DNA from: an uncultured marine group III euryarchaeote
Lineage (GTDB): Archaea; Thermoplasmatota; Poseidoniia; MGIII; CG-Epi1
Assembly: GCA_902531985.1 (NCBI GenBank)
Contig: CACAGG010000001.1
Coordinates: 2,505-66,504 of the forward strand
Length of the DNA stretch: 64,000 nt
Direction: 5' to 3'
Shown: piece by piece, positions 1-64,000 of the stretch
Layout of the letters: the number at the start of each line of letters is the position of its first letter
How positions within the stretch are numbered: position 1 is the stretch's first letter
Program-made: the position numbers and the translations under genes
The notes under the pieces: generated by a model
Database searches by the model: none
The model's input: the letters and a program-made list of their open reading frames with translations, nothing else
What the model was told of the DNA's origin: nothing

Positions 1-429
1 CAAAAATGAAACCAAACCTACTACAAGAAGTAAAAGGGCTCCAAGTGAATCAATGTAAGTTCCAAATTCAAAAGCATATGTTTGCCCGCTGAACCAAACC
101 CTGCTTGATTCCTCAAAGCCTCCGTGCAATGAATTTGTTATGAGCACTTCATATGCTACTGATAAAGAAAAGACAGAAGAAAGACCAACTCCAACTAGTG
201 CTATAGAACCGCCTCTTCTAGGATCATAATGACCAAACAATAAAATAAACAAAAAAGCTACAATAGGAAAAACTGGAATCATCCATGCAACGCTTACAAA
301 AGACTTTGAGAAACCTTCCGTAAAAACAAAAAGTGTCAAGATTGCAGCTCCTATGTGTAGAGAAAAACCATGGAAAAATTCGTGAATGATAAAGTTATAT
401 TTCTTAACATCCGAAATTGTTTCAGACAC
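1..429 (-). CDS. nuoL: NADH-quinone oxidoreductase subunit L (antiporter-like), N-terminal part; C-terminus lies beyond window start
   Basis: Minus-strand frame is open from the window edge. Hand translation gives ...MIPVFPIVAFLFILLFGHYDPRRGGSIALVGVGLS...SRVWFSGQTYAFEFGTYIDSLGALF, which matches the NuoL N-terminus (E. coli ...WTWMSVGDFNIGFNLVLDGLSL). It lies immediately downstream of nuoK in the operon. The start is ambiguous: ATG at 282 or GTG at 429 abutting the nuoK stop. Confidence 0.7.
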   Translation of the reverse strand, partial: MSETISDVKKYNFIIHEFFHGFSLHIGAAILTLFVFTEGFSKSFVSVAWMIPVFPIVAFLFILLFGHYDPRRGGSIALVGVGLSSVFSLSVAYEVLITNSLHGGFEESSRVWFSGQTYAFEFGTYIDSLGALLLLVVGLVSFL

Positions 430-430
430 G

Positions 431-733
431 CTACCACCTCAACCTATTCAACAAGTCTAATTCTATTGTGTCCCTTTGCTCAAACAAACTCAATAATATT
501 GCTAAGCCTATTGCAACTTCTGCCGCAGCAATTGCAGTCACAAACAAAGCTACTACTTGGCCAGACAGATCATGATAATAACTTGAGAAACCTATAAAAT
601 TTATATTTGCAGCAGTAAGCATTATTTCTACTGACATTAAGACAACTATTGCATTTTTATTTTTGATGACACCGTAGGCACCTATCATCAATAAAACAGA
701 AGAGAAAATCAAGTAATTTATAGGATCAATCAT
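431..733 (-). CDS. nuoK: NADH-quinone oxidoreductase subunit K
   Basis: 100 aa with 3 TM. Conserved NuoK motif ...ALFVTAIAAAEVAIGLAILL. Position in the nuo operon. Confidence 0.9.
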   Translation of the reverse strand: MIDPINYLIFSSVLLMIGAYGVIKNKNAIVVLMSVEIMLTAANINFIGFSSYYHDLSGQVVALFVTAIAAAEVAIGLAILLSLFEQRDTIELDLLNRLRW

Positions 734-1517
734 CTCTTTCCTCTCTAGCTAAGAATACTCCAGCCTGTAAAGCAATAACCATCATAACTCCCAACAACAA
801 GAAAGGAACTTCCCAATTATTAAATACTTCAAATGCTAAAAATTTGGTAGTGTCTATGTTTAACTCTCGAAGTGGTGAAGCAACAGAACTGTATCCCTTT
901 GAGTCCTGTGCATATACGGACCAAGAATAAGTTCTTCCGTTTGTAAAATCTGAATAGGTATATTCCGTACCATCTATTTGATTTTCTTCGTGGACTATTG
1001 CAAGATTTAAATTACCATCTGATTCAGAGTGAAGTTTAATTTCAATGACATAAGAAACCGTCACTTCAGACCATAAAATAGTCAACTTCTCTCCGGACTC
1101 TTTCACAACATCAATTAATTCCGATTTCAAAATCGGATATGTATCAAATGTAGATCCTGAGATTCCAGTGTAATATACTCGCACAAAATAAGTACCAATT
1201 GGCAATCTGCCAGTAGTTGCACTATTGCTGTTAGTAAAATTACCATCAAATACTAATTCGTTTGTATCATCATCTGTAACGCTTACCCTATAATTTACAG
1301 AAACCGGATCCCAATCAAAGGTGATAGAATTTGTGTAGTGATAATAACCATCTTCAGGGAAATTAGCTATAGGTGGACAGCCCGTTTTGCAAGTATCTGG
1401 TGCTGAATCAACTACCTTAAGATTTTCCCAAGACACTGCTGAAATTGAAACCACTATGTAAATCGAAAATGTTATCACTAAAGCATCACGAAACCAAATT
1501 ACAGAACGATTAGACAT
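726..1517 (-). CDS. nuoJ: NADH-quinone oxidoreductase subunit J, C-terminal piece (TM4-TM5) carrying a ~190-aa extracytoplasmic beta-rich insertion
   Basis: The N-terminal TM (VIWFRDALVITFSIYIVVSISAV) aligns to NuoJ TM4. The C-terminal ...WEVPFLLLGVMMVIALQAGVFLAREERDD aligns to the E. coli NuoJ end (...AVELASMLLLAGLVVAFHVGREER). Between them lies a ~190-aa Thr/Ser/Tyr-rich domain with N-x-S/T sequons. The start overlaps the upstream nuoJ piece by 8 nt. Confidence 0.6.
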   Translation of the reverse strand: MSNRSVIWFRDALVITFSIYIVVSISAVSWENLKVVDSAPDTCKTGCPPIANFPEDGYYHYTNSITFDWDPVSVNYRVSVTDDDTNELVFDGNFTNSNSATTGRLPIGTYFVRVYYTGISGSTFDTYPILKSELIDVVKESGEKLTILWSEVTVSYVIEIKLHSESDGNLNLAIVHEENQIDGTEYTYSDFTNGRTYSWSVYAQDSKGYSSVASPLRELNIDTTKFLAFEVFNNWEVPFLLLGVMMVIALQAGVFLAREERDD

Positions 1518-1773
1518 CCTCGCCTCCTTTGAGAGTCCTCTTAGTCAACATAATTCCAAAGATGATTACTACTGAAATAGCTCCCACATATACTAAAACT
1601 TGAATTACTGCTAAGAACTCAGCTTCGGCAAGAATAAATATACCTGCTGTAAGAAGAAATACAGTAGATAACCAAACTACAGAATGGACAATGTCATTAC
1701 CGTTAACAACAGCCCAGGCTGCAGCTAAAATTAAACCGGCTAATATCCAAAAAAAAAGTAAATCTAAAGCCAC
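1510..1773 (-). CDS. nuoJ: NADH-quinone oxidoreductase subunit J, N-terminal piece (TM1-TM3)
   Basis: 87 aa. ...NDIVHSVVWLSTVFLLTAGIFILAEAEFLAVIQVLVYVGAISVVIIFGIML matches E. coli NuoJ ...NPVHALLYLIISLL..GALEIIVYAGAIMVLFVFVVMM. A split nuoJ (J1/J2) is known in archaeal Fpo/Nuo operons. Confidence 0.8.
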   Translation of the reverse strand: MALDLLFFWILAGLILAAAWAVVNGNDIVHSVVWLSTVFLLTAGIFILAEAEFLAVIQVLVYVGAISVVIIFGIMLTKRTLKGGEDV

Positions 1774-1777
1774 AATA

Positions 1778-2554
1778 TCACGCTTCGGTAACTTCCCCTT
1801 CTTCAGTTAAACCGCTAGAACTGGAGTTACTGATTGGCTCCATGTGCAAACAATCTGCTGGACAAACTTTAACACAAGTTGAACAACCAATACAGATAGT
1901 ATAATCGAAATATGGATTCTCTACATTACGAACTGTACCATTCTTCAATTCTTTATTAATCACACCTTCATCCATTATTATACAATTAGTAGGACAATTA
2001 TCTACACATTTACTACATCCTATACACGTTTCAGAATTCAAGATAGGTGATTCCATCATATAATTTGTAAGAGGTAATTGTGGAAGCTCGGGTAAATCAA
2101 CCTTCATAGATCTTGCAGGATAAATTAAGCCTTCACGTGAAGTATCTGCTAGCTCATAAAAATCGGTCATGGTCATTGCACCAGTAGGGCAATAATCTTC
2201 ACAAAATCCACAAAACATACAATGCCCAAAATTAATTGCAGGCCTTTCCGCTTTACTTTTTCTCTTAGCTACGTGAGAACCATACCAAGCCCTATCTTGC
2301 TCTTCATCTGACAACTCTGTAGGCTTCATCTTTAGACATTTGTTAGGACAAACTTCACCACAAATGCCGCATCCTATACACAAATCCCAAATAACTGCAT
2401 TCATTCCTCTGTATGTAGGGGGTGGTGCCCTTTTTTCGAGAGGATACATCACCGTTGTTGGCTTACCAAACGTGGATTTGAAAAATTGTTTTAATGTAAC
2501 TTTCATTGGATTAACAATAATATCCATAATACCAATATCTCTGTCACTGCTCAT
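1778..2554 (-). CDS. nuoI: NADH-quinone oxidoreductase subunit I with additional 2x[4Fe-4S] ferredoxin domain
   Basis: Four CxxCxxCxxxCP motifs (CIGCGICGEVCP, CMFCGFCEDYCP, CIGCSKCVDNCP, CIGCSTCVKVCP). 258 aa versus ~180 aa for canonical NuoI. Operon position between nuoH and nuoJ. Confidence 0.85.
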   Translation of the reverse strand: MSSDRDIGIMDIIVNPMKVTLKQFFKSTFGKPTTVMYPLEKRAPPPTYRGMNAVIWDLCIGCGICGEVCPNKCLKMKPTELSDEEQDRAWYGSHVAKRKSKAERPAINFGHCMFCGFCEDYCPTGAMTMTDFYELADTSREGLIYPARSMKVDLPELPQLPLTNYMMESPILNSETCIGCSKCVDNCPTNCIIMDEGVINKELKNGTVRNVENPYFDYTICIGCSTCVKVCPADCLHMEPISNSSSSGLTEEGEVTEA

Positions 2555-2555
2555 C

Positions 2556-3809
2556 TTAGAAAACCTCCGGAAGATTAACTATATCTGAAAAGTAAGGATA
2601 AATTTCAACCATAAATATAACAATCAAAATATTTATCAACGATAGAGGCAAGAGCTTTTTCCATCCAAGCTCTAAGATTTGATCGGTCCTAATTCTAGGG
2701 ACTGTCCATCTTATAAATATCCAAAAAATTAAGATTAGATAAACTTTGCTTAAAAACCATATTTCAGGGGGAATTGGCCAAGGACCTGCCCAGCCACCTA
2801 GGAAAAGGATTGTACAAACTGCAGCACCTGCAAAACCTCTAATATATTCTGCAGCCAAAAAGAGCATGTACCTTATTCCACTATACTCTGTAGTCCACCC
2901 CTCAACAAGCTCGGCCTCCGCTTCAGGAAGATCAAAAGGAACTCTTTCAACTTCAGCAAGAATACAAATCATAAAAACTATGAACCCCAAAAACTGTGGA
3001 ATGAAATTCCACATTGGTAGACCAAACAGCCAAGTACCTTCCTGCTGCTGCTCCACAATGGTAACTGGATCAAAAGAACCTGCCAAAAGAAAAACTCCAG
3101 CCATACTAAGAAGTAAAGGAATTTCGTAAGACATAAGCTGCGCCGCAGATCTCATACCACCAATCATTGAATATTTATTGTTTGAAGCCCAACCAGATGT
3201 TAGAACACCTATTGGAGCTATAGAAAAAGCCGCCATTATAACCATAAGACCTGCTGGAGCTGAAGAAGCTGCAAACCTATCAGACAAAGGAAATAAAACT
3301 AGTAAAAACACAGAAGATGAAATAAAAATAATAGGACCCATTGTGAATAAAAATTTATCTGCTTTAGCAGGGACAATCAGTTCTTTAGTAATAGCTTTAA
3401 TCCCATCAGCCATATTTTGTAAAATACCAATTCCCGAGTAATTATCTTTAAATCTCCAACTAGGCGCTTCGCCTGCAAGATCTTCACCTAATTCTCTAAA
3501 AGATCTAAAGGAAAGCATTGGTCCTCTTCTATCTTGTATTCTAGCTGCTATTTTTCTCTCTAAATGAATTACAAGAATAAGATTAGTCATGCCTATTGCA
3601 AACGCAATATTAACTGCAAAAGTCCAAGCCAAAGTATCCAAACCTCCATCTGTACCCAACCAATCTGCGATTGTACCTGCTGGATGACTAAAAGGAGGGA
3701 ACAAATTTTTCTGAAAATCAAAAACTGGAATCAGCATGTAATTTGCTGTCCATTCGGCCATCCACCTACAGAAACTGAATAAACTCATTTGTCTGTTTCT
3801 CCGATACAA
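2556..3809 (-). CDS. nuoH: NADH-quinone oxidoreductase subunit H
   Basis: Polytopic membrane protein. Conserved ...HLERKIAARIQDRRGPM... NuoH/ND1 motif. Has an N-terminal extension relative to the bacterial NuoH. Confidence 0.9.
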   Translation of the reverse strand: MYRRNRQMSLFSFCRWMAEWTANYMLIPVFDFQKNLFPPFSHPAGTIADWLGTDGGLDTLAWTFAVNIAFAIGMTNLILVIHLERKIAARIQDRRGPMLSFRSFRELGEDLAGEAPSWRFKDNYSGIGILQNMADGIKAITKELIVPAKADKFLFTMGPIIFISSSVFLLVLFPLSDRFAASSAPAGLMVIMAAFSIAPIGVLTSGWASNNKYSMIGGMRSAAQLMSYEIPLLLSMAGVFLLAGSFDPVTIVEQQQEGTWLFGLPMWNFIPQFLGFIVFMICILAEVERVPFDLPEAEAELVEGWTTEYSGIRYMLFLAAEYIRGFAGAAVCTILFLGGWAGPWPIPPEIWFLSKVYLILIFWIFIRWTVPRIRTDQILELGWKKLLPLSLINILIVIFMVEIYPYFSDIVNLPEVF

Positions 3810-4885
3810 ATATCAATACTTCCCATTATCGAGGGAATGTCTGCTACTTTGTACCCCTTTAGATAATGAGGGCATGCCGATATTGTTGTAAACATAGGAC
3901 TTTTAATTTTCCAACGATAAGGCCTATCGCTTCCGTCACCAACCAGATACATCAAAGCTTCCCCCCTTGAATCTTCTGTGCGTCTAAACGCATCGCCTGA
4001 AGCACGTATAGGAACCTTAGAAGCCATTGTAGGTCCTGCAGGCATTTTCTTGAAACATTCCCTAATAATTTTAACTGATTCTTTCATCTCATCAATTCTT
4101 ACCATGTATCTGCTAAAACAATCACCGTAGCCGGGACCTGCTTCCCTAGTCTGAATCTCCCAATCTATTTCATCATATATTTCATAACTATCCTGCTTAC
4201 GCAAATCAAATTTAGTACCACACCCTCTAAGATTGGGGCCAGTAATTCCCAGATTCATTGCTTGTGATGCGGTAAAATTACCTACATCCTCTGTACGCAT
4301 TCTAAATATTTTTGAATTCTCAAATAAATCTGCGTACTCATCTAAACGTTGCTCGAACAATTTTAAAATTCTTTCTGTTTTTTCTTCAAATCCGTCCGGT
4401 AAATCTCTCTTAACACCACCAATTCGGATGTAATTGTACAAAAGACGACTTCCACTAGGGAGTTCCAAAAGATTCAGGAATAATTCTCTATCTCTCCAAA
4501 AATACAATGCACCAGTAATATGACCTAAATCAGGCATGTATGCTCCAGCCCACATCAAGTGTGAAGCCAAACGCTGTAATTCCAACATTATTGTTCGAAT
4601 ATACTGTGCTCTTTGCGGAACTTCTACCCCCATTAATTCTTCCACTGAGAGTGCATAACAATGAGTCCAAGTTGTAGAACTAGCGTAACACAATCTATCA
4701 GTTAAGGTTGTGTTCATGAAATACTTGCGCCTTTCTCCCATTTTCTCTACAGACCTGTGGAGATAACCTAACTCTGGATCTGCATCAACTATAGTTTCAC
4801 CATCAACCTTTACCTTCAAAGTCCAGAGACCATGGGTCATAGGATGCTGCGGACCCATACTAATCCACATCTCAGCCATTACCAC
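3785..4885 (-). CDS. nuoD: NADH-quinone oxidoreductase subunit D (49 kDa)
   Basis: [15 protein letters not shown]-terminus and [NiFe]-hydrogenase large-subunit-like fold signature. Operon position. Confidence 0.9.
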
Positions 4886-5358
4886 TCCTCCTCGTGTATT
4901 TCATACACGTAATCTTTCCTCAAAGGATGGCCTGCAAATCCCTCTGGAAGAAGAACTCTTCTTAAATCTGGATGACCCAAAAAATAGATACCCATCAAAT
5001 CATAAGCTTCTCTTTCATGCCAATTAGCACCGAACCAAAGATCAGATACTGATTCGATAGTAGGAGTATCTCGTTCCAAAAAAATATGAATTTCAATCAT
5101 CACAGTCTTAGGGCTATCTTTGATGAAAATCGAACCTTCTATTACTGAAAAATGATAAACCAATTCAAATTGAGGCTGATTATCTATCGCACTAATCAAT
5201 GAACAATGTTCAAAGCCATAGTCTTCTTTAAGTGAGATAAAAAAATCTTTAGAATCTTCTTTGCCTAAATCCAATTTTACTACGTTATCCCTAATCAGCG
5301 CGACATCAGAAACACCTTTATGCGATGAAAGTTTCTTCATGAATTTAGTTATTTCCAT
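4879..5358 (-). CDS. nuoC: NADH-quinone oxidoreductase subunit C (30 kDa)
   Basis: 159 aa; ...[20 protein letters not shown]... is a conserved NuoC motif. Confidence 0.85.
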
Positions 5359-5360
5359 AT

Positions 5361-6008
5361 TTATCTCCTTAGGAATAAACCAGGTTCTTTTTCTCTAATT
5401 TTTTTCTGTAGAGTAAGGAAACCGTGCATCAAAGCTTCCGGCCTCACTGGGCAGCCAGGGATGTAAACATCGACTGGCATGAAGGTATCAGCACCTGCAA
5501 CTACAGAATAAGAATCCCAATAAGGACCACCAGAAATGGCACACTCCCCCATGGCTACAACCCATTTAGGTTCAGGCATCTGCTCATAAAGCGTCTTAAG
5601 TTTAGGTCTCAACTTTTCACAAACCGGCCCGTTAACTATCAAAACATCACACTGTCTTGGTGAAGAACGATAAACTAAGCCAAGCCTATCTATGTCGTGA
5701 TCAGGAGCTGAAGCTTGCCCCATTTCAATTGCACAACACATAATTCCAAAGTGCAAAGGGTGTGGAGAAAATCGCTGGGCATAGTTGAATATCGGCCTTG
5801 TGACTCTGTCAACAACTTCTCTCATCCCTGTGGCTTCAGCTGCATTATAAACTGCATTATCAATCCACTTTAGAAACTGATCAGAGCGTAGCGCAAGCCA
5901 ATCGCCTGCTGGAGGATCTTCCATTATTTTTTCCGAATCTGTCGTTTTTGAACCAAGACCTCTTCTAAGACTTGGATTACCGCCTATGCGTTTAGAACTC
6001 ATATCCAA
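5361..6008 (-). CDS. nuoB: NADH-quinone oxidoreductase subunit B (20 kDa, N2 cluster)
   Basis: [11 protein letters not shown] and IPGCPVRPE Cys motifs for cluster N2. Has an N-terminal ~60-aa extension. Confidence 0.9.
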
Positions 6009-6358
6009 ATCACGTCCTCTTTTTTAAACGCATACCATAAACCTAACAGAGTTAATAGAAGAAATAATAGCATAACCACCTTTGCTGCGACATCTAAATC
6101 TAGGTAAACTTGAACCCAAAGAATAAGAAAAACCACGACTAAATCAAAAACAACGAAAAGAATCGCGAACATATAGTATTGGAAATGGAACTGAATGTGT
6201 GCCTCACCAACAGGAACCTCGCCACATTCATAAGTTGAATTTTTTAGAGGATTATCATTATGAGGTCTAAAGAACCTACCGGCGAAAAATGTTAACACAG
6301 GAAATGATAACGCAATAAGCGCAAAAATCCCTATAGGAATATACTCGTGTCCCAGCAC
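5999..6358 (-). CDS. nuoA: NADH-quinone oxidoreductase subunit A
   Basis: 119 aa with 3 TM. ...YECGEVPVGEAHIQFHFQYY... is a NuoA/ND3 motif. First gene of the operon. Confidence 0.85.
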   Translation of the reverse strand: MLGHEYIPIGIFALIALSFPVLTFFAGRFFRPHNDNPLKNSTYECGEVPVGEAHIQFHFQYYMFAILFVVFDLVVVFLILWVQVYLDLDVAAKVVMLLFLLLTLLGLWYAFKKEDVIWI

Positions 6359-6472
6359 ACATACCCTTCTGTAAAAGCCTATTAAAAGAGTTCGGGTTAA
6401 TGCCCAATAATTAACAAAAAAAAATATAGCAAATAATAACTACTCCACTCCAGTAGAAAAAGCAGGCGAGTC

Positions 6473-7282
6473 ATGGGTCAAAGCTACAAAAGGGTGACAA
6501 CAAATGTTCTTCAAGAAATGAAGATTAAACACGAAAAAATAAGTATGTTAACTGCATATGATTTCACTCTTGCAAAAATCGTAGATAATGCTGGCATAGA
6601 TGTAATACTTGTTGGAGATTCTGCTTCTAACGTAATGGCAGGATATGAAACTACTCTTCCGATAACTCTAGAAAACATGATTTACCATGCATCATCAGTA
6701 GTCAGGGCTGCAAAAAGATCTCTGGTTGTTGTGGATTTACCGTTCGGCACTTATCAAGGAGATTCAAGAAAAGCACTACGATCTTCAATAAAGATAATGA
6801 AAGAATCTGGCGCCCATGCTGTGAAACTGGAAGGAGGCTCTGAAATCATTGAGTCAGTCGAACGTATCTTAACTGCCGGAATACCTGTAATGGGACATCT
6901 AGGCCTTACTCCACAATCGATCTATAAATTCGGAACTTACACTGTCAGGGCGAAAGAAGAAGCTGAAGCTGAGAAGTTAATTGAAGACGCTAAATTATTG
7001 GAAAAATCGGGTTGTTTCTCAATAGTATTAGAAAAAATACCTGCCAATCTAGCCAAAAAAGTAGCTGAATCGGTGAATATACCTATAATAGGAATTGGTG
7101 CTGGAGCTGATGTTGACGGTCAGGTCTTAGTTTTGCATGACATGTTAGGAATGACTCATGAATTTAACCCAAGATTTTTAAGAAGATATCTTAATTTATT
7201 TGAAGACGCAACAGAGGCAATCAAGAAATATTCAGAAGATATCAAAAGTGGTAGCTTTCCTAGCAAGGAAGAAGAATATTGA
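6473..7282 (+). CDS. panB: 3-methyl-2-oxobutanoate hydroxymethyltransferase (ketopantoate hydroxymethyltransferase)
   Basis: ...KISMLTAYDFTLAKIVDNAGIDVILVGDSASNVMAGYETTLP... is a typical PanB core. Confidence 0.9.
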   Translation: MGQSYKRVTTNVLQEMKIKHEKISMLTAYDFTLAKIVDNAGIDVILVGDSASNVMAGYETTLPITLENMIYHASSVVRAAKRSLVVVDLPFGTYQGDSRKALRSSIKIMKESGAHAVKLEGGSEIIESVERILTAGIPVMGHLGLTPQSIYKFGTYTVRAKEEAEAEKLIEDAKLLEKSGCFSIVLEKIPANLAKKVAESVNIPIIGIGAGADVDGQVLVLHDMLGMTHEFNPRFLRRYLNLFEDATEAIKKYSEDIKSGSFPSKEEEY

Positions 7283-7316
7283 TACTCGTTTTTGAGTATC
7301 TACCCATTATCTTTTA

Positions 7317-7979
7317 ATGGACTATCATTGGAAAAACGTGAAGCCCTACATCATATTGAACTGTGCATCATCAGCAGATGGGAAAATTGCACTTCCAAAT
7401 AGGAAAAAAATAGAATTATCAAATACTGAAGATTTTGAGCGTGTCCACAATTTAAGAGCTAAATGTGACGCTATAATTGTGGGAATAAACACAGTAATAG
7501 AAGACAATCCAAATTTAACCGTAAATGAAAAATATGCTTCTGGGCCAAATCCAATAAGAATTATTTTAGATACAAATTACAGAACACCACAAAATTCTAA
7601 GATTTTGAACGGAGAAAGTGAAACTATAATTATCATTGGTGATAAAACCGTCGACAGAAAATTACCAAATGTTAAAACTTTTAGATGTGGAAAAGAAGAA
7701 ATTAATATAGAAAATTTGTTGCAATATTTAAATCAGTTAAACATCAATAATATATTAGTGGAAGGTGGAGAAACAGTAATTTGGTCCTTTCTTGAGAAAA
7801 AGCTCTTTAATGAGTTGAATATTTTCATTTCAAGCGTTATAGTCGGTGGAAAAGAAACACCGTCTATTGCAGGAGGTAAGGGATTTTTAGATCGAAAAAA
7901 GATTTTGAACTTGGAACTAAACAAATTCAAGCAAATAGGTGATGGGATATTGCTGACCTATTCTAAAAGCAACAATTAA
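7317..7979 (+). CDS. RibD C-terminal-domain reductase (2,5-diamino-6-ribosylamino-4(3H)-pyrimidinone 5'-phosphate reductase-like)
   Basis: ...YIILNCASSADGKIA... and ...AIIVGINTVIEDNPNLTV... resemble the DHFR-like RibD_C / archaeal ArfC family. Confidence 0.7.
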   Translation: MDYHWKNVKPYIILNCASSADGKIALPNRKKIELSNTEDFERVHNLRAKCDAIIVGINTVIEDNPNLTVNEKYASGPNPIRIILDTNYRTPQNSKILNGESETIIIIGDKTVDRKLPNVKTFRCGKEEINIENLLQYLNQLNINNILVEGGETVIWSFLEKKLFNELNIFISSVIVGGKETPSIAGGKGFLDRKKILNLELNKFKQIGDGILLTYSKSNN

Positions 7980-8003
7980 AATCAACACCCTAAGTAGCTA
8001 AAT

Positions 8004-8609
8004 ATGAAAGTTGGAGTAATGGCATCTGGAAGAGGCAGTAATTTTCAAGCCATAATTGACTCAATCGCAAGTGGTGAATCTCCTGATGTTGAAATTGCGC
8101 AATTGGTTGTTAACAAGTCTAATGCTTATGCCGTAAAAAGAGCTAAAAAAAACAAAATAAAATGTAATTATGTTGATTCTGCTGCAATTACAAGAGAAGA
8201 ATTCGATAAAGAAGTAATCAAAATTATGGAGGCCTCAGAAGTAGAAATTATTGTCTTGGCTGGCTTCATGAGAATTTTGAGCCCGTTATTTATTAAAAAA
8301 TATAAGAATAAAATTTTGAACATACACCCCTCTTTACTACCTTCATTCCCTGGAGCTAACGCCCACAAAGATGCTTTACAATATGGTGCAAAAATAAGTG
8401 GCTGTACCGTACATCTTGTTGATGAAAATATTGACTCGGGACCAATCATTATGCAAGCTAGTGTGGAAATTAATGAAAATGAATCTGAAGAATCCTTATC
8501 TAAAAAGATTTTATTTCACGAACATAAACTACTGCCTAAAGCTCTGCAACTGATGTGTTCAAATAAAATTAGTTTAGAAGGCCGTCAGGTCATAATAACT
8601 GCAGACTAA
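8004..8609 (+). CDS. purN: phosphoribosylglycinamide formyltransferase
   Basis: ...VLAGFMRIL... and ...NIHPSLLPSFPG... are formyltransferase motifs. 201 aa. Confidence 0.85.
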   Translation: MKVGVMASGRGSNFQAIIDSIASGESPDVEIAQLVVNKSNAYAVKRAKKNKIKCNYVDSAAITREEFDKEVIKIMEASEVEIIVLAGFMRILSPLFIKKYKNKILNIHPSLLPSFPGANAHKDALQYGAKISGCTVHLVDENIDSGPIIMQASVEINENESEESLSKKILFHEHKLLPKALQLMCSNKISLEGRQVIITAD

Positions 8610-8647
8610 TACTTTATATACACCATAATCTGGCCATCGACCTACGT

Positions 8648-9034
8648 TTGGACGTTCTAAAAATGGCTGTGAAACAAATCAACCGGAAGAGCAATTCAAC
8701 TTTAGTGAAAGCTATTACTGAATTAAAAGAGGCTTCTCGTAAAAATGAGGCACCTCTTTGGAGAAGCATAGCCAACCGATTAGAGGGGTCATCCAGAAAT
8801 TGGCCAAGCGTAAATGTAAGTAAATTGGAATACAATGTTGGCAAAAATGGAAAAGCTATAATTCCCGGAAAACTAATGGGAACTGGAATTATTACAAAGA
8901 AAATGACAGTTGCTGCTTATAGTTTTACAAATTCTGCAAAAGAAAAGATACAATCTGCAGGGGGGAAATGTCTGAGCTATAATGAAATGATTAAGGCAAC
9001 TCCAAAAGGGACTGGCGTGATGGTGATTGGATAA
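8648..9034 (+). CDS. rpl18e: 50S ribosomal protein L18e
   Basis: ...WPSVNVSKL...IIPGKLMGTG...VAAYSFTNSAKEKIQSAGGK... matches archaeal L18e. First gene of the conserved L18e-L13-S9-RpoN cluster. Confidence 0.85.
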   Translation: MDVLKMAVKQINRKSNSTLVKAITELKEASRKNEAPLWRSIANRLEGSSRNWPSVNVSKLEYNVGKNGKAIIPGKLMGTGIITKKMTVAAYSFTNSAKEKIQSAGGKCLSYNEMIKATPKGTGVMVIG

Positions 9035-9447
9035 TGAAAGTAATAGATGCAAGTGACTGCATAATGGGGCGCTTAGCAAGCTCTGTGGCAAAAACTTTGT
9101 TAAATGGTGAGGAAGTGCACATAGTTAATGCTGAAAATGCAGTTATCTCTGGATCAAAAGACATGGTATTTGGAGAATACATTTCAAAACGAAATTTGAA
9201 TCATCCGAGAAAAGGACCGTATTACCCTAGAATGCCACACATGATGCTGAAAAGAGCTGTAAGGGGCATGATTCCATATCAGAAACCAAGAGGCAGAGAA
9301 GCATTTAAGAAATTAAAAGTAGATGTAGGTACTCCTATTTCTCTGCAAAAAGAAAAGATTGAAACTGTTGAAAAAGCAAAAATGAATAACTCTACCAAAT
9401 ACATAAAATTAGGCGACATTTCTAAAAATCTAGGAGCGAAATTCTAA
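9034..9447 (+). CDS. rpl13: 50S ribosomal protein L13
   Basis: [34 protein letters not shown]... is a typical archaeal uL13 N-terminus. Start overlaps the rpl18e stop. Confidence 0.9.
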
Positions 9448-9848
9448 TGGTCAAAGTAATACACACCAGTGGCAAAAGAAAAACTGCTATTGCAAGAGCT
9501 ACGTTTAGGAGCGGAAAAGGAAGAGTTAGAGTAAATAACAAACCTGTAGAATTTTACCAACCAGAATTGGCTAGATTAAAGATACAAGAACCATTGGAAC
9601 TTGCAGGGAAGCATTCAAATCGTGTTGACATTAACATCAGCGTCAGTGGAGGTGGAGTAATGGGCCAGGCTGAAGCATCTAGAACAGCTATTGCAAGAGG
9701 TATTGTCGAATGGTCTGGAGATGAAGATTTACAAAAATTATTTCAAAGCTACGACCGAGCTTTGTTAGTTAATGACACAAGACGTAAAGAGCCAAAGCAC
9801 CCTATGGGTCGTGGAGCTCGTAAGAAGAGGCAGAAATCATACAGGTGA
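9447..9848 (+). CDS. rps9: 30S ribosomal protein S9
   Basis: ...[10 protein letters not shown]...SGGG... uS9 motifs and a basic C-terminal tail. Start overlaps the rpl13 stop. Confidence 0.9.
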
Positions 9849-9854
9849 AGAAAA

Positions 9855-10046
9855 ATGTTAGTTCCAGTTAGATGTTTCAGTTGCAACAAAGTTATCGGCG
9901 GACTCTATGAAGAGTTCGTAGAAAGACGTGAAAACGGAGAAAATCCAGGCGAGGTAATGGACGATTTAGGTATTGATCGTTACTGTTGCAGAAAAATTTA
10001 CGTTTCTCACATAGATTTGATAGACGAATTACTTCCCTACGATTAA
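9855..10046 (+). CDS. rpoN: DNA-directed RNA polymerase subunit N (Rpb10)
   Basis: MLVPVRCFSCNKVIG...YEEF...RYCCRKIY..HIDLI matches RpoN. Confidence 0.9.
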   Translation: MLVPVRCFSCNKVIGGLYEEFVERRENGENPGEVMDDLGIDRYCCRKIYVSHIDLIDELLPYD

Positions 10047-10056
10047 TTTTTTTAAC
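10043..10056 (+). promoter_or_regulatory. putative archaeal TATA box for tRNA-Pro
   Basis: ttaatttttttaac is centred ~29 nt upstream of the tRNA 5' end at 10079. Confidence 0.4.
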
Positions 10057-10078
10057 ATCTTGTAGAATTTATTCTCAA

Positions 10079-10154
10079 GGTCCCGTGGGGTAGCTTGGCA
10101 TCCTTGTACCTTGGGGTGGTATAGACTCCAGTTCAAATCTGGGCGGGACCACCA
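10079..10154 (+). tRNA. tRNA-Pro (anticodon GGG), CCA encoded
   Basis: Hand-folded cloverleaf: acceptor GGTCCCG/CGGGACC, D-stem GGGT/ATCC, anticodon stem GTACC/GGTAT with loop TTGGGGT, T-arm TCCAG-TTCAAAT-CTGGG, then ACCA. Confidence 0.85.
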
Positions 10155-10192
10155 AAGATAAACGCTTAAATATAGTTAAATTTTAGATTGCT

Positions 10193-12274
10193 GTGCACTG
10201 TCCAATTTGTAAAAACACCAGGCTAGAAAAAAAAACTACAACTACTGGTGTAGAACTTGACTCATGCAGAAGATGTGGCTCAGTTTTTCTTGAGAGAGGT
10301 GAAATTTTCCTTCAACTACCTTCAAAACAAATTTCTGTATTTGATAAAGCAATAGAAACTGCATTTAAGAATAAAGAAAAATCAGGATATCATTCTCCTA
10401 AAACTGGAAAGGAGATGTATAGCATTAATGAATTACCATCAGAATCGAACCAATTTTTCGTAGACAACGAACGAAATATTTTGGCTACTGAAAAGGGCAT
10501 AAACGAACTAAAAGAAAAATCTAGTTTCGGTTTAGATTGGGCTGAAGCGTCTGCACCTGCTACAAGATACATCAAGGCCTTACCAAATTTAGTCCTATCA
10601 TCTACTATCACCTTCGGCGCTCTATATGGATTGGTTGCCCTTGCGCTAATTACAATTTCCCTTGTATTCGAAGCTGATCAAAGCACTTCAGGAGAAGACG
10701 GGCTATTTGTCGGTGGAAGCTTACTAGCTATCTCTTTTGTAATTACTTTAATCGGATTTTTGCTTGGACCATTTATTATGGACCTGCAATTACGCTGGTT
10801 ATTCACAATAGAATGGTTAGAACCAAATCAACTACCAAAGGCGCTTGAAGTTTACTTAAAAGAGACCTCTACGAAACAAAATATCAACATTCCATACATG
10901 GGAGTTATCAATGACATGGCTCCTAACGCATTCACATATGGTCATACACCCAATAACGCACGCATAGTAATTACTAAAGGATTGTTTGAATTACTAGATG
11001 AAGACGAACTCAATAGTGTAGTAGGACATGAGATTGGTCATGCAGTTCATTGGGACATTTTGCTAATGAGTTTCGCACAAATGGTACCTGTATTCTTCTA
11101 TTACATTTACAGAGCCTGTATTGAAGCAGCTCATAAGGCTGGCAAAGCCGGTAAAGATGGAGCCAAAGCAGCACCACCGTTCATTATAGTAGCTATTGGC
11201 GCATACGTTGTATATATCATAGCTCAATATCTTGTTCTTTACTTCAGTAGAGTTAGAGAATACTATGCCGATAGATTCGGGGCTGAAAGTGTTGGCAGTG
11301 CTGCTGCACTATCCGGAGCGCTTGTCAAAATTGCATATGGTCTAGCCGGAAGAAGAGATGCTGAAAGTAGAAGTGATGATGAAAATAGATCAACGATAAA
11401 TTCCATTGGCGCACTAGGCATATCTAATGCAGAAAGTGGACAGATGCTAGCAGTCACAACTGGTAACAGTACCGATTATGAATGGGATGGTAAAAGCCAA
11501 TATGAGATTAATAAAAATAGCATAATGGGAGCTATGAAATGGGACCTCTGGAATCCATGGGCCACATTCTATGAATTAAATTCAACACACCCTTTGACTG
11601 CGAAAAGGCTATTGCACTTAAGTAGACAATCTGAAGAATTTGGTGAAGAGCCTTACATCTCATTTAACCTATCTAAGCCTGAATCATACTGGGACGAATT
11701 CATTCATGATGTAGTAATGATTCTTTTCCCTTGGTTAATGATAATTGGTTTCTTCGTAATTCCTACATATGATAATCCAATAATACCTCAAGAACACTGG
11801 CCTTCAACTGCGATTTTAATTTTTGGTATTGCTTACCTTTACAAATTATACTTCCGCTACCCTACATCGATTTATCCTAAAATGTCCGTAGAAACTTTAC
11901 TTCATCAAGTAAAGGTATCTGACATAAGACCTATCCCTTGTACAGTTAAAGGCATAGTTAGAGGGAAAGGTATACCTGGTTACATATTTTCTGATGATTT
12001 AGTCATGCAAGACGATACTGGAATTATATTCCTGGACCATAGGCAACCTCTTGCTATTTGGGAATGGATATGGGGGTGGTTGAGAGGTAATGAAATGATA
12101 GGTAAAGAAATTACCGTCCAAGGTTGGTACAGACGTTCACCAATGCCTTACATTGAAATAAATAATTTTACTGTCGAAGGGAAAAATAGAAGGTCCTACC
12201 TATGGATTTTTAGATATTTGACTGGGATTTTAATCACAATAATTGGAATAATAATGCTAGCTAGGTTAATCTAA
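10193..12274 (+). CDS. zinc-ribbon-fused M48-family (HtpX-like) membrane zinc metalloprotease with C-terminal extra domain
   Basis: GTG start. N-terminal CPICKN...CRRCGS zinc ribbon. HEIGHAVHW (HExxH) plus a downstream EYYADRFG Glu. ...NAFTYG... M48 motif. Multiple TM segments. C-terminal ~150 aa has an OB-like region (CTVKGIVRGKG...). Confidence 0.75.
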   Translation: MHCPICKNTRLEKKTTTTGVELDSCRRCGSVFLERGEIFLQLPSKQISVFDKAIETAFKNKEKSGYHSPKTGKEMYSINELPSESNQFFVDNERNILATEKGINELKEKSSFGLDWAEASAPATRYIKALPNLVLSSTITFGALYGLVALALITISLVFEADQSTSGEDGLFVGGSLLAISFVITLIGFLLGPFIMDLQLRWLFTIEWLEPNQLPKALEVYLKETSTKQNINIPYMGVINDMAPNAFTYGHTPNNARIVITKGLFELLDEDELNSVVGHEIGHAVHWDILLMSFAQMVPVFFYYIYRACIEAAHKAGKAGKDGAKAAPPFIIVAIGAYVVYIIAQYLVLYFSRVREYYADRFGAESVGSAAALSGALVKIAYGLAGRRDAESRSDDENRSTINSIGALGISNAESGQMLAVTTGNSTDYEWDGKSQYEINKNSIMGAMKWDLWNPWATFYELNSTHPLTAKRLLHLSRQSEEFGEEPYISFNLSKPESYWDEFIHDVVMILFPWLMIIGFFVIPTYDNPIIPQEHWPSTAILIFGIAYLYKLYFRYPTSIYPKMSVETLLHQVKVSDIRPIPCTVKGIVRGKGIPGYIFSDDLVMQDDTGIIFLDHRQPLAIWEWIWGWLRGNEMIGKEITVQGWYRRSPMPYIEINNFTVEGKNRRSYLWIFRYLTGILITIIGIIMLARLI

Positions 12275-13111
12275 TTACAAAGCCAAAGAAAGTGAACCCA
12301 CAATACCTGAATCACTACCTAAAGCCGGTTCTAAGATCAAATCTGATAGAGGGCCTAGAGGTGTATATCCATTCCATATTTTTTTAACATTAAGCCTAAC
12401 CTTTTCAAACAAATGCTTCTGATTCATAACTCCTCCTCCTAATACTATCTTGTCTGGAGAATGATTTGATATTATGTTTATTATTCCAAAAGCCAATAAC
12501 TGAGCCTCTTTTTCCCATGCTTCGTGCTCTAAAGAAAGAGCTCTTGCCTCCATGCCCCATCTAGACTGCATAGCCGGACCACTTGCCAAACCCTCCCAGC
12601 AATTACCATGTATTCTGCAAACTCCTTCAAAATTATCTTTATCAGGAATAAACATATGTCCTATTTCTAAATGAAAATCACCAACATGAGGTTTACCTTC
12701 TATTAAAACACCTACACCAATCCCAGTACCAACTGTTACATAAACAAAAGTTTCAGCTGATTTCCCAACACCATACTTGTATTCTCCTAAGGCCGCTGCA
12801 TTCACATCCGTATCAATAATAATATGCGCATCAATCTTTGATAATTCTTTGACCAAATTAATTCCTTTCCAACCTCCTTTACTTTCAGCAACTAGGCACC
12901 CATATTCTGCCGAATCTGAATTAAGGACTAGCGGTCCGAAGGAACCCACGCCCAATTTACTAATCTGGTAATTACTAAAAAAAGACACAATGTCTAATAT
13001 GGTACTAGTTGGACCTCTTGTAGGTATTATCTTCTTTTCAAGTATATCTAGAGGATTATTTGCAACTGCAACAATACATTTGGTTCCACCTAATTCGATA
13101 CCGCCAATCAC
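12275..13111 (-). CDS. ROK-family sugar kinase (putative glucokinase)
   Basis: GTG start. MIGGIELGGTKCIVAVA N-terminal ATPase motif, ...LGVGSFGPL..., and HGNCWEG as a partial ROK zinc motif. Confidence 0.65.
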   Translation of the reverse strand: MIGGIELGGTKCIVAVANNPLDILEKKIIPTRGPTSTILDIVSFFSNYQISKLGVGSFGPLVLNSDSAEYGCLVAESKGGWKGINLVKELSKIDAHIIIDTDVNAAALGEYKYGVGKSAETFVYVTVGTGIGVGVLIEGKPHVGDFHLEIGHMFIPDKDNFEGVCRIHGNCWEGLASGPAMQSRWGMEARALSLEHEAWEKEAQLLAFGIINIISNHSPDKIVLGGGVMNQKHLFEKVRLNVKKIWNGYTPLGPLSDLILEPALGSDSGIVGSLSLAL

Positions 13112-13227
13112 AACTTAACTCTCTTCTTCTTGGGACCGCCTTTTTTATAACGACTAAATTGCTTTTTTGCTTTTTTATCTCCCTTTGTAACTCTCTTTTT
13201 TTTAGAGATATCAGAATCCTGTGTCAT
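13108..13227 (-). CDS. small lysine-rich ORF (39 aa), possible unannotated small basic protein
   Basis: Hand translation gives MTQDSDISKKKRVTKGDKKAKKQFSRYKKGGPKKKRVKL*. Its stop overlaps the GTG start of the ROK gene (GTGA), suggesting translational coupling. It is below the ORF-track size cutoff. Confidence 0.3.
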   Translation of the reverse strand: MTQDSDISKKKRVTKGDKKAKKQFSRYKKGGPKKKRVKL

Positions 13228-13254
13228 AACACACTAGAATAATAAGGATATAAA

Positions 13255-13341
13255 TGGTGCGGGGGGAGGGATTTGAACCCACGTACCACTAAGGACTGGG
13301 ACCTAAACCCAGCGCAATTGGCCTGGCTATGCGACCCCCGC
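13255..13341 (-). tRNA. tRNA-Leu (anticodon TAG), class II with long variable arm, CCA encoded
   Basis: The reverse complement folds with acceptor GCGGGGG/CCCCCGC, a 3-bp D-stem, anticodon stem CTGGG/CCCAG with loop TTTAGGT, a long variable arm, T-loop TTCAAAT, and 3' ACCA. Confidence 0.85.
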
Positions 13342-13420
13342 TACGGACACCTCTGGGCCACACAATTAATAATAGAATTGGTGATACTATTATAACGCCT
13401 ATTTACAATTAAAACTGAGA

Positions 13421-14122
13421 ATGACTGTAATTAGCTGTACTAACTTATCGAAAAAATATGAAGAGGTTTTAGCCCTTAATTCAGTAGACATTAAAATAGA
13501 GCAAGGCGAGTTTTTCGGATTACTAGGCCCAAATGGTGCTGGAAAGACTACATTTCTAAAAATATTAACGGGACAAATCAAAGCAACCCAAGGGGAAGCT
13601 TCAATATTTGGGATGAAAATAGATCAGAATGTTCTGGATGTTAAACGAAAAATTGCTATTGTTCCTGAGCAGGAATCCCCGCCTAGCTTCCTAACACCAA
13701 GAGAAGTACTAGAGATGGTTACTTCTATACGTAAAACTGAAAAGCCTAGAATAGATTATTGGATTGAATTTTTTGAGCTTGAGGCAATGGAAGGAAGAGT
13801 TTGTAGAAACTTGTCTAGAGGACAGAAACAAAAAGTAATGCTAGCTGCAGCATTTATTTCTGAAGTTAAACTAATGTTTTTGGATGAACCTTTCATAAAT
13901 CTAGACCCTATTGTTCAGACTAAAGTTAGAGACTGGTTAGCTGAATATGTAAGAGAGGGAGGCACTGTTTTTCTAAACACACATTTATTAGAAAATGCAC
14001 AAAGGCTTTGTGATAGGGCTGCAATAATTCACAATGGAGAAATACAATCTTTAATAAAAATAAATGAGCTGGAAGAACAAGATATGAGTTTAGAAGAGCT
14101 TTTCCACGAAATAATACTATGA
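13421..14122 (+). CDS. ABC transporter ATP-binding protein
   Basis: Walker A GPNGAGKTT, ABC signature LSRGQKQK, Walker B LMFLDEP. Confidence 0.9.
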   Translation: MTVISCTNLSKKYEEVLALNSVDIKIEQGEFFGLLGPNGAGKTTFLKILTGQIKATQGEASIFGMKIDQNVLDVKRKIAIVPEQESPPSFLTPREVLEMVTSIRKTEKPRIDYWIEFFELEAMEGRVCRNLSRGQKQKVMLAAAFISEVKLMFLDEPFINLDPIVQTKVRDWLAEYVREGGTVFLNTHLLENAQRLCDRAAIIHNGEIQSLIKINELEEQDMSLEELFHEIIL

Positions 14123-15555
14123 ATCAATTAATTCTTTGGAGAATGCTACAAGAAGAAATACGTCTTAATACTAGTTTTGCAAGTGGAAAAGGTTTCTATT
14201 CTTTCCCGATACTAGTGGCGATTAGTGGAATCCTTGCTGTTACTTTTAGTAATCAAATGATTTCTGATATGGGGTATGTTGAATACCTTGAAGTCATGCA
14301 TATTGGACTCATGTTCTATGGTGTTTTTGCAGGCTCACTTGCTTTTTTTGGAAACGAGTTCCTAGAACGAATCTTTGGATATCTTGGACTGATAATAGGA
14401 CTGCCAACCACACAACCAATAACTCAAAGGAAAATGACACTACTATATTTCATTAAAGAATTTATCTTTTACTCCTTTTTTACGTTGATACCTGCTTTTT
14501 TGGGGGGCTTGATTGGGGCCTATCTAATGGAAATAAGTATGCTTAATCTAACAAAATTTGGAATTTCTCTCATCTTTTCATTTTTAATGGGACTATCTTT
14601 TGCTTATCTTATTTCTAGCTTTTACAGAATATCGTGGAAATTGAGCGTATTTGGAGGCTTACTTGCTATGATAATATATGCTATAGCTGTTAGAGATATC
14701 TCTATTACACATTCATTGGAATGGTATTTCAATGGAGAAATAAAATATCTTCTTTATTCACTTGTTACCACCATAATCCTAGCCACTGTTGCAACTTTAC
14801 TAGTTACAGACCAATATGAACAAGGGACTGTTAGAACCATAGGATACAAGGACAGATTGAAAGAATACATCGATAATTTTTCATGGGCCTCAAAATTATC
14901 TGAGCCAACTATCATTTCTAAAGAAAGAATAGATCTTCAAAGAAGTAAGACTGGCACAAAAATGTTTTTTTCATTTGCTTTCCCTCTAGGTATTTTAACC
15001 TTCATGAATTGGTTCATAGATAAGGGATTACCAATTCAGGTAGATTTTAACACCATATTTTATGGGGTAATGGTTGGCTTTTTTGGGACTATGATTTATT
15101 CATGGTTAAACACTATAGATAGTCCTACTTTCTATTCCACATTACCAGTTACTGTTTCTGACGTTATTAGAGCCAGACTTGTTTTATTCTTTACAATAAC
15201 TTGGTGGATACCATTACTATTTTTGACATTAATAGCATACATGAGTTCAGAAATTAATCTTCTACCTATTGGCATTATAGTTATGATTACAGTAGGCATG
15301 TATATTGTAAATTATACTGCATGGTCAACAGGCTTGAGGACAAATTCAGCTCTATTTGATGCAATTATTTTTCTCAAATTCTTTGTAATCTCGGTGCCAC
15401 CAATGATTGCTATGACTATCTTGAGTCTAGCAATTAGTTACAGCATTTCTACAGTTCTAATTGCACTCTCTATAATTTGCGGAGTTCTCGCACTGTGTAG
15501 TATCTTCTTTTACAATAGAATTGAAGTTAAATGGGAAAACGAAACATTCGATTAA
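14119..15555 (+). CDS. ABC transporter permease (ABC-2 type, multi-TM)
   Basis: 478 aa, highly hydrophobic. Translationally coupled to the upstream ABC ATPase. Confidence 0.7.
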   Translation: MNQLILWRMLQEEIRLNTSFASGKGFYSFPILVAISGILAVTFSNQMISDMGYVEYLEVMHIGLMFYGVFAGSLAFFGNEFLERIFGYLGLIIGLPTTQPITQRKMTLLYFIKEFIFYSFFTLIPAFLGGLIGAYLMEISMLNLTKFGISLIFSFLMGLSFAYLISSFYRISWKLSVFGGLLAMIIYAIAVRDISITHSLEWYFNGEIKYLLYSLVTTIILATVATLLVTDQYEQGTVRTIGYKDRLKEYIDNFSWASKLSEPTIISKERIDLQRSKTGTKMFFSFAFPLGILTFMNWFIDKGLPIQVDFNTIFYGVMVGFFGTMIYSWLNTIDSPTFYSTLPVTVSDVIRARLVLFFTITWWIPLLFLTLIAYMSSEINLLPIGIIVMITVGMYIVNYTAWSTGLRTNSALFDAIIFLKFFVISVPPMIAMTILSLAISYSISTVLIALSIICGVLALCSIFFYNRIEVKWENETFD

Positions 15556-15585
15556 GAATAAATAGAACTGGCAAATAGAAAAATT

Positions 15586-15969
15586 ATGGCAAAAAAGGAA
15601 GTTAAAAAGGAAAAACGTGCTCCTAAGAAAGAAAAAAAACCTAGAAGACGCTTCAGAGTTAATAAAAAACTAGATGGTAAAACAGGTACTATTTTCATTG
15701 GAGCAGAAGATCCGTTTCTATACTTCCCAGACATGATGTCTTATCTAGAAAGAGAAGAGATTAAAGAAGTAAAACTAAAGGCTAGAGGAAAATCAATATC
15801 CAATGCCGTTAACGTTTCGGAACAATTTAAAAATAGATTTAAAGAAATTAAAACTGAAGTTAAAGACGTAAAAATAGGTACTGAAGATGTCCCAAAGAAA
15901 GACAAGAAAGGAACTTTCCGAATGTCTTTTATCGAAATTACACTTACAGGCAATAAAATAGATGAATGA
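15586..15969 (+). CDS. albA: DNA/RNA-binding protein Alba with Lys-rich N-terminal extension
   Basis: ...VKLKARGKSISNAVNVSEQFKNRF... and ...FIEITL... match the Alba core (IKARGRAISKAVD...IEIAI). The N-terminal KKEKRAPKKEKKPRRR tail is an extension. Confidence 0.7.
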   Translation: MAKKEVKKEKRAPKKEKKPRRRFRVNKKLDGKTGTIFIGAEDPFLYFPDMMSYLEREEIKEVKLKARGKSISNAVNVSEQFKNRFKEIKTEVKDVKIGTEDVPKKDKKGTFRMSFIEITLTGNKIDE

Positions 15970-15971
15970 AG

Positions 15972-16520
15972 CTATTCTTTAGATATCATGTTACGTCTCT
16001 CAGAGGAAGGGATTACTTCGAGTAAACCTCCATCAAAGCTTTGCTCACAACCTTCAGGATTTATCTTTGAGAGTGTAATAGCTAAAGCAGACACTTCAGA
16101 ATGAGGTTGATTACCAACTGCCACATTATAATCTGAACATTCAAAAACCCACGGGGGAACTTTTTCAGCTCCAACAATAATCAGTAAAGGTTCTTTAGAT
16201 TTGGTTATAACTCCCAATTTCTCATTCAAAGGTATCCCAAACATTGTCAAATGTAATATATTTCCCTTCCATTTTTGAACAAAGCTTTTGGGATTAGACA
16301 CTGTTTCTATAATGAAATTACCTCCAAACTTTTCACTTACATCTGAAATTGTTTTGACTATTCTGCTGTCCGGCCTATTAAGATGAATTTTATTAGCCCC
16401 AAAAGCCCTTGCCGTTAGTGCTACGTGTGTCGTTATTCTTTTATCTCGCTCAGGACGATGACCCAAACGCAAAACTTCACAGCTTACCATCTGTTTATTC
16501 TTCTGAAATAAATTCATCAT
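15972..16520 (-). CDS. SPOUT-class tRNA 2'-O-methyltransferase (aTrm56-like)
   Basis: LRLGHRPERDKRITTHVALTARAFGA is the characteristic N-terminal motif of archaeal Trm56-type methyltransferases. The real start is probably the internal Met (MVSCEVLRLG). Confidence 0.6.
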   Translation of the reverse strand: MMNLFQKNKQMVSCEVLRLGHRPERDKRITTHVALTARAFGANKIHLNRPDSRIVKTISDVSEKFGGNFIIETVSNPKSFVQKWKGNILHLTMFGIPLNEKLGVITKSKEPLLIIVGAEKVPPWVFECSDYNVAVGNQPHSEVSALAITLSKINPEGCEQSFDGGLLEVIPSSERRNMISKE

Positions 16521-17616
16521 CTGATGAATCTGATTCTATTCTTTCATTTATTATTTCAAATACTATACGGCCAACAAACCCTATCAAAAGGCCTATAGCA
16601 ATATACCAAACCCCTTGTGTATAATCTGGCTCTTCAGACTCGGCCAGTCCGGTTCGAACAACTATGTCATACATTATATCAATCATACCTGCGGTTATTG
16701 CACCTAAACTAGCTACAGTAAATATAAATCGAACAATATTTACATTGAAAACACCATCACGTACGTAGCCATCAATAGTTCTTGATACTTCCACACTCAC
16801 AATTGCAGATAGCAAATACGGAAGAACCCCATTCCAGCTCAAAAAGGCCAAAACCATAGCTGCAACTCCAAGTTCCTTTGATAGATCCATCTGCTCAACG
16901 CCCTGAGCTACACCTACTACGAAAAGTAAAATTGCTATTAGCCAAACATACGAATACAAGGAGACCCTCTCACCAGTTGTCAAAAGTTCATTGTAGAAAT
17001 TTCTAAACTCGTCTTCCCAACCGGCCACCTTAACGAGGAAATAACCGCTGAGAATAACCCAAATAAGACCTGAAGCAATTTCTGATAAGCCCAATAGTCC
17101 CGCTAATCCCCAAACAAAGACAATAAGTGCAATAGGCAAAATAAATTGCCTTTGCACTTTAGGATCTTCCATTTTATGAATTATAGTGTAAAGCGTATCT
17201 TCAATAGGCCTTGATTGTTGAACAACAACCATTCTCGTTGAATCTATTCGGAGTCTTGAACGGATTATTGGTTCTAACTCTCTATCTTCAGCTCCGTCAC
17301 TAACAAGAATTGCTTTTGTAGATTTAGTTTTAGCGATGACTTGGTCTAACGTATTAGCAATTTTCATGTCTGATTTTGTACCCACACGTACGTCGCCACA
17401 AATCGTTACGATTTCAACATCGCCTCCATCCTCTAATAATTGATCATAGGTGCGGATAGCCGATAACATTGTATTAGTGTCACTTTCCTCAGGGTCTGCC
17501 AAACCTAACTCTAGAGCGGCTTTAACATTAGCTTCCCGACCAATTACTGGACTTCTTATTCCAGTCTTTCGACCTAAATCATTGTCTCTATCAATTGCAA
17601 TTACTAGCAACCCCAT
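16495..17616 (-). CDS. conserved archaeal membrane protein (DUF373-like)
   Basis: Soluble N-terminal domain (MGLLVIAIDRDNDLGRKTG...) followed by ~6 TM segments. Family assignment is from memory only. Confidence 0.5.
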   Translation of the reverse strand: MGLLVIAIDRDNDLGRKTGIRSPVIGREANVKAALELGLADPEESDTNTMLSAIRTYDQLLEDGGDVEIVTICGDVRVGTKSDMKIANTLDQVIAKTKSTKAILVSDGAEDRELEPIIRSRLRIDSTRMVVVQQSRPIEDTLYTIIHKMEDPKVQRQFILPIALIVFVWGLAGLLGLSEIASGLIWVILSGYFLVKVAGWEDEFRNFYNELLTTGERVSLYSYVWLIAILLFVVGVAQGVEQMDLSKELGVAAMVLAFLSWNGVLPYLLSAIVSVEVSRTIDGYVRDGVFNVNIVRFIFTVASLGAITAGMIDIMYDIVVRTGLAESEEPDYTQGVWYIAIGLLIGFVGRIVFEIINERIESDSSDDEFISEE

Positions 17617-17663
17617 TGCTCTTTACTCCCATATGTAGTATTTAATCGTTACTTTCGCAATAT

Positions 17664-17677
17664 TCTTTAAATATTAG
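17664..17677 (+). promoter_or_regulatory. putative TATA box upstream of rps6e-eif2g operon
   Basis: ttctttaaatatta ~35 nt upstream of the ATG, with aaggtga just before the start. Confidence 0.3.
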
Positions 17678-17710
17678 CTTTTATCACGCAGATATCCAAT
17701 AAGGTGACAT

Positions 17711-18100
17711 ATGGCTGAGTTCAAAACTGTAATAGCTGATCCAAAAAACAAAACCACGCACCAAAAAGTGTTGTCTGAAGACAAGTCGAACGCGCTTGTA
17801 GGTAAGCACGTCGGTGAAGAAATCGATGGCATTTTTGTTGAATTACCGGGATACAGACTAAAGATCACGGGAGGTTCTGATAAGTCAGGAGTTCCCATGA
17901 GAGGAGATGTCTCTGGTAATCAAAGGCGAAAAATATTGATGAGAGATTCAGTAGGATTCAATCCTGTAAAAGATGGTCAACGGAAAAGAAAATTGATTAG
18001 AGGAAGAACATTAAGCGGAGATGTCTCACAAGTGAATCTAAAAGTTATTGACTACGGACCAAAATCTATAGAGGAGCTATTCAAACCCGAGGAGGCTTAA
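17711..18100 (+). CDS. rps6e: 30S ribosomal protein S6e
   Basis: ...GYRLKITGGSDKSGVPMR... is the eS6 signature. Confidence 0.9.
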   Translation: MAEFKTVIADPKNKTTHQKVLSEDKSNALVGKHVGEEIDGIFVELPGYRLKITGGSDKSGVPMRGDVSGNQRRKILMRDSVGFNPVKDGQRKRKLIRGRTLSGDVSQVNLKVIDYGPKSIEELFKPEEA

Positions 18101-18102
18101 AC

Positions 18103-19326
18103 TTGACAGCTTCACCTCAACCCGAAATAAACATCGGAATGGTGGGGCATGTCGATCACGGTAAAACCACACTTACCCAAGCTTTAACAGGTAAATGGAC
18201 AGACCAGCACAGCGAAGAAATGAAAAGAGGCATATCCATAAAATTGGGATATGCAGATGCAGACTTTTACAAGATAAAATTAAAAGACGGATCTACACAC
18301 TACACTTCTGAACCTGATAAAGAAGAATTCAAAAAAGGGAAAAGTAGTCATCTAAGAACTGTAAGTTTCGTAGATGCCCCAGGACACGAAACTCTGATGG
18401 CTGTTATGCTCAGTGGTGCTGCAATTATGGACGCAGCCATTCTAATAATAGCTGCAAATGAAAAATGTCCGCAACCTCAAACTAGAGAACATCTTTCGGC
18501 TTTAGAAATAATGGGGTTTGAGAAATTCATTGTCGTACAAAGCAAAATTGATGTTTGCTCTAAAGAAAGAGCTGTAGAATCTTACAAAGAAATAAAAACT
18601 TTTCTCAAAGGTTCACTTTTAGAAAAATCGCCAATTATTCCAGTTTCTGCACATCATAGTAGAAATATAGATCTATTGATAGAAGCGATAGAAGAGCTCT
18701 TTCCAACACCAAATAAAGATCTTAAGAGTGATTTTAAAATGAATATAGCCCGTTCTTTTGACATTAACAGGCCTGGAACTCTTCCAAAAAATATCAAGGG
18801 AGGAGTATTGGGTGGAACTGTAAGTATCGGTGAGATTAAAATAGGTGAGGAAATCGAAATTAAACCTGGCAGAACAACAAAAAAAGGACTAGAACCAATA
18901 ACAACTAAAGTTAACAGTCTGCATAGCGGTGTTTCAAGAGATTCATTGGGTCCTGGTGGTTTAGTGGCTATAGGGACAAATCTTGATCCTGCAATGACAA
19001 AATCAGACTCACTGTTAGGTAATGTCATTGGAAAGCCAGGGACTCTCCCCCCAGTGTGGGAAAAATTTAGTATAGAAGCAAAATTACTAGAACGTGTTGT
19101 CGGCACAAAAAATATTCAAGATATGAGTGAGTTAAAGACTAAAGAACCACTTATGATAACTGTGGGTACTAGAACTACTGTAGGTATTCCAATAACTGTG
19201 AGAGAAAATGTAGTAGACATTAATCTAACAATACCAGTATGTGCACCCATAGGTCAACGTATTGCTTTGAGCCGAAGAGTAGATGGTAAATGGCATTTGA
19301 TTGGGTACGGTATCATTAAAGAATGA
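18103..19326 (+). CDS. eif2g: translation initiation factor 2 subunit gamma
   Basis: GHVDHGKTTL G1 motif, DAPGHE G3 motif, zinc-knuckle Cys residues. Conserved S6e-aIF2gamma linkage. Confidence 0.95.
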   Translation: MTASPQPEINIGMVGHVDHGKTTLTQALTGKWTDQHSEEMKRGISIKLGYADADFYKIKLKDGSTHYTSEPDKEEFKKGKSSHLRTVSFVDAPGHETLMAVMLSGAAIMDAAILIIAANEKCPQPQTREHLSALEIMGFEKFIVVQSKIDVCSKERAVESYKEIKTFLKGSLLEKSPIIPVSAHHSRNIDLLIEAIEELFPTPNKDLKSDFKMNIARSFDINRPGTLPKNIKGGVLGGTVSIGEIKIGEEIEIKPGRTTKKGLEPITTKVNSLHSGVSRDSLGPGGLVAIGTNLDPAMTKSDSLLGNVIGKPGTLPPVWEKFSIEAKLLERVVGTKNIQDMSELKTKEPLMITVGTRTTVGIPITVRENVVDINLTIPVCAPIGQRIALSRRVDGKWHLIGYGIIKE

Positions 19327-19682
19327 AAACCGTCTTACCAGATACTAATATAATTTTATGGACATTTAGCAAAGGACCTGATTTCAGAGAAGCCATCAAA
19401 GAAGCTGTGCCTGATTCAAACATAGCAATACCAAAATGCATTATACAAGAATTAAAAAAATTGAATACTAATAATGCAAAAGCAGCATTGCAAATTTGCA
19501 AAACACTACCTATAGAAGATATTGGAGAAGGGTATGCCGATGATATGCTTATCGAGGCGGCAAAGAAAGGTTTTACAATTGCAACAAATGATAAGGAAAT
19601 ATTAAAAAAATTAAAAGATCTTAAAATTAATGCTCTCAAAATAAGAGAGAAAACTAAACTTGTTTCAACGGAGGGCGTCTAG
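19323..19682 (+). CDS. PIN-domain protein
   Basis: MKTVLPDTNIIL... has an N-terminal Asp in a PIN-like hydrophobic context. A PIN gene downstream of aIF2gamma is a conserved archaeal arrangement. Confidence 0.6.
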   Translation: MKTVLPDTNIILWTFSKGPDFREAIKEAVPDSNIAIPKCIIQELKKLNTNNAKAALQICKTLPIEDIGEGYADDMLIEAAKKGFTIATNDKEILKKLKDLKINALKIREKTKLVSTEGV

Positions 19683-19686
19683 AATG

Positions 19687-19728
19687 AATCCTTCAAAGAT
19701 ACCAGAGAATCCTTCAAAGATACCAGAC
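19687..19728 (+). repeat. perfect tandem direct repeat, 2 x 21 nt (aatccttcaaagataccagaN)
   Basis: aatccttcaaagataccagag / aatccttcaaagataccagac abuts the ATG at 19729. Confidence 0.8.
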
Positions 19729-20775
19729 ATGCAAAAGATTGAACTAACAGATAAGCAAAAATTAAGAAGAAAAGAAATATTAAGGGATGAAGTAAAGCAA
19801 ATAAAATTAAAATCAAGCAGAGATATATCTAAATTAATAGATTCATTTTCAGAAATGAGCTTTGAATCTCGTAATATAGGAAATGCGGCTAAACTATACC
19901 TCCAGAATTTACAAAATAATACGACCATCATTTGGTCATTAGCTGGCAGCATATTCAGTGCAGGTTTAAGGCAAATAGTAATTGATTCAATCAAAAGAAA
20001 CTATGTCGATGCTTTAGTTTGTACTGGTGCACTATTCGAACAAGATATGGTAGAGGCTTTGGGGCATAAGCACTACAAATGCGATCCAAAACAAAATGAT
20101 TCTGAACTTCAAGAACTGCTAATTGATAGAATATATGATCATGCACTAGATGAAATGGCTTTAAGACAAGTTGATGCGACTTTTAAGCAAATTGCTTCTG
20201 AGATTCCTAAAGGAAATTATTCAAGCAGATTTTTTATGAACGAATGTGGAAAATGGCTTTCAAAAATTGATGGTGCTAAAGACAGCGTTATGCAAGCTGC
20301 ATTTGAGAATGAGATACCTATATTCATTCCTGCAATAAATGATTCCTCAATTGGAATAGGAATAGCCTTAGAACAAAATGAAAATAACAATATTGCAATC
20401 GATTCAATAAAGGATTTAAGAGAATTAGCACTCATGAAAAGTAAAAGCGGAGATACTGGAATAGTAGTTGTTGGAGGAGGAGTACCAAAAAATTATTCTC
20501 AAGATTCCGTAGTTATGGCTGAAATGCTCGGATATGATGTGGAGAAACACTCATTTGGAATACAAATAAGTACTGCTGATTTAAGAGACGGTGGACTTTC
20601 CGGATCTACTCTAAAAGAAGCTATTTCATGGGGTAAAAATCACCAAAATCTAGATGAGGTGATGGTATGGGGTGAAGCTACTGTATATTTCCCTCTAATG
20701 ATGTCTTATATTTTTCACAATATGGAAAATGAAAAGAAAGATAATAAAAAATTAAATAATATATTTACATCCTAA
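19729..20775 (+). CDS. dys: deoxyhypusine synthase
   Basis: C-terminal ...DGGLSGSTLKEAISWGK... matches the DHS active-site lysine region (...GARPDEAVSWGK), plus GGGVPKNY. The ORF track starts at 19660, but that N-terminus consists of the tandem-repeat-encoded NPSKIPE NPSKIPD. The ATG at 19729 (MQKIEL) is the more likely start. Confidence 0.8.
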   Translation: MQKIELTDKQKLRRKEILRDEVKQIKLKSSRDISKLIDSFSEMSFESRNIGNAAKLYLQNLQNNTTIIWSLAGSIFSAGLRQIVIDSIKRNYVDALVCTGALFEQDMVEALGHKHYKCDPKQNDSELQELLIDRIYDHALDEMALRQVDATFKQIASEIPKGNYSSRFFMNECGKWLSKIDGAKDSVMQAAFENEIPIFIPAINDSSIGIGIALEQNENNNIAIDSIKDLRELALMKSKSGDTGIVVVGGGVPKNYSQDSVVMAEMLGYDVEKHSFGIQISTADLRDGGLSGSTLKEAISWGKNHQNLDEVMVWGEATVYFPLMMSYIFHNMENEKKDNKKLNNIFTS

Positions 20776-20808
20776 TAATATAAATACAGTTAATTTATAA
20801 GAACAAAA

Positions 20809-23484
20809 GTGAGAGAAAAAAATATGAAAAAAGGATACAGGCAACAGTTACCAGATAGGGACCCTCAAGAAACTGAAGAATGGATTGATTCTATCGACTC
20901 GATTATTGAAATTAAGGGTGAAGAGCGAGCTAGATACTTACTACAGACATTAATCAGGGAAGCTAGAGATCGAAACATTGCAATTCCCTTAATGACCAAT
21001 AGCCCTTACGTAAACACTATACCTCCTGAATCTGAACCTGAATATCCTGGAAATGAAGTTATTGAGAAGAAGATTAGACGTATAATTAGATGGAACGCTG
21101 CAATGATGGTTTCAAAGGCTAACAAGAACTTTGCAGGTTTAGGTGGCCACATCTCTACTTACGCCTCTGCAGCAAGTTTGTATGAAGTAGGATTCCATCA
21201 TTTCTTCAAAGGAAAGAACAATGGAATTGGTGATTTCATTTACTACCAAGGTCATGCATCTCCAGGCATATATTCTAGAGCTTTTCTAGAAGGAAGGCTA
21301 GATCAAGGTAATCTTGACCATTTTAGGAGAGAAGCCTTCACAGACGGTCTATCTAGTTATCCGCACCCTAGATTGATGCCAGAATTTTGGGAATTCCCAA
21401 CTGTTTCGATGGGATTAGGACCTACTAATGCAATATATCACGCTAGATTTCTCCGCTACCTAAAAGAAAGGGGCATTGCAGATACTAGTAACTGTAGAGT
21501 CTGGGCATTCTTGGGAGATGGGGAATGTGATGAGCCTGAAACTTTACATGCTTTACATTTAGCTCATAGAGAAAAATTAGATAATCTTACATTTGTCATA
21601 AATTGTAATTTACAAAGATTAGATGGGCCAGTAAGAGGAAACGGTAAAATAATCCAAGAATTAGAAGCAATATTTAGAGGATCAGGATGGAACGTTCTCA
21701 AAGTTTTGTGGGGCAGAGACTGGGATGAACTACTCCAAAATGACGAGATGGGCCATTTGCTGCGTAAAATGGAAAAAACCGTTGACGGTGATTACCAGAC
21801 CTTAGCTGCATCTACTGGAGATTACATAAGAGAAAATTTCTTTGGGCCTGAGCCTGAGCTACAAAAATTAGTCGAAAATCTGGATGACAAAACGCTTACT
21901 AAATTACGAAGGGGAGGTCACGACTCTACAAAAATATTTTCAGCCTACAAAGAAGCTACCGAGCATAAAGGTCAGCCATCTGTAGTTTTAGCAAAGACTG
22001 TCAAAGGATGGGCTTTAGGGAAAGGGTTTGAAGCTAGAAACATGACTCATCAGAAAAAATCTCTTGAGAAATCTGATTGGGAATACTTTAGAGACTTGCT
22101 TGAAATACCTTTCACTGATTCCGAATTAGAAGATATGCCTTACTACAAACCTGCTTCAGATAGTGAGGAAATTCTATACCTAAGAGAGCGTAGAGAAAAA
22201 TTAGGAGGGTATTTACCATCAAGAAAAGCAACCTACAGCGGATTTCAGATGCCTAAGAAGGAAGTATTTTCAGAGTTTGATAAAGGAACTCCAGAAGAGC
22301 AACAAGTTTCAACGACTATGGCTTTTGTAAGATTGCTCCGTAACTTAATGAAGGATGAGAAAATTGGCAATCTAATTGTGCCTATTGTTCCTGATGAGGC
22401 TAGAACTTTTGGTATGGAAGCTTTGTTTACTGAATTTAAAATATATAATGCTCAAGGTCAAATTTACACACCTGTTGACTCGCAACTCTTGTTAAGTTAT
22501 AAAGAATCTGAGAGTGGTCAAATATTAGAAGAAGGAATTTCTGAAGCTGGAGCTATGAGTAGTTTTACAGCCGCAGGAACGGCTTATTCAACTGTTGGCA
22601 AACCAACTATACCATTTTACATTTATTATTCAATGTTCGGATTTCAAAGAGTAGGTGATCAGATATGGTGCGCTGCAGATTCAAGGGCAAAGGGGTTCCT
22701 TTTAGGAGCAACTGCAGGTCGAACCACACTAAATGGAGAAGGATTACAACATCAAGATGGACATAGTCTTCTAACCTCATCAACAGTACCAAATTGTGTT
22801 TCATATGATGCTGCATTCGCATATGAAATTGGAATCATAGTCAAGGAAGGCCTAAGACGGATGTATGAAAATAATGAAGATATATTCTATTACTTAACAC
22901 TCTATAATGAAAATTACTCTATGCCTTCTATACCTAAAAATAGTGAAGAAGGAATAATCAAAGGGATATATAAATTCAAATCAGTAACTAAACCACAGGT
23001 TAGATTAATAGGAAGTGGTTCTATAATGCAACAAGTTTTAGAAGCTGACAAAATACTATCAAAATTAGGAATAAAGTCTGAGATATGGAGTGCAACAAGT
23101 TTTGGAGGGCTTCGTAGAGATGCTATGGAATGTGAAAGATGGAATCTTTTGAATCCTTCTAAAAAACAAAAAATACCCTACATCAGTAAAATAATGAGCA
23201 ATAGTGAATTAGTTTCTATAGCTGCAACCGACCATATGAAAGCAGTTCCAGATATGATTAAAGGCTGGGTTCCTGGAAATTACGTTTCCTTAGGTACTGA
23301 TGGATTTGGAAGAAGCGACACAAGAGAAAGTCTTAGAAAATTCTTTGAAATAGATGCAAACAATATCGCTGCTGCTGCAATAAGTACTTTACAAACTGAA
23401 GGGAAAATGACTAAAGCAAAAGCTGAAAAAGCTCTAAAGACTTTGGATGTTGATTTTGAAGCTCCAGATCCTTCTAAAAACTAA
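20809..23484 (+). CDS. aceE: pyruvate dehydrogenase E1 component, homodimeric (AceE type)
   Basis: 891 aa with an AceE-like N-terminus (...EWIDSIDSIIE...ARYLL...) and a ThDP-binding region (GDGECDEPE). Confidence 0.85.
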   Translation: MREKNMKKGYRQQLPDRDPQETEEWIDSIDSIIEIKGEERARYLLQTLIREARDRNIAIPLMTNSPYVNTIPPESEPEYPGNEVIEKKIRRIIRWNAAMMVSKANKNFAGLGGHISTYASAASLYEVGFHHFFKGKNNGIGDFIYYQGHASPGIYSRAFLEGRLDQGNLDHFRREAFTDGLSSYPHPRLMPEFWEFPTVSMGLGPTNAIYHARFLRYLKERGIADTSNCRVWAFLGDGECDEPETLHALHLAHREKLDNLTFVINCNLQRLDGPVRGNGKIIQELEAIFRGSGWNVLKVLWGRDWDELLQNDEMGHLLRKMEKTVDGDYQTLAASTGDYIRENFFGPEPELQKLVENLDDKTLTKLRRGGHDSTKIFSAYKEATEHKGQPSVVLAKTVKGWALGKGFEARNMTHQKKSLEKSDWEYFRDLLEIPFTDSELEDMPYYKPASDSEEILYLRERREKLGGYLPSRKATYSGFQMPKKEVFSEFDKGTPEEQQVSTTMAFVRLLRNLMKDEKIGNLIVPIVPDEARTFGMEALFTEFKIYNAQGQIYTPVDSQLLLSYKESESGQILEEGISEAGAMSSFTAAGTAYSTVGKPTIPFYIYYSMFGFQRVGDQIWCAADSRAKGFLLGATAGRTTLNGEGLQHQDGHSLLTSSTVPNCVSYDAAFAYEIGIIVKEGLRRMYENNEDIFYYLTLYNENYSMPSIPKNSEEGIIKGIYKFKSVTKPQVRLIGSGSIMQQVLEADKILSKLGIKSEIWSATSFGGLRRDAMECERWNLLNPSKKQKIPYISKIMSNSELVSIAATDHMKAVPDMIKGWVPGNYVSLGTDGFGRSDTRESLRKFFEIDANNIAAAAISTLQTEGKMTKAKAEKALKTLDVDFEAPDPSKN

Positions 23485-23486
23485 AA

Positions 23487-25130
23487 TTACATCATCCCAG
23501 GAGGCATACCGCCCATTCCGTCGCTTCCATCTGGCTCAGGCCCTTCAGGTTGCTTTGAAGCAATAACATCATCTATTCTCAATATCATAGTTGCAACGTC
23601 TGTAGCACTACTCAATGCCTGAGTTTTTACTCTAAGAGGCTCCACTACATTTCTAGATTTCATATTAACCACTTTACCACTATAGGCATCCAAGCCAGCA
23701 TGCGGATTGCGCCCCTTTTGTGTGTGAGATTTTCTCAATCCCATTAAAGTATCAATTACATCTAGACCTGCATTTTCTGCCAATGTACTTGGTACTACTT
23801 CTATCGCTTGTGCAAAAGATTCAATTGCCATCTGCTCGCGACCTCCAATACGGGGTGCAAACTTTCTTAATTTAAGAGCCAATTCTATTTCTGCAGCTCC
23901 GCCGCCGGTAACGATTTTCCCGTCCTTTACAACCAAAGAAACAACACCAATTGCATCATCTAAATTTCTATCTATTTCATCAACAACATGTTCACTGCCG
24001 CCTCTAACCAAAATAGAAACTGCCTTAGGATTTTTACATTCTGTTACAAAGGTCATATCATCATCTCCAATCTTACGGACTTCAACCAAACCTGCAAAAC
24101 CAATATCTTCTTTACCTATAGCATCTAAATTAGAAACTACACGTCCGCCTGTGGCTTTTGCTAAAGCTTCAATATCAGATTTCTTAGCTCGACGTATTGC
24201 CATGATACCATTTTTTGCAAGATAATGCTGAGCCAAATCATCAATTCCCTTCTGACAAATTAAAACATTAGCTTTTGTTTTATTAATTTTATCCACCATT
24301 TTCTTGATGGTAGATTCCTCTTGATCCAAAAAGGCTTGTATCTGTGAAGGATCGTTAATTTGTATTTTAGATTCAATTTCAGTTTTCTTTATTTCCAAAG
24401 GTGCATCAATTAATGCTACTTTAGCATTAGAAACTTCTTTCGGCATACCGCTGTGAACTGGCTCTTTGTCTAATATGATTCCAGATACTAATTCAGTATC
24501 TGCAATAGAACCTCCTTGTTTCTTTTGGATTTTAATATCATCTCTATCTACTTCAGATTTACTACCTCTTCCCTTTGCCACTAATTTAACAGACTTAACT
24601 GTCAAATCAGCTAAAAAACCTGCATTTGCTTCTGAAGATTTTCCAGTCATTGAAGTTATAGCAATCGATTTCAAAGTGGATACGTCACTACTCTTTACTG
24701 GTCTTGATATCTTATCCAACAATTTTAGCGATTCTGCTGAAGCCCTTCTATATCCATTAGATATGGCTGTAGGATGTACACCCTTTTCCATTAATTCCTC
24801 CGCATTCTTAAGAAGTTCACCTGCTAAGATAACTGCAGTAGTTGTTCCATCGCCACATTCCGAATCTTGAGTCTTAGCCACTTCCACAACCATCTTTGCT
24901 GCTGGATGCTCTACTTCTATCTCTTTCAATATGGTAACACCGTCATTAGTTATGACTACATCACCCATTGAATCTACAAGCATCTTGTCCATTCCTTTGG
25001 GACCTAAAGTTGACCTTACTGCTTCTGCAATAGCCTTGGCTGCTGCTATATTGTTTTGAGTGGCCTTACGCCCGCTGTCTCTTTTGGTTCCTTCTTTTAG
25101 AATAACCACTGGTGCATTACCTGGAATCAT
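23487..25130 (-). CDS. ths: thermosome subunit (group II chaperonin)
   Basis: GPKGMDKML, ...TNDGVTIL..., ...VTGGGAAE..., and a C-terminal [11 protein letters not shown] tail. Confidence 0.95.
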
Positions 25131-25182
25131 AGTATCATTTTAACATTCTCGGGCCAGATATATAAAAATAGTTGTAAAAAAG

Positions 25183-25947
25183 CTAATTTATAGATAAAAA
25201 AGCTAAAGAAAGTAGCACTGCTCCCGAAATTGAGCAAAAATTAACGCCATTGTTGCCCAGAATCCCTCTACTTTCTAAAGTAGCCCCTAACAAAGAATCA
25301 ATTATGCTCCCAAAAAAACCGAAAAACGCTGAGATATAAAGATAATCTACTTCAAAAGAAGAATAAAAAGCATGATTTTCTTCAATCATTAAGACAAAAG
25401 CACTAAAAGATAACATAGACATAGAGACTGCTGAGAGTAAAGAAGCAGTAGTTCCCTCCAAAGAAATACCTCCATCTGTACCTGGCTCAACCTTTTGGGA
25501 AGGATTTGTAATCAAAACTGGTTCTGGTGCCAAAACTCCAATTTCACTAGCCATGGTATCTGCTGTAGCTGCTCCAATAGACGTTGTAAAAGCTACAAGC
25601 GCCTGCTCTGGAGATAGTAAATTAAGACTGTAACATACTGCAACAACAGCTGGAACTATACCATTTGAAATTACATTAGAACCTCCTCGAGTTCCTTCAT
25701 CGCTCTCTTCAACACCAAGGGCTTTCTTGTAGACTATTGCAAACTTAGTAGCTAAAAAAGAAGAACCTACAAAAATAAGCATCAAGAGAAGCCAAGTCCA
25801 ATGCCCCAATGTACCGGTAATAAAACAAATTAAAAATGCTAAAACCGAACCTCCTTGGTCAAGTACTTTTTTGAAGAAAGCAATGCCTGATATTATTAAA
25901 CTTGTAATCGAAATAAATAAAACGGTTATTGGATCTGGCAATATCAA
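25183..25947 (-). CDS. integral membrane protein (DUF92/TMEM19-like)
   Basis: 254 aa with ~7 TM. Family assignment is tentative. Confidence 0.4.
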   Translation of the reverse strand: MILPDPITVLFISITSLIISGIAFFKKVLDQGGSVLAFLICFITGTLGHWTWLLLMLIFVGSSFLATKFAIVYKKALGVEESDEGTRGGSNVISNGIVPAVVAVCYSLNLLSPEQALVAFTTSIGAATADTMASEIGVLAPEPVLITNPSQKVEPGTDGGISLEGTTASLLSAVSMSMLSFSAFVLMIEENHAFYSSFEVDYLYISAFFGFFGSIIDSLLGATLESRGILGNNGVNFCSISGAVLLSLAFLSIN

Positions 25948-27341
25948 GAAACGGCCCTCACAGCCTCTTCAAAATGAGACTGAAATTCTTTTTTGATATC
26001 TGATAATCGAGAGTCATCTTTCGCTTCAACAAACATTCGAATTACTGGTTGTGTGTTTGACGGCCTAAGGAGGACCCATCCACCATCTAACCATATTTTT
26101 ACACCATCAATTGTTTCTACTTTATAGCCCATTTTCAAAAATGTTTTTTCAAGCTGATCGTTGACATCAAATTTTACCGAATCGGGACACTTAAATTTTA
26201 ACTCTTCATAGGGATAAGAAGGAATATCATTAGAGAAATCGTTCAACGTCTTCTCAGAATTTGAAACAAATTCTGCTAATTTAAGACTGAAAATTAAAGG
26301 ATCATCAAAGATAAACTCAGTCAAACCAGGTGCAAAGAAGTGTGCCGAAATTTCCATGGCAATTGCTGCATTGTGCTTCTTTAATTCTTCACAAACAAAA
26401 ACATCTCCAACCCTAATCCAGATTAATTCCCCACCTATTTTGGGAATCTCATCTTCTAGTATCATTGAGCAGGGAACTCCTGCTAAGACTTTGTTAGCTC
26501 CTGGTTTAATCAAACTCCTTGAGGTTATTATTCCAATTTTCTCTGCTGATACTGCTTTTGCCTTATTATCAATGAACACACAACGGTCTGCATCACCATC
26601 AAAAGCAATGCCCATGTCATATTCTCCTTTTTCCATTATAGATATTAAATCTCCTAAATTTTTAGGAGCAGGTTCTGAGGGCCTGTTAGGAAAAGTACCA
26701 TCTGGTTCATTATTTATGCTAAAAGTCTTTGCCCCCATCTTTTGAAATAATCTATCAATTATAACACAACCTACACCATTACCAGGGTCTAAAGCCACTT
26801 TCATCCCATTCAAATTTCCCACTTTTTCTGAAACAAAATCGATGTAAGTATCAAGAACAGCCTCTGTAGAACATATCTTTATTTTTCCTGAATTACTGGC
26901 TTCAACTAAATCCCCCTCAAAAAACATTTTCTTAACGTCAATATTTCCTTCTGTATACCCAGTACCATCTGGATGACGAAACCTAATGCCGTTATACTCT
27001 GCTGGATTATGACTTGCTGTAATGTAAACTCCAGCGATGTAAGGAGTAGAACTCGAACTTGCCTTCCATGTAGTAAAGTTTGCTACAGGTATGGGAACCA
27101 TCCCTATTACATCTACATCAAAACCTGCTTTGGAAATACCTACAGAGACTGCATTCTGTAGCTCCGGAGAACTTACCCTTGCATCGCAGCCAATGGAAAC
27201 TTTGCCTCCTTTATTATTTTTTAACAAATAATTACCAAAAGCTAAACCGACACGTTCGCCAATTTCTGCATCAAGTTCCTTACCGTAAACTCCGCGAATA
27301 TCGTAAGCTCGAAATATATCTTCTGAAGCTTTCATGTTCAT
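25944..27341 (-). CDS. phosphoglucomutase/phosphomannomutase family protein
   Basis: ...ITASHNPAEYNGI... active-site Ser motif, ...FDGDADR... metal-binding loop. Confidence 0.85.
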   Translation of the reverse strand: MNMKASEDIFRAYDIRGVYGKELDAEIGERVGLAFGNYLLKNNKGGKVSIGCDARVSSPELQNAVSVGISKAGFDVDVIGMVPIPVANFTTWKASSSSTPYIAGVYITASHNPAEYNGIRFRHPDGTGYTEGNIDVKKMFFEGDLVEASNSGKIKICSTEAVLDTYIDFVSEKVGNLNGMKVALDPGNGVGCVIIDRLFQKMGAKTFSINNEPDGTFPNRPSEPAPKNLGDLISIMEKGEYDMGIAFDGDADRCVFIDNKAKAVSAEKIGIITSRSLIKPGANKVLAGVPCSMILEDEIPKIGGELIWIRVGDVFVCEELKKHNAAIAMEISAHFFAPGLTEFIFDDPLIFSLKLAEFVSNSEKTLNDFSNDIPSYPYEELKFKCPDSVKFDVNDQLEKTFLKMGYKVETIDGVKIWLDGGWVLLRPSNTQPVIRMFVEAKDDSRLSDIKKEFQSHFEEAVRAVS

Positions 27342-27399
27342 GCCATTTAGGCCAGTTTAAAAGAAATACTCTTAATAGACTCACATTGCATAGACAGTT

Positions 27400-27942
27400 A
27401 TGGCATTAACCGAATCAACTATGGTGAAATTGGGTTCTTCTGCACCTGATTTTAACTTACCAGATACAAATGGGAACAAGGTTTCCCTCAATGATTTCAA
27501 ATCTGAGACTTTAGTTGTAATTTTTACTTGTAATCATTGCCCATACGCTAAAGCTGTAGAAGATCGCCTGATTACTCTTGGAAATGATTACAAAGGAAAA
27601 ACTGACTTTGTATTAATTAGTTCTAATGATGTAGAAAACTATCCTGAAGATTCTCCTGCAAAAATGGCAGAGAAACATAAATCAAAAGGATATCAATTCC
27701 CATATCTATTTGATGAAACTCAAGAAGTAGCAAAAGCATACAGTGCAGTATGTACTCCCGATATTTTTCTATACAATAAAGAAAGAAAATTAGAATACAG
27801 GGGAAGATTAGATGATAATTGGCAGCAGCCACAAAACGTAACTCGTGAAGAATTACGCATGGCTATTGAAGCTGTTTTAAGTGGAAATGAAATAGATTTT
27901 AAACAAATTCCTTCAATGGGTTGTAATATCAAGTGGAAATAG
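27400..27942 (+). CDS. thioredoxin-fold redoxin (TlpA/AhpC-TSA-like) with CNHC motif
   Basis: ...VVIFTCNHCPYAK... in a redoxin-like context. Confidence 0.7.
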   Translation: MALTESTMVKLGSSAPDFNLPDTNGNKVSLNDFKSETLVVIFTCNHCPYAKAVEDRLITLGNDYKGKTDFVLISSNDVENYPEDSPAKMAEKHKSKGYQFPYLFDETQEVAKAYSAVCTPDIFLYNKERKLEYRGRLDDNWQQPQNVTREELRMAIEAVLSGNEIDFKQIPSMGCNIKWK

Positions 27943-27945
27943 AAC

Positions 27946-27968
27946 TCAGGCTTCCTCATCCGGCTTGT
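27946..27968 (+). repeat. 23-nt conserved element, copy 1 (tcaggcttcctcatccggcttgt), immediately 3' of stop codon
   Basis: Exact 23/23 identity with copy 2 at 28704-28726. Both start 1-3 nt after the stop of a + strand gene and are followed by a T-rich tract. Confidence 0.6.
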
Positions 27969-28038
27969 ATTACTTTCTACGATATATTGCTATTAATTTG
28001 TTAGAAAAGCTCATATGTGAGTCTAGAATACGACATTC

Positions 28039-28356
28039 GTGGAAGAAAAAGAATTGAAGGTTTTGAAATTAGATGAAATGACCAATTTAATGTGGATAAG
28101 TTTTATTCCATTGCTTGTAATAATTCTAATATTCTCAATTATTGAATATGGTTTCTTGGCTTGGTGGAATTATATGATGCTTGCATCCTTCACAGTCCTT
28201 TTTGTGGTTCCTGTTATTTGTATTATTTTAGGGGTCTCAATCAAGATATTGAGTGAATTAAATTTTGTTAAAACTGATGGGGACTGGGGTACATTAGATC
28301 TAATGAAGTCATTTTATTCTGAACTTTATCCTGAATATTTTAATGACGAAAAGTGA
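28039..28356 (+). CDS. small membrane protein (2 TM)
   Basis: 105 aa with two long hydrophobic helices. Confidence 0.4.
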   Translation: MEEKELKVLKLDEMTNLMWISFIPLLVIILIFSIIEYGFLAWWNYMMLASFTVLFVVPVICIILGVSIKILSELNFVKTDGDWGTLDLMKSFYSELYPEYFNDEK

Positions 28357-28428
28357 GTCCTTTGTCGTCGATGTATCTGTACTTAAAATGGACGGAAACA
28401 GTATATAATCAAGAATGAATTCAAGGGT

Positions 28429-28701
28429 ATGGCTGTGCCAATACAAACTCCTGAAAAAACACCGTCAATGAAGAATGTGGCGTTACTCCCTTTCTTTTTA
28501 ATTTTTGTTTTTGGAGAATATTATTTATTTGGGGAAGCTATAACAGCTGGAACTATATTTTGGGGTGCTTTAGGTGCATTATTCGTTTATTTCCTGTGGG
28601 TAACTAACGATGATGAATATCCAGCATTGTACTGTGATGAATGCGGTATGACTTATTCTCGGATATCGCAATTCAATAACCACAAATGTGTGAGAAAATA
28701 A
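28429..28701 (+). CDS. small membrane protein with C-terminal C2HC zinc-finger-like motif
   Basis: 2 TM, then ...YCDECGMTYSRISQFNNHKCV. Confidence 0.4.
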   Translation: MAVPIQTPEKTPSMKNVALLPFFLIFVFGEYYLFGEAITAGTIFWGALGALFVYFLWVTNDDEYPALYCDECGMTYSRISQFNNHKCVRK

Positions 28702-28703
28702 CT

Positions 28704-28726
28704 TCAGGCTTCCTCATCCGGCTTGT
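28704..28726 (+). repeat. 23-nt conserved element, copy 2 (tcaggcttcctcatccggcttgt)
   Basis: Identical to 27946-27968. Lies between convergent gene ends. Confidence 0.6.
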
Positions 28727-28744
28727 CTAATTCTTATTGTATAT

Positions 28745-28951
28745 TTAACCTGAACTAATAGCAATAAACATCCAGAAAAACAAAAGAACCATCAACAAAA
28801 ATCCTACGAATGGTATTGCTATTAGATTCTCACCAATCTTTCTGACATCCTCATCATCATTTACAAGATATATTCCGCCAAGAATAAATCCAACGGGAGG
28901 CATTAGAAACGCTATCAAATACAGAACAATTGAATTACCCGTACTTATCAT
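28745..28951 (-). CDS. small membrane protein (68 aa, 2 TM)
   Basis: Hydrophobic ORF; no other support. Confidence 0.3.
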   Translation of the reverse strand: MISTGNSIVLYLIAFLMPPVGFILGGIYLVNDDEDVRKIGENLIAIPFVGFLLMVLLFFWMFIAISSG

Positions 28952-29034
28952 ATCTACCTGACGCCTCCTGAGATTAAAATACTGTGGGTTGTTTTGTTCT
29001 TTGGTGGGTCTACTATAGATCCTATAACTGCGCC

Positions 29035-29349
29035 TTAGGATTCTTTTTTGTCTTCTTCGTCTTCATCATCAAAAAGATAAGACTGTACACGTTCTATTTC
29101 CTTTTCAGCTCTCTTATTGATATTTAACACTAATACCGCAAGGCCCATAACGAGGGCAGTAACTGCAATCGCTGAAATGTACATACCTTTCAAAGTACCA
29201 TCATCACTATCTGGCATCAAATACTCAACAGTAGCATTAATCGTGTCCTTCCAAGCTAAAGCTACAACTAAACCAAAAGCAGTCATTACCGAAGAAATTA
29301 CAATTCCTCGCATATTTAATTTTTCAAAATCTTCTTGATTAATTCCCAT
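29035..29349 (-). CDS. small membrane protein with acidic C-terminal tail
   Basis: Two TM segments, then ...DDEDEEDKKES. Confidence 0.4.
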   Translation of the reverse strand: MGINQEDFEKLNMRGIVISSVMTAFGLVVALAWKDTINATVEYLMPDSDDGTLKGMYISAIAVTALVMGLAVLVLNINKRAEKEIERVQSYLFDDEDEEDKKES

Positions 29350-29600
29350 TATTCTTCCTCTGGAGTATTCAATTCCTTTAATTCTAAGGTATATACTGAA
29401 AAAACGTAAATATCGGGATTAAGCTTTATTCGATCCAAACAAGCATTACACATAGCATGAATAAAACCTTGATTTTCTTCGTGTTTATGCCTCAAATCTG
29501 CTTGATAACAATGAGAAACTAAATATTCAGCCTCTGCAGGTTGATTCAACTTAGTAGGCGTCAAACCATGCACATCAACACACATTCTACAATACATCAC
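29349..29600 (-). CDS. small Cys/His-rich protein (putative zinc-binding)
   Basis: 83 aa: CRMC...H...HC...H.H...H..C..C. Stop overlaps the next gene's start. Confidence 0.35.
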   Translation of the reverse strand: MMYCRMCVDVHGLTPTKLNQPAEAEYLVSHCYQADLRHKHEENQGFIHAMCNACLDRIKLNPDIYVFSVYTLELKELNTPEEE

Positions 29601-29681
29601 ATACTCCTAATCAATTTACTAAAGATGTGCTCTTATAATTATGCTAATTAATTTTATATAAGACTACCAGGTCGAAAAATT

Positions 29682-29927
29682 ATGGCAAAAGAGAAAAAAA
29701 GCCAAGGCTTTCAATCCGCAGCAGGATTAATTCGTTACTTTGATGCTGAAGATAGTAATGCAATTCAAATGACAAGATGGCTTGTAATTCTTTCTTGTAT
29801 TTTAGCTATAATGGTCGTAGAAATTACTGCTGCCGTTGGTCGAGAAACCGGATTTTATGTCTTAGTTATTGGCTTGGTTATTATTATCTTAAATGAAATA
29901 AGATTAAGACGTGCAGATTCAGTTTAA
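29682..29927 (+). CDS. preprotein translocase subunit Sec61beta (SecG)-like
   Basis: MAKEKK...SAAGLIRYFDAED... matches the archaeal Sec61beta N-terminal motif (..GLMRYFDEE..) followed by a TM helix. Has an extra C-terminal TM. Confidence 0.65.
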   Translation: MAKEKKSQGFQSAAGLIRYFDAEDSNAIQMTRWLVILSCILAIMVVEITAAVGRETGFYVLVIGLVIIILNEIRLRRADSV

Positions 29928-29957
29928 TTTTATTAATCTAGACGTTATGCTTAGCCG

Positions 29958-31184
29958 ATGAAACTTTGTGACTTCTGTGGATTCTATGTTGGACCTGAAG
30001 ACATAAAGTGTAGAAATTGCTCAAATCCTATACCTGGCAGGCAAGCCTTGGAAGAAATAGAATATAGACCTAATGAAGTTAAAGTAACTCCGAGTGAAAA
30101 GCCTGAAAAAATAATCTACCAAAAGCCAAAGGGAAGACTGTACCATTTTGCTCGTAAAACTGTAATATTATTAATCATAACGGGAATCTTAATTGCTCCA
30201 CAAACTCAAAATTTAGTCAAAGACAGCTTAAATTATTGGGATGAAATAAACAAACCATATTACAACATTCCTGAAAGCATTGAACTCACAATGGTAAGAA
30301 ATTTTACAATATACCTGCAAGACGAGGGTTATTCTGATTACAACTTAATTATTAGCAAACCTGGTGATACTCCAATTTGGCCTCAGCAAGACGACGGCAA
30401 TTGGCAAACGGTAACTGATTTCAAAGCAAACCCCGCATATGAAGAGACTGAAGCTGGAAGAATGGAATGGGCAAACAGAATCGAAGGACAAGAACGAGAT
30501 TATATTGAAATTGAGTACAAGGTAAAAATTAATACATTAAGACCTGATCTCAAGCCTGAAGATTCAGGAAGCGTAGAAGATATCCCTGAAGGTTATGATA
30601 TGTACCTGCAAGACGAATGGTTGATTGAACCAAGTTCACCTGAAATTTCAAATCTATCTAACCAATTTTCTGATGGAACTCAGGGTAATGTAATCAAGAT
30701 TCTTCAGAATATCTACAATTACATTACTTACAATTATACCTACAAACAATCATCAATACCAAAAAGTTGCGATGAAACAATGGAAAACATGTTTGGAGAT
30801 TGTGACGACTTTTCCATTCTGTTTGCTTCAATTGCGAGAGCTGCAGGAATACCTGCTTGGCTTGAATTAGGAAGAATACCTGCATTTATTGATAATAGAG
30901 CTGGCTGTGATCTGAGAGATTGGGGAGGTCATGCTTGGGTAAATACAATAGTTCCTCTAAAGCAAGGGGGATTTGCAGTTGTCAACATAGATTTAGCTAA
31001 TTCTTACTTTATGTGGATGCCAGCATACAGGATCTCTGATTGGGTGGATGATGGTAACGGAGATAACTTGTACTCTTACTATTATTTATTTTCAAGTAAA
31101 GGAACTGCAAAAGCAACCTATCTTGAAAATTCTTATGTTTCTAATTGTGAAATTACAGGAAATCTAAAATTAGAAGAATTATGA
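29958..31184 (+). CDS. transglutaminase-like cysteine protease-fold protein with N-terminal zinc ribbon and TM anchor
   Basis: N-terminal CDFCG...CRNCS, then one TM. GDCDDFSILFASIARAAGIPAW (catalytic Cys), GGHAWVN (His), and NIDLAN (Asp) match the TGase-like core. Confidence 0.7.
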   Translation: MKLCDFCGFYVGPEDIKCRNCSNPIPGRQALEEIEYRPNEVKVTPSEKPEKIIYQKPKGRLYHFARKTVILLIITGILIAPQTQNLVKDSLNYWDEINKPYYNIPESIELTMVRNFTIYLQDEGYSDYNLIISKPGDTPIWPQQDDGNWQTVTDFKANPAYEETEAGRMEWANRIEGQERDYIEIEYKVKINTLRPDLKPEDSGSVEDIPEGYDMYLQDEWLIEPSSPEISNLSNQFSDGTQGNVIKILQNIYNYITYNYTYKQSSIPKSCDETMENMFGDCDDFSILFASIARAAGIPAWLELGRIPAFIDNRAGCDLRDWGGHAWVNTIVPLKQGGFAVVNIDLANSYFMWMPAYRISDWVDDGNGDNLYSYYYLFSSKGTAKATYLENSYVSNCEITGNLKLEEL

Positions 31185-31612
31185 AAATATTACCTTTTGA
31201 AATTGAGCAACTAGATGAGTTGATGGATTTCCTAGATGAAAATCTGAATGAAAATTATCAAAAGAATGTATTTTTGAACATAAGAAAGAGATGGCCTGAG
31301 GGATTTCTCATAGTAATTGACAACGATAGAATCATAGGAGCCTGTTGCGGAGCGATACTCCCAAACGAAAAATTAAGAGTTTTAATTTTAGTTTTAAAAG
31401 AAGATTATCAGAAACAAGGAATAGGTAAAGAATTAATGAGTAGAATGATTGAATCTAGTAAAATATTTGGAGTAAAGAAAGTGACCTTAGAAGTTAGAAA
31501 AGATTCAGGAGCAATACAATTTTATAGAAAATTAGGGCTCTCTAGTGTTGATTTACTACCTTGCTATTATCAGGATGGTTGTGACGGAATTGTTATGGAA
31601 AAACATCTGTAA
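31181..31612 (+). CDS. GNAT family N-acetyltransferase
   Basis: ...QKQGIGKELM... acetyl-CoA binding motif. 143 aa. Confidence 0.75.
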   Translation: MKILPFEIEQLDELMDFLDENLNENYQKNVFLNIRKRWPEGFLIVIDNDRIIGACCGAILPNEKLRVLILVLKEDYQKQGIGKELMSRMIESSKIFGVKKVTLEVRKDSGAIQFYRKLGLSSVDLLPCYYQDGCDGIVMEKHL

Positions 31613-31636
31613 AAGAGTAGTTCTCGACGGAGAAAA

Positions 31637-31653
31637 ACCGAAAGCTTTTTATA
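31637..31653 (+). promoter_or_regulatory. putative BRE/TATA promoter of tfb
   Basis: ccgaaagctttttatag ~45 nt upstream of the ATG. A ggaggt SD-like element lies at 31683-31688. Confidence 0.45.
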
Positions 31654-31695
31654 GTGGCCTAAATCCCACGAAACCTCGAATGGAGGTTATGGCAA

Positions 31696-32631
31696 ATGAA
31701 ATCTGAAGACGAAAAAGAAAAAGTTGACGAAATTACTAGCTGTCCTGACTGTAAAGGAACACACTTGAAAAGGGACTACGATCACGCAGAGATAGTTTGT
31801 GCTGATTGTGGACTAGTTTTGGAAGACAACATCGTCGACACCGGACCTGAATGGAGAGCTTTCGATATGCAACAAGAAAATGCACTTGCGAGAGCAGGAC
31901 CGCCTATGTCTACAACATTGCCAGACAAAGGTTTGTCTACTGAAATTTCCCCTACTAACAGAGATTACTACGGAAGATCAATATCCAATAGAAACCAGTC
32001 TATGCTATTTAGAATGAGAAAATGGCAAAGAAGGGCTAGAGCTTCTAAATCTGCTGAAAGAAACATGGCTGTAGCAATGCGTGAAATGCAAGCTGTCGCC
32101 ACTAATCTGAAATTACCAAGAAGAATACAAGAAACTGCTGCATTCATTTATAGAAGAGCAATACAAGAACAATCATTAAGTGGACGAGCTATAGAAATGG
32201 TAGCTTGTGCTGCATTATATGCTGCATGTAGGCAAGAAGGTGTTCCAAGAACTCTTACTGAAATAAGCAGGCACAGCAGATACTCCAGGAAGGAAATTTC
32301 TCGAACTTACCAAGTTATGGTTAAAGCACTGAAAATGCATTCAATGCCACCTCTACCAGAAGATTACTTACCAAGGATTTGTTCAAAACTAGAGTTATCG
32401 CCAAAAGTTGAAGGTGCAGCAAGAGACTTGTTGAGAGCTGCCCAAGATGTGCCATTAACAAACTCAGTACCTATTTCTTTAGCTGCTGCTGCTGTTTACA
32501 TAGCATCTATTGTTAACAATGAGAGAAGAAAACAAAAAGATGTGGCCAGAGCTGCTGATTTAACTGAAGTTACAATCAGAAGTCGTTACAAAGAAATGGC
32601 TCAGTTTTTGAATATCGATATCCATATCTAA
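31696..32631 (+). CDS. tfb: transcription initiation factor IIB (TFB)
   Basis: N-terminal zinc ribbon CPDCKG...CADCG, B-reader, two cyclin-fold repeats. 311 aa. Confidence 0.95.
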   Translation: MKSEDEKEKVDEITSCPDCKGTHLKRDYDHAEIVCADCGLVLEDNIVDTGPEWRAFDMQQENALARAGPPMSTTLPDKGLSTEISPTNRDYYGRSISNRNQSMLFRMRKWQRRARASKSAERNMAVAMREMQAVATNLKLPRRIQETAAFIYRRAIQEQSLSGRAIEMVACAALYAACRQEGVPRTLTEISRHSRYSRKEISRTYQVMVKALKMHSMPPLPEDYLPRICSKLELSPKVEGAARDLLRAAQDVPLTNSVPISLAAAAVYIASIVNNERRKQKDVARAADLTEVTIRSRYKEMAQFLNIDIHI

Positions 32632-32658
32632 AGTGTTCTTTAATCGGGTAATGAGCCC

Positions 32659-33258
32659 ATGATTGACGAACAGATTTACAGAAGGTTTAATCACACTGTA
32701 GCTGCCTGTTTTGTAATTTATTTCTTGTTTCCTCAAGAAATATTTAGTCTAAGTCGAAGCTGGCTCATAGTTTTATTCTGGTTAATAGTTATAACCATAG
32801 AAATTCTGAGATTTCAAAAAAGAATAGAAATTATAGGTCTAAGAGATTATGAAGAAAAACGTGTAGCTGGATTCGTTTGGTTTGCTAGTGGGTCATGCCT
32901 TCTTTTAGGTCTCTACGAGATGGATTTAATACCTCAAAGTTTTGTAATAGGGACCATAATAATGGCAGCTTATACTGATCCCTTAATCGGAGAATCTAGC
33001 AAGAAATGGGGTGAGAAGATAGGAATAGTCTCGGGACTAACATGCAGCTTTGTAATTTATCAGATAATTATAGGTGGATATTTTTATCCCTTAATAGGAA
33101 GTGTAATAGCTGTAGCTGTTGAAAAACCTAAAATTAAATGGTTTGATGATGACTTTGCAATGCAAATCTTTCCAATTTTAGTTATGTGTATCTTATACTC
33201 GTATGGTATCGGACCTGACCTGATTAATGAAGGGATTTTAATAAAAGAGGGAATATGA
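32659..33258 (+). CDS. polytopic membrane protein, possible polyprenol/dolichol kinase-like
   Basis: 199 aa with ~6 TM. The weak ...YTDPLIGE...G... similarity is from memory only. Confidence 0.35.
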   Translation: MIDEQIYRRFNHTVAACFVIYFLFPQEIFSLSRSWLIVLFWLIVITIEILRFQKRIEIIGLRDYEEKRVAGFVWFASGSCLLLGLYEMDLIPQSFVIGTIIMAAYTDPLIGESSKKWGEKIGIVSGLTCSFVIYQIIIGGYFYPLIGSVIAVAVEKPKIKWFDDDFAMQIFPILVMCILYSYGIGPDLINEGILIKEGI

Positions 33259-33411
33259 AAATAACTAAACTGTACATCTGTATTCTCTATCTTGTGACAA
33301 TCATTTGCTCCTTATTTTTTATAATTGATGAGCATTATAATATAGCCACATTATTAATTCTAGGTAATGCTATACCTGGATATCCCTTAGCAAAATCATT
33401 ATTGGAGAAAA

Positions 33412-34509
33412 ATGAAAATTAACTATAACAGAAGATGGACGCAAATAAAAGAAAATCTTAATGGAAAAGATGCCTTTATTTGCTCATTAGCAGGAAATAC
33501 AAGATATCTCGCAAATTCAGAATCTCCACCAGGATGCCCTCCAGGATCAACAATGAACTTTGTTATTATTCCCGCAAAAGGAGAACCAATTGCTATTACT
33601 TCATCTCTTGAAGAACATCGCTGCCGTAAAGAAGCTGCAATGGATGATATTAGGTTGTGGACACACTATCCTGAAATTAAATCTGATGGTAAAACTGCTA
33701 AGGATGTACTTAAAAACACTATCAAAGAAAATAAAATCGAAACCATTTATTCTGACACAAAGCTTTCGTTAGGAAGAGGAATTAAAACAAAGCAAAGCAA
33801 CTTTGTAAATGAGATGAGGGGAGTGAAAAGCCCAGACGAGCTGGAAAGAATAAACAAAGCCATAAAACAATCAGATAAAGGCCAGGAATTTGCTAAAAAT
33901 TTAGTTGAGTCTGGAGAGGGACTCACTGAAAGAGAAGTCAGGACTGAGATAGATTATTTCATGGGTAGAAATGGAGTCCAAGAAAACTCTTTTAGTACGA
34001 TAATAGCTTCAGGTCCAAACGCAGCCTATTCACACCATTCTAATACAGCTAGGAAATTAGTGAAAGGAGATCCCGTAATATGTGATTTTGGTGTTTTCTG
34101 GGATGGCTATTGCTCCGATATAACTCGAACTTACTTCGTAGGGGGAGAAGGCTCTGATGAAATGCAAAAGATATACAATATAGTATTGGAAGCAAACAAA
34201 AGATCAATAAATGCATTAAAAATTGGAGAAACGGGACATGAAATTGATAAAGCCGGAAGAAATTATATCAGTAAAGAGGGATACGGTCGTAACTTCGTAC
34301 ATGGTACTGGTCACGGTTTTGGTCTAGAAATACATGAATTTCCATCAATAACTTACAAATCAAAAGTAATAGCAAAGAATTCTATGGCCGTAACAATTGA
34401 ACCGGGAATATATGTGCCAAGTAAGGGTGGTGTAAGAATAGAAGACGATGTGTTGGTCACCGAAGGAAAGCCTAAAATATTAACCAAAGCTGAAAAGGAA
34501 TTATATTAA
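33412..34509 (+). CDS. Xaa-Pro aminopeptidase/dipeptidase (M24B family)
   Basis: ...HGTGHGFGLEIHE... and a ...EPG.Y... pita-bread fold with metal ligands. Confidence 0.8.
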   Translation: MKINYNRRWTQIKENLNGKDAFICSLAGNTRYLANSESPPGCPPGSTMNFVIIPAKGEPIAITSSLEEHRCRKEAAMDDIRLWTHYPEIKSDGKTAKDVLKNTIKENKIETIYSDTKLSLGRGIKTKQSNFVNEMRGVKSPDELERINKAIKQSDKGQEFAKNLVESGEGLTEREVRTEIDYFMGRNGVQENSFSTIIASGPNAAYSHHSNTARKLVKGDPVICDFGVFWDGYCSDITRTYFVGGEGSDEMQKIYNIVLEANKRSINALKIGETGHEIDKAGRNYISKEGYGRNFVHGTGHGFGLEIHEFPSITYKSKVIAKNSMAVTIEPGIYVPSKGGVRIEDDVLVTEGKPKILTKAEKELY

Positions 34510-34510
34510 A

Positions 34511-36010
34511 ATGATGGAAGCAGAATTAGTTGTCAATCGCCTAATGGAAAAAAAACCTACTACTAGACAAGAAGTACAACTTATCAAACTAGAAGTAGCA
34601 AAAGAGCAGAAATTCGATATGGTACCTCCCAATAACCAACTTTTAGCTAAAATTGATGCTAAGAAAGAACCTGAATTAGCTAAATTATTGCGAGTAAAAC
34701 CCATGCGGACTAGTGCAGGAGTTACTCCTATTGCAATAATGACGTCTCCTGCTCCGTGCCCTCACGGTACATGCACATATTGCCCAGGAGGGCCTAAAAA
34801 TGAAAGTCCACAATCCTATACAGGACATGAACCTGCAGCCAGAAGAGGTAAGAGACATAATTACAATTCAAAAGATCAAGTAAACGCAAGATTAGAACAA
34901 TACGTTCGTAACGGCCACCCTACTGATAAAATTGAAATCATCATTATGGGGGGGACTTTCACTGCCAGAAGACCTGATTATCAAGATGAATTTCTTACAG
35001 GAGCATTTGAAACACTTAATGGTCAAAAATTACCGTTAGAAGAAGCTCTACAACAAAATGGTGATGCAAAGCATAAATGTGTAGCATTGACAATGGAAAC
35101 AAGACCCACTGAGTGTAATCCTTGGGCTGTATTCCATATGAGAAAACAAGGAGCTACAAGAGTTGAAATTGGTGTTCAATGTCTCGATGACGGAGTACAC
35201 GATAAACTAGCTCGCGATCAGAAAGTCGAAGACGTTGTAAGAGCAACAAGATTGCTTAAGGAAGCGGGTTTGAAAGTTGTTTACCACATGATGCCGGGCT
35301 TACCGGGCATGACTCCAGAAACAGATGTTAGAGATTTCAAACGTTTATTTGAAGAGGAAGATTTCCAACCTGATATGTTGAAATTATATCCTACTTTGCT
35401 AGTAAAAGGGTCAGCATTAGCCGAAGATCCTGGAGATTTCGTACCATACGATACTGAAACTGCTGCAAAAGTTATTGCAGATTTAAAAGAAATAGTTCCC
35501 CCTTATGTTAGAATACAGAGAATTCAAAGAGATATACCCAAGCCTCAAATTATTGCTGGAGTAATGAATTCTAATCTTCGTCAATATGCTAGACGTGAAT
35601 TGAAAAATAGAGGCAAAAAATGCAAATGCATTAATTGTAGAGAACTCTGGAGGGCTGAAATTGACCCCTCTACTGCTGAATTGAAAGAAATAAAGTACAA
35701 AGCAAGCGGTGGTCATGAATACTTTATTTCATATGAATCTGGCTCAAAATTATTAGCTTACTTAAGACTAAGATTAGATGATAACGCAACTGTTAGAGAG
35801 TTGAAGGTTACTGGCCAAGCTGCAAACATTGGAACTACAAGTACAGGAGTTCAGCACATGGGCTTAGGAAGTAAATTAATGAAAATAGCTGAAGAAAAGG
35901 CTAAAAAATACGATAAAATAAGAGTTACCCACGGGGCTGGAACAAGACTTTATTATGAAAAATTGGGATACGATTTAGAAGATTACTACATGGTTAAAAA
36001 TTTATCTTAA
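34511..36010 (+). CDS. elp3: tRNA uridine(34) carboxymethyl/acetyltransferase Elp3 (radical SAM + GNAT)
   Basis: PAPCPHGTCTYCPGG radical-SAM cluster motif, C-terminal GNAT domain. 499 aa. Confidence 0.9.
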   Translation: MMEAELVVNRLMEKKPTTRQEVQLIKLEVAKEQKFDMVPPNNQLLAKIDAKKEPELAKLLRVKPMRTSAGVTPIAIMTSPAPCPHGTCTYCPGGPKNESPQSYTGHEPAARRGKRHNYNSKDQVNARLEQYVRNGHPTDKIEIIIMGGTFTARRPDYQDEFLTGAFETLNGQKLPLEEALQQNGDAKHKCVALTMETRPTECNPWAVFHMRKQGATRVEIGVQCLDDGVHDKLARDQKVEDVVRATRLLKEAGLKVVYHMMPGLPGMTPETDVRDFKRLFEEEDFQPDMLKLYPTLLVKGSALAEDPGDFVPYDTETAAKVIADLKEIVPPYVRIQRIQRDIPKPQIIAGVMNSNLRQYARRELKNRGKKCKCINCRELWRAEIDPSTAELKEIKYKASGGHEYFISYESGSKLLAYLRLRLDDNATVRELKVTGQAANIGTTSTGVQHMGLGSKLMKIAEEKAKKYDKIRVTHGAGTRLYYEKLGYDLEDYYMVKNLS

Positions 36011-36014
36011 TAAT

Positions 36015-36920
36015 ATGAATGAGTCTGAATGGCATAATAACATTGAAAAATTAAAATCTGTTGAAAGGTTAAATGTTTCAAAAAAAGAAATACACCATGA
36101 ATTGAAAAATTCCCTATTAAATTCATTACCTAATGAATCATTTGGAATATTACTGTCAGGAGGTATAGATTCGTCTTTGATTGCAAAGATTTGTAAGGAT
36201 CAAGACTTAAACTTCAGATGCTTTTGTGTTGGAATAAAAGATGCTCAAGATCTTCTTGCTGCCAAAGAAACTGCCCGAATTTTAGATTTAGAGCTTGTAT
36301 CAAAGGAATTTGAATTAGAAGAAATTGAAGACTTGTTACTAAAGGCAATTGAAATTCTACCCAGACCAAAAATAGAAAATGATAATTATATTGAATACAT
36401 GGTCAAACTTTCAGTTTCAGCAGTAATGCTGGCTGGACTTAATTTGGGTAAGGAAACACATTTTATTAGTGGAATTGGTGCCGAAGAATTATTTGCAGGT
36501 TATAACAGACACAGAAAGGCATTAGATACTGGAGGAACTTGGAGAGGAAACACAATAAAAGAACTCAAAGAAGAAAGCTGGGAAGGGCTAAAAAGATTTC
36601 ATAATCTTGTAATTTCCAGAGATAAAGCGATATCTGAAAGTATTGGAAAGTCGATACTGAATCCATATATTTCTAACGAAATGATAATCTTGGCCATGAA
36701 CCTGCAGAATAAAGATAAAATCGATTCTATATCGAATAAAAAAATACTGCGAGAAATTGCTACAGAGATTGGAGTTCCAAAGATAGCTGCTGAACGTAGA
36801 AAAAAAGGCGCTCAATATGGAAGTGGATTTGATAAGGCCATACTAAAATTAGCAAAACTGAATGGATTTAAACTGAAAAAGAGATATATTGAAAGCTTAC
36901 TAAATAAGCTAAAAACTTGA
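36015..36920 (+). CDS. asparagine synthetase C-terminal-domain-like PP-loop ATP pyrophosphatase (no glutaminase domain)
   Basis: LLSGGIDSS PP-loop, plus GAEELFAGY matching the AsnB DELFGGY motif. Confidence 0.6.
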   Translation: MNESEWHNNIEKLKSVERLNVSKKEIHHELKNSLLNSLPNESFGILLSGGIDSSLIAKICKDQDLNFRCFCVGIKDAQDLLAAKETARILDLELVSKEFELEEIEDLLLKAIEILPRPKIENDNYIEYMVKLSVSAVMLAGLNLGKETHFISGIGAEELFAGYNRHRKALDTGGTWRGNTIKELKEESWEGLKRFHNLVISRDKAISESIGKSILNPYISNEMIILAMNLQNKDKIDSISNKKILREIATEIGVPKIAAERRKKGAQYGSGFDKAILKLAKLNGFKLKKRYIESLLNKLKT

Positions 36921-36997
36921 TTATGAATATTTTATAAGTAAGTATCTTGTTAATATATTATGTTCAAACACACAACTACCAAAAGAAGTGATATCCT

Positions 36998-37462
36998 ATG
37001 ATTGGAGAATCTGCACCAAATTTTACATTGAAAAATACGGGAAAAGAGGATGTGTCACTAAGTGATTACAAAGGAAAAACTGTCATCCTAGCGTTCTACC
37101 CTGGTGCATTTACAGGAGTTTGTGATAATGAGATGTGTGCTTTTCAAGATAATTTCAGCAAATTAGGAAAGTCTAATGCTGCAGTTATTGGCATAAGCGT
37201 GGATTCACCATGGGCTAACGCTGAATTTGCTAGTAAGTATAATCTAGAATTCGAACTATTGTCTGATATTGATAGGGAAGTCGTTGAGGCCTATGATGCT
37301 AAGTTTGTAGGGCTTGGCGGAGTTGAAGGATATGTAAGCGCAAATAGAGTCGTGATTGTTATTGATAAAGATGGAATCATTAAGCATCGCTGGGTAGCTG
37401 AGAATCCAGGCGTTGAACCGAATTATGATTCTATAGTTGAATTTGCTGAATCATTAAATTAG
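36998..37462 (+). CDS. peroxiredoxin (BCP/PrxQ-like)
   Basis: ...FYPGAFTGVCDNEMC... peroxidatic Cys context. 154 aa. Confidence 0.8.
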   Translation: MIGESAPNFTLKNTGKEDVSLSDYKGKTVILAFYPGAFTGVCDNEMCAFQDNFSKLGKSNAAVIGISVDSPWANAEFASKYNLEFELLSDIDREVVEAYDAKFVGLGGVEGYVSANRVVIVIDKDGIIKHRWVAENPGVEPNYDSIVEFAESLN

Positions 37463-37469
37463 TAATTAA

Positions 37470-40400
37470 TCAGAATAAACTTAAACTGTCTGAATTAGCC
37501 ATTCTATCCAATGTCTCAGTAACAAGAGAATCGGGTCCAAGAACTTCTTTAGCTTGAAGGAACATACACCTAATTTCATTTCTCTCAAGACCTTCTAACG
37601 AAGGCATAATATTTGATCTAATAACTCTGTCCAAAGCAAGCTCTGGCCCATATTTCTTAATCGAATTAAACATGGTAACCATAGAATCAATGACTAGGGC
37701 AGGACCTATCTTACGGAATGTACGAACTCCTACTGCTACTTCATCTCCTCTATTCGGTGCCTCGCTAGGCTCCAAGAATTTTACTAATTTCTCGTGACAC
37801 TTATACATGCTCCCATCATCGTCATAAAAGTCAAATTTACGACTTGGGAAATGACGGCACTTATCACCAAATTTCCAAAGATCATCACCTTCCGGCCTCT
37901 CAGGGACTAAACCTAACTTCTTTAATTTGAAATAAACAAATACAGGCATTCTGTTATATTCGTCTTCAGGAATTGGAAGTCCAATTTCGACAAAAGCAAA
38001 ACGCCTCATCAATGCGAAACCCACATTGAAAAGCGTATTTTTATCTTGAGTATTCATAGTTCCAATAATTCTGAACTCTGGTGGCATCATGAAAGGAGCT
38101 CCTCCCGTTTCTTTGTGAGTCAATAATGGTTGCTTATCCCTATATTCAAAAACTGTGAACAATTTACCAAAAGCTTCATCAATATTAGCACGATTAAATT
38201 CGTCAATTACCAAGTAATGTGGTTTACCTGTTTCAACAATTGACTTTTCACAAAGCTTAGCAGCTTCAGCTACATATCCATCTTTGAAATAATAACCACC
38301 AGAGTCATCAGGCGAAATGCCGCCAATAACATCAAAATTAGACCATTCTGCATTAGCCGTTACAATGGTGTAATTTGGGGCTTTGCTACCATTTGGTTGA
38401 TCAATTTCACCGCATAATTTTGTCAATAATATATTAGACAAAGCCGTCTTACCAGTACCAGGTTCCCCAAATAGCATTATATTCTTTCCAGATGTCAAAT
38501 GGGTTATAACTTCGTCAACTGTTTCAGGAGTTGTTGAATAGGCTTCTGCAATTTCATGGAAATCAACTTCATAATCTACCTGTATTGCAGGTCTAATTTT
38601 TACAGAATGATCGACACTATCCATCATTGTCTTCTCAACTAATTGTTGATCAGGAGTATGCTCAGTAGTATGTTTCAGTTCAATCTGGAACTCTTCTCCG
38701 TATTCCTGCATCAAAAATTCCATTGCCGAATCGACTGACCACTCAGGCATTGCCTTCTGTCCGCCTTCTACTGTAGGTGCAAAAGGATCTTCACGATTTG
38801 GCATTGCTCTATCTGCTGCCAAAGACATTTCTCTTAGTCTTTGTGAACCAAATTTATAAACTAACCAAAATCCAACTGCAGTCACTAAAGCAGACAAAAG
38901 GAGATTGAAGTTGGCATCACCATCCATCTCATCCATTTCAACCCCGCCTAAAGCAATTGGTAAAATGAAAGTTGCAAATAAAGAAAGAATTCCTACAGCA
39001 AATATAACAAAATAAGCAACGCCTATTGAACCTTGCTCACCTCTCCTTTTGTTGTAAAATGAATAGAGACCCACTGAAGATATACCTAAAGCCATCACAG
39101 TAAGAGTCAAATCATTTTGATCTAAACCAAATCCTGAACCTTCATTAGTTAGCATATTGTAGGCAAAAATCAAGTATTGAAGAACTAAACCTGAAATAAT
39201 CATAGTCATATATTTGGCCTCATCAAGATCATTTATTCTTGTACTAGATACTAACCAATTTCCAATACCGATGAAAAGGAAAGTCGCGGCTAGCAACATT
39301 ATTGTACTGTCCTGACCTGCGCTAAAATCAACAAATGTAACATTAATGTCTTTGTGAGGCGTATCTAACAATTGACAAGCCCCCCTGTCATCTTCCTCCT
39401 TATTAGAAAGATCTAAAAGGAACATCTGAAGTTCGGAAACATAATCATCATCATATTTTCCATTACCATTTGTATCTGTAAATGATTCAGGCTTATTGTA
39501 TTTTGAATCACCGTTACCGTCTTCCCATTCTTCCCCTTCTCCTTCATCCCAAAGTCCGTTTGAGGTCCCATTTTCATTAGGCAGATCCGTCCAATCTAAC
39601 CTACCATTATTTTCAGAACCATCCTCATCTGGAGGAACATCACCTTCGGAAGTATAATTCCCGTCTTTATCTATATCTACGGACTCTACACCGTCAAGGC
39701 CAAAATCATCAAATTCATCCCATACGTCCCGTAAGCCATTATTCTCGCCTTCATCATTAGTACCAACAATTCCATCAAATCCATAATCGTTTAGTGGTTC
39801 GAACGGTATTGGTTTACTGCCATATGGGTTTTCACAAACCGCATAAGGCCCTTGGGCATAATTTAAGAATACCGAAGAAAGTAAAAGCGCTATAACTATT
39901 ACAAAGAAATAAAAATTCAAAGTCACGGGTTCGTCTAAAGGCCTTTCCAGAGAAATACGTGCGAAAAGAACTGAAGTTGCAACTATCAGACATACTGTTG
40001 CAGCAAAACCTAAAGTAAGAGGTATTGCAAAAATTAGTTGATCCAAAAAACCTCCATAAACTACAAACAATAATATCTGACTAAATGCAAAAATTATCAA
40101 AGGCAGAGTAAGTGATGTATTTGGTATAGAATTGTAAAGATAAAAAGCGATAACCAAAAATAAACCATTTAAGGCAAATAGTGCAAGCCCAGTGCCAAAA
40201 GTAATGTTAACTGGACAACCATACCTTTCTTCATCATCAATGTATCCACTACGATTAGTATCTGTTATGTAATAATCATTAGTAGTAGTAAATGACTCCT
40301 GCAAATCTTCATTAAACACTGACTTCTGCTCCTCTTCTTTATATTCTACATATCTCTGCTTATCCCACATCTCACAATTAAACGGTTCACCACTAAATGG

Positions 40401-40946
40401 ATCTGAGGTAGGTGTAGCTTCAGAATCATAAGGCGGGCCATTTTGTGCGTAAATAGGTTCCCCGTCACCATTAACATCAAGTCCTCTTGGAACGGTCATT
40501 GCAGTTACTCCGAGAACACTGAAAAAGATTAAAATTGCAATAAAAAGAGCTACAAGAGGACCTACATAGGTTAATTTACCGTCACTTTTGAAGAACTTGT
40601 CAAGTGTAGATGTGATTTTTTCCGTAAACTTTCCAAGGTCTCCGATAAAAGACAGATACTTGCGAAAATCAAACCCACTCGAAGAGCCTGCTTCTACGGG
40701 GATTTCAGTTCCTGCCAATGCTTCTTCGATTTCCTTTTCTTCATCAGTCAATTCATTGGTTTCGCTTTGCTCTTCCTCAATTTCTTCAATTTTGTCCTCG
40801 ATAGGCGGAATTTCAGAAGCTGAAGCTTCTGTAGAGGTATCCTGGGCATCTACACCTGAAATTTCTAAGTCTGAACCACAAATGGCACATGCTAATTCAG
40901 CATCATTATCCTCCTCATATTGGCAGACTGGGCAGACCTTCATCAA
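37470..40946 (-). CDS. large polytopic membrane protein: N-terminal zinc ribbon, Asp-rich Ca-binding-like extracytoplasmic loops, C-terminal McrB-type AAA+ (AAA_5) NTPase domain
   Basis: 1158 aa. N-terminal CPVCQ...CAICGS, then an acidic linker and multiple TM blocks. Loops carry DVNGDGEP / DKDGNYTSEGD / DTNGNGKYDDD repeats. The C-terminus has Walker A LFGEPGTGKTA, Walker B + McrB signature LVIDEFNRANIDEAFGKLF, and ...IIGTMNT...ALMRRFAFVEI. Confidence 0.7.
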   Translation of the reverse strand: MMKVCPVCQYEEDNDAELACAICGSDLEISGVDAQDTSTEASASEIPPIEDKIEEIEEEQSETNELTDEEKEIEEALAGTEIPVEAGSSSGFDFRKYLSFIGDLGKFTEKITSTLDKFFKSDGKLTYVGPLVALFIAILIFFSVLGVTAMTVPRGLDVNGDGEPIYAQNGPPYDSEATPTSDPFSGEPFNCEMWDKQRYVEYKEEEQKSVFNEDLQESFTTTNDYYITDTNRSGYIDDEERYGCPVNITFGTGLALFALNGLFLVIAFYLYNSIPNTSLTLPLIIFAFSQILLFVVYGGFLDQLIFAIPLTLGFAATVCLIVATSVLFARISLERPLDEPVTLNFYFFVIVIALLLSSVFLNYAQGPYAVCENPYGSKPIPFEPLNDYGFDGIVGTNDEGENNGLRDVWDEFDDFGLDGVESVDIDKDGNYTSEGDVPPDEDGSENNGRLDWTDLPNENGTSNGLWDEGEGEEWEDGNGDSKYNKPESFTDTNGNGKYDDDYVSELQMFLLDLSNKEEDDRGACQLLDTPHKDINVTFVDFSAGQDSTIMLLAATFLFIGIGNWLVSSTRINDLDEAKYMTMIISGLVLQYLIFAYNMLTNEGSGFGLDQNDLTLTVMALGISSVGLYSFYNKRRGEQGSIGVAYFVIFAVGILSLFATFILPIALGGVEMDEMDGDANFNLLLSALVTAVGFWLVYKFGSQRLREMSLAADRAMPNREDPFAPTVEGGQKAMPEWSVDSAMEFLMQEYGEEFQIELKHTTEHTPDQQLVEKTMMDSVDHSVKIRPAIQVDYEVDFHEIAEAYSTTPETVDEVITHLTSGKNIMLFGEPGTGKTALSNILLTKLCGEIDQPNGSKAPNYTIVTANAEWSNFDVIGGISPDDSGGYYFKDGYVAEAAKLCEKSIVETGKPHYLVIDEFNRANIDEAFGKLFTVFEYRDKQPLLTHKETGGAPFMMPPEFRIIGTMNTQDKNTLFNVGFALMRRFAFVEIGLPIPEDEYNRMPVFVYFKLKKLGLVPERPEGDDLWKFGDKCRHFPSRKFDFYDDDGSMYKCHEKLVKFLEPSEAPNRGDEVAVGVRTFRKIGPALVIDSMVTMFNSIKKYGPELALDRVIRSNIMPSLEGLERNEIRCMFLQAKEVLGPDSLVTETLDRMANSDSLSLF

Positions 40947-41064
40947 TTGTTTACAGAATGATGGGTTAAAATGTTAACTGAAAAAAAAGAAACAGGCAAA
41001 ACAATAACTCTGAGAGGAGAAAAAAATAAACTTTAAATAGAACCTCAAACAAAAACCTATCCCT

Positions 41065-43452
41065 ATGAAAGAAGAACTGCAGCAGATTCAGGCAGTAGCC
41101 ATTGTGACATTTTTGTGCGTTCTAATTTCTATACATAGTACAGGAGAATACGGTGAGTGGTTTGAAATAAGTGGAACCAAACAAGATATAATTAACCCTG
41201 GCAATCCTGAAAACGGTACTGAAATAAAAACTTTTGAGTATAGTTATCACTCTGGCTATTATACACAATACGAAGACGGGCAAACTGATAAACAAAACTA
41301 TGATAGTGCAAATTGCGGTTCTTGTACTGAAAAATCCAGTGTACTTCAAAATGTTACTAGACTAGCATACGGTACGGCGATTTTAGCATTAGGTGTTGCT
41401 TACATGGCAAGAGATTCTATCAATCACTTACATAAAAAAAATCTAAGAAGATCTCTCAGCAATCTAAAATATTCTGCAATACTTGTTTTGATTTTAGGTC
41501 TTACAACAGGATCCATGTTTTACATGGGTTGGACTGAGGCACTCGTTAGAGATGAAGCTACTATTAATGGCGACTTAGGTGAGCAACAAGTTTTAGGATG
41601 TATTGGACAGCCGGGATTTTTGACATTTTACGGAGGCGATGCCTGCTTAGAGTATGTTAACTCTCTTGAGCAGGGTGAAGCTGATCTACTAAGTTCAAGA
41701 GTTAATCCCATTGAGTGGGGACCAGGCATAGGATTTTTCGTTGTAATATTAGGTTCTCTAATTACAGGGGGAGGTACGCTGTATATTTTGGGTAGTATCG
41801 ATGAAGAATGGCAAGCTATTCTAAAAAGACAAGACCTAATTGAAAGGCAACAAAAAATACAGGATGGAGAAATTGAAAAGAATAAAGATTTATTAGATGA
41901 ATTTGATGAAACTGAACAAAAATTAAAGGATGCTGAAAGAAGAATCGAAGAAGTAAGGACTAAAGCTGATGAAATTGACTATCAAGGAATTGACGACTTA
42001 GATCAAGAACTAGACAGACTTACTGCATTAAACCAAAGTGTTGAAACTCTTAACAATTCTTTAGACAGCAAATTAAAGACTGCTCGAATAGCTACATCTG
42101 AAGTTGAGAAAAGGGCTAGAATGGCTGAAAAAGAATTAAATGATGATTTAGCAGCAAAAACAAATTTGGAAAACGAAATTGAGGATTTGAGAGGTAAACA
42201 TGAGAATGATATGCGGCTTAGCGATAGAATGACTCGAGAAATTAGCTCACTAAGAAAGATGACTGAAGATGCTGATGAGAGAGCATTAAAGGCCGAAAAG
42301 AAACTCAAATTGGAAAAACCTGACACAATTAATGCATTAGAGTCATACGATTCTGTAAAAGCTTCTTACGACAAAACTGTTGACGAAAAAAATAATCTTG
42401 AAAAAGAAATAATGGAATATGAGCAACAAACATTAGAGGCAAATGAAAGGGAAAAAGCCGCAGATTCTGAACGCAAGGAAGCTGCACAAAGAAGAAAAGA
42501 CCTAGACAGGGAAGTGAAACTTATGGAGAAAAACAAAAAAAGAATTAACGACAAATTCACAACACTAACTACTGGATTGGAAAAAGCAAAAAAAGATTTA
42601 GCAGGCGCTCGAGAAAAGGCCGCCGTAACTCTGAGTGAACTTGATTTGGAAAGAGAGACTATTGTCGAATTGCAGCAAGAAACTGAAAAATTTAGAACAA
42701 AGGAAAGTGAAATTGTCGAACTTACAGATTCTTTAAAAGAATTACAAGGACAAGTTGGAAACCAGAAAGAAACTAACAGTGGAATTGAAAAAGAATTAAA
42801 GGAAGAGACTAACCGCAAAAAGAAGACTGAAAAAGAATTAAAATCATTAGAGAAAGCATCTGAACAAGTAAGTAAAGTCATGGAAAGTTTGAAGAAACAA
42901 TTTGATGCTGCAAAAGATGAACTGAATATCGCAATGGATGATCGAAATAAAGCTGAAAGATTGCTGGAAACTGAAAAAACTGAACACGAAAAATTGAAAG
43001 AAGATCTAGAGTTTTTACAAGGCGCTACAATAGGAAGTGAGGAAGAAACTGAACGTAAAATAAAAGCCATGGAAATAGAAACTCCTAAAGCCAAAGAAGA
43101 AACTAGAGAGATGAAAGAAGAAGCTGATAGCTTGGCTGAACAAAACCAAGATTTAGAAGCTAAAATCAAAGAAGCTCGATTGGGAACTATTGAAGAGGCT
43201 ACCTCTGAAAATCAAGAAACTGCTGAAGCAAGTTCTGAAGAAAGTATCGCAACAATAGGCTCGAGTATAATAGTCAAAAATTTAGCAAAAGAAACTGAAC
43301 ATAACTTCCAACTGGTAAATCCTGATCAAGCAGATCCTAAAACAGGTAAATTACCTTTAACTAATCCTATAGCAAAGGCACTAGAAGGAACTAAAGAAGG
43401 CGATGAAGTTAGTGTTGGACCAAATACTTTTAAGGTCATAAAATTAAATTAA
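41065..43452 (+). CDS. membrane-anchored long coiled-coil protein with GreA/GreB C-terminal (FKBP-like) domain
   Basis: 795 aa. N-terminal signal/TM plus ~4 TM. About 500 aa of E/K-rich heptad coiled coil. The C-terminal ...NFQLVNPDQADPKTGKLPLTNPIAKALEGTKEGDEVSVGPNTFKVIKL aligns to the E. coli GreA C-terminus (...[51 protein letters not shown]). Confidence 0.65.
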   Translation: MKEELQQIQAVAIVTFLCVLISIHSTGEYGEWFEISGTKQDIINPGNPENGTEIKTFEYSYHSGYYTQYEDGQTDKQNYDSANCGSCTEKSSVLQNVTRLAYGTAILALGVAYMARDSINHLHKKNLRRSLSNLKYSAILVLILGLTTGSMFYMGWTEALVRDEATINGDLGEQQVLGCIGQPGFLTFYGGDACLEYVNSLEQGEADLLSSRVNPIEWGPGIGFFVVILGSLITGGGTLYILGSIDEEWQAILKRQDLIERQQKIQDGEIEKNKDLLDEFDETEQKLKDAERRIEEVRTKADEIDYQGIDDLDQELDRLTALNQSVETLNNSLDSKLKTARIATSEVEKRARMAEKELNDDLAAKTNLENEIEDLRGKHENDMRLSDRMTREISSLRKMTEDADERALKAEKKLKLEKPDTINALESYDSVKASYDKTVDEKNNLEKEIMEYEQQTLEANEREKAADSERKEAAQRRKDLDREVKLMEKNKKRINDKFTTLTTGLEKAKKDLAGAREKAAVTLSELDLERETIVELQQETEKFRTKESEIVELTDSLKELQGQVGNQKETNSGIEKELKEETNRKKKTEKELKSLEKASEQVSKVMESLKKQFDAAKDELNIAMDDRNKAERLLETEKTEHEKLKEDLEFLQGATIGSEEETERKIKAMEIETPKAKEETREMKEEADSLAEQNQDLEAKIKEARLGTIEEATSENQETAEASSEESIATIGSSIIVKNLAKETEHNFQLVNPDQADPKTGKLPLTNPIAKALEGTKEGDEVSVGPNTFKVIKLN

Positions 43453-43515
43453 TTTTTTTCTAACCTAAATTCTACTAAACATTTTGTTAAATATAGCCAC
43501 CTCTCATAGTGTATT

Positions 43516-45219
43516 ATGTCCTTAGGACTTCCTAAAACTAGTAAAGAAATGCAAGATTGGAAATGGGGAGATTATGAACCTTTTTTTGAACATTTACTAA
43601 ATCAAGAAATAAATTCAGGCAATATTGAATCTTGGATGAAATATTGGTCAGACTTTAGTGAAATGATTGGCGAAGTAGGAACAGACGTTTATGTTTCTAC
43701 AACAGTAGATACTACCGATGAAAAGGCTAAAAGACGATTCAATACTTTTTTAGAGGACATTAGCGAAAAAGCTAGTAAAAAGAATCAGGATTTAAAGAAG
43801 AAATTAATTGAATCGGGAATTACACCAGACAACTTTGATATCCCAATGAGAGCTATCAAGAGTGAAGTTGAATTATTTTGTGAAGAAAATTTACCGTTAA
43901 TGACAAAAGACAGTAAATTATCAAAGGAATATGATGCCATAATTGGAGCTCAAACTGTAGAATGGGAAGGCAAAGAAATAACTATTACACAATTATCACC
44001 CGTACTATTAGGAACTAACAGAGAAAAGCGTGAGAAGGCATGGAAATTAGCTGCAAGAAGAAGACTAAAGGACAGAAACAAAATTAACAAAATCTGGCAG
44101 AAAATTCTGGAAATAAGAGTACAAATTGCAAAAAATTCAGGATATGATAATTACAGGTCATGGAGATGGGAATATCTACAAAGATTTGATTATACGCCAG
44201 ATGATTGTCTAGACTTCCACTCAGGGATAGAAAAAGTAGTCAAGCCTTTTGCTGATCGATTGATCAAGTCCCGTAAAGAAGAATTAGGTTTAGACGTGCT
44301 TAAACCATGGGATTTGAGTGTAGACACACACAATAGAGACCCTTTAAAGCCATTTGAAGACGCCTCAGAATTAGAAGAAAAATGCCATAATATTTTCACA
44401 GCTGTTGATAATGATTTGGGAAACCATTTTAACATAATGAGAAAAGAAAAATTATTGGATCTTGCAAACAGAAAAGGAAAAGCTCCTGGAGGGTATTGTA
44501 CTGAATATTACCATCGAAGATTGCCTTTTATATTTATGAATGCTGTAGGAACACACAGCGATGTACAAACCATGCTTCACGAAGGTGGGCATGCTTTTCA
44601 TGTATTTGAATCTGACCAATTACCCTATTCAGCTCAAAGAGAAGTTGGGATGGAATTTGCAGAAGTTGCCTCTATGGCAATGGAATTACTAGCTGCACCT
44701 TACATTACAAAGGAAAATGGTGGCTTTTACAATTCCAATGATGCCAATCGAGCAAGGATTGAGCATCTAGAAAAAGTGATAATGTTTTGGCCATATATGG
44801 CCGTAGTAGATGGATTTCAACACTGGGCATATACAAATCCAAAAGATGCCATGAATCCTGAAAATTGTGATGCTGAATGGACAAGACTATGGAAGAGATT
44901 TCAAACATTTGATGACTTAGATTATAGCGAATTTAAAGATGTTATTGCCACTGGATGGCATAATAAATTGCACATATATCACGTTCCATTTTACTATGTT
45001 GAGTATGGAATGGCCCAGTTAGGTGCCATACAAGTTTGGGGAAATGCATTAAAAAACCAGAAGAAGGCTGTAGAGAAATATAGGCATGCACTGAGCAAAG
45101 GTGGAAATGCTACATTACCTGAACTTTTTCAAACTGCAGGTGCCAAATTTTCTTTTGATGAGAATATGCTAAATTATGCTGTAAATTTAATAGAAGATCA
45201 GATTAAGGAATTATCATGA
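43516..45219 (+). CDS. pepF: oligoendopeptidase F-like M3 family metallopeptidase
   Basis: HEGGHAFH zinc motif with a downstream Glu (EFAEVAS). 567 aa. Confidence 0.8.
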   Translation: MSLGLPKTSKEMQDWKWGDYEPFFEHLLNQEINSGNIESWMKYWSDFSEMIGEVGTDVYVSTTVDTTDEKAKRRFNTFLEDISEKASKKNQDLKKKLIESGITPDNFDIPMRAIKSEVELFCEENLPLMTKDSKLSKEYDAIIGAQTVEWEGKEITITQLSPVLLGTNREKREKAWKLAARRRLKDRNKINKIWQKILEIRVQIAKNSGYDNYRSWRWEYLQRFDYTPDDCLDFHSGIEKVVKPFADRLIKSRKEELGLDVLKPWDLSVDTHNRDPLKPFEDASELEEKCHNIFTAVDNDLGNHFNIMRKEKLLDLANRKGKAPGGYCTEYYHRRLPFIFMNAVGTHSDVQTMLHEGGHAFHVFESDQLPYSAQREVGMEFAEVASMAMELLAAPYITKENGGFYNSNDANRARIEHLEKVIMFWPYMAVVDGFQHWAYTNPKDAMNPENCDAEWTRLWKRFQTFDDLDYSEFKDVIATGWHNKLHIYHVPFYYVEYGMAQLGAIQVWGNALKNQKKAVEKYRHALSKGGNATLPELFQTAGAKFSFDENMLNYAVNLIEDQIKELS

Positions 45220-45800
45220 GCAAACATTCAGTTGAGAAACCCTTAACCTCAAATCATAATTGTTCGACCTGTGACCCTTCAGCAGACGAAGTTATACAAA
45301 TTCAGTCTAAAAGTACTGAATCAGAATGGATTCTAGATGGAAACCCAGTTCAAGATGAATTCGCTCCAAATTCTATCTGTTTTGGTTGTGGCCCTTCAAA
45401 TGACGAAGGTTTGCAACTTAAATCGTATCGCTCAAAAGGTGGCCTAATTGCGGAGTATAAATGTGAAGAAAAACATCAGGCTTTTCCAGGAGTAATAAAT
45501 GGAGGCATCATTGGCTCATTGATAGACTGCCATGGTAATTGGACTGCAGCCATTGCAATTATGGATAAAAACGGTTGGAAAAAACCTCAATGTACGGTAA
45601 CTGCACAATATGAAATTAAATTGAAGCGACCAACTCCTTTGGGAAAGAAACTTAAATTGAATAGCAGAGTTTTAGCTTTGCAAGAAGACAGGGCTGAAGT
45701 CATTATTGAGTTAAAAGCTGAAAGGAAAACATGTGCGACCGGAAGAGGCTTATTTGTCGCAGTCAAGGAAGGACATCCTGCATATCATCGCTGGCAATAA
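45216..45800 (+). CDS. hotdog-fold thioesterase (PaaI/4HBT-like) with N-terminal Cys-pair motif
   Basis: ...GGIIGSLIDCHGNWTAAIA... hotdog core. N-terminal CSTC...CFGCG. Confidence 0.55.
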   Translation: MSKHSVEKPLTSNHNCSTCDPSADEVIQIQSKSTESEWILDGNPVQDEFAPNSICFGCGPSNDEGLQLKSYRSKGGLIAEYKCEEKHQAFPGVINGGIIGSLIDCHGNWTAAIAIMDKNGWKKPQCTVTAQYEIKLKRPTPLGKKLKLNSRVLALQEDRAEVIIELKAERKTCATGRGLFVAVKEGHPAYHRWQ

Positions 45801-46162
45801 TGGAAGAAGATGAAATATGGAAGAAAGCAATAGATGAACACAATGCAGAAGAATATCTAGAAGCTCACGAACTTTTTGAAGATCTTTGGCTAGAAATTGA
45901 TAATCGTGATGAAAAAGATACTGTACAAACCCTAGCTCAAGCAGACGCTCTCGCAGTTCACCTTCAAACTGGGAATACAAAAGCTGCACAAAGATTAATG
46001 AGACAACTGCCAGAACTGTTCCAAACTCTACCTAATAGTTATAGAAATATTAATCTTAGGGAAATGAAAATTTGGATCAGATTAATGATCTCTATGATTC
46101 CTCCATTTGGAGAATTTGTTCTAGAAACTAAAAAAATGCCTCCGAAATTAATTCATTGCTGA
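45800..46162 (+). CDS. DUF309-like protein
   Basis: ...AHELFEDLW... matches the DUF309 HE.FE..W motif. The track ORF at 45731 overlaps the upstream gene. The ATG at 45800 (TAATG overlap) is preferred. Confidence 0.5.
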   Translation: MEEDEIWKKAIDEHNAEEYLEAHELFEDLWLEIDNRDEKDTVQTLAQADALAVHLQTGNTKAAQRLMRQLPELFQTLPNSYRNINLREMKIWIRLMISMIPPFGEFVLETKKMPPKLIHC

Positions 46163-47191
46163 TACTAACACATCATAATATTCTGAATTTTCTAAACAGG
46201 CCTCTTGCAACGGTTCTACCAAATTGAAAAGGGCTGAAGCCGTTCCGTTTTTCAGATCTAAAGGATGTAATGAGCCTGAAAGATAAGATTCTTCAAGTTC
46301 TAAATAGGAATTGAATTCTAAATTTCCTCCAAATTTTTCTGGTCTTTCAATAATAATTTCTCCTATTGCTGGCTCAAGCAAATGCTGCCAAAGATCAAGA
46401 ACTGGATTGCCTTCTCTCTCCAATGGACAATAAGCTTTAGATAATTTCTTCGTCAAAGCTTTCTTAGAATCATGAACAAGTAAAGTTCCATTAGGATCTG
46501 ATTTTGACATTTTAGCATCTGTATCCATCCGCCCTGGGCCTGATAATGAACCTAAGAGAGGTGTGTGTAGTGCAACAGGTTTTGTCAGCTTCAATTTATC
46601 TGCTGCATCTCTTGCAAGCATATGTGCGTGACGCTGATCCATACCTCCCAATGCTAAATCTACATCTAATGCATAAATATCTGTAGCTTGCATCGCAGGA
46701 TAGAAAAATTTAGACATGTCTTTGTCTCCATCACCTTCATCTCTTCCCATTATGGAAAGTGCCCTTCTCATTCTCTTTAAACTACTGACCTTAGAAACAC
46801 GAAGTACCATCTCCCAATAACCTTTCTTTTCAACTAAATCGCTAGCAGTTTGAAAATTAACACCTGGGCAAAAAATTGAAAACATCTGTCTTTGATAATC
46901 AACGCCTGCTTTCAAGTTATCCCAACTCCCACCAAGCTTATCATTAATGTAACCGTGCCAATCTGCCAAAAGTATTGTTACTTTAAAACCAGCTTCAACT
47001 AACTCTCTACATTTTAACATAGGAACTAAAGAGCCTGCATGCAAGAGACCTGAAGGTTCAAAACCAATGTATGCCTTAGGATTTTCCTTTGAGGATAATA
47101 ATCTATCTAATTCGTCCTCCTTAACGCATTCAGCTGCACCTCTTAATACGAGAGACTTACGATTATCCATGTCTGTGATGAAACAGGGCAT
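46148..47191 (-). CDS. tyrS: tyrosine--tRNA ligase (archaeal type)
   Basis: Close match to M. jannaschii TyrRS: AYIGFEPSG.LHAG, ILLADWH, GGMDQRHAHMLAR, KMSKS, KAYCP, RPEKFGGNL.FNSYLELE. Confidence 0.9.
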   Translation of the reverse strand: MPCFITDMDNRKSLVLRGAAECVKEDELDRLLSSKENPKAYIGFEPSGLLHAGSLVPMLKCRELVEAGFKVTILLADWHGYINDKLGGSWDNLKAGVDYQRQMFSIFCPGVNFQTASDLVEKKGYWEMVLRVSKVSSLKRMRRALSIMGRDEGDGDKDMSKFFYPAMQATDIYALDVDLALGGMDQRHAHMLARDAADKLKLTKPVALHTPLLGSLSGPGRMDTDAKMSKSDPNGTLLVHDSKKALTKKLSKAYCPLEREGNPVLDLWQHLLEPAIGEIIIERPEKFGGNLEFNSYLELEESYLSGSLHPLDLKNGTASALFNLVEPLQEACLENSEYYDVLVSAMN

Positions 47192-47268
47192 TAATTAACT
47201 GCTTTGGTTTCTAAATAAGCTACCATAAAATTATTTAAACGACGTTAGATAGGATACTGGAGTTAAAA

Positions 47269-47622
47269 ATGTCAGAATCTAACCCCGATGTGTTGAAAGC
47301 TGTACGACTTCTTGTCGGAGATATCGTTAACAAAGAGAGGTATGTTATGTTGCCTGCAGAGCCTGGTGAAGGTGATCCAGTACTGGGTAAATTCCGTACT
47401 GTCAGTGATGCGAAACGCTTTGCTAACAGAAGCGATATTACGGATTTCTCACTCTGGACCAGACTGAAAGTTGTCGGCGGAGGAGATGGAAGTGGAACTC
47501 TAAGTGAGGATTTCAGTGGTTCCGATGATGATGACTTAGATGATGATTTAGGTGATCTCCTAGATGATGACTCTGATCTTCCAGATTTGGAAGATGATGC
47601 TGATCTTGATGAACTCTTATGA
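47269..47622 (+). CDS. acidic hypothetical protein (Asp/Leu-rich C-terminal tail)
   Basis: 117 aa. C-terminal DDDDLDDDLGDLLDDDSDLPDLEDDADLDELL. Stop overlaps the PAC2 start. Confidence 0.35.
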   Translation: MSESNPDVLKAVRLLVGDIVNKERYVMLPAEPGEGDPVLGKFRTVSDAKRFANRSDITDFSLWTRLKVVGGGDGSGTLSEDFSGSDDDDLDDDLGDLLDDDSDLPDLEDDADLDELL

Positions 47623-48377
47623 GTAATTCAATAGAAATCCACGAAATTGAAAGCCATGACCTAAAAGGAGCTATCTTAATTGATGGTTTTCCAAGTGTAG
47701 GGCTAGTAGGAACTATAGTAGCAAATTTCTTGATAAAAGAATTAAAGTTAAAGCAAATAGGGATAATAGATAGTAGATATTTTCCAGCCATCTCTGTAAT
47801 CAAAGATGGAGTACCCCATAATCCTATGAGGCTTTATGCTGGTGAACAAGTTTGCAATGACGGAACCTGCAATCAAGTTGTTGTTTGTGTAAGTGAATTT
47901 ACACCGCCTGCTGAAATTACCAAAGAATTAGTAAAAACATTAATGGATTGGGCGGAGAAAAAGGGCTGTACTAAAGTTATTTCTGCAGAAGGATTCAATT
48001 CTGGCCCCAAAGAAGAAGGAAAAGAAAATATAATTTATGGAATTACCTCAACAGAAGGCTCACGCATATGGATTGAAGAGGCAAAAGTTGAGCCATTTAC
48101 TTATGGTACTGTTGGAGGAATAACTGGAGCAATTTTGAATGATGGAAGAATAAGAGGAATGAATGTTTTAGGTCTTTTAGCAGAAGTAAGCGAGGATGCT
48201 CCCGATGCAAGGGCTGCTGCTAACGTCATAAAAGCAATAGATGAGCTGTTACTTGCAATTGAATTGGATACTGAACCTTTGCTGAAAGAAGCTGAGAGTC
48301 TCGAAAAAGAAGTTCAAGTAGTTAGAGAGCAAGCACCTCCTGAAGTTTCTTCATCTGTTCCAAGATATATTGGATAA
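47619..48377 (+). CDS. PAC2-family proteasome assembly chaperone-like protein
   Basis: ...ILIDGFPSVGLVGTIVANFLI... matches the PAC2 G-F-P-x-V-G-L-V-G motif. Confidence 0.7.
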   Translation: MSNSIEIHEIESHDLKGAILIDGFPSVGLVGTIVANFLIKELKLKQIGIIDSRYFPAISVIKDGVPHNPMRLYAGEQVCNDGTCNQVVVCVSEFTPPAEITKELVKTLMDWAEKKGCTKVISAEGFNSGPKEEGKENIIYGITSTEGSRIWIEEAKVEPFTYGTVGGITGAILNDGRIRGMNVLGLLAEVSEDAPDARAAANVIKAIDELLLAIELDTEPLLKEAESLEKEVQVVREQAPPEVSSSVPRYIG

Positions 48378-48407
48378 GCTTATACCCCCATTTAGTACAA
48401 TGCTATT

Positions 48408-50087
48408 GTGAGTCAGACTGTAAGTAAGGCAATAGAAGACGCTATTCAATCGACATCAAATACTCTACAAAATGGAGGGTATCCAAAATTACCTATAGAC
48501 AGAAACCCTCCAATGGGCGATTTTGCGATAATTTGTTTCCCAGCTTCAAAAGTATTGAAGAAAAACCCCAATGAGATTTCCGAAGAAATTAGTAAAAAAA
48601 TAAAGCATAGTAATCTGATAAGTTTTGCTACAAATGTAAAAGGATACTGTAATGTTAATATTAACTGGAACACTCTCGCAAAAGATGTTATTTATGAATT
48701 GAAAAACCCGAATTATGGAACCTCAAACAATGAACCCGAAAAAATATTAATTGAACATACATCTGCCAATCCCACGGGGCCTTTCCATATGGGCAGAGCA
48801 AGAAATCCTATAATTGGCGATAGTATTGCCCGTTTACTCAGCTATTACGGCCATAACGTTGATACGGAGTATTACGTGAATGATACCGGACGCCAAGCGG
48901 CAACTTTAGCATACGGACTCTCTCAACATAAGACTAAGGGAAAAGGAAAAGTGGACCATAGGCTAGTAGAATGCTACCGTAAGGCCTCTGAAGATTTGAA
49001 AAATGATCAGGAAATTAAAGATAAAGTCTACAATAAAATGGAACTTATAGAAAGTGGAGATAAAACAGCCCTAAATGAAGTGAAGGATTCTTCTAAAAAA
49101 ATGTTGAAAGGTATGAAGGAATCTCTTAAGGAGCTTGGAGCGGAAGCTGAAAATTATTATCACGAGTCTGATTTAATTGCTACTGGAAAGGTGGAGAAAA
49201 TAATTGAAAAGCTAAAGGAAAGTAAAATATGCAAAGAAGAAAAAGGTGCATATTATTTAGATTTAAAAGAAAAAAATATAGCTGGAAGAAATCAAAAGTT
49301 TTTTTTCACACGGGAGAATGGACTTAGTTTATACACTACAAGAGATATAGCATATCATATTGAAAAGTTTAAAAATTACAATAGAGCAATCAACATACTT
49401 GGTGAAGACCACAAATTGCAAAGTAGATTGCTTGAAATTGCTTTGGAAGAATTAGATTCAAAAATCCCTGAACCTGTTTTTTATTCGTTCGTCAATTTAC
49501 CTGGTGGAAAGATGTCTACAAGAGCTGGGCGTGTAGTTTATTTAGATGATATCATGAAAGAAATTACAAAACTAGCTAGTGAGAAACTTTCAGAAAATAA
49601 ACTGGATAAATCAATGAAGGAACAATTGGCAAGACAAATTGGAATTGGAGCTTTAAGGTATAATATATTGAAAGTACAGGCTGAAAAGGGATTTACTTTC
49701 AATGTAGAGGAAGCTTTGAACTTACAAGGAGATTCTGCGCCCTTCTCCATGTACTCACATGCAAGAGCTTCTGCAATTTTAAGAAATTACGGAAATAAAA
49801 TTCCTGACATAGAGTCAATCCAACCCCTAGAAGAAGGTGAAATTAAATTATTAAGAACATTATCAAAATGGCCTAGCATAATTGAAAAGTCTGTAACAAA
49901 TCTTTCAATACACCATATTCCAAATTATATTCATTCACTGTCATCTGATTTCAACCAATTTTACAGAGACTGTCCTGTAATAAATAGCAATAATTTAGAA
50001 TTTAGGATTAATTTGGTGTTTTGTTCAAAAAAAATATTGAATGAAGGACTTTCAATACTAGGGATAAAGGCTCCAGAAAGGATGTAA
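48408..50087 (+). CDS. argS: arginine--tRNA ligase
   Basis: ...HTSANPTGPFHMGRARN... HIGH-region equivalent, a C-terminal DALR-like anticodon-binding domain. GTG start. Confidence 0.9.
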   Translation: MSQTVSKAIEDAIQSTSNTLQNGGYPKLPIDRNPPMGDFAIICFPASKVLKKNPNEISEEISKKIKHSNLISFATNVKGYCNVNINWNTLAKDVIYELKNPNYGTSNNEPEKILIEHTSANPTGPFHMGRARNPIIGDSIARLLSYYGHNVDTEYYVNDTGRQAATLAYGLSQHKTKGKGKVDHRLVECYRKASEDLKNDQEIKDKVYNKMELIESGDKTALNEVKDSSKKMLKGMKESLKELGAEAENYYHESDLIATGKVEKIIEKLKESKICKEEKGAYYLDLKEKNIAGRNQKFFFTRENGLSLYTTRDIAYHIEKFKNYNRAINILGEDHKLQSRLLEIALEELDSKIPEPVFYSFVNLPGGKMSTRAGRVVYLDDIMKEITKLASEKLSENKLDKSMKEQLARQIGIGALRYNILKVQAEKGFTFNVEEALNLQGDSAPFSMYSHARASAILRNYGNKIPDIESIQPLEEGEIKLLRTLSKWPSIIEKSVTNLSIHHIPNYIHSLSSDFNQFYRDCPVINSNNLEFRINLVFCSKKILNEGLSILGIKAPERM

Positions 50088-50089
50088 TA

Positions 50090-50166
50090 TGGTGGTGAGG
50101 GAGAGATTCGAACTCCCGTGGTCACGATCTGCAGTCGTGTGCATAGCCGGGCTCTGCCACCTCACC
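50090..50166 (-). tRNA. tRNA-Cys (anticodon GCA), CCA encoded
   Basis: The reverse complement folds with acceptor GGTGAGG/CCTCACC, anticodon stem CACGA/TCGTG with loop CTGCAGA, T-arm GGGAG-TTCGAAT-CTCTC, and 3' ACCA. Confidence 0.85.
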
Positions 50167-50196
50167 CACGTAAAGGTAAGTCTAAAGACGTATTAA

Positions 50197-50424
50197 TTAT
50201 TGATTGCTTGAACGGAAAAGAGTTCTTGCAACATCTGTAGAAGACATTTTTCTCTTCATATCTTGTAAGAGATTTTGATAGTGGGAAATTTGTTCATTAA
50301 TCCTTTCTAATTCAGAAATATCTGCTTCATCTTTTTCTAATCTTTCCTTAACCTTGATTTTACGGCTTTCCCAACGCTCTAACTCCTTTAAAGCTTCTAA
50401 TATTTTGTCCTCTATTTCTTCCAT
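50197..50424 (-). CDS. small coiled-coil hypothetical protein
   Basis: 75 aa, E/K-rich. Lies 2 nt downstream of the aCPSF1 stop on the same strand. Confidence 0.35.
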   Translation of the reverse strand: MEEIEDKILEALKELERWESRKIKVKERLEKDEADISELERINEQISHYQNLLQDMKRKMSSTDVARTLFRSSNQ

Positions 50425-50426
50425 AT

Positions 50427-52349
50427 TTACATAAACCTTATCGTTTCCAAATTATGTGGTACTCTAGCATCTAATCTAACTTTACGCCTTATATCATTTG
50501 CAAATTGCTCACACTTTTGAGAATCTCCGTGGTTCAATAATACTATTTTCGGCCTAGGTCTTATTGTTCTCAAATATCGCATCAATTGCCTTTTATCACT
50601 ATGTCCTGAAAATCCCTCGCAAGTTTCAAGATTCATGTTCACCTTAACAGGTACCATTCCTCCTTTATCTCGATCGTGAAGATGTATCTCATCTGCACCT
50701 TGTTGCAACCTTTGACCTGTAGTTCCAGAGGCTTGATATCCTACAAAAACCATTGTATTGTTAGATTCTGGAGCCCAATGTCTAAGATACTCCATTACTG
50801 GACCTCCATTAACCATCCCTGAAGTGGCCAAAACTATCGCTGGCTCATCCATTCCACAAATCTCTTGTCTCATATCAACACTTTCAACCTTCTTAAATAT
50901 TTCAGATCTGAAAGGGTTGTCTTGATTCTGATATATTTTATTCCTTAAGTTATTATTAAGATATTCTGGATAGGCTGAATGTAAAGCTGTAGCTTCCCAT
51001 ATCATTCCATCAAGATACACTGGAGTATCCTTTAATTTGCCTTCTGAATATGCTTTTTCTAAAACTAGCATCACTTCTTGAGATCTTCCAACTGCAAAAA
51101 CAGGAATAAGGATTTTACCTCTTTTTTCTACTGTCCGATTAATTATCTCTGTCAGATTTCTAGTACCTTCATCCCTAGCCGGTTGGAAATCATTATAACC
51201 ACCATAAGTAGATTCCATAATTAGTCCCTCTAAACGTGGGAAATGATTGACTGCTCTATCAAAAAGCCACGTGTTTTCAAATTTAATATCTCCTGAGAAA
51301 ACTAAATTGTATACTCCATCGCCGACATGGAAGTGAGCTGCTGCAGAACCAAGAATGTGTCCTGAATTATGGAATGTTAACTTTAGATCTGGAGAAACAT
51401 CCGTAGTCTCCCCATAGTTTAGTGTAATCGTATTTCTAATTGCTTGGCGAATATGTTCTGTATTATATGGGACTCTTTTGCCTTCTGCATTTTGAATTTT
51501 AATAAAATCGTTCTGCAATAGTGAAGATAATTCCCTAGTTGGCGCTGTACAATAGATAGGACCGTCATAGCCATAAACAAATAGCATAGGAAGAAGTGCT
51601 GAATGATCTAAATGTGCATGTGTTAAAACAACTGCATCTATACCTTCTAGCGGAGTTGCCTCTGGTGAACTTAAAAAAGGACTAGGTTCTTTATCGTTAC
51701 CTGGATTGAAACCACAATCTACCAAAACTTTACTATCTTTAGTCATCAACAAATGACATGACCGGCCTACCTCTCTGTAACCACCAAGTGCTGTAACTCT
51801 GACATGCTGTTCGCCTTCAATTGTATCTCTAAATACTTTTTTACCTACTTTTGTCAAAAACTTCTTGCGACCTTCTGCTATTTTCTCGTCAAGCATATAA
51901 TTACGAATTTCTTTAAGTGTTCGAGACTCCATAGGGGCAGCTCTAACGACTATCGGGTTCCAACCAATTTCACGCCTGACGTTATTCAAAACAGAACCAT
52001 GCTTACCAATGGCTCTACCAGGATTAGCTGCTTCAATTATGACATCGCCATTTACTTCATCGAATCGGATTTCTTTAACTTCAGCATCATCTGGTAATAC
52101 TTCGTTTAATTTTTGTTTAGCTGCAATTATTGGCTTCCTAACGCTAGGATCTGCCTTGATTATAATTCTCTTTCGAACTTTTTGAGCGAGAGTTCTGATT
52201 AAATCATTATTTTCTGAAAAAATTTCAACGTTTGGCGTGTACAAAACGACATTTGAAGCTTCAACCTTAATATCTGTAAAGGCTACACTATCTGGTATGA
52301 CTTCTGTCGCGACTTTTTTGACTAGTTTAACTACGTCTTCTACGGCCAA
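50427..52349 (-). CDS. fttA: archaeal CPSF1-type beta-CASP ribonuclease / transcription termination factor (aCPSF1/FttA)
   Basis: N-terminal tandem KH domains (...AIGKHGSVLNNVRREIGW...). Metallo-beta-lactamase motif THAHLDHSA. beta-CASP region. 640 aa. Confidence 0.9.
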   Translation of the reverse strand: MAVEDVVKLVKKVATEVIPDSVAFTDIKVEASNVVLYTPNVEIFSENNDLIRTLAQKVRKRIIIKADPSVRKPIIAAKQKLNEVLPDDAEVKEIRFDEVNGDVIIEAANPGRAIGKHGSVLNNVRREIGWNPIVVRAAPMESRTLKEIRNYMLDEKIAEGRKKFLTKVGKKVFRDTIEGEQHVRVTALGGYREVGRSCHLLMTKDSKVLVDCGFNPGNDKEPSPFLSSPEATPLEGIDAVVLTHAHLDHSALLPMLFVYGYDGPIYCTAPTRELSSLLQNDFIKIQNAEGKRVPYNTEHIRQAIRNTITLNYGETTDVSPDLKLTFHNSGHILGSAAAHFHVGDGVYNLVFSGDIKFENTWLFDRAVNHFPRLEGLIMESTYGGYNDFQPARDEGTRNLTEIINRTVEKRGKILIPVFAVGRSQEVMLVLEKAYSEGKLKDTPVYLDGMIWEATALHSAYPEYLNNNLRNKIYQNQDNPFRSEIFKKVESVDMRQEICGMDEPAIVLATSGMVNGGPVMEYLRHWAPESNNTMVFVGYQASGTTGQRLQQGADEIHLHDRDKGGMVPVKVNMNLETCEGFSGHSDKRQLMRYLRTIRPRPKIVLLNHGDSQKCEQFANDIRRKVRLDARVPHNLETIRFM

Positions 52350-52380
52350 TTTTGGCCTCCTTGCTTTTATTGGTCAGGTT

Positions 52381-53013
52381 TTAAGCTGCCAAAGAACTTT
52401 CAAGTTTTTTGATTTCCTTATCTGATACCTTTTGGAAACCATCGGAGTTAATCACACACATAGAAATTCCATCACCTGATGCTGAATCTCTTTTCATAGC
52501 TGCAGTCAAGGCTCTAACTCCTAATTTTTTACCTTCTGCAACAGACATATTTTCTTTAAAACGGTCTTCTAAAACACCATATACAAATGGAGAACCTGAA
52601 CCTGTAGTTTGGAATTTATCAGGTATCGAACCTCCTGCTGCATCTAATGAATAAACATGAGAACCCTCTGAATCTGTACCCCCTAAGAGTAACTGTACCC
52701 AGAAAGGCATGTATCTCCTACCATTCATAATATTAGCCATTAAAGTTGAAGCTGCCCTGAGAGACATTTGATTTCCATGCTTTAACTCGTATAATTTTAC
52801 TTCTGCAGATAACCACCTGGCAAGCATTTGTGCGTCACCAACCAGACCTGCTACTGTCAAACCCATATTGTCAGATATTTTGAAGAGCTTTTGTGTGGTC
52901 TTATGTCCTATGAGATTACCCATAGTAGCTCTCATTTCCGTAGCCATTACTATGCCATCCTTGCAAACAAGTCCTAAAGTGGTTGTACCTTTTTTTAATT
53001 CTTTCTCTACCAA
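52381..53013 (-). CDS. psmB: proteasome subunit beta (with short propeptide)
   Basis: ...KKG|TTTLGLVCKDGIVMATEMRAT... is the Thr1 active-site context. The preferred start is the TTG at 53013, preceded by GGAGGGAG, giving an 8-9-aa propeptide and removing the overlap with PCNA. The long ATG-initiated ORF to 53223 would add a ~79-aa N-terminus with no support. Confidence 0.8.
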   Translation of the reverse strand: MVEKELKKGTTTLGLVCKDGIVMATEMRATMGNLIGHKTTQKLFKISDNMGLTVAGLVGDAQMLARWLSAEVKLYELKHGNQMSLRAASTLMANIMNGRRYMPFWVQLLLGGTDSEGSHVYSLDAAGGSIPDKFQTTGSGSPFVYGVLEDRFKENMSVAEGKKLGVRALTAAMKRDSASGDGISMCVINSDGFQKVSDKEIKKLESSLAA

Positions 53014-53134
53014 AATCTCCCTCCATGGAGTAAAACGTATCTTTATCGGAGCTAAGTATATTAGGTTAATGCCTCTTAAATAATCATAAACAAAAGTTAA
53101 ATATCGGCCACCAATCAACGAAAGAGGTTGCAAA

Positions 53135-55651
<2,517 letters not shown>

Positions 55652-55687
55652 GCACAGACTTAATTATCCACTGTATTTCAGTAAATT

Positions 55688-55927
55688 ATGTCAGATGATA
55701 AAGAATCGAAAATAAAGTCTTTAGGATTAGATGAAGCTCTAGAAGATCTAAAATTTCTTGCGCAAAAAGTATCAGACATGTCCAAGGATCTCGCTCAAAA
55801 AGCTTCTGAACAGGCCGAAAGCGCTACAGACAAAATGGGAGACATTGTAGAAGCTACCGGAGAAATCTTAATTTCAGCTGGGGAAACTATAAAGTCTACA
55901 AAGAATATGTTTGACGATAAAAAATAA
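55688..55927 (+). CDS. small hypothetical protein (79 aa, acidic/helical)
   Basis: ORF only; no recognisable motif. Confidence 0.3.
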   Translation: MSDDKESKIKSLGLDEALEDLKFLAQKVSDMSKDLAQKASEQAESATDKMGDIVEATGEILISAGETIKSTKNMFDDKK

Positions 55928-55929
55928 TT

Positions 55930-60044
<4,115 letters not shown>

Positions 60045-60152
60045 AGTAATTCACGCTACTAAAGGGGCAATAATAAATGAGTTCCTACCCCAAAACATAA
60101 TGCCTAAATAATCAACAGCCTTTAAAATAGCTGTTGACAATAATGTGAAACT

Positions 60153-63100
60153 ATGGGGCCCAATCTAAAGATTATCACTTTCTTACTGGCGCTTACTGGG
60201 GTGATATTTTTTACTGAAAATTCAACTGCCGAAATGGATCCTTTTATAGACGATGTGTTGTACTCTAAAGAGGGTTCTGATACTAAAGTTTTAGTCCAGA
60301 GTGGAAGAGACAACGCTACCTTCTACAAATACTTAATTTTGGATGATTTTTCAGACGCTCCTGAGAATTGGGCATCTAAAAATTTTAATGATTCAAGTTG
60401 GTCCAATGGAGCTGCGCCGTTTGGTGATAGAAGATACAACAACGTAGATCCTAATGTAGACTGGGACACTTCAGGAAGCTCACCCTATAACAATGATATA
60501 ATATTAATAAGACACAAATTTCAATTAAATGGAATAGTAACTTCAGCTGAAATTGATGTAGCTTTTGCAAATTATTGCACTCCTTACCTAAATGGTAATT
60601 TGATATATGATGAAAGAGGAGGGAATTCACATGGTGCTGAATACTGGAATGATGATGGGACTGAAGGAATATCCTCTAGTTCTTTTGAACCGGGAGAAAA
60701 TGTTTTAGCTGTTTATGGAAGAGATTATGTATATGGTTCTGGAAATCAAAATAGACAATGGTTAGACCTTCAAATCACGGCCCAAGTTTTTGAATCTACT
60801 AATGAATCTATTATATTTGGTGACTCAGTAATTGTAGCAATAACTGGTGGAAACGAAGGGGATGAAAGTGTTGATGAATATTTCATTAATGTTACTTCGA
60901 ACAACAAAACAATTAAAACATTCTATTATGACGCTATACCTGCTTACGGTTATGGTTTATCATGGCTAGAATGGAAGCCTGAAATAATTGGCTTAAACCA
61001 ATTAACTGTAAATGTAACTTGTAACTGTAGCGATATCAATAATACAAATAATTTACAAGTATTAAATCTAACAACTGTAATTTATTCATTAGAGACTACA
61101 CATGATGAGGAATTGCTAATTGTCAATCAAAGCAGACTTTTTAACCGATTAATCCAAGTTAAAAATACTGGAAATATTACTGACAATGTTACACTATCTA
61201 TTGAAGACGAAACACTTGGAAATTGGAATGCACAATTTACTCCAAATAATTTCGAAATTGAAGCTGGTGAAACGAAAGACGTACTATTGACGGCAGTTGC
61301 CCCTGAATCTCTAGAAGATGGCTACTACAATTTAACATTTAGAACGCAAAGTCAATATAATTATGTGACTACAGCAACATTATTGCAAAGAGGCTCTTAT
61401 GGAGGCGTAGACTGGAAATGGATCAATTCAACTACCCATGAAGAACTATATGATAATATCAATTGGACGAAATTAAACTTCAATGATACTGATTGGAAAA
61501 ACGGCAGTACTCCTTTTGGAGACTCGGATGTTGATGGAATAGATTACAATACTTTCTGGGAAGGTGACAACTATGCTTATTTCCGTCACATTATTGATAT
61601 TCCAGACATTAATCTATACGAGGGAGGGTTCATGAGCGTAAATGTAGCAACAAATAATTACGGTGACTATTACATCAATGGAGCCTATGTTTTCGGAGAT
61701 ATGGATATAGGGGATGGGCATGGAGCTGAATATTGGAATGATGAGTTTCAAATTTACTTGAATTATCTTAACCAAGGCCCTAATATCATTGCAAGCGTTG
61801 TTTCTAATCCGCAAAACACACAGTGGTTTGATGAAGAAATACTAATTACTTTTCCACAAGCTAATCTTTGGAACTACAAAAGTGAAATCAGTAGTATACC
61901 TTTATATTTGGATTCAACTCCCCCTACTACTAGAGTAATAGGAGAAGGATTTTATCGTAATAGCTCTACATTTGAGGTTAAGTGGAAAAGTATTTCCAAC
62001 TATGATGATTTATCTGGATATTACATTTATTATTTAGAAAAGGATGGTGGAAATTTAGGCGAATGGACCCTATTAGGATTTTACACTAATGAATCTACTA
62101 ACTTTACAGGCCAAGGAAACTTAACCTATCGATTCAAATCAATAGCCATAGACAATAATGGAAATGTCGAGAACAAAGGAACATATGATACCGAGATGAG
62201 AGTTGATTTAATTACTCCAAAGTCTACATTATGGATTGTTGAAGGGAATATCGAATTTACAAATCTCGATGGAATTACTATCCAATGGAAAGCGAACAAC
62301 ACAATGGACATACAGGCGTATTTGATAGAATACAGAGATTCAAAAAATCAAACTTGGAAAGATTTTGGAGCATTTACTTCCACTGGAGAATATTGGTTTT
62401 CACCTGAAGAAGATGAGACTTTTGAAATTAGATCCCGCACAATAGATTATGCTGGCAATAAAGAAATTAAACTGGAAAGTGACATCATTGTCACGTTTGA
62501 TAGATTAAAACCAGAAGTAAAACTTAATTCTCTCAATCAATTAACTGGTTCTGATCAACTGATTATTAGCATTGAAAATAGAAGTGAAGGCTTGGATAAT
62601 ATTGAATTAGAGTATGCAAGACTTTTGGAAGATGTTGAGGATGTATTAGAATGGAGAGAAGTTGAATCTGAGTGGCAGAATGAGGAGATCTTGATGAGTC
62701 CTCTCATTGATGGATACACTTATTATTTTAGAATAAACCCCTCTGATTTGGCAGGTAATAAGTGCCCAAGAGAGCCTTACGAATATCAAGTATTTATCAG
62801 CTCCAATCAAACTGAAAAGCTGACTCTGCCAGTAATGCCACTAAAACCAATTATGATTGGGAAAATAAGAAACATAGAGATGTCTGCTGATGAAAATGGA
62901 GATGGTATTTTTGAAAAAACTCTTGAAGAATATACTGGTATTGATTTAAGAGCGATGAAAGCAAACCAGTACTGGGTAAATTATTTGACTGGTGAAATCA
63001 TTTTTGGTGATGGACAAGACGGATATATGCCACCTAATAATTCATCATTAAATCTAGCATTTAATGGATATGATTTGGTAACGACGGTTGATCTGAAACT

Positions 63101-63749
63101 TCCGGAACCTATTGAGCAAATCGAATACGTAATAGAAGATAGAAATAATGTGACTATTACGTGGAAAAAGCCTTTGGATGCAACCAGCTTTATAGTTGAA
63201 AGTAAAAAAAATTTTAGTATGCCTTGGATTTCTGTGACTACTATAGATATCAAAGACAATAATGAACCAAGCTACAAAGCTACAAATTTGAGTGATGGAT
63301 TCCATTATTATCGAGTGATTTCTGTGGATAGAATGGGCTATACTAATCCAAACATGATAAATGAACACATTAGAGTTATAATTGAAGCTGAAGTTAATAG
63401 TGTAATTGAGGCTGAACCAAAGCAAACTGAAGATTTGTATTTGTATGGTCTTGTCGGAGTGGTATTAGGTTCAATTGCAATATACGGCGCCTCACGATTA
63501 CTTAAAAGTGAAACTGATGTTGAAGTCGCAAGCAGACCTATGCTAATTCCAGTTGATAATACTTCAGAAGAGCAAACCACTATAACTGAAAGTGAGGTAC
63601 TAGAAACATTTAGTGTAGTGCCTGGAAGCCAATTTTCAAGACAATTAATGTATGTGTGTGAAAAAGGATGTATGAAGGAATTTGAAGTAGAAGGGGAAGA
63701 TGAGGAAGTTATGTGTCCTCATTGCGGAACAATAGGGGATTTAATTTAG
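60153..63749 (+). CDS. large surface (S-layer/adhesin-like) glycoprotein with signal peptide, internally duplicated beta-rich domains, C-terminal TM anchor and cytoplasmic zinc-ribbon tail
   Basis: 1198 aa. N-terminal MGPNLKIITFLLALTGVIFFTENSTA. Dozens of N-x-S/T sequons. A duplicated ~200-aa unit (..W.NG..PFGD...Y.NG......G..HGAEYWND.. at aa ~90-170 and ~445-525). TM LYLYGLVGVVLGSIAIYGASRLL. Tail C..C...18...CPHCG. Confidence 0.6.
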   Translation: MGPNLKIITFLLALTGVIFFTENSTAEMDPFIDDVLYSKEGSDTKVLVQSGRDNATFYKYLILDDFSDAPENWASKNFNDSSWSNGAAPFGDRRYNNVDPNVDWDTSGSSPYNNDIILIRHKFQLNGIVTSAEIDVAFANYCTPYLNGNLIYDERGGNSHGAEYWNDDGTEGISSSSFEPGENVLAVYGRDYVYGSGNQNRQWLDLQITAQVFESTNESIIFGDSVIVAITGGNEGDESVDEYFINVTSNNKTIKTFYYDAIPAYGYGLSWLEWKPEIIGLNQLTVNVTCNCSDINNTNNLQVLNLTTVIYSLETTHDEELLIVNQSRLFNRLIQVKNTGNITDNVTLSIEDETLGNWNAQFTPNNFEIEAGETKDVLLTAVAPESLEDGYYNLTFRTQSQYNYVTTATLLQRGSYGGVDWKWINSTTHEELYDNINWTKLNFNDTDWKNGSTPFGDSDVDGIDYNTFWEGDNYAYFRHIIDIPDINLYEGGFMSVNVATNNYGDYYINGAYVFGDMDIGDGHGAEYWNDEFQIYLNYLNQGPNIIASVVSNPQNTQWFDEEILITFPQANLWNYKSEISSIPLYLDSTPPTTRVIGEGFYRNSSTFEVKWKSISNYDDLSGYYIYYLEKDGGNLGEWTLLGFYTNESTNFTGQGNLTYRFKSIAIDNNGNVENKGTYDTEMRVDLITPKSTLWIVEGNIEFTNLDGITIQWKANNTMDIQAYLIEYRDSKNQTWKDFGAFTSTGEYWFSPEEDETFEIRSRTIDYAGNKEIKLESDIIVTFDRLKPEVKLNSLNQLTGSDQLIISIENRSEGLDNIELEYARLLEDVEDVLEWREVESEWQNEEILMSPLIDGYTYYFRINPSDLAGNKCPREPYEYQVFISSNQTEKLTLPVMPLKPIMIGKIRNIEMSADENGDGIFEKTLEEYTGIDLRAMKANQYWVNYLTGEIIFGDGQDGYMPPNNSSLNLAFNGYDLVTTVDLKLPEPIEQIEYVIEDRNNVTITWKKPLDATSFIVESKKNFSMPWISVTTIDIKDNNEPSYKATNLSDGFHYYRVISVDRMGYTNPNMINEHIRVIIEAEVNSVIEAEPKQTEDLYLYGLVGVVLGSIAIYGASRLLKSETDVEVASRPMLIPVDNTSEEQTTITESEVLETFSVVPGSQFSRQLMYVCEKGCMKEFEVEGEDEEVMCPHCGTIGDLI

Positions 63750-63788
63750 ACAGACTGCTATCTTTAAGCAACACTTGCTTAACCATAT

Positions 63789-64000
63789 ATGACTTTAAGT
63801 TCAGAAGTTCCTGGATTTTACAAGAAAAAACCATCTGAGAGATTAGATTATGTTAAAAAATTTGCCGATTTATCAGATGAAGAAACTAAAGCTATTGGCG
63901 GATATGGAGCATTAGGTGAAGAAACTGCAAACAGAATGATAGAAAATGTAGTTGGTACTTTTCCCCTTCCTCTTGGAATTGCGGCCAATTTTATGGTAAA
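63789..64000 (+). CDS. hmgA: hydroxymethylglutaryl-CoA reductase, N-terminal part (continues beyond window end)
   Basis: Hand translation gives MTLSSEVPGFYKKKPSERLDYVKKFADLSDEETKAIGGYGALGEETANRMIENVVGTFPLPLGIAANFMV. This matches the class I HMG-CoA reductase N-terminus (..ENVIG...LPLGVA.N..). Confidence 0.7.
   Translation, partial: MTLSSEVPGFYKKKPSERLDYVKKFADLSDEETKAIGGYGALGEETANRMIENVVGTFPLPLGIAANFMV

Follow-up and report, generated by a model that had tools for sequence, protein, structure and literature searches.

The 64,000-nucleotide stretch of DNA analysed here (the window) carries on its minus strand the nuo cluster nuoA-B-C-D-H-I-J1-J2-K-L, in which a 263-aa open reading frame (ORF), ORF 726–1517, lies between nuoJ1 and nuoK. 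This locus raises the question of whether the ORF is half of NuoJ, a membrane subunit of complex I, and, if it is, what the large domain between its membrane helices could be doing there. The initial annotation had read this ORF and ORF 1510–1773 as a split NuoJ, and both were found at these coordinates on the minus strand (Table 1), with nuoJ1 encoding TM1–TM3. It had also placed the DNA near Marine Group II (MGII); the closest genomes proved to be those of Marine Group III (MGIII), and the complex I encoded here is that of an MGIII archaeon and of the 11-subunit type.

Table 1. Features of the nuoI–nuoL segment of the window (aa, residues of the respective product; AF2, structure model).
Feature	Positions	Strand	Description	Supporting evidence
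nuoL, 5′ part	1..429	−	Runs off the window edge; the nuoM position is beyond the edge	
nuoK	431..733	−	100 aa	PF00420, E 5e-27; NuoK equivalog, E 1e-34
nuoJ2	726..1517	−	C-terminal half of NuoJ, 263 aa: candidate TM4, linker, FN3-like domains 1 and 2, loop helix, TM5	
TM5	741..812	−	aa 236–259, followed by predicted cytoplasmic tail REERDD	AF2 helix 236–259; hhalign E 5e-12
Loop (amphipathic) helix TTKFLAFEVFN	819..851	−	aa 223–233	AF2 helix 224–232; high-confidence hhalign columns
FN3-like domain 2	852..1145	−	aa 125–222	Pfam fn3 match at aa 137–212, E 5.5e-4
FN3-like domain 1	1146..1337	−	aa 61–124; holds the N93-F-T95 sequon (1233–1241)	AF2 strands 65–119
Linker	1338..1430	−	aa 30–60; Cys43-x3-Cys47 pair (1377–1391) and P49...P54-x-D-G-Y-x-H60 motif	pLDDT 56–61
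TM4 (candidate)	1431..1508	−	aa 4–29, preceded by predicted cytoplasmic R4/R10 tail	AF2 helix 4–27
nuoJ1/nuoJ2 translational-coupling junction	1510..1527	−	GGAGG 1523–1527, nuoJ2 ATG 1515–1517, nuoJ1 stop TAA 1510–1512; 8-nt overlap	
nuoJ1	1510..1773	−	N-terminal half of NuoJ, 87 aa, TM1–3 including conserved TM3	PF00499, NuoJ equivalogs, PDB NuoJ/NdhG chains
nuoI	1778..2554	−	Upstream neighbour of nuoJ1; 258 aa, four ferredoxin-type 4Fe-4S motifs	TIGR01971 (NuoI) at aa 24–147, E 7e-41

The end of nuoJ2 and the start of nuoK likewise overlap by 8 nt, and related loci show the same nuoJ1/nuoJ2 overlap. Wherever flanking sequence was recovered (among 36 GTDB loci and metagenomic loci L039–L045), the genes followed the order nuoI-J1-J2-K-L and their start and stop codons overlapped. 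NuoI contains, in addition, a PorD-like dicluster region at aa 166–239. The splitting of NuoJ alone is not unusual in archaea, being already known from the nuoJ1J2KLMN arrangement of Haloquadratum (PMC5496347). As in the window, split archaeal NuoJ is encoded by two neighbouring genes that overlap and stand between nuoI and nuoK, with the break in the cytoplasmic loop from TM3 to TM4; J2 supplies TM4, a tentative assignment in the window, and TM5. Locus L037 has this arrangement with products of 92 and 80 aa and no insert. However, an ordinary J2 is ~70–80 aa long with a TM4–TM5 loop of ~30 aa, whereas the MGIII J2 has 263 aa and two FN3-like domains in that loop. Canonical NuoJ/Nqo10/ND6/NdhG proteins (PF00499) share with the MGIII pair TM1–3, the loop helix, TM5, the acidic/basic tail and the operon position, but are single polypeptides of ~160–200 aa rather than two genes with an insert, and each of the solved NuoJ-type chains that were matched (162–252 aa) is too short to hold a comparable insert.

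The nuoJ1 product matched PF00499 over positions 2–62 of 146 (E 9.6e-20; 71 bits, above the cut-off of 33), NuoJ equivalogs over positions 6–81 of 172 (E 1.8e-19) and solved NuoJ/NdhG chains in the PDB over residues ~5–83 (E 3e-11). The nuoJ2 product of the window gave no match to PF00499 at E ≤ 1, and its scores against curated NuoJ models (14.5–19.3 bits) were far under the cut-offs of 110–154, as expected of a half-protein interrupted by a 185-aa insert. Among the models available for split NuoJ (NCBIfam PRK06433-type N-halves, the 72-aa C-half PRK06439 and an FpoJ model), PRK06439 was matched at model positions 37–72 only, with 17 bits against a cut-off of 121. Since the NuoJ signal was limited to the last ~45 aa of nuoJ2, profiles of the C-terminus were used. 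The C-terminus matched the NuoJ equivalog NF005168 at positions 117–170 of 172 (E 8e-4), divergent members of the nuoJ2 family matched PF00499 at positions 98–146 of 146 (E 8e-5), and the best match of the C-terminal profile in the PDB was 6hum_G, residues 138–168. A profile alignment to the C-terminus of NuoJ had been set beforehand as the check on this assignment. In hhalign, the nuoJ2 family aligned to canonical NuoJ with a probability of 97.5% (E 5e-12, 41% identity) over 44 columns comprising the loop helix and TM5. The nuoJ2 product carries the NuoJ motif of this region, LFxxW/YxxPF...G...GVFLA-R/K-E, and its helix at aa 223–233 is the counterpart of the conserved helix that precedes TM5 in canonical NuoJ. 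With residues 37–215 removed, nuoJ2 matched residues 77–175 of a 175-aa NuoJ from end to end in a global hhalign alignment. A word-index homologue search with the C-terminal profile returned fragments of nuoJ2's own family only, and an exhaustive HMM search with the same profile retrieved a canonical NuoJ (P0152; PF00499 E 1e-32) and an insert-free 80-aa NuoJ2 (P0151). These data demonstrate that ORF 726–1517 is nuoJ2, the C-terminal half of a split NuoJ. The hydrophobic helix at aa 4–27, which has basic residues before it, faced canonical TM4 in the global alignment with low column confidence; its tentative assignment as TM4 was made from position and hydrophobicity.

Were the ORF instead an unrelated FN3 membrane protein situated in the operon, with NuoJ truncated or completed elsewhere, its public annotation as a hypothetical or FN3-domain protein would be accounted for, as would the search of PDB sequences with the whole-protein family profile, which yielded weak FN3 matches only. 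Such a protein would not be expected to show the C-terminal homology to NuoJ (by hhalign, by PF00499 in divergent members and by the NuoJ equivalogs), to occupy exactly the gene position of nuoJ2 in split-J archaea, or to be translationally coupled on both sides. On these grounds we rejected this reading, which we consider extremely improbable.

The span between the two membrane helices of nuoJ2 (aa ~28–235) measures ~205 aa, compared with ~30 aa in the canonical 175-aa NuoJ P0152, and the insert is therefore ~185 aa long, close to the ~190 aa first claimed. In the AF2 model (pLDDT 77), a helix at aa 4–27 is followed by strands spanning aa 65–221, by a short helix (aa 224–232) and by a final helix (aa 236–259), and the strands form two β-sandwiches. 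When the insert was compared with the PDB using Foldseek, all listed matches except two were FN3-type proteins, mostly tandem pairs, with E values down to 5e-5 and probabilities up to 1.0. Pfam fn3 (PF00041) matched 75 of 108 nuoJ2 family members at E<0.01 (best, 4e-6); the window protein itself scored 20.5 bits, under the 25-bit gathering cut-off. Thus, the insert is FN3-like in fold and a borderline member of PF00041 by sequence. An Ig/FN3-type fold had been anticipated by the initial annotation, but as a single ectodomain; AF2, Foldseek and hhalign resolve it into two domains that are homologous to each other (hhalign probability 92%, E 5.6e-7), W69 being paired with W149 and Y76 with Y156. 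These residues and the pair Y110/Y197 were invariant across all lineages and correspond to the FN3-type core Trp of strand B and core Tyr of strands C and F, the strand labels being taken over from FN3 by analogy. Both the tandem FN3 fold and the place of the insert in nuoJ2 are thereby demonstrated. Known tandem FN3 pairs (PF00041; PTP-delta Fn1-Fn2, titin A77-A78 and neogenin FN5-6) likewise consist of consecutive seven-stranded β-sandwiches with conserved Trp/Tyr core residues. However, sequence similarity to them is marginal, TM-scores of 0.2–0.3 against extended pairs point to a different inter-domain geometry, and the nuoJ2 pair, unlike the known ones, is set between two TM helices of a respiratory subunit. 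In the linker ahead of domain 1, the motif P49...P54-x-D-G-Y-x-H60 was invariant in all nuoJ2 lineages aligned; the low pLDDT of this segment is as expected if it becomes ordered only against a partner.

By sequence rules, the insert is extracytoplasmic, as had been proposed. K/R-rich tails, read from the sequence, flank TM3/TM4 and follow TM5, in line with the positive-inside rule, the main clade shares a Cys pair, and nearly all family members keep a glycosylation sequon. Of the N-glycosylation sequons listed originally, NFT (aa 93–95) stands, N93-x-T95 being present in 107 of 108 family members, but NSNS and NGRT are not N-x-S/T sequons. The Cys43/Cys47 pair is invariant within the main MGIII clade; as a universal feature it was rejected, because it is absent from Bathy1, MGIII-9 and one further lineage. 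The ectodomain probably carries a glycan and, in members of the main clade, probably also a disulfide bond.

Homologues of nuoJ2 were found in 141 protein clusters. The same insertion, which was to be sought in related genomes, was present together with the gene order in 36 GTDB species and also in additional metagenomic lineages, and every named lineage that carries it belongs to MGIII, not to MGII. A search for NuoJ1 homologues aimed at MGII and other Thermoplasmatota gave 186 matches, and the 120 that were listed were all at least 80% identical (MGIII). The number of clusters, the shared gene order and the low dN/dS confirm that ORF 726–1517 is not a chance ORF.

NuoJ/ND6 proteins differ in the length of their TM4–TM5 loop, and some nuoJ2 family members hold further insertions of 30–125 aa (P0109, P0110 and P0115). 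Both facts would suit an insert that is a functionless passenger, merely accommodated by the loop. However, dN/dS of the ectodomain was 0.02–0.19 (11 pairs), indicating that it is conserved and under purifying selection. Moreover, the two-domain architecture persists, with ~15 invariant residues, at 27–36% identity between MGIII Epi, Bathy1, MGIII-9 and one further lineage, and the insert was kept in all 36 species matched, whose marine genomes are small. A neutral passenger was rejected on these three grounds and appears highly improbable.

We consider it probable that ORF 726–1517 is a nuoJ2 whose tandem FN3 ectodomain serves as a built-in supernumerary module for structure or docking. An ancestor of the MGIII order may have gained an FN3-like domain in the outer-face TM4–TM5 loop of NuoJ, and a tandem duplication of this domain would then have followed. 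Because an FN3 domain has its N-terminus at one pole and its C-terminus at the other, the chain would come back to the membrane if the two domains were packed antiparallel, an arrangement that we infer here, and could continue there into the conserved loop helix and TM5. In complex I, into which nuoJ2 is probably incorporated, the ectodomain would stand on the extracytoplasmic face above the NuoJ/K/A–NuoN junction, where it could stabilise the assembly of the split NuoJ and the membrane arm and offer a surface for protein docking. A structural or docking role thus seems most likely, a purely structural one being the default explanation. Supernumerary subunits in the intermembrane space of mitochondrial complex I (e.g. 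CHCH) are stabilised by disulfides and are thought to help assembly and stability. The resemblance is functional only, in that both represent non-catalytic extra mass on the P side of the membrane arm; the mitochondrial subunits are separate chains of unrelated fold and without homology, whereas here the extra mass lies inside a core subunit.

The ectodomain might alternatively contact the cell envelope (an S-layer or pseudo-periplasm) and so anchor complex I in the membrane or determine its position there. Its extracytoplasmic location and conserved sequon would fit such a contact, and archaeal surface proteins often contain FN3/Ig-like domains, but a side-by-side FN3 pair would probably reach only ~4 nm, which is short for an S-layer, and the operon has no linked envelope gene. 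We regard envelope contact as improbable.

Additional evidence on docking came from NuoM. In insert-bearing lineages, NuoM has an N-terminal cupredoxin that scores above the Pfam cut-off for Copper-bind; in L001, a relative 88% identical, a NuoL of 708 aa is followed by cupredoxin-NuoM. The copper-ligand motif (H...C-x-P-H...M) was found on NuoM in 29 of the 36 insert-bearing GTDB loci and also in Bathy1 loci, and the outgroup L037, with its split but insert-free NuoJ, has neither feature. The complex I of these lineages therefore has at least two grafted outer-face domains, and the presence of the cupredoxin in the same lineages raises the plausibility of a protein-docking role. FN3 domains are typical protein–protein interaction modules. 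Accordingly, the FN3 pair could be a platform on which outer-face electron-transfer partners dock, either the NuoM cupredoxin or a respiratory complex (cytochrome b/Rieske or a terminal oxidase), with complex I as the core of a tethered supercomplex. However, the co-occurrence of insert and cupredoxin may simply mirror shared ancestry within one order, and every solved structure of complex I has NuoN placed between NuoJ and NuoM, so that direct contact of NuoJ2 with NuoM is not assured. Furthermore, L040 has the insert but a different NuoM ectodomain without a cupredoxin match, and L007 keeps the insert, apparently without the cupredoxin motif. Electron-transfer docking is thus possible but unlikely. 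Still more tentative is the proposal that the NuoJ tandem FN3 scaffold and the NuoM type-1 copper cupredoxin together form an outer-face superstructure that physically connects the arm that pumps protons with the respiratory chain's blue-copper/oxidase end, giving a tethered supercomplex in which complex I itself bears a redox-active copper site; we know of no description of such a superstructure for any complex I.

Few proteins in bioenergetics are as highly conserved as the core membrane subunits of complex I, and in the examples known to us extra mass is provided by separate accessory subunits, not by folded domains built into the core subunits themselves. In the MGIII archaea, an uncultured order that is abundant in the ocean, NuoJ contains a folded ectodomain under selection, positioned on the outer face near the E-channel region, which links quinone chemistry with proton pumping. 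If the NuoJ and NuoM modules cooperate, this would be a natural case in which "supernumerary" structure evolved on a prokaryotic complex I, possibly with a tethered electron carrier, and a tractable model for why such additions arise. A literature search (NuoJ with FN3, NuoM with cupredoxin, MGIII with NADH dehydrogenase) found neither grafted domain described, and a paper on MGII terms the complex I of that group "canonical" (PMC6336850). Proteins of the nuoJ2 type are labelled "hypothetical protein" or FN3-domain protein in public records, and automated pipelines would therefore count half of NuoJ as missing from MGIII complex I; relabelling the MGIII J2 proteins is a practical annotation fix.

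The 87-aa ORF (nuoJ1) matched PF00499 at positions 2–62 of 146 (E = 9.6e-20, over the curated cut-off), NuoJ equivalogs at positions 6–81 of 172, and solved NuoJ/Nqo10/NdhG chains over residues ~5–83 (E = 3e-11), thereby identifying its predicted product as the N-terminal half of NuoJ. Searched singly, the 263-aa ORF (nuoJ2; product J2) matched four NuoJ/FpoJ models with its last ~55 residues (E = 8e-4 to 0.02), far under the curated cut-offs, and family-level evidence was therefore built. Homologue searching gave 141 clusters at E ≤ 0.001, with 46–89% identity to the window protein among the 120 listed. A 48-column profile of the J2 family C-termini (A3), compared exhaustively and with no word index to 1.84 billion representatives, detected outside the family a 175-aa full-length NuoJ (P0152; PF00499, E = 1e-32), another NuoJ (P0150, E = 2e-23) and an insert-free NuoJ2 of 80 aa (P0151). 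Alignment of the 108-sequence J2 family to these canonical sequences by hhalign gave a probability of 97.4% (E = 1e-11). When residues 37–215 were deleted, the local alignment comprised the last 44 residues at 41% identity (probability 97.5%, E = 5e-12), and the global alignment covered residues 77–175 of the 175-aa NuoJ, starting where TM3 ends and reaching the C-terminus. Divergent family members matched PF00499 directly at positions 98–146 of 146 (E = 8e-5). The best PDB match of the C-terminal profile, NdhG (6hum_G, residues 138–168; E = 0.29), was weak alone; the same chain was matched at residues 10–83 by the 87-aa ORF. The initial annotation had proposed a split NuoJ, to be abandoned if the 263-aa ORF failed to align with the C-terminal helices. 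Because it does align there, an unrelated gene lying in the operon is the less likely reading, and we assign the 263-aa ORF as NuoJ2. This protein is very probably integral to the enzyme, supplying TM4 and TM5; the helix at aa 4–27 is the candidate TM4, judged by position, hydrophobicity and a low-confidence stretch of the global alignment.

Both ORFs belong to a compact minus-strand nuo operon (window positions 1–6358; see table) that lacks nuoEFG, a trait shared with other archaeal enzymes of the 11-subunit type. The nuoJ1 stop codon (TAA, 1510–1512) and the nuoJ2 ATG (1515–1517) lie in overlapping genes, GGAGG is located 5 nt upstream of this ATG (1523–1527), and the nuoJ2 end shares 8 nt with the beginning of nuoK; these features indicate that nuoJ1, nuoJ2 and nuoK are, by prediction, translationally coupled. 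The NuoH ORF (417 aa) opens at a TTG and shares 25 nt with nuoD, which leaves the real start codon uncertain. L037, an outgroup locus, has a shorter NuoH (372 aa) than the window and a shorter NuoL (650 aa) than the related loci (656–735 aa). NuoI, a 258-aa protein of identical length in all related loci, contains four ferredoxin-type 4Fe-4S motifs; past its normal core (aa 24–147) lies a second dicluster region of PorD-like type (aa 166–239), which points to two additional Fe-S clusters in a complex that has no NuoEFG.

Coordinates of nuo genes and other ORFs in the window and in related loci
Feature	Position	Strand	Remark
nuoA	5999-6358	-	
nuoB	5361-6008	-	
nuoC	4879-5358	-	
nuoD	3785-4885	-	
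nuoH	2556-3809	-	
nuoI	1778-2554	-	
87-aa ORF (nuoJ1)	1510-1773	-	
263-aa ORF (nuoJ2)	726-1517	-	
nuoK	431-733	-	
nuoL, 5' part	429 to window edge	-	
478-aa ORF	14119-15555	+	
795-aa ORF	41065-43452	+	
1198-aa ORF	60153-63749	+	
cupredoxin-NuoM	L001:6951-8468; L003:7284-8789; L036:6958-8670; L042:13116-14984		past window's left edge
NuoM N-terminal extension	L040:9036-9700		
nuoL + nuoM, one ORF	L007:5071-8772		

Basic tails occur after TM3 (TKRTLK), at the J2 start (R4 and R10) and at the C-terminus (REER), and acidic residues (AEAEF) join TM2 to TM3. The positive-inside rule therefore places the gene split in the cytoplasmic TM3–TM4 loop and, as the initial annotation held, the insert outside the cell. 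The same placement is supported by a sequon, N93-x-T95, in 107 of the 108 sequences, and by a C43-x3-C47 pair that is invariant in, and specific to, the main clade. The strings NSNS and NGRT, previously offered as glycosylation sites, are not sequons. NuoJ has five helices and is N-out and C-in, the same topology as deduced here.

AF2, run on the 108-sequence alignment (mean pLDDT 77), predicted helices at aa 4–27, 224–232 and 236–259, a poorly predicted linker (aa 30–60, pLDDT 56–61), and strands at 65–119 and 129–221 forming two beta-sandwiches. Foldseek against the PDB returned 53 matches at E ≤ 1e-3, with probability up to 1.0; among the 50 listed, 48 were FN3-type domain proteins, mostly tandem pairs such as PTP-delta Fn1-Fn2, titin A77-A78, LAR and neogenin FN5-6, and the other two were phage lambda tail-tip proteins. 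TM-scores were only 0.2–0.3, indicating that the inter-domain geometry differs from that of extended tandem pairs. Pfam fn3 scored 20.5 bits on domain 2 of the window J2, under the 25-bit cut-off, and matched 75 of the 108 relatives (best E = 4e-6). Together with the models, these matches bear out the Ig/FN3-type fold first suggested. The two domains aligned with each other in hhalign (probability 92%, E = 5.6e-7), a homology that points to tandem duplication of one domain as the origin of the insert. Because an FN3 domain begins at one pole and ends at the other, an antiparallel pair would be a simple route for the chain back to the membrane. Some family members (P0110 and P0115, 385–387 aa; P0109, 288 aa; P0099, P0105 and P0116) carry further insertions, including a ~125-aa acidic segment between both FN3 domains, a 31-aa Cys-containing linker segment, and a ~14-aa repeat within domain 1. 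Judged from these sequences, the ectodomain is clearly prone to elaboration.

The insertion, which had been flagged for a check in related genomes, was present in 36 GTDB species (one genome surveyed per species) and three further lineages, and the order nuoI-J1-J2-K-L was found at every locus with recovered flanks. The search patterns and thresholds detect conserved forms of the motif, and a diverged one, for example in MGII, would be overlooked. The best match (88%) came from a single-cell genome of Marine Group III. Named records were MGIII (CG-Epi1, A2.5-MGIII) or bore generic Poseidoniia/Euryarchaeota labels; two were labelled 'Thalassarchaeaceae', at odds with their nearest relatives. 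A high-GC group including 'A2.5-MGIII-9' has a J2 of 238–241 aa (30–34% identity), the 241-aa form (P0145/P0275) is attributable to MGIII CG-Bathy1 from the names on adjacent Nuo proteins, and P0147 is the J2 of one more high-GC lineage. The architecture is retained across all lineages at 27–36% identity, with P49, P54, H60, F67, W69, Y76, L105, Y110, W149, Y156, G194, Y197, W199, V201, S214 and the C-terminal motif invariant. Nei-Gojobori dN/dS of the ectodomain was 0.02–0.19 in 11 close pairs; the ectodomain is therefore under purifying selection. That the insert is a neutral passenger is a less likely explanation.

In these lineages, nuoL is followed by a nuoM whose product bears a signal peptide and, fused to its antiporter-like body, an N-terminal cupredoxin. 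This domain matched Copper-bind (PF00127; E = 4e-7 to 1e-10, over the cut-off) and has a type-1 copper ligand motif, HNV...C-x-P-H-x2-4-M; this motif occurs in 29 of the 36 GTDB loci and 3 of the 4 Bathy1 loci. These counts include incomplete loci, as several motif-less ones stop before nuoM. Since the window stops inside nuoL, the cupredoxin-NuoM was read from relatives, including L001, the locus with the 88%-identical J2. In the outgroup L037, which has no insert, NuoM is a plain protein of 519 aa lacking the motif. MGIII complex I thus appears to carry at least two grafted outer-face domains, the NuoJ FN3 pair and the NuoM cupredoxin. In L040, the P0147 lineage, the ~180-aa NuoM extension is a secreted domain, not a cupredoxin, and contains a G-C-N-C-H-G motif. 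L007 encodes nuoL and nuoM as one 1233-aa ORF in which the cupredoxin motif was not found; this could reflect fusion with copper-domain loss or an assembly frameshift.

We favor a role for the ectodomain as a built-in supernumerary module, which, on the outer side, would buttress both the split subunit and the J/K/A-N junction and would also present a surface for docking. The linker motif, invariant but poorly predicted, resembles a segment that would become ordered against another subunit. A domain placed outside might also contact the cell envelope, which we regard as less likely. The more specific proposal, that the ectodomain holds the NuoM cupredoxin or another respiratory complex in place, is rather unlikely, though likelier than envelope contact; the cupredoxin accompanies the insert in most loci, and L040 retains the insert with a different NuoM domain. 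The interest of the insert is moderate alone, and would be higher if the two grafted domains, FN3 pair and cupredoxin, make a functional outer-face assembly.

The split itself is ordinary in archaea: nuoJ1/nuoJ2 are also reported from Haloquadratum (PMC5496347), and L037 ('Euryarchaeota archaeon') shows the split (92 + 80 aa) but no insert. The novelty is the insert, the present case being a split archaeal NuoJ plus a grafted tandem-FN3 ectodomain. A literature search found no paper in which NuoJ has an FN3 insert or NuoM a cupredoxin, and public records annotate J2 as 'hypothetical' or as an FN3-domain protein.

Elsewhere in the window, Pfam matches at E ≤ 1e-5 were not found for the 1198-aa and 478-aa ORFs. 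In the 795-aa ORF, the last 60 residues correspond to a GreA/GreB C-terminal domain (PF01272, E = 9.5e-12) and a Pfam match was not found for the remainder, an unusual combination in an archaeon.

What the first reader, a model, noticed from the sequence alone, without database searches (positions are those of the whole stretch)
37470..40946. Membrane-embedded McrB-type AAA+ motor with zinc ribbon and Ca-binding-like Asp repeats, no McrC partner
The C-terminal ~350 aa carry Walker A LFGEPGTGKT, the McrB hallmark IDEFNRANIDEAFGKLF, and IIGTMNT...ALMRRFAFVEI. This is a McrB/AAA_5-type GTPase/ATPase motor. McrB homologs normally work with a PD-(D/E)xK McrC nuclease and carry soluble DNA-reader N-termini. 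Here the motor is fused to an 800-aa region with many TM helices, a cytoplasmic CPxC...CxxC zinc ribbon, and two extracytoplasmic loops with calcium-binding-type repeats (DxNGDG, DKDGN, DTNGNGKYDDD; thrombospondin type-3 / dockerin-like). No McrC-like gene flanks it. The only close neighbour is the divergent coiled-coil/GreA-C gene. I do not recognise a membrane-anchored McrB motor coupled to an extracellular Ca-binding module as a described system. It could be a membrane-associated defence or envelope-remodelling machine.
Basis: partly seen in the sequence, partly recalled or inferred. Interest (0 to 1): 0.75.

Follow-up and report, generated by a model that had tools for sequence, protein, structure and literature searches.

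The report
Membrane-embedded McrB-type GTPase of MGIII archaea
This is a real, very strongly conserved gene of uncultured Marine Group III archaea. It fuses the GTP-driven motor of a bacterial restriction enzyme (McrB) to a ten-helix membrane domain, and instead of the usual nuclease it is always paired with a long membrane-anchored coiled-coil protein, so a defence motor appears to have been rebuilt into a membrane machine of unknown role.

Summary
The C-terminal module is McrB-type, not MoxR or GvpN. It has Walker A and B motifs and the NxxD signature MNTQD, and it matches E. coli McrB structures at E 2.5e-19.

The N-terminal part has a four-cysteine zinc ribbon, ten TM helices and two outside loops. 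The large Asp-rich loop is a lineage-variable insertion of 55 to 304 aa with no TSP3 or dockerin profile match. One canonical EF-hand-like loop in loop 1 is invariant.

Relatives occur almost only in Marine Group III archaea. Those genomes carry two paralogues. B is always followed by an orphan protein X, which has an Ig-like domain, a helical region and a PD-(D/E)xK-like motif and is probably a McrC analogue. A, the window gene, never has X nearby. It always sits head-to-head with a clade-specific protein made of four TM helices, a 450-aa coiled coil and a GreA-like module.

The closest soluble relatives are EVE-McrB-like proteins that also have X, so the lineage descends from McrBC systems. 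The A motor is 91% identical across the clade, more conserved than Elp3 or a tRNA synthetase, and it lies in a housekeeping block. Its function is unknown.

Verdict: a new variant of a known kind, of moderate to high interest.

The parts
37470..40946 (-). Gene A: zinc ribbon, 10 TM helices and a McrB-family GTPase, 1158 aa (probable true start ATG at 40943)
   Evidence: ORF. Orthologues at 51-91% identity. Alignment A1.
40878..40934 (-). N-terminal cytoplasmic zinc ribbon, CPVC-x11-CAIC (aa 5-23)
   Evidence: The four Cys are at least 90% conserved and are also present in paralogue B. Pfam gives only weak zinc-ribbon hits.
40500..40556 (-). TM1 (aa 131-149)
   Evidence: Hydropathy 2.8. AF2 helix 128-149.
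40194..40499 (-). Outside loop 1 (aa 150-251), with conserved Cys191/Cys244 and the invariant EF-hand-like loop DTNRSGYIDDEE (aa 229-240, nt 40227-40262)
   Evidence: Invariant columns T228, D229, N231, G234, E240, R241, G243 and C244. Motif against shuffles p = 0.0035. EF-hand_5 E 0.006, below threshold.
39864..40193 (-). TM2-TM5 (aa 252-361)
39306..39863 (-). Outside loop 2 (aa 362-547): an Asp/Gly/Asn-rich insertion with DxDxDG-type loops, bracketed by invariant Cys371 and Cys524; variable between lineages
   Evidence: Length classes 55, 72, 187 and 304 aa among orthologues. Motif enrichment p = 0.009. No Pfam match.
38859..39305 (-). TM6-TM10 (aa 548-696), the better conserved half of the membrane domain
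   Evidence: Median 66% identity against 41% for ZnR-TM1-5. 31-38% identical to paralogue B.
38529..38858 (-). Conserved cytoplasmic linker before the AAA+ domain (aa 697-806)
   Evidence: Nearly invariant in A1. Part of the roughly 400-aa module that defines the subfamily.
37980..38528 (-). McrB-type AAA+ core (aa 807-989): Walker A GEPGTGKT, Walker B VIDEF, NxxD signature MNTQD, RR of ALMRRF
   Evidence: Pfam AAA_5 E 2.6e-19. NCBIfam McrB E 1.2e-18. PDB 6hz4 E. coli McrB E 2.5e-19, residue-level alignment.
37473..37979 (-). C-terminal lid and extension (aa 990-1158), ending in the subfamily tail ...SLSLF
   Evidence: No Pfam hit. Conserved through Thermoplasmata, Planctomycetes and Chloroflexi relatives, which end LS[VIM]F[GST].
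40947..41064 (.). 118-bp divergent promoter spacer with two invariant TATA-like boxes, one about 25-30 bp upstream of each start codon
   Evidence: Alignment A6 of 9 loci shows CTATTTAAAGTTT and CAGTTAACATTTTAAC invariant and the middle variable.
41065..43452 (+). Gene CC: 4 TM helices with Cys-bearing outside loops (aa 1-245), a 450-aa coiled coil with no insertions or deletions (aa 246-~700) and a GreA-like module (aa ~643-795; PF01272 at aa 728-787)
   Evidence: PF01272 45 bits against a cutoff of 26.9. GreA NCBIfam E 3.9e-10. 1GRJ E 2e-5. Present divergently next to A in every A locus with upstream sequence. No gaps in the coil.

Best explanation
Gene A encodes a McrB-family, NxxD-type GTPase that is built into the membrane. 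An N-terminal cytoplasmic zinc ribbon, ten TM helices and two outward-facing loops precede a cytoplasmic AAA+ module.

Shown:
- A belongs to a small McrB subfamily whose soluble members are EVE-domain proteins.
- Across that subfamily a conserved partner gene X lies directly downstream in several lineages (paralogue B, L064/L065, two Thermoplasmata loci), about 1.8 kb downstream in L006, and directly upstream in one Chloroflexi locus. X has an Ig-like domain, a helical region and a PD-(D/E)xK-like motif. This is a McrBC-type layout.
- In Marine Group III archaea the membrane-embedded form duplicated. Paralogue B kept X.
- Paralogue A, this gene, never has X nearby and is always head-to-head with the clade-specific CC protein (4 TM, 450-aa coiled coil, GreA-like module).

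Inferred:
- Like McrB, the cytoplasmic modules form a hexameric GTP-hydrolysing ring. Here the ring is clamped under the membrane by about 60 TM helices.
- The ring's activity is gated by a partner that engages its pore or face. For A that partner is most likely the cytoplasmic part of CC, which would take the place McrC holds in McrBC.
- The pair has been taken over from mobile restriction into a fixed, core membrane-associated function. GTP-driven conformational work would couple the cell surface, with its Ca-binding, fast-evolving loops, to a cytoplasmic target.
For: - McrB identity: with motifs.
- Topology: plus conserved outside Cys pairs.
- Subfamily and ancestry: the profile search found 17,832 McrB-like hits, but only a handful share the whole 400-aa module. 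The NJ tree puts A and B as sisters inside a clade of EVE/tandem-AAA and other soluble forms. EVE is confirmed in P0126 and P0127.
- Linkage of X: X lies immediately downstream of B and of B-like genes in more than 35 loci and of two Thermoplasmata relatives. It lies 1.8 kb downstream in L006 and directly upstream in one Chloroflexi locus.
- X motif: E(alpha1)...P[DE](beta2)...[DE]xK(beta3), with a perfect RPDILL...LLLDAKY in the Chloroflexi homologue.
- A-CC linkage: present in every A locus with upstream sequence, including deep-branching L032 and L034, where the CC TM region is only 26-29% identical. In L034 none of the window's downstream-side genes queried (TFB, M24 peptidase, Elp3, Asn-synthase-like, AhpC) is found in about 10 kb downstream of A. 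Insertions occur on the outer sides of both genes but never between them.
- Both promoters are conserved.
- A and CC have the same narrow phyletic range.
- Core-gene behaviour: the A C-module has 91% median identity, against Elp3 88, TyrRS-like 82 and M3 peptidase 79. The neighbourhood is housekeeping. No relatives were found on viral contigs.
Against: - No direct evidence shows that A and CC interact. The whole block is syntenic across the clade, so adjacency may be partly inherited.
- Loop lengths of A and CC do not co-vary.
- X could act in trans on A, or A and B could form mixed rings. 24 of 25 assemblies with A also have B.
- Hexamer formation, GTP specificity and pore engagement are extrapolated from McrB structures (PMC7680126) and were not tested.
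- The full-length AF2 model was unusable (pLDDT 38.8).
- The X model did not retrieve McrC, and hhalign against E. coli McrC was negative. 'X is a McrC analogue' therefore rests on gene position, motif and secondary-structure order.
- Ancestry from restriction systems and hypervariable outside loops would also fit a defence role.
Confidence: 0.45

Rival explanations
1. A is still a restriction or defence motor. It uses the X protein encoded next to paralogue B, in trans, as its McrC-like nuclease. It cleaves incoming viral or foreign nucleic acid at the inner face of the membrane, and the variable outside loops sense or resist virus attachment.
For: - The closest soluble relatives have the classical EVE-McrB-plus-partner layout.
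- X carries a PD-(D/E)xK-like motif, and most MGIII copies keep ExK.
- B and X co-occur with A in 24 of 25 assemblies.
- The outside loops evolve fast and are rich in insertions and deletions.
Against: - A is never adjacent to X.
- The catalytic Lys of X is replaced by D, I, Q or R in several lineages.
- A has no nucleic-acid reader domain.
- The motor is more conserved than core housekeeping enzymes, and the locus is a syntenic housekeeping block, not a defence island.
- Nothing related was found on viral contigs, and there is no PADLOC system hit.
Confidence: 0.22
2. A and B are subunits of one machine. They form mixed A/B hexamers at the membrane, with X and CC as two accessory factors of the same complex.
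For: - A and B are sister paralogues with the same ZnR-10TM-GTPase layout and 61-65% identical motor modules that share long identical stretches.
- They almost always co-occur.
- Soluble relatives carry two AAA+ modules in one chain, one of them degenerate, which hints at paired modules in the ancestral assembly.
Against: - Twelve assemblies show B without A in the same scan.
- Both A and B keep intact catalytic motifs.
- The two genes lie in separate loci with separate partners.
Confidence: 0.15
3. A acts alone as a membrane protein quality-control or envelope-remodelling AAA+ enzyme, analogous to FtsH. The adjacency to CC has no functional meaning.
For: - Membrane-anchored AAA+ rings with housekeeping roles exist; FtsH is an example (established knowledge).
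- A shows core-gene conservation.
- The whole block is syntenic.
Against: - There is no protease or other effector domain in A.
- McrB-type rings are not known to unfold substrates.
- The A-CC junction stays invariant, with two conserved promoters, while the outer flanks change.
Confidence: 0.1

Closest known systems
McrBC type IV restriction enzyme (E. coli EcoKMcrBC; Thermococcus gammatolerans McrBC; PDB 6hz4, 6ut3-6ut8)
   Same: The AAA+ core shares Walker A and B, the NxxD signature (MNTADRS versus MNTQDKN) and the RR motif, with E 2.5e-19 to E. coli McrB. Relatives of the subfamily have the McrB-then-partner operon order and EVE reader domains.
   Different: There is no N-terminal DNA reader. 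A has a zinc ribbon and 10 TM helices instead. No McrC gene lies next to A. The score is far below the McrB equivalog cutoff (67 versus 637 bits). A has an extra conserved linker and a 170-aa C-terminal extension with an LSxF tail. It is a fixed core gene rather than a mobile defence gene.
CoCoNuT / CoCoPALM systems (Bell et al., eLife 2024, PMC11090510)
   Same: These are McrB-like GTPases associated with long coiled-coil proteins. In CoCoPALM the GTPase is fused to an FtsB-like TM plus coiled-coil segment, which is a precedent for membrane-anchored McrB. Ig-like and inactivated PD-(D/E)xK domains occur in their McrC homologues.
   Different: Those GTPases carry the NxD motif, whereas A has NxxD. 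They keep a McrC homologue in the operon. They are bacterial and nearly absent from archaea. None is described with a 10-TM domain or a Gre-like partner.
EVE-domain McrB fusions (modification-dependent restriction)
   Same: The nearest soluble relatives, P0126 and P0127, carry an EVE domain upstream of the same motor module and have partner X nearby: directly downstream of P0126 (L067) and about 1.8 kb downstream of P0127 (L006).
   Different: A has lost the EVE domain, the TPR repeats and the degenerate first AAA+ module, and it is membrane-embedded.
GreA/GreB transcript-cleavage factors and Gfh1 (for the partner gene)
   Same: The last ~150 aa of CC align to almost the whole of GreA. PF01272 scores 45 bits and 1GRJ residues 13-141 match. 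The SPIAxAL-like motif TNPIAKALEG is conserved.
   Different: CC is a 795-aa archaeal membrane protein with a 450-aa coiled coil. The positions equivalent to the catalytic acidic tip (D41/E44) are not conserved. To my knowledge archaea use TFS, not Gre factors.
FtsH-type membrane-anchored AAA+ rings (analogy only)
   Same: Both would be a hexameric AAA+ ring held at the cytoplasmic face of the membrane by N-terminal TM helices, encoded by a core gene.
   Different: It belongs to a different AAA+ clade, has 2 TM helices rather than 10, and has a protease domain that A lacks. No homology is claimed.

Membership tests
McrB-family GTPase (AAA+, AAA_5 clade) | AAA_5-type AAA+ domain | tested here: met
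   PF07728, E 2.6e-19, 70 bits against a cutoff of 22, aa 822-983.
McrB-family GTPase (AAA+, AAA_5 clade) | Walker A, Walker B and the Nx(x)D signature required for GTP hydrolysis (PMC11090510) | tested here: met
   GEPGTGKT, VIDEFNRAN and MNTQD are aligned residue by residue to E. coli McrB GPPGVGKT, IIDEINRAN and MNTADRS. They are invariant in A1.
McrB-family GTPase (AAA+, AAA_5 clade) | Closer to McrB than to MoxR, CbbQ or GvpN | tested here: met
   NCBIfam McrB 67.1 bits (E 1.2e-18) against GvpN 17.7 bits (E 0.002), with no MoxR or CbbQ hit. All PDB sequence hits are McrB.
McrB-family GTPase (AAA+, AAA_5 clade) | Orthology to EcoKMcrB (NCBIfam equivalog cutoff) | tested here: not met
   67 bits against a cutoff of 637. 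Only the core, residues 180-356 of 459, aligns.
McrBC system | Adjacent McrC (DUF2357 plus PD-(D/E)xK nuclease), usually directly downstream | tested here: not met
   No such gene lies in the window or within 10 kb in any A locus. Paralogue B does have a downstream candidate, X.
McrBC system | N-terminal nucleic-acid reader domain on McrB | tested here: not met
   aa 1-700 are a zinc ribbon, an acidic linker and 10 TM helices. There are no reader-domain hits.
McrBC system | GTP-specific hexamer stimulated by a partner inserted in the pore | not testable with these tools
   This needs biochemistry or complex prediction. The single-chain AF2 model was poor.
McrC (for protein X next to paralogue B) | DUF2357 or McrBC Pfam match, or fold match to solved McrC | tested here: inconclusive
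   - No Pfam, NCBIfam, PADLOC or PDB sequence hit.
- hhalign against E. coli McrC was negative.
- In favour: gene position, the alpha-beta-beta-beta-alpha-beta order with E...P[DE]...[DE]xK, and a weak PDDEXK_7 hit at E 0.018 in the Chloroflexi homologue.
CoCoNuT / CoCoPALM | NxD variant of the GTPase signature | tested here: not met
   A has NxxD (N965-T-Q-D968). The definition comes from PMC11090510.
CoCoNuT / CoCoPALM | McrC homologue and coiled coils fused within the operon | tested here: not met
   There is no McrC. The coiled coil is in a separate, divergently transcribed gene.
MoxR / GvpN / CbbQ AAA+ ATPases | Profile match at family level | tested here: not met
   GvpN scores 17.7 bits against a cutoff of 266.8. 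There is no AAA_3 or CbbQ hit.
Thrombospondin type-3 / dockerin Ca-binding repeats | Pfam TSP_3 or Dockerin_1 match | tested here: not met
   Loop 2 (aa 362-547) matches no family even at E <= 5.
EF-hand Ca-binding loop | 12-residue DxDxDG-type loop with Gly6, hydrophobic residue 8 and Glu12 | tested here: inconclusive
   DTNRSGYIDDEE (229-240) fits the pattern and is invariant. However, EF-hand_5 scores 16.5 bits, below its cutoff of 25.9, and no flanking helices could be tested.
Gre factor (partner gene CC) | GreA_GreB C-terminal domain | tested here: met
   PF01272 scores 45.2 bits against a cutoff of 26.9, aa 728-787.
Gre factor (partner gene CC) | About 160-aa soluble protein with conserved acidic residues at the coiled-coil tip | tested here: not met
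   CC is a 795-aa membrane protein. The positions aligned to GreA D41 and E44 vary among homologues. It scores below all GreA equivalog cutoffs.

The most novel reading that the evidence does not exclude
A McrBC restriction module has been domesticated in Marine Group III archaea into a permanent, membrane-embedded GTP-driven machine. Its output is not DNA cleavage. Instead it controls a membrane-tethered, ruler-length coiled-coil protein that ends in a Gre-like module. Together with A's TFB-like zinc ribbon, that module could dock RNA polymerase at the membrane. This would be the first Gre-type factor at work in an archaeon, and it would link events at the cell surface directly to transcription.
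Probability: 0.08. Interest if true: 0.9.

Novelty: new variant of a known kind. Interest (0 to 1): 0.62.

Why it matters
McrB motors are known only as soluble partners of McrC nucleases in mobile restriction systems. Here the same motor is welded to a ten-helix membrane domain. It is duplicated and fixed as a pair of core genes across an abundant, uncultured order of marine archaea.

One copy has swapped the nuclease gene for a coiled-coil/Gre-like membrane protein. In relatives the nuclease's catalytic lysine is eroding. This is a concrete, testable case of a defence motor being taken over for a cellular, membrane-linked role.

It also defines three uncharacterised families: the membrane domain of A and B, the orphan partner X, and the archaeal Gre-like coiled-coil protein. 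It gives MGIII biology two lineage-specific membrane complexes to study.

Tried and rejected
1. Full-length AF2 model of A (21-sequence alignment): pLDDT 38.8. It was usable only for helix positions.
3. Sequence and profile searches of X found nothing: Pfam, NCBIfam, PADLOC, PHROGs, PDB, and hhalign against E. coli McrC.
4. X was looked for in the window and in all A loci by tblastn. It is absent.
5. Co-variation of the lengths of A's outside loops with CC's outside loops was tested as a sign of contact. There is none.
6. TSP3 or dockerin identity of loop 2 is rejected.
7. MoxR, GvpN or CbbQ placement is rejected.
8. Membership of CoCoNuT or CoCoPALM is rejected on the NxD criterion.
9. Viral or mobile association: no relatives on IMG/VR contigs.
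10. A possible CxH...CH metal site at aa 1030-1051 is not conserved in P0029, so it was dropped.
11. Literature searches for membrane-embedded McrB or archaeal Gre-like membrane proteins found no prior description.

Full report
**1. What is at the coordinates**

Window 37470..40946 (-) is a single ORF of 1158 aa. All homologues begin MKVCPVC, so the real start is most likely the ATG at 40943, one codon inside the TTG that the ORF finder reported.

The surrounding 64 kb is ordinary archaeal housekeeping DNA. It encodes Elp3, TFB, the thermosome, FttA/aCPSF1, adenylosuccinate synthetase, tRNA synthetases, pyruvate dehydrogenase E1 and a NADH dehydrogenase subunit. GC is an even 33-40%.

**2. The motor is McrB-type**

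- Pfam gives AAA_5 (E 2.6e-19).
- NCBIfam gives McrB at 67 bits (E 1.2e-18) against GvpN at 17.7 bits, with no MoxR or CbbQ hit.
- All sequence matches among solved structures are McrB: E. coli 6hz4 at E 2.5e-19, and T. gammatolerans 6ut3.
- The residue-level alignment pairs GEPGTGKT with GPPGVGKT, VIDEFNRAN with IIDEINRAN, MNTQDKN with MNTADRS, and ALMRRF with ALRRRF.
- The signature is therefore the NxxD type, which the McrBC census paper treats as diagnostic of conventional McrB GTPases (PMC11090510).
- The score is far below the McrB equivalog cutoff of 637 bits. This is a McrB-family protein, not an orthologue of EcoKMcrB.

**3. The membrane part**

Hydropathy finds ten TM segments. They coincide with the ten long helices of an otherwise unusable AF2 model (pLDDT 38.8).

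An even number of helices puts both the zinc ribbon and the GTPase in the cytoplasm. All Lys and Arg of the short loops then fall on the inside. The two long loops (150-251 and 362-547) fall outside, and each carries a conserved cysteine pair (C191/C244, C371/C524).

Loop 1 contains DTNRSGYIDDEE (229-240). This fits the canonical 12-residue Ca-binding loop, is invariant in the family and is unlikely from composition alone (p = 0.0035). The Pfam EF-hand score is nevertheless below threshold.

Loop 2 holds three more relaxed DxDxDG-type loops (p = 0.009). It matches no Pfam family, so the 'thrombospondin type-3 / dockerin' label is not supported.

Loop 2 is also a lineage-variable insertion. It is 55 aa in about half of the orthologues, 72 aa in some, 187 aa in the window's clade and 304 aa in another. 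It is an accessory decoration, not a defining module.

**4. Who has it**

Word-based and exhaustive profile searches and a scan of one genome per GTDB species agree that full-length relatives are rare. Only 87 loci were confirmed in 185,579 species genomes.

Nearly all are labelled Marine Group III, Poseidoniia or 'Methanobacteriota archaeon'. The closest are MGIII single-cell genomes AH-321-L02 and AG-343-N02, 97% identical in the motor module, with neighbouring genes 72-99% identical. The window therefore comes from an MGIII archaeon.

No relative was found on IMG/VR viral contigs. PADLOC recognises no defence system.

**5. Two paralogues and a hidden partner**

The GTDB scan separates type A from type B.

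- Type A has 86-97% identity to the window's motor module, or 66-69% in three deep-branching lineages.
- Type B has 55-67% identity.
- B has the same zinc ribbon plus 10-TM plus GTPase layout, with short loops.
- By my count from the table, 24 of the 25 assemblies with A also contain B on another contig. Twelve assemblies show only B.
- An NJ tree places A and B as sisters.

B is always followed by a roughly 690-aa gene, which I call X. The gap is 0-8 bp or the stop codon overlaps.

X homologues also accompany more distant relatives of the motor:

- directly downstream of L064/L065 and of two Thermoplasmata genes;
- 1.8 kb downstream in another archaeal locus (L006);
- directly upstream of one Chloroflexi homologue.

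X has no match in Pfam, NCBIfam, PADLOC, PHROGs or PDB sequences. hhalign against E. coli McrC is also negative.

A modest AF2 model of X (pLDDT 58) shows three parts:

- an N-terminal Ig-like beta-sandwich, confirmed by Foldseek;
- a long helical region;
- a C-terminal alpha-beta-beta-beta-alpha-beta unit.

The invariant or near-invariant residues of the C-terminal unit fall as E (alpha1) ... P-[D/E] (beta2) ... [D/E]-x-K (beta3). The Chloroflexi homologue reads RPDILL...LLLDAKY and gives a weak PDDEXK_7 hit (E 0.018).

X is therefore most simply a McrC analogue with a restriction-endonuclease-like domain. The fold test was inconclusive. The 'catalytic' Lys is replaced by D, I, Q or R in several lineages, which suggests that cleavage is not universally required.

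**6. Ancestry**

The closest soluble relatives are P0126, P0127 and P0129 from Thermoplasmata-type contigs. Their order is TPR repeats, an EVE domain (37 and 25.5 bits in P0126 and P0127, both above cutoff), a degenerate AAA+ module and an active module of the same subfamily, with X nearby.

EVE-McrB fusions with a downstream partner are the classical layout of modification-dependent McrBC systems (PMC11090510). The membrane-embedded MGIII proteins therefore descend from a McrBC-type system.

**7. What sits next to the window gene**

No X lies in the window or in any type-A locus. So 'no McrC partner' is true locally, although the same genomes very probably encode B and X elsewhere.

Instead, A is head-to-head with a 795-aa gene (41065..43452) across a spacer of about 120 bp. 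This holds in every type-A locus that has upstream sequence, including the deep-branching L032 and L034, where the partner's TM region is only 26-29% identical.

- Insertions occur on the outer side of either gene: a 2OG oxygenase in L003 and a cupin in L004. In L034 none of the window's downstream-side genes queried is found in about 10 kb downstream of A. No insertion ever lies between the pair.
- The spacer carries two invariant TATA-like boxes, one for each gene.
- The partner (CC) has four TM helices with Cys-bearing outside loops and a 450-aa coiled coil. That coil shows no insertion or deletion among homologues at 62-93% identity and is 77% identical across the clade.
- The C-terminal ~150 aa align to almost all of GreA: PF01272 at 45 bits, GreA NCBIfam at E 3.9e-10, 1GRJ at E 2e-5.
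- The positions aligned to GreA's catalytic acidic tip are not conserved.
- CC has the same narrow phyletic range as A.

**8. Conservation**

Median identity to the window across 22 type-A loci:

| Region or protein | Median identity |
|---|---|
| TFB | 97% |
| A motor module | 91% |
| Elp3 | 88% |
| TyrRS-like | 82% |
| M3 peptidase | 79% |
| M24 peptidase | 76% |
| A, TM6-10 | 66% |
| A, zinc ribbon to TM5 | 41% |

This is the profile of a core gene with a strongly constrained cytoplasmic engine and a fast-evolving surface. It is not the profile of a patchy defence gene.

**9. How it most likely works**

Shown: A is a membrane-embedded McrB-family GTPase with catalytic motifs intact. It is a sister paralogue of a gene that keeps a McrC-position partner. 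It is invariably paired with the CC/Gre-like membrane protein, and it behaves as a core gene.

Inferred from McrB structures (PMC7680126): the cytoplasmic modules assemble into a hexameric ring, here pinned under the membrane. Its GTPase cycle is set by a partner that engages the ring.

My best guess (confidence 0.45) has two parts. For A that partner is the cytoplasmic part of CC, replacing McrC. The pair has been taken over from restriction into a fixed membrane-associated function that couples the cell surface to a cytoplasmic target.

Rivals:
- A still acts in defence, using X in trans (0.22).
- A and B form one mixed machine with X and CC as accessories (0.15).
- A acts alone and the adjacency has no meaning (0.10).

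None can be excluded with the tools at hand. Complex prediction, a presence/absence matrix from complete genomes, and simple biochemistry would decide.

**10. Novelty**

I found no description of a polytopic-membrane McrB, of X, or of an archaeal membrane-anchored Gre-like coiled-coil protein.

The nearest precedent is the CoCoPALM group, in which an NxD-type McrB is fused to an FtsB-like single TM plus coiled coil and keeps McrC. A fails that family's NxD criterion.

I rate this a new variant of a known kind. The finding is real and well delimited, and it is moderately to highly interesting as a case of a defence motor taken over for another role. Its function is unresolved.

Noticed in passing
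window 41065-43452 (+): The coiled-coil/Gre-like neighbour has a 450-aa coiled coil with no insertion or deletion among homologues at 62-93% identity. The coil also contains blocks of exact sequence conservation, such as ENDMRLSDRMTREI and ALESYDSVKA. Total length stays within 787-818 aa. This is ruler-like behaviour, and a GreA-type module in an archaeon is unusual in itself.
   Followed up: partly
L008 7216-12079; L005 6972-11695; L035-L066, L073, L074: Paralogue B (zinc ribbon, 10 TM, McrB-like; 876-927 aa) is translationally coupled to the orphan protein X (about 690 aa; Ig-like domain, helical region, PD-(D/E)xK-like motif, acidic tail). Where the flanks were annotated (L005 and L008) the pair lies between tRNA-intron endonuclease and GAPDH genes. 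It occurs in the same genomes as the window gene.
   Followed up: partly
X family alignment A4 (L006, L067, L075, L087, L064, P0272-P0387): The lysine of the [D/E]xK motif of X is K in most MGIII copies and in the Chloroflexi homologue. It is D, I, D, Q and R in other lineages, which suggests repeated loss of nuclease activity.
   Followed up: partly
window 37473-37490 (C-terminus of A) and relatives P0124-P0133: The whole subfamily, archaeal and bacterial, ends in a conserved hydrophobic tail LS[VLIM]F followed by G, S, T or nothing. It resembles a docking tail. E. coli McrB lacks it.
   Followed up: no
L067 7823-12787; L006 8001-14863: Thermoplasmata relatives have TPR repeats, an EVE domain, a degenerate AAA+ module (Walker A ending GKE or GKM, Walker B lost) and an active McrB-like module, with X nearby. 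This tandem-module McrB layout may itself be undescribed.
   Followed up: partly
window 40947-41064: The divergent spacer has two invariant TATA-like elements, CTATTTAAAGTTT and CAGTTAACATTTTAAC, each about 25-30 bp from a start codon, flanking a variable T-rich centre. This implies short-leader or leaderless divergent transcripts.
   Followed up: yes
window 40588-40977 (+), 42003-42326 (-), 42366-43169 (-): ORFs of 107-267 aa lie antisense to genes A and CC. They have Ser/Leu-rich low-complexity translations and are almost certainly shadows of the acidic and coiled-coil coding regions, not genes.
   Followed up: no
window 14119-15555 (+) and 60153-63749 (+): A 478-aa ORF has no Pfam match, and a 1198-aa ORF has only a sub-threshold fn3 hit. 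Both are uncharacterised.
   Followed up: no
window 10193-12274 (+): This is an M48-family peptidase of 693 aa with an N-terminal TFIIB-type zinc ribbon. It is a second membrane-associated protein in the window that begins with a cytoplasmic zinc ribbon.
   Followed up: no
L076-L089 (Chloroflexi), L071 (Planctomycetales): Bacterial members of the same motor subfamily (about 845 aa, with an unrelated soluble N-terminal region, or DUF4340 fusions) mostly stand alone without X. Only L087 has an X-like gene, directly upstream.
   Followed up: partly

Follow-up and report, generated by a model that had tools for sequence, protein, structure and literature searches.

In bacteria, the C-terminal module of the Gre factors (Gre-C) docks Gre, Gfh1 and Rnk on the rim-helix coiled coil beside the NTP-entry (secondary) channel of RNA polymerase (RNAP), and the acidic tip residues D41 and E44 of E. 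coli GreA are needed for cleavage stimulation. Archaea use TFS for transcript cleavage, and TFS-type factors serve them at the NTP-entry channel of RNAP. Docking to the beta-prime coiled coil of RNAP, a structure described as universally conserved, is the sole role documented for Gre-C (PMC8195603; PMC3132773). Exchange of S127 for glutamate in the motif SPxx(R/K)xLxG of MtbGre, a residue equivalent to the serine of "SPIA" in E. coli GreA, abolishes RNAP binding, and Gre-RNAP recognition is species-specific even among bacteria (PMC3132773). Archaeal RNAP has rim helices at the NTP-entry channel, and TFS4 of Saccharolobus is an inhibitory TFS paralogue that lacks the catalytic acidic residues and represses RNAP (PMC9501531). 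Outside the Gre factors, the domain occurs in TPR-GreA/B-C-PIN conflict proteins, of which archaea were reported to have sporadic members (Kaur et al. 2021, PMC8195603). McrB-type GTPases normally require a McrC partner, a DUF2357 finger plus PD-(D/E)xK nuclease by which GTP hydrolysis is stimulated, and those of CoCoPALM are fused to transmembrane (TM) and coiled-coil segments (PMC11090510).

In the window, which is the whole stretch of 64,000 nucleotides analysed here, a gene at 41065..43452 (+ strand, ATG start) encodes a protein of 795 aa that we call GreCC. It is a three-part membrane protein specific to Marine Group III (MGIII), composed of a 4-TM anchor, a helical stalk and a Gre-C head. 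The window is archaeal, with genes for TFB, aIF2-gamma, thermosome, Elp3 and PAC2, and the homologues of GreCC carry Marine Group III labels. An exhaustive search of 1.84 billion representatives gave two full-length clusters and confined the family to MGIII archaea (CG-Epi and CG-Bathy). Full-length orthologues are 62-94% identical, and a further clade is 33-35% identical at the same length (795-799 aa). No relative was found on the viral contigs scanned, and when the last 164 aa served as query, a word-indexed search for homologues gave only MGIII-family fragments and no bacterial donor for the Gre-C domain. In NCBI, JGI and UniRef the proteins are automatically labelled "GreA/GreB family"; no study of them was found in the literature searched.

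Head, stalk and anchor of GreCC

The C-terminus of GreCC (residues 732-795; 43258..43449, + strand) is a bona fide and specific Gre-factor C-terminal domain in an archaeon, as an earlier note on this DNA had proposed. Pfam model PF01272 (GreA_GreB C-terminal) matched residues 728-787 with 45.2 bits (E 9.5e-12) at a cutoff of 26.9 bits, the last 79 aa alone scored 50.7 bits, and the model was matched in 18 of 18 diverse family members. NCBIfam GreA models and PDB entry 1grj (E 2.4e-6) were also matched, and hhalign aligned the domain to E. coli GreA with 96.5% probability and 31% identity over 90 columns (GreA 63-156). The top 14 Foldseek matches of the AF2 C-terminal model all belonged to the Gre family (GreA, GreB, Gfh1, Rnk and 2pn0; E 6e-6 to 3.5e-4), and alignment to the Gre structures covered the CTD only (74-83 columns, low rmsd). 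The earlier note had called such a fold unexpected in archaea; the fold is present, but the surprise was overstated, since archaeal GreA/B-C was already reported as "sporadic" (PMC8195603) and the proteins had been labelled automatically.

Gre-C is the best-conserved region of the protein: the epi clade shares 0.81 identity here and the two clades 0.49, while the stalk and linker beside it reach 0.12-0.30 between clades. The hallmark "SPIAxALxG" appears as an invariant "NP(I/L)(A/G)KxLxG", so that the position of the RNAP-contact serine holds an invariant Asn (N767) in both clades and the other motif positions are kept. An invariant loop, VKNLxKETEH, is specific to the GreCC family and has no Gre counterpart.

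The head is preceded by an alpha-helical stalk of ~465 residues (246-711; 41800..43197, + strand), cytoplasmic by predicted topology and continuous with TM4. The AF2 models, which reach a pTM of 0.30-0.37 and were built from alignments of 18-37 sequences of one lineage, place helices at 222-303, 306-396, 423-654, 662-669 and 673-711, with breaks at 397-422 and 655-661. Heptad periodicity was significant in most windows between residues 241 and 660 (z 2.6-7.7), and the stalk is E/K-rich. Helices over 222-711 together with this periodicity bear out a long membrane-tethered helical stalk, described before as a coiled coil. About 46% of the stalk is charged and some windows lack the heptad signal (e.g. 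437-492, z = 1.0); a single alpha-helix (SAH) instead of a coiled coil was considered for parts of it. Self-comparison revealed no internal repeats. Stalk identity is 0.77-0.80, and its length is conserved, almost indel-free between clades. Fully extended, it would span up to ~70 nm.

The first break, a hinge at residues 397-422 (42253..42330, + strand), is preceded by the invariant motif LSDRMTREISSLR (residues 385-397) and contains P419 ("EKP"), the only invariant Pro/Gly in the stalk. In the AF2 model residues 393-419 are non-helical with pLDDT < 50. The second break, at residues 655-661 (TIGSEEE/D; 43027..43047, + strand), is present in both AF2 models and includes an acidic cluster, S-E-E-(E/D), in which, by alignment, E659 alone is invariant; it is a candidate loop or tip, but no Gre D-x-x-E motif.

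Hydropathy, the positive-inside rule and AF2 define an N-terminal membrane domain at residues 1-245 (41065..41799, + strand). Four TM helices were predicted by hydropathy and AF2 (8-24, 98-115, 135-156 and 218-245), and the previous count of about five has to be corrected. Two extracellular beta-rich loops (25-97 and 157-217) and a K/R-rich cytoplasmic loop (116-134) are predicted, with an AF2 pLDDT of 75-88 over the anchor. By this predicted topology, the stalk and the Gre-C domain lie in the cytoplasm. The predicted fold is claudin/TARP-like, with four TM helices, both termini on the cytoplasmic side and a beta-sheet outside the cell. Foldseek matches in the PDB were TARP gamma-5, claudin-3/4/9, GARLH4 and DUOXA1 (E 5e-5 to 1e-3, TMt 0.54-0.63), and such matches sit in the complexes TARP-AMPAR, GARLH4-GABA(A)R and DUOXA1-DUOX; the claudin-type Pfam model was not matched in GreCC at E <= 1. 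The extracellular loops are the least conserved parts of GreCC (0.44-0.47 identity), and C179 and C194 of the anchor are invariant.

The McrB-like partner and the shared locus

The neighbouring gene at 37470..40946 (- strand) encodes a partner of 1158 aa (1157 aa from the ATG at 40943), identified from its ORF, Pfam, NCBIfam, PDB and hydropathy. From the N-terminus, it comprises a zinc ribbon and an acidic linker, then ~10 TM helices that carry two ectodomains, and in the cytoplasm a McrB-type AAA+ GTPase followed by a C-terminal domain. Pfam AAA_5 (70 bits), NCBIfam McrB (67 bits) and the PDB McrB structure 6hz4 (E 7e-20) were matched. The AAA+ core, delimited by alignment to E. coli McrB (residues ~801-990; 37977..38546, - strand), carries Walker A GEPGTGKT, Walker B VIDEFNRAN, the NxxD signature MNTQD and ALMRRF, according to the McrB motif definitions of PMC11090510. 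The core is 96% identical among epipelagic MGIII and 83% identical to that of CG-Bathy. Judged by these motifs, the partner is an intact McrB-type GTPase. One acidic ectodomain (residues ~367-545; 39312..39848, - strand) is hypervariable by alignment and hydropathy: it is D/N/G-rich with DxDxDG-like motifs, has a gap fraction of 63% and an identity of 0.42, and accounts for the length range of the partner orthologues (993-1310 aa).

The McrC family was not matched in GreCC by Pfam, NCBIfam or PADLOC scans. The other immediate neighbour of the partner is an ORF of 154 aa (36998-37462). PADLOC gave no match to GreCC and only weak P-loop-level matches to the partner (E 7.5e-5 to 1.6e-3).

In the related modules L108 and L109, the 553-700-aa protein encoded after the McrB-like gene was considered as a McrC and rejected, with no significant match in Pfam, NCBIfam, PADLOC or PDB. 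The "split" genes of L108 are probably long-read frameshifts; a fused member of 964 aa falls in the same 90% cluster.

GreCC and its McrB-like partner are adjacent and divergent in 76 of the 77 informative loci. The pairing is kept in the 33%-identical CG-Bathy clade in spite of different flanks, where OPT and RR+HK replace Elp3 and the M3 peptidase. The pair is single-copy and syntenic among housekeeping genes, and the examined flanks contained no mobile elements. The two genes are thus one two-gene membrane module, and the proposal that the divergent pair forms one system is borne out by its adjacency.

The shared intergenic region, noticed earlier as 118 bp with TATA-like elements, measures 118 bp from the TTG start of the partner and 121 bp from the likelier ATG at 40943. 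A BRE/TATA-like box, AAACTTTAAATAG (41028..41040, + strand), lies ~25-37 nt upstream of the GreCC ATG; this position implies a leaderless or near-leaderless GreCC mRNA. The box TTAAAATGTTAACTG (+ strand letters; 40966..40980, - strand), TATA-like on the - strand, lies ~23-37 nt upstream of the likely ATG of the partner. Both TATA/BRE-like boxes, found by sequence and conservation, are conserved in 66 distinct loci, which for the box on the GreCC side include the divergent clade.

Possible functions of the module

Taking the domain identities, the topology, the lineage restriction, the gene pairing and the conservation pattern of the module together, the best reading is a GTPase-associated membrane tether or sequestrator of RNAP, with a rough probability of 0.4. 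With Gre-C at the end of a stalk fixed in the membrane and a McrB-like membrane GTPase encoded beside it, the arrangement would point to membrane tethering or sequestration of RNAP, for which we know of no described precedent in archaea. The Gre-C head, at the tip of the stalk, would bind the rim helices of archaeal RNAP, and the module would tether or recruit RNAP at the membrane, or sequester it there. The anchor would expose a fast-evolving small extracellular beta domain, with TM4 running directly into the stalk, and regulation or remodelling of the tethering would fall to the McrB-like hexameric GTPase, held in the membrane beside the stalk. We infer RNAP binding, contact between the two proteins and control by the GTPase. 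Claudin/TARP-like tetraspans are typically auxiliary subunits bound to TM domains of larger membrane proteins, and a role of this type offers a plausible route for the association of GreCC with its partner. A point against the tether reading is that the stalk is conserved far beyond the need of a passive tether, which suggests other partners.

This reading agrees with the specificity and conservation of Gre-C, the predicted cytoplasmic position of stalk and head, the conserved back-to-back promoters and the intact GTPase, and TPR-GreA/B-C-PIN proteins are a precedent for Gre-C as an RNAP-recruiting module outside the Gre factors (PMC8195603). Against it, the serine needed for RNAP binding is replaced by an invariant Asn, archaeal RNAP differs from bacterial RNAP while Gre recognition is species-specific, the AF2 confidence is modest, and profile scans of GreCC found no McrC. 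A more elaborate form is an MGIII-unique, GTPase-driven machine, in which a horizontally acquired bacterial Gre-C on a ~70-nm stalk would capture RNAP at the rim helices and link an extracellular claudin-like/Ca-binding-like sensor surface directly to transcription by sequestering or organising RNAP at the membrane; we regard it as doubtful.

Gre-C might instead have been repurposed and no longer bind RNAP, docking on another coiled coil, that of its own stalk or hinge or of another protein; the pair would then be a membrane machine with a structural or cytoskeletal role, or one that organises the envelope. Gre-C is known to bind the tip of a coiled coil, and the stalk of GreCC offers a long one with an invariant hinge. 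The exchange of the key Ser for Asn, the family-specific loop, the strong conservation of stalk sequence and length and the claudin-like anchor would all fit. The canonical motif is otherwise kept under the strongest constraint in the protein, however, and we know of no documented non-RNAP partner of any Gre-C domain; we consider repurposing rather unlikely.

An antiviral or abortive-infection module, in which the ectodomains or the zinc ribbon of the partner sense infection and the Gre-C head captures RNAP so that transcription stops, as with inhibition by TFS4 or Gfh1, appears unlikely. McrB-type GTPases are overwhelmingly components of Type IV restriction and defence (PMC11090510), Gre-C occurs in predicted conflict systems (PMC8195603), and TFS4 is a precedent for infection-induced shutdown of RNAP (PMC9501531). 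The extracellular parts of both proteins are fast-evolving and length-variable, as expected of virus-exposed surfaces. But the pair is single-copy at the same housekeeping locus in every MGIII locus that could be assessed, and the cytoplasmic machinery is extremely conserved (AAA+ core 96%), whereas defence genes typically diversify. The pair is not adjoined by a nuclease, McrC or another effector (the McrC profile scans covered GreCC), and the PADLOC results and the lack of mobile elements in the examined flanks also speak against defence.

The earlier note saw in the protein an inflated, membrane-tethered form of the Gre layout, a coiled-coil finger plus a globular domain, and this part has to be abandoned. 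GreA_GreB_N (PF03449) was not matched in full-length GreCC at E <= 1 or in the C-terminal segments of 18 members at E <= 10. The GreA homology ends ~12 residues into the last NTD helix, GreA residues 1-62 lie outside the hhalign profile alignment, structural superposition covers only the CTD, and the catalytic tip D-x-x-E (E. coli GreA D41/E44) is absent from the GreCC alignment. Lacking both the N-terminal finger of Gre and the catalytic acidic tip, GreCC is no transcript-cleavage factor. A true membrane-tethered cleavage or anti-arrest factor, with the helices ~626-711 as a finger entering the NTP-entry channel, is therefore very improbable. In its favour, phmmer aligned E. coli GreA 13-141, including KLREELDFLKS against KLKEDLEFLQG, the hhalign homology reaches into the end of Gre NTD helix 2, and the break at 655-661 is followed by the conserved acidic cluster G-S-E-E-(E/D). 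That cluster has E659 as its sole invariant residue, and archaea use TFS. Within the window, a motif scan gave no match to the TFS signature R[ST]ADE.

That a mere coiled-coil membrane protein ends in a generic FKBP-like fold or matches Gre-C by chance, thinkable for a domain of only ~65 aa, is refuted by a Pfam score nearly twice the gathering threshold, by the hhalign probability, by PF01272 matches throughout the family, the 33%-identical clade among them, and by Foldseek, which gives only the Gre family at E < 1e-3 and FKBPs only at E >= 0.19, so that a generic FKBP hairpin does not explain the similarity.

Comparison with known systems

Through a conserved, lineage-wide archaeal protein that bears the Gre docking domain of bacteria, this interface would prove usable across the domains of life. 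The module may be a previously undescribed way to tether or control the transcription machinery at the cell membrane. If its more elaborate, GTPase-driven form is true, Gre-type docking on RNAP would be shown in Archaea for the first time, and an McrB-type GTPase would for the first time be seen to work without McrC on a target other than DNA. The module also adds a predicted claudin/TARP-like tetraspan fold in a prokaryote and a McrC-less, membrane-integrated branch of the McrB GTPases. It offers a compact and testable pair of soluble fragments (Gre-C head and AAA+ domain) from an uncultured, globally distributed plankton lineage.

GreCC shares with GreA/GreB, Gfh1 and Rnk the homologous PF01272 domain, a long alpha-helix leading into it and the motif (S/N)P-x-x-(K/R)-x-L-x-G. 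Those proteins have ~160 aa, whereas GreCC has 795 aa and is archaeal and integral to the membrane. It further differs from GreA/GreB in the lack of the GreA_GreB_N finger and the D41/E44 tip, in Asn at the key Ser and in its McrB-like neighbour (76/77 loci).

What GreCC has in common with TPR-GreA/B-C-PIN is a Gre-C domain reused in a protein that is no Gre factor, presumably to dock on RNAP. TPR and PIN domains were not matched in GreCC, which also has no variable effector or EAD; it has a membrane-anchored stalk and is a core-genome gene, not a patchy stand-alone one. TFS4 is a possible functional analogue, as a channel-associated RNAP factor without catalytic acidic residues; its fold is unrelated (zinc ribbons), and unlike GreCC it is soluble, binds lobe and jaw and inserts into the channel.

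For the anchor, the likeness to the claudin/TARP/PMP22 superfamily consists of four TM helices, inward-facing termini and a beta-sheet built from extracellular loops 1 and 2, all predicted for GreCC, and like TARP, GARLH and DUOXA the anchor may be an auxiliary subunit of a larger membrane protein. GreCC differs in having no sequence match and no W-GLW-C-C signature, so the likeness is between predicted and solved structures only, and also in its prokaryotic host and the huge cytoplasmic extension fused to the anchor.

With McrBC, CoCoNuT and CoCoPALM (PMC11090510) the module shares a canonical NxxD McrB-type GTPase associated with a long coiled-coil protein. It differs from them in having no McrC/DUF2357 partner, nuclease or DNA-reader domain; its GTPase shares one polypeptide with a ~10-TM domain and ectodomains, its coiled coil lies on a separate Gre-C protein, and it is archaeal and located in a housekeeping context.

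The Gre-C domain and the distribution of its family

The ORF at 41065-43452 (+) encodes a protein of 795 aa with an ATG start, which ends in a GreA/GreB C-terminal (Gre-C) domain. The Pfam model PF01272 matched residues 728-787 with 45.2 bits (gathering score 26.9) and the last 79 aa by themselves with 50.7 bits, and NCBIfam GreA models matched the same C-terminal region. Phmmer against the PDB found E. coli GreA (1grj, E 2.4e-6) and Gfh1, and an 18-member family profile aligned with residues 63-156 of E. coli GreA at 96.5% probability and 31% identity. For the C-terminal 171 aa, AF2 gave a model with pLDDT of ~75-79 across the domain; the top 14 structure matches of this model in the PDB were all of the Gre family (GreA, GreB, Gfh1, Rnk 3bmb and 2pn0; E 6e-6 to 3.5e-4), while trigger factor and FKBPs ranked behind at E >= 0.19. 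The hallmark motif is kept as invariant N-P-(I/L)-(A/G)-K-x-L-x-G. The Gre-C domain reported in the earlier note is thus real: the profile match is significant, and the likeness is not that of a generic FKBP hairpin.

The same note had read the whole protein as an inflated Gre factor, which was not borne out. GreA_GreB_N (PF03449) matched 0 of 18 diverse C-terminal segments even at E <= 10, and the catalytic D41/E44 tip motif had no counterpart in the family alignment. The GreA profile alignment broke off ~12 residues inside the final N-terminal-domain helix of Gre, and superposition at low rmsd covered only 74-83 columns, which correspond to the C-terminal domain. We therefore rejected Gre factor identity, as no counterpart of the N-terminal domain or the catalytic tip was detected.

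The window is archaeal, with genes for TFB, aIF2-gamma, a thermosome subunit, Elp3 and a PAC2 proteasome chaperone, and its nearest relatives come from MAGs and single cells of Marine Group III (MGIII) euryarchaea. An exhaustive search of 1.84 billion cluster representatives with a profile of residues 1-291 yielded 29 proteins. Full-length members fell into just two clusters; the other hits were fragments or, in a few cases, distant membrane domains standing alone, among them P0112, P0115 and P0116, which are fused to zinc ribbons. The first cluster is epipelagic MGIII (62-94% identity to the window protein). The second is 33-35% identical, 795-799 aa long with almost no indels, and found in GC-rich contigs including an MGIII CG-Bathy2 MAG. 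Relatives occupied 26 species-representative genome loci and 76 metagenome loci, and none was found in viral contigs. All carriers were MGIII except a 66%-identical copy (L016, CAUYZR010000042.1) in a genome labelled 'Candidatus Thalassarchaeaceae' (MGIIb), where the contig is possibly mislabelled or mis-binned. Some members are already named 'GreA/GreB family elongation factor' or 'GreA/GreB C-terminal domain-containing protein' in NCBI, JGI and UniRef; our literature search found no paper discussing these MGIII proteins.

Several other features of the window were observed. Long antisense or overlapping ORFs at 42003-42326 (-), 42366-43169 (-) and 40588-40977 (+), with many S, F and L residues, mirror the E/K/D-rich coding strand and are almost certainly not genes. 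The ORF at 20809-23484 (+) matched the PDH_E1_M and transketolase domains of the pyruvate dehydrogenase E1 component; the homodimeric E1 type is typically bacterial, and its presence in an archaeal window would fit bacterial gene acquisition in the lineage. A 1198-aa ORF at 60153-63749 (+) had no Pfam family at E <= 1e-5. ARAGORN called a tRNA-Pro(GGG) at 10079-10154 (+), and Rfam at gathering threshold gave only the other two tRNAs.

Membrane anchor and stalk

Hydropathy gave four TM helices (residues 8-24, 98-115, 135-156 and 218-245) in place of the roughly five counted before. The TM2-TM3 loop (116-134) carries six K/R in 19 residues; therefore the N-terminus, this loop and everything beyond TM4, including stalk and Gre-C, are predicted to be cytoplasmic. 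In the full-length AF2 model (mean pLDDT 69; membrane domain 75-88) two extracellular loops fold as beta-sheets and TM4 runs unbroken into a helix. Helices cover 222-303, 306-396, 423-654, 662-669 and 673-711, followed by a variable linker (712-733) and the Gre-C domain. Hydrophobic heptad periodicity was significant in most 56-aa windows of residues 241-660 (z 2.6-7.7); some highly charged stretches could be single alpha-helices instead. No internal repeats were found in the stalk. Its sole invariant Pro/Gly, P419, lies inside a low-confidence break (397-422) preceded by the invariant motif LSDRMTREISSLR, and an acidic cluster G-S-E-E-(E/D) with invariant E659 lies at the helix break 655-661.

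A Foldseek search of the PDB with the full model showed that the membrane domain (residues 1-245; 41065-41799) resembles the claudin/TARP tetraspan fold, with matches to TARP gamma-5, claudin-3/4/9, GARLH4 and DUOXA1 (E 5e-5 to 1e-3, TM-score per target 0.54-0.63). The Pfam scan gave no sequence-level claudin match. These tetraspans are eukaryotic, and the MGIII anchor is like them in predicted fold, not in sequence; this unexpected likeness is a fold-level prediction only.

The divergent McrB-like partner

The divergent gene at 37470-40946 (-) encodes an McrB-like membrane protein with an N-terminal zinc ribbon, an acidic linker, ~10 TM helices with two ectodomains, and a cytoplasmic AAA+ domain. 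This domain matched E. coli McrB (6hz4, E 7e-20), and judged by its motifs (Walker A GEPGTGKT, Walker B VIDEFNRAN, NxxD signature MNTQD, and ALMRRF) it is a canonical McrB-type GTPase and apparently active. No McrC adjoins the pair in MGIII. One ectodomain (residues ~367-545; 39312-39848, -) is acidic, D/N/G-rich and has DxDxDG-like (calcium-loop-like) motifs.

Upstream sequence of at least 600 bp was available for 77 loci; in 76 of them the partner divergently adjoins the Gre-C gene, and the lone exception is a 35-residue partial match. Because Elp3 and M3 peptidase are likewise conserved around the pair in epipelagic MGIII, most of this adjacency could be ordinary synteny. In the Bathy clade the flanks differ: one is an OPT transporter, the other a response regulator with a histidine kinase. 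The divergent pair and its ~90-190-bp spacer are kept even so, which supports the pairing proposed in the earlier note. In the CG-Bathy loci (L113:941-1894 and 1-948; L104:10548-12945), the response regulator and histidine kinase come directly after the Gre-C gene, a position taken by M3 peptidase in the epipelagic clade.

Two spacer boxes are conserved among 66 distinct sequences of both clades: AAACTTTAAATAG on one strand and the complement of TTAAAATGTTAACTG on the opposite one. The distance from box to start codon is ~25-35 nt in each case, an arrangement that fits back-to-back archaeal promoters and leaderless mRNAs. For the partner, the ORF finder chose TTG 40946 as start codon. Judging from the TATA-like box, which is conserved, and the ATG that follows, translation probably begins at ATG 40943 instead, with a leaderless mRNA.

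Both proteins have a tightly constrained cytoplasmic part and a fast-evolving outer face. Within the epipelagic clade, mean pairwise identity of the Gre-C protein was lowest in the extracellular loops (0.44-0.47) and highest in stalk (0.77-0.80), TM4 (0.82) and Gre-C (0.81); between clades it was highest in Gre-C (0.49), TM4 (0.48) and membrane-proximal stalk (0.44). The partner AAA+ core is 96% identical within the epipelagic clade and 83% between clades, whereas its acidic ectodomain is hypervariable in sequence and length (orthologues 993-1310 aa).

Archaeal contigs outside MGIII carry a similar Zn-ribbon/membrane/McrB-like module: L108 (4258-9173; AAA+ 67% identical to that of the window, GC 36%, 1.6-Mb contig) and L109 (3552-9784; AAA+ 49% identical, GC 55%). 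In these contigs an unrelated protein of 553-700 aa, without family match in any library searched, is encoded after the McrB-like gene in the same orientation. Since these modules lack the Gre-C protein, it is an MGIII-specific partner of a somewhat wider membrane McrB-like family. The split look of the L108 genes is probably a frameshift artefact. The L109 module also has a CxxC-rich protein and adjoins the RNAP Rpo2 and Rpo5 genes.

Possible function and relation to known systems

A cytoplasmic Gre-C head atop a long, conserved, membrane-rooted stalk is established, its genomic partnership with a membrane-integrated McrB-type GTPase is obligate, and both genes belong to the core genome. The sole documented Gre-C activity is docking on the coiled-coil rim helices that flank the secondary channel of RNAP (PMC8195603, PMC3132773), and archaeal RNAP has rim helices at the same channel (PMC9501531); from this we infer that the head most likely binds RNAP. 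The finger-less head may tether or sequester RNAP, or block TFS access. The claudin/TARP-like anchor may associate laterally with the partner's TM domain, and the conserved proximal stalk and hinge could be what engages the GTPase ring in McrC's place. Overall we give RNAP tethering or sequestration a probability of about 40%.

In MtbGre, S-to-E replacement at the motif serine abolishes RNAP binding (PMC3132773), and an invariant asparagine occupies this position in the Gre-C family; a head repurposed for a non-RNAP role is a possible but weaker explanation. Somewhat less probable again is that the same chemistry serves defence or abortive infection. A true cleavage factor is very improbable, because without the finger domain the head would not stimulate cleavage.

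The combination of claudin-like anchor, giant conserved stalk and Gre-C head, fixed across an order-level archaeal lineage and coupled to an McrC-less membrane McrB GTPase, appears undescribed in the literature and libraries searched. Its component domains and the Gre-C label in databases are already known, and reuse of Gre-C outside Gre factors has already been proposed (PMC8195603).
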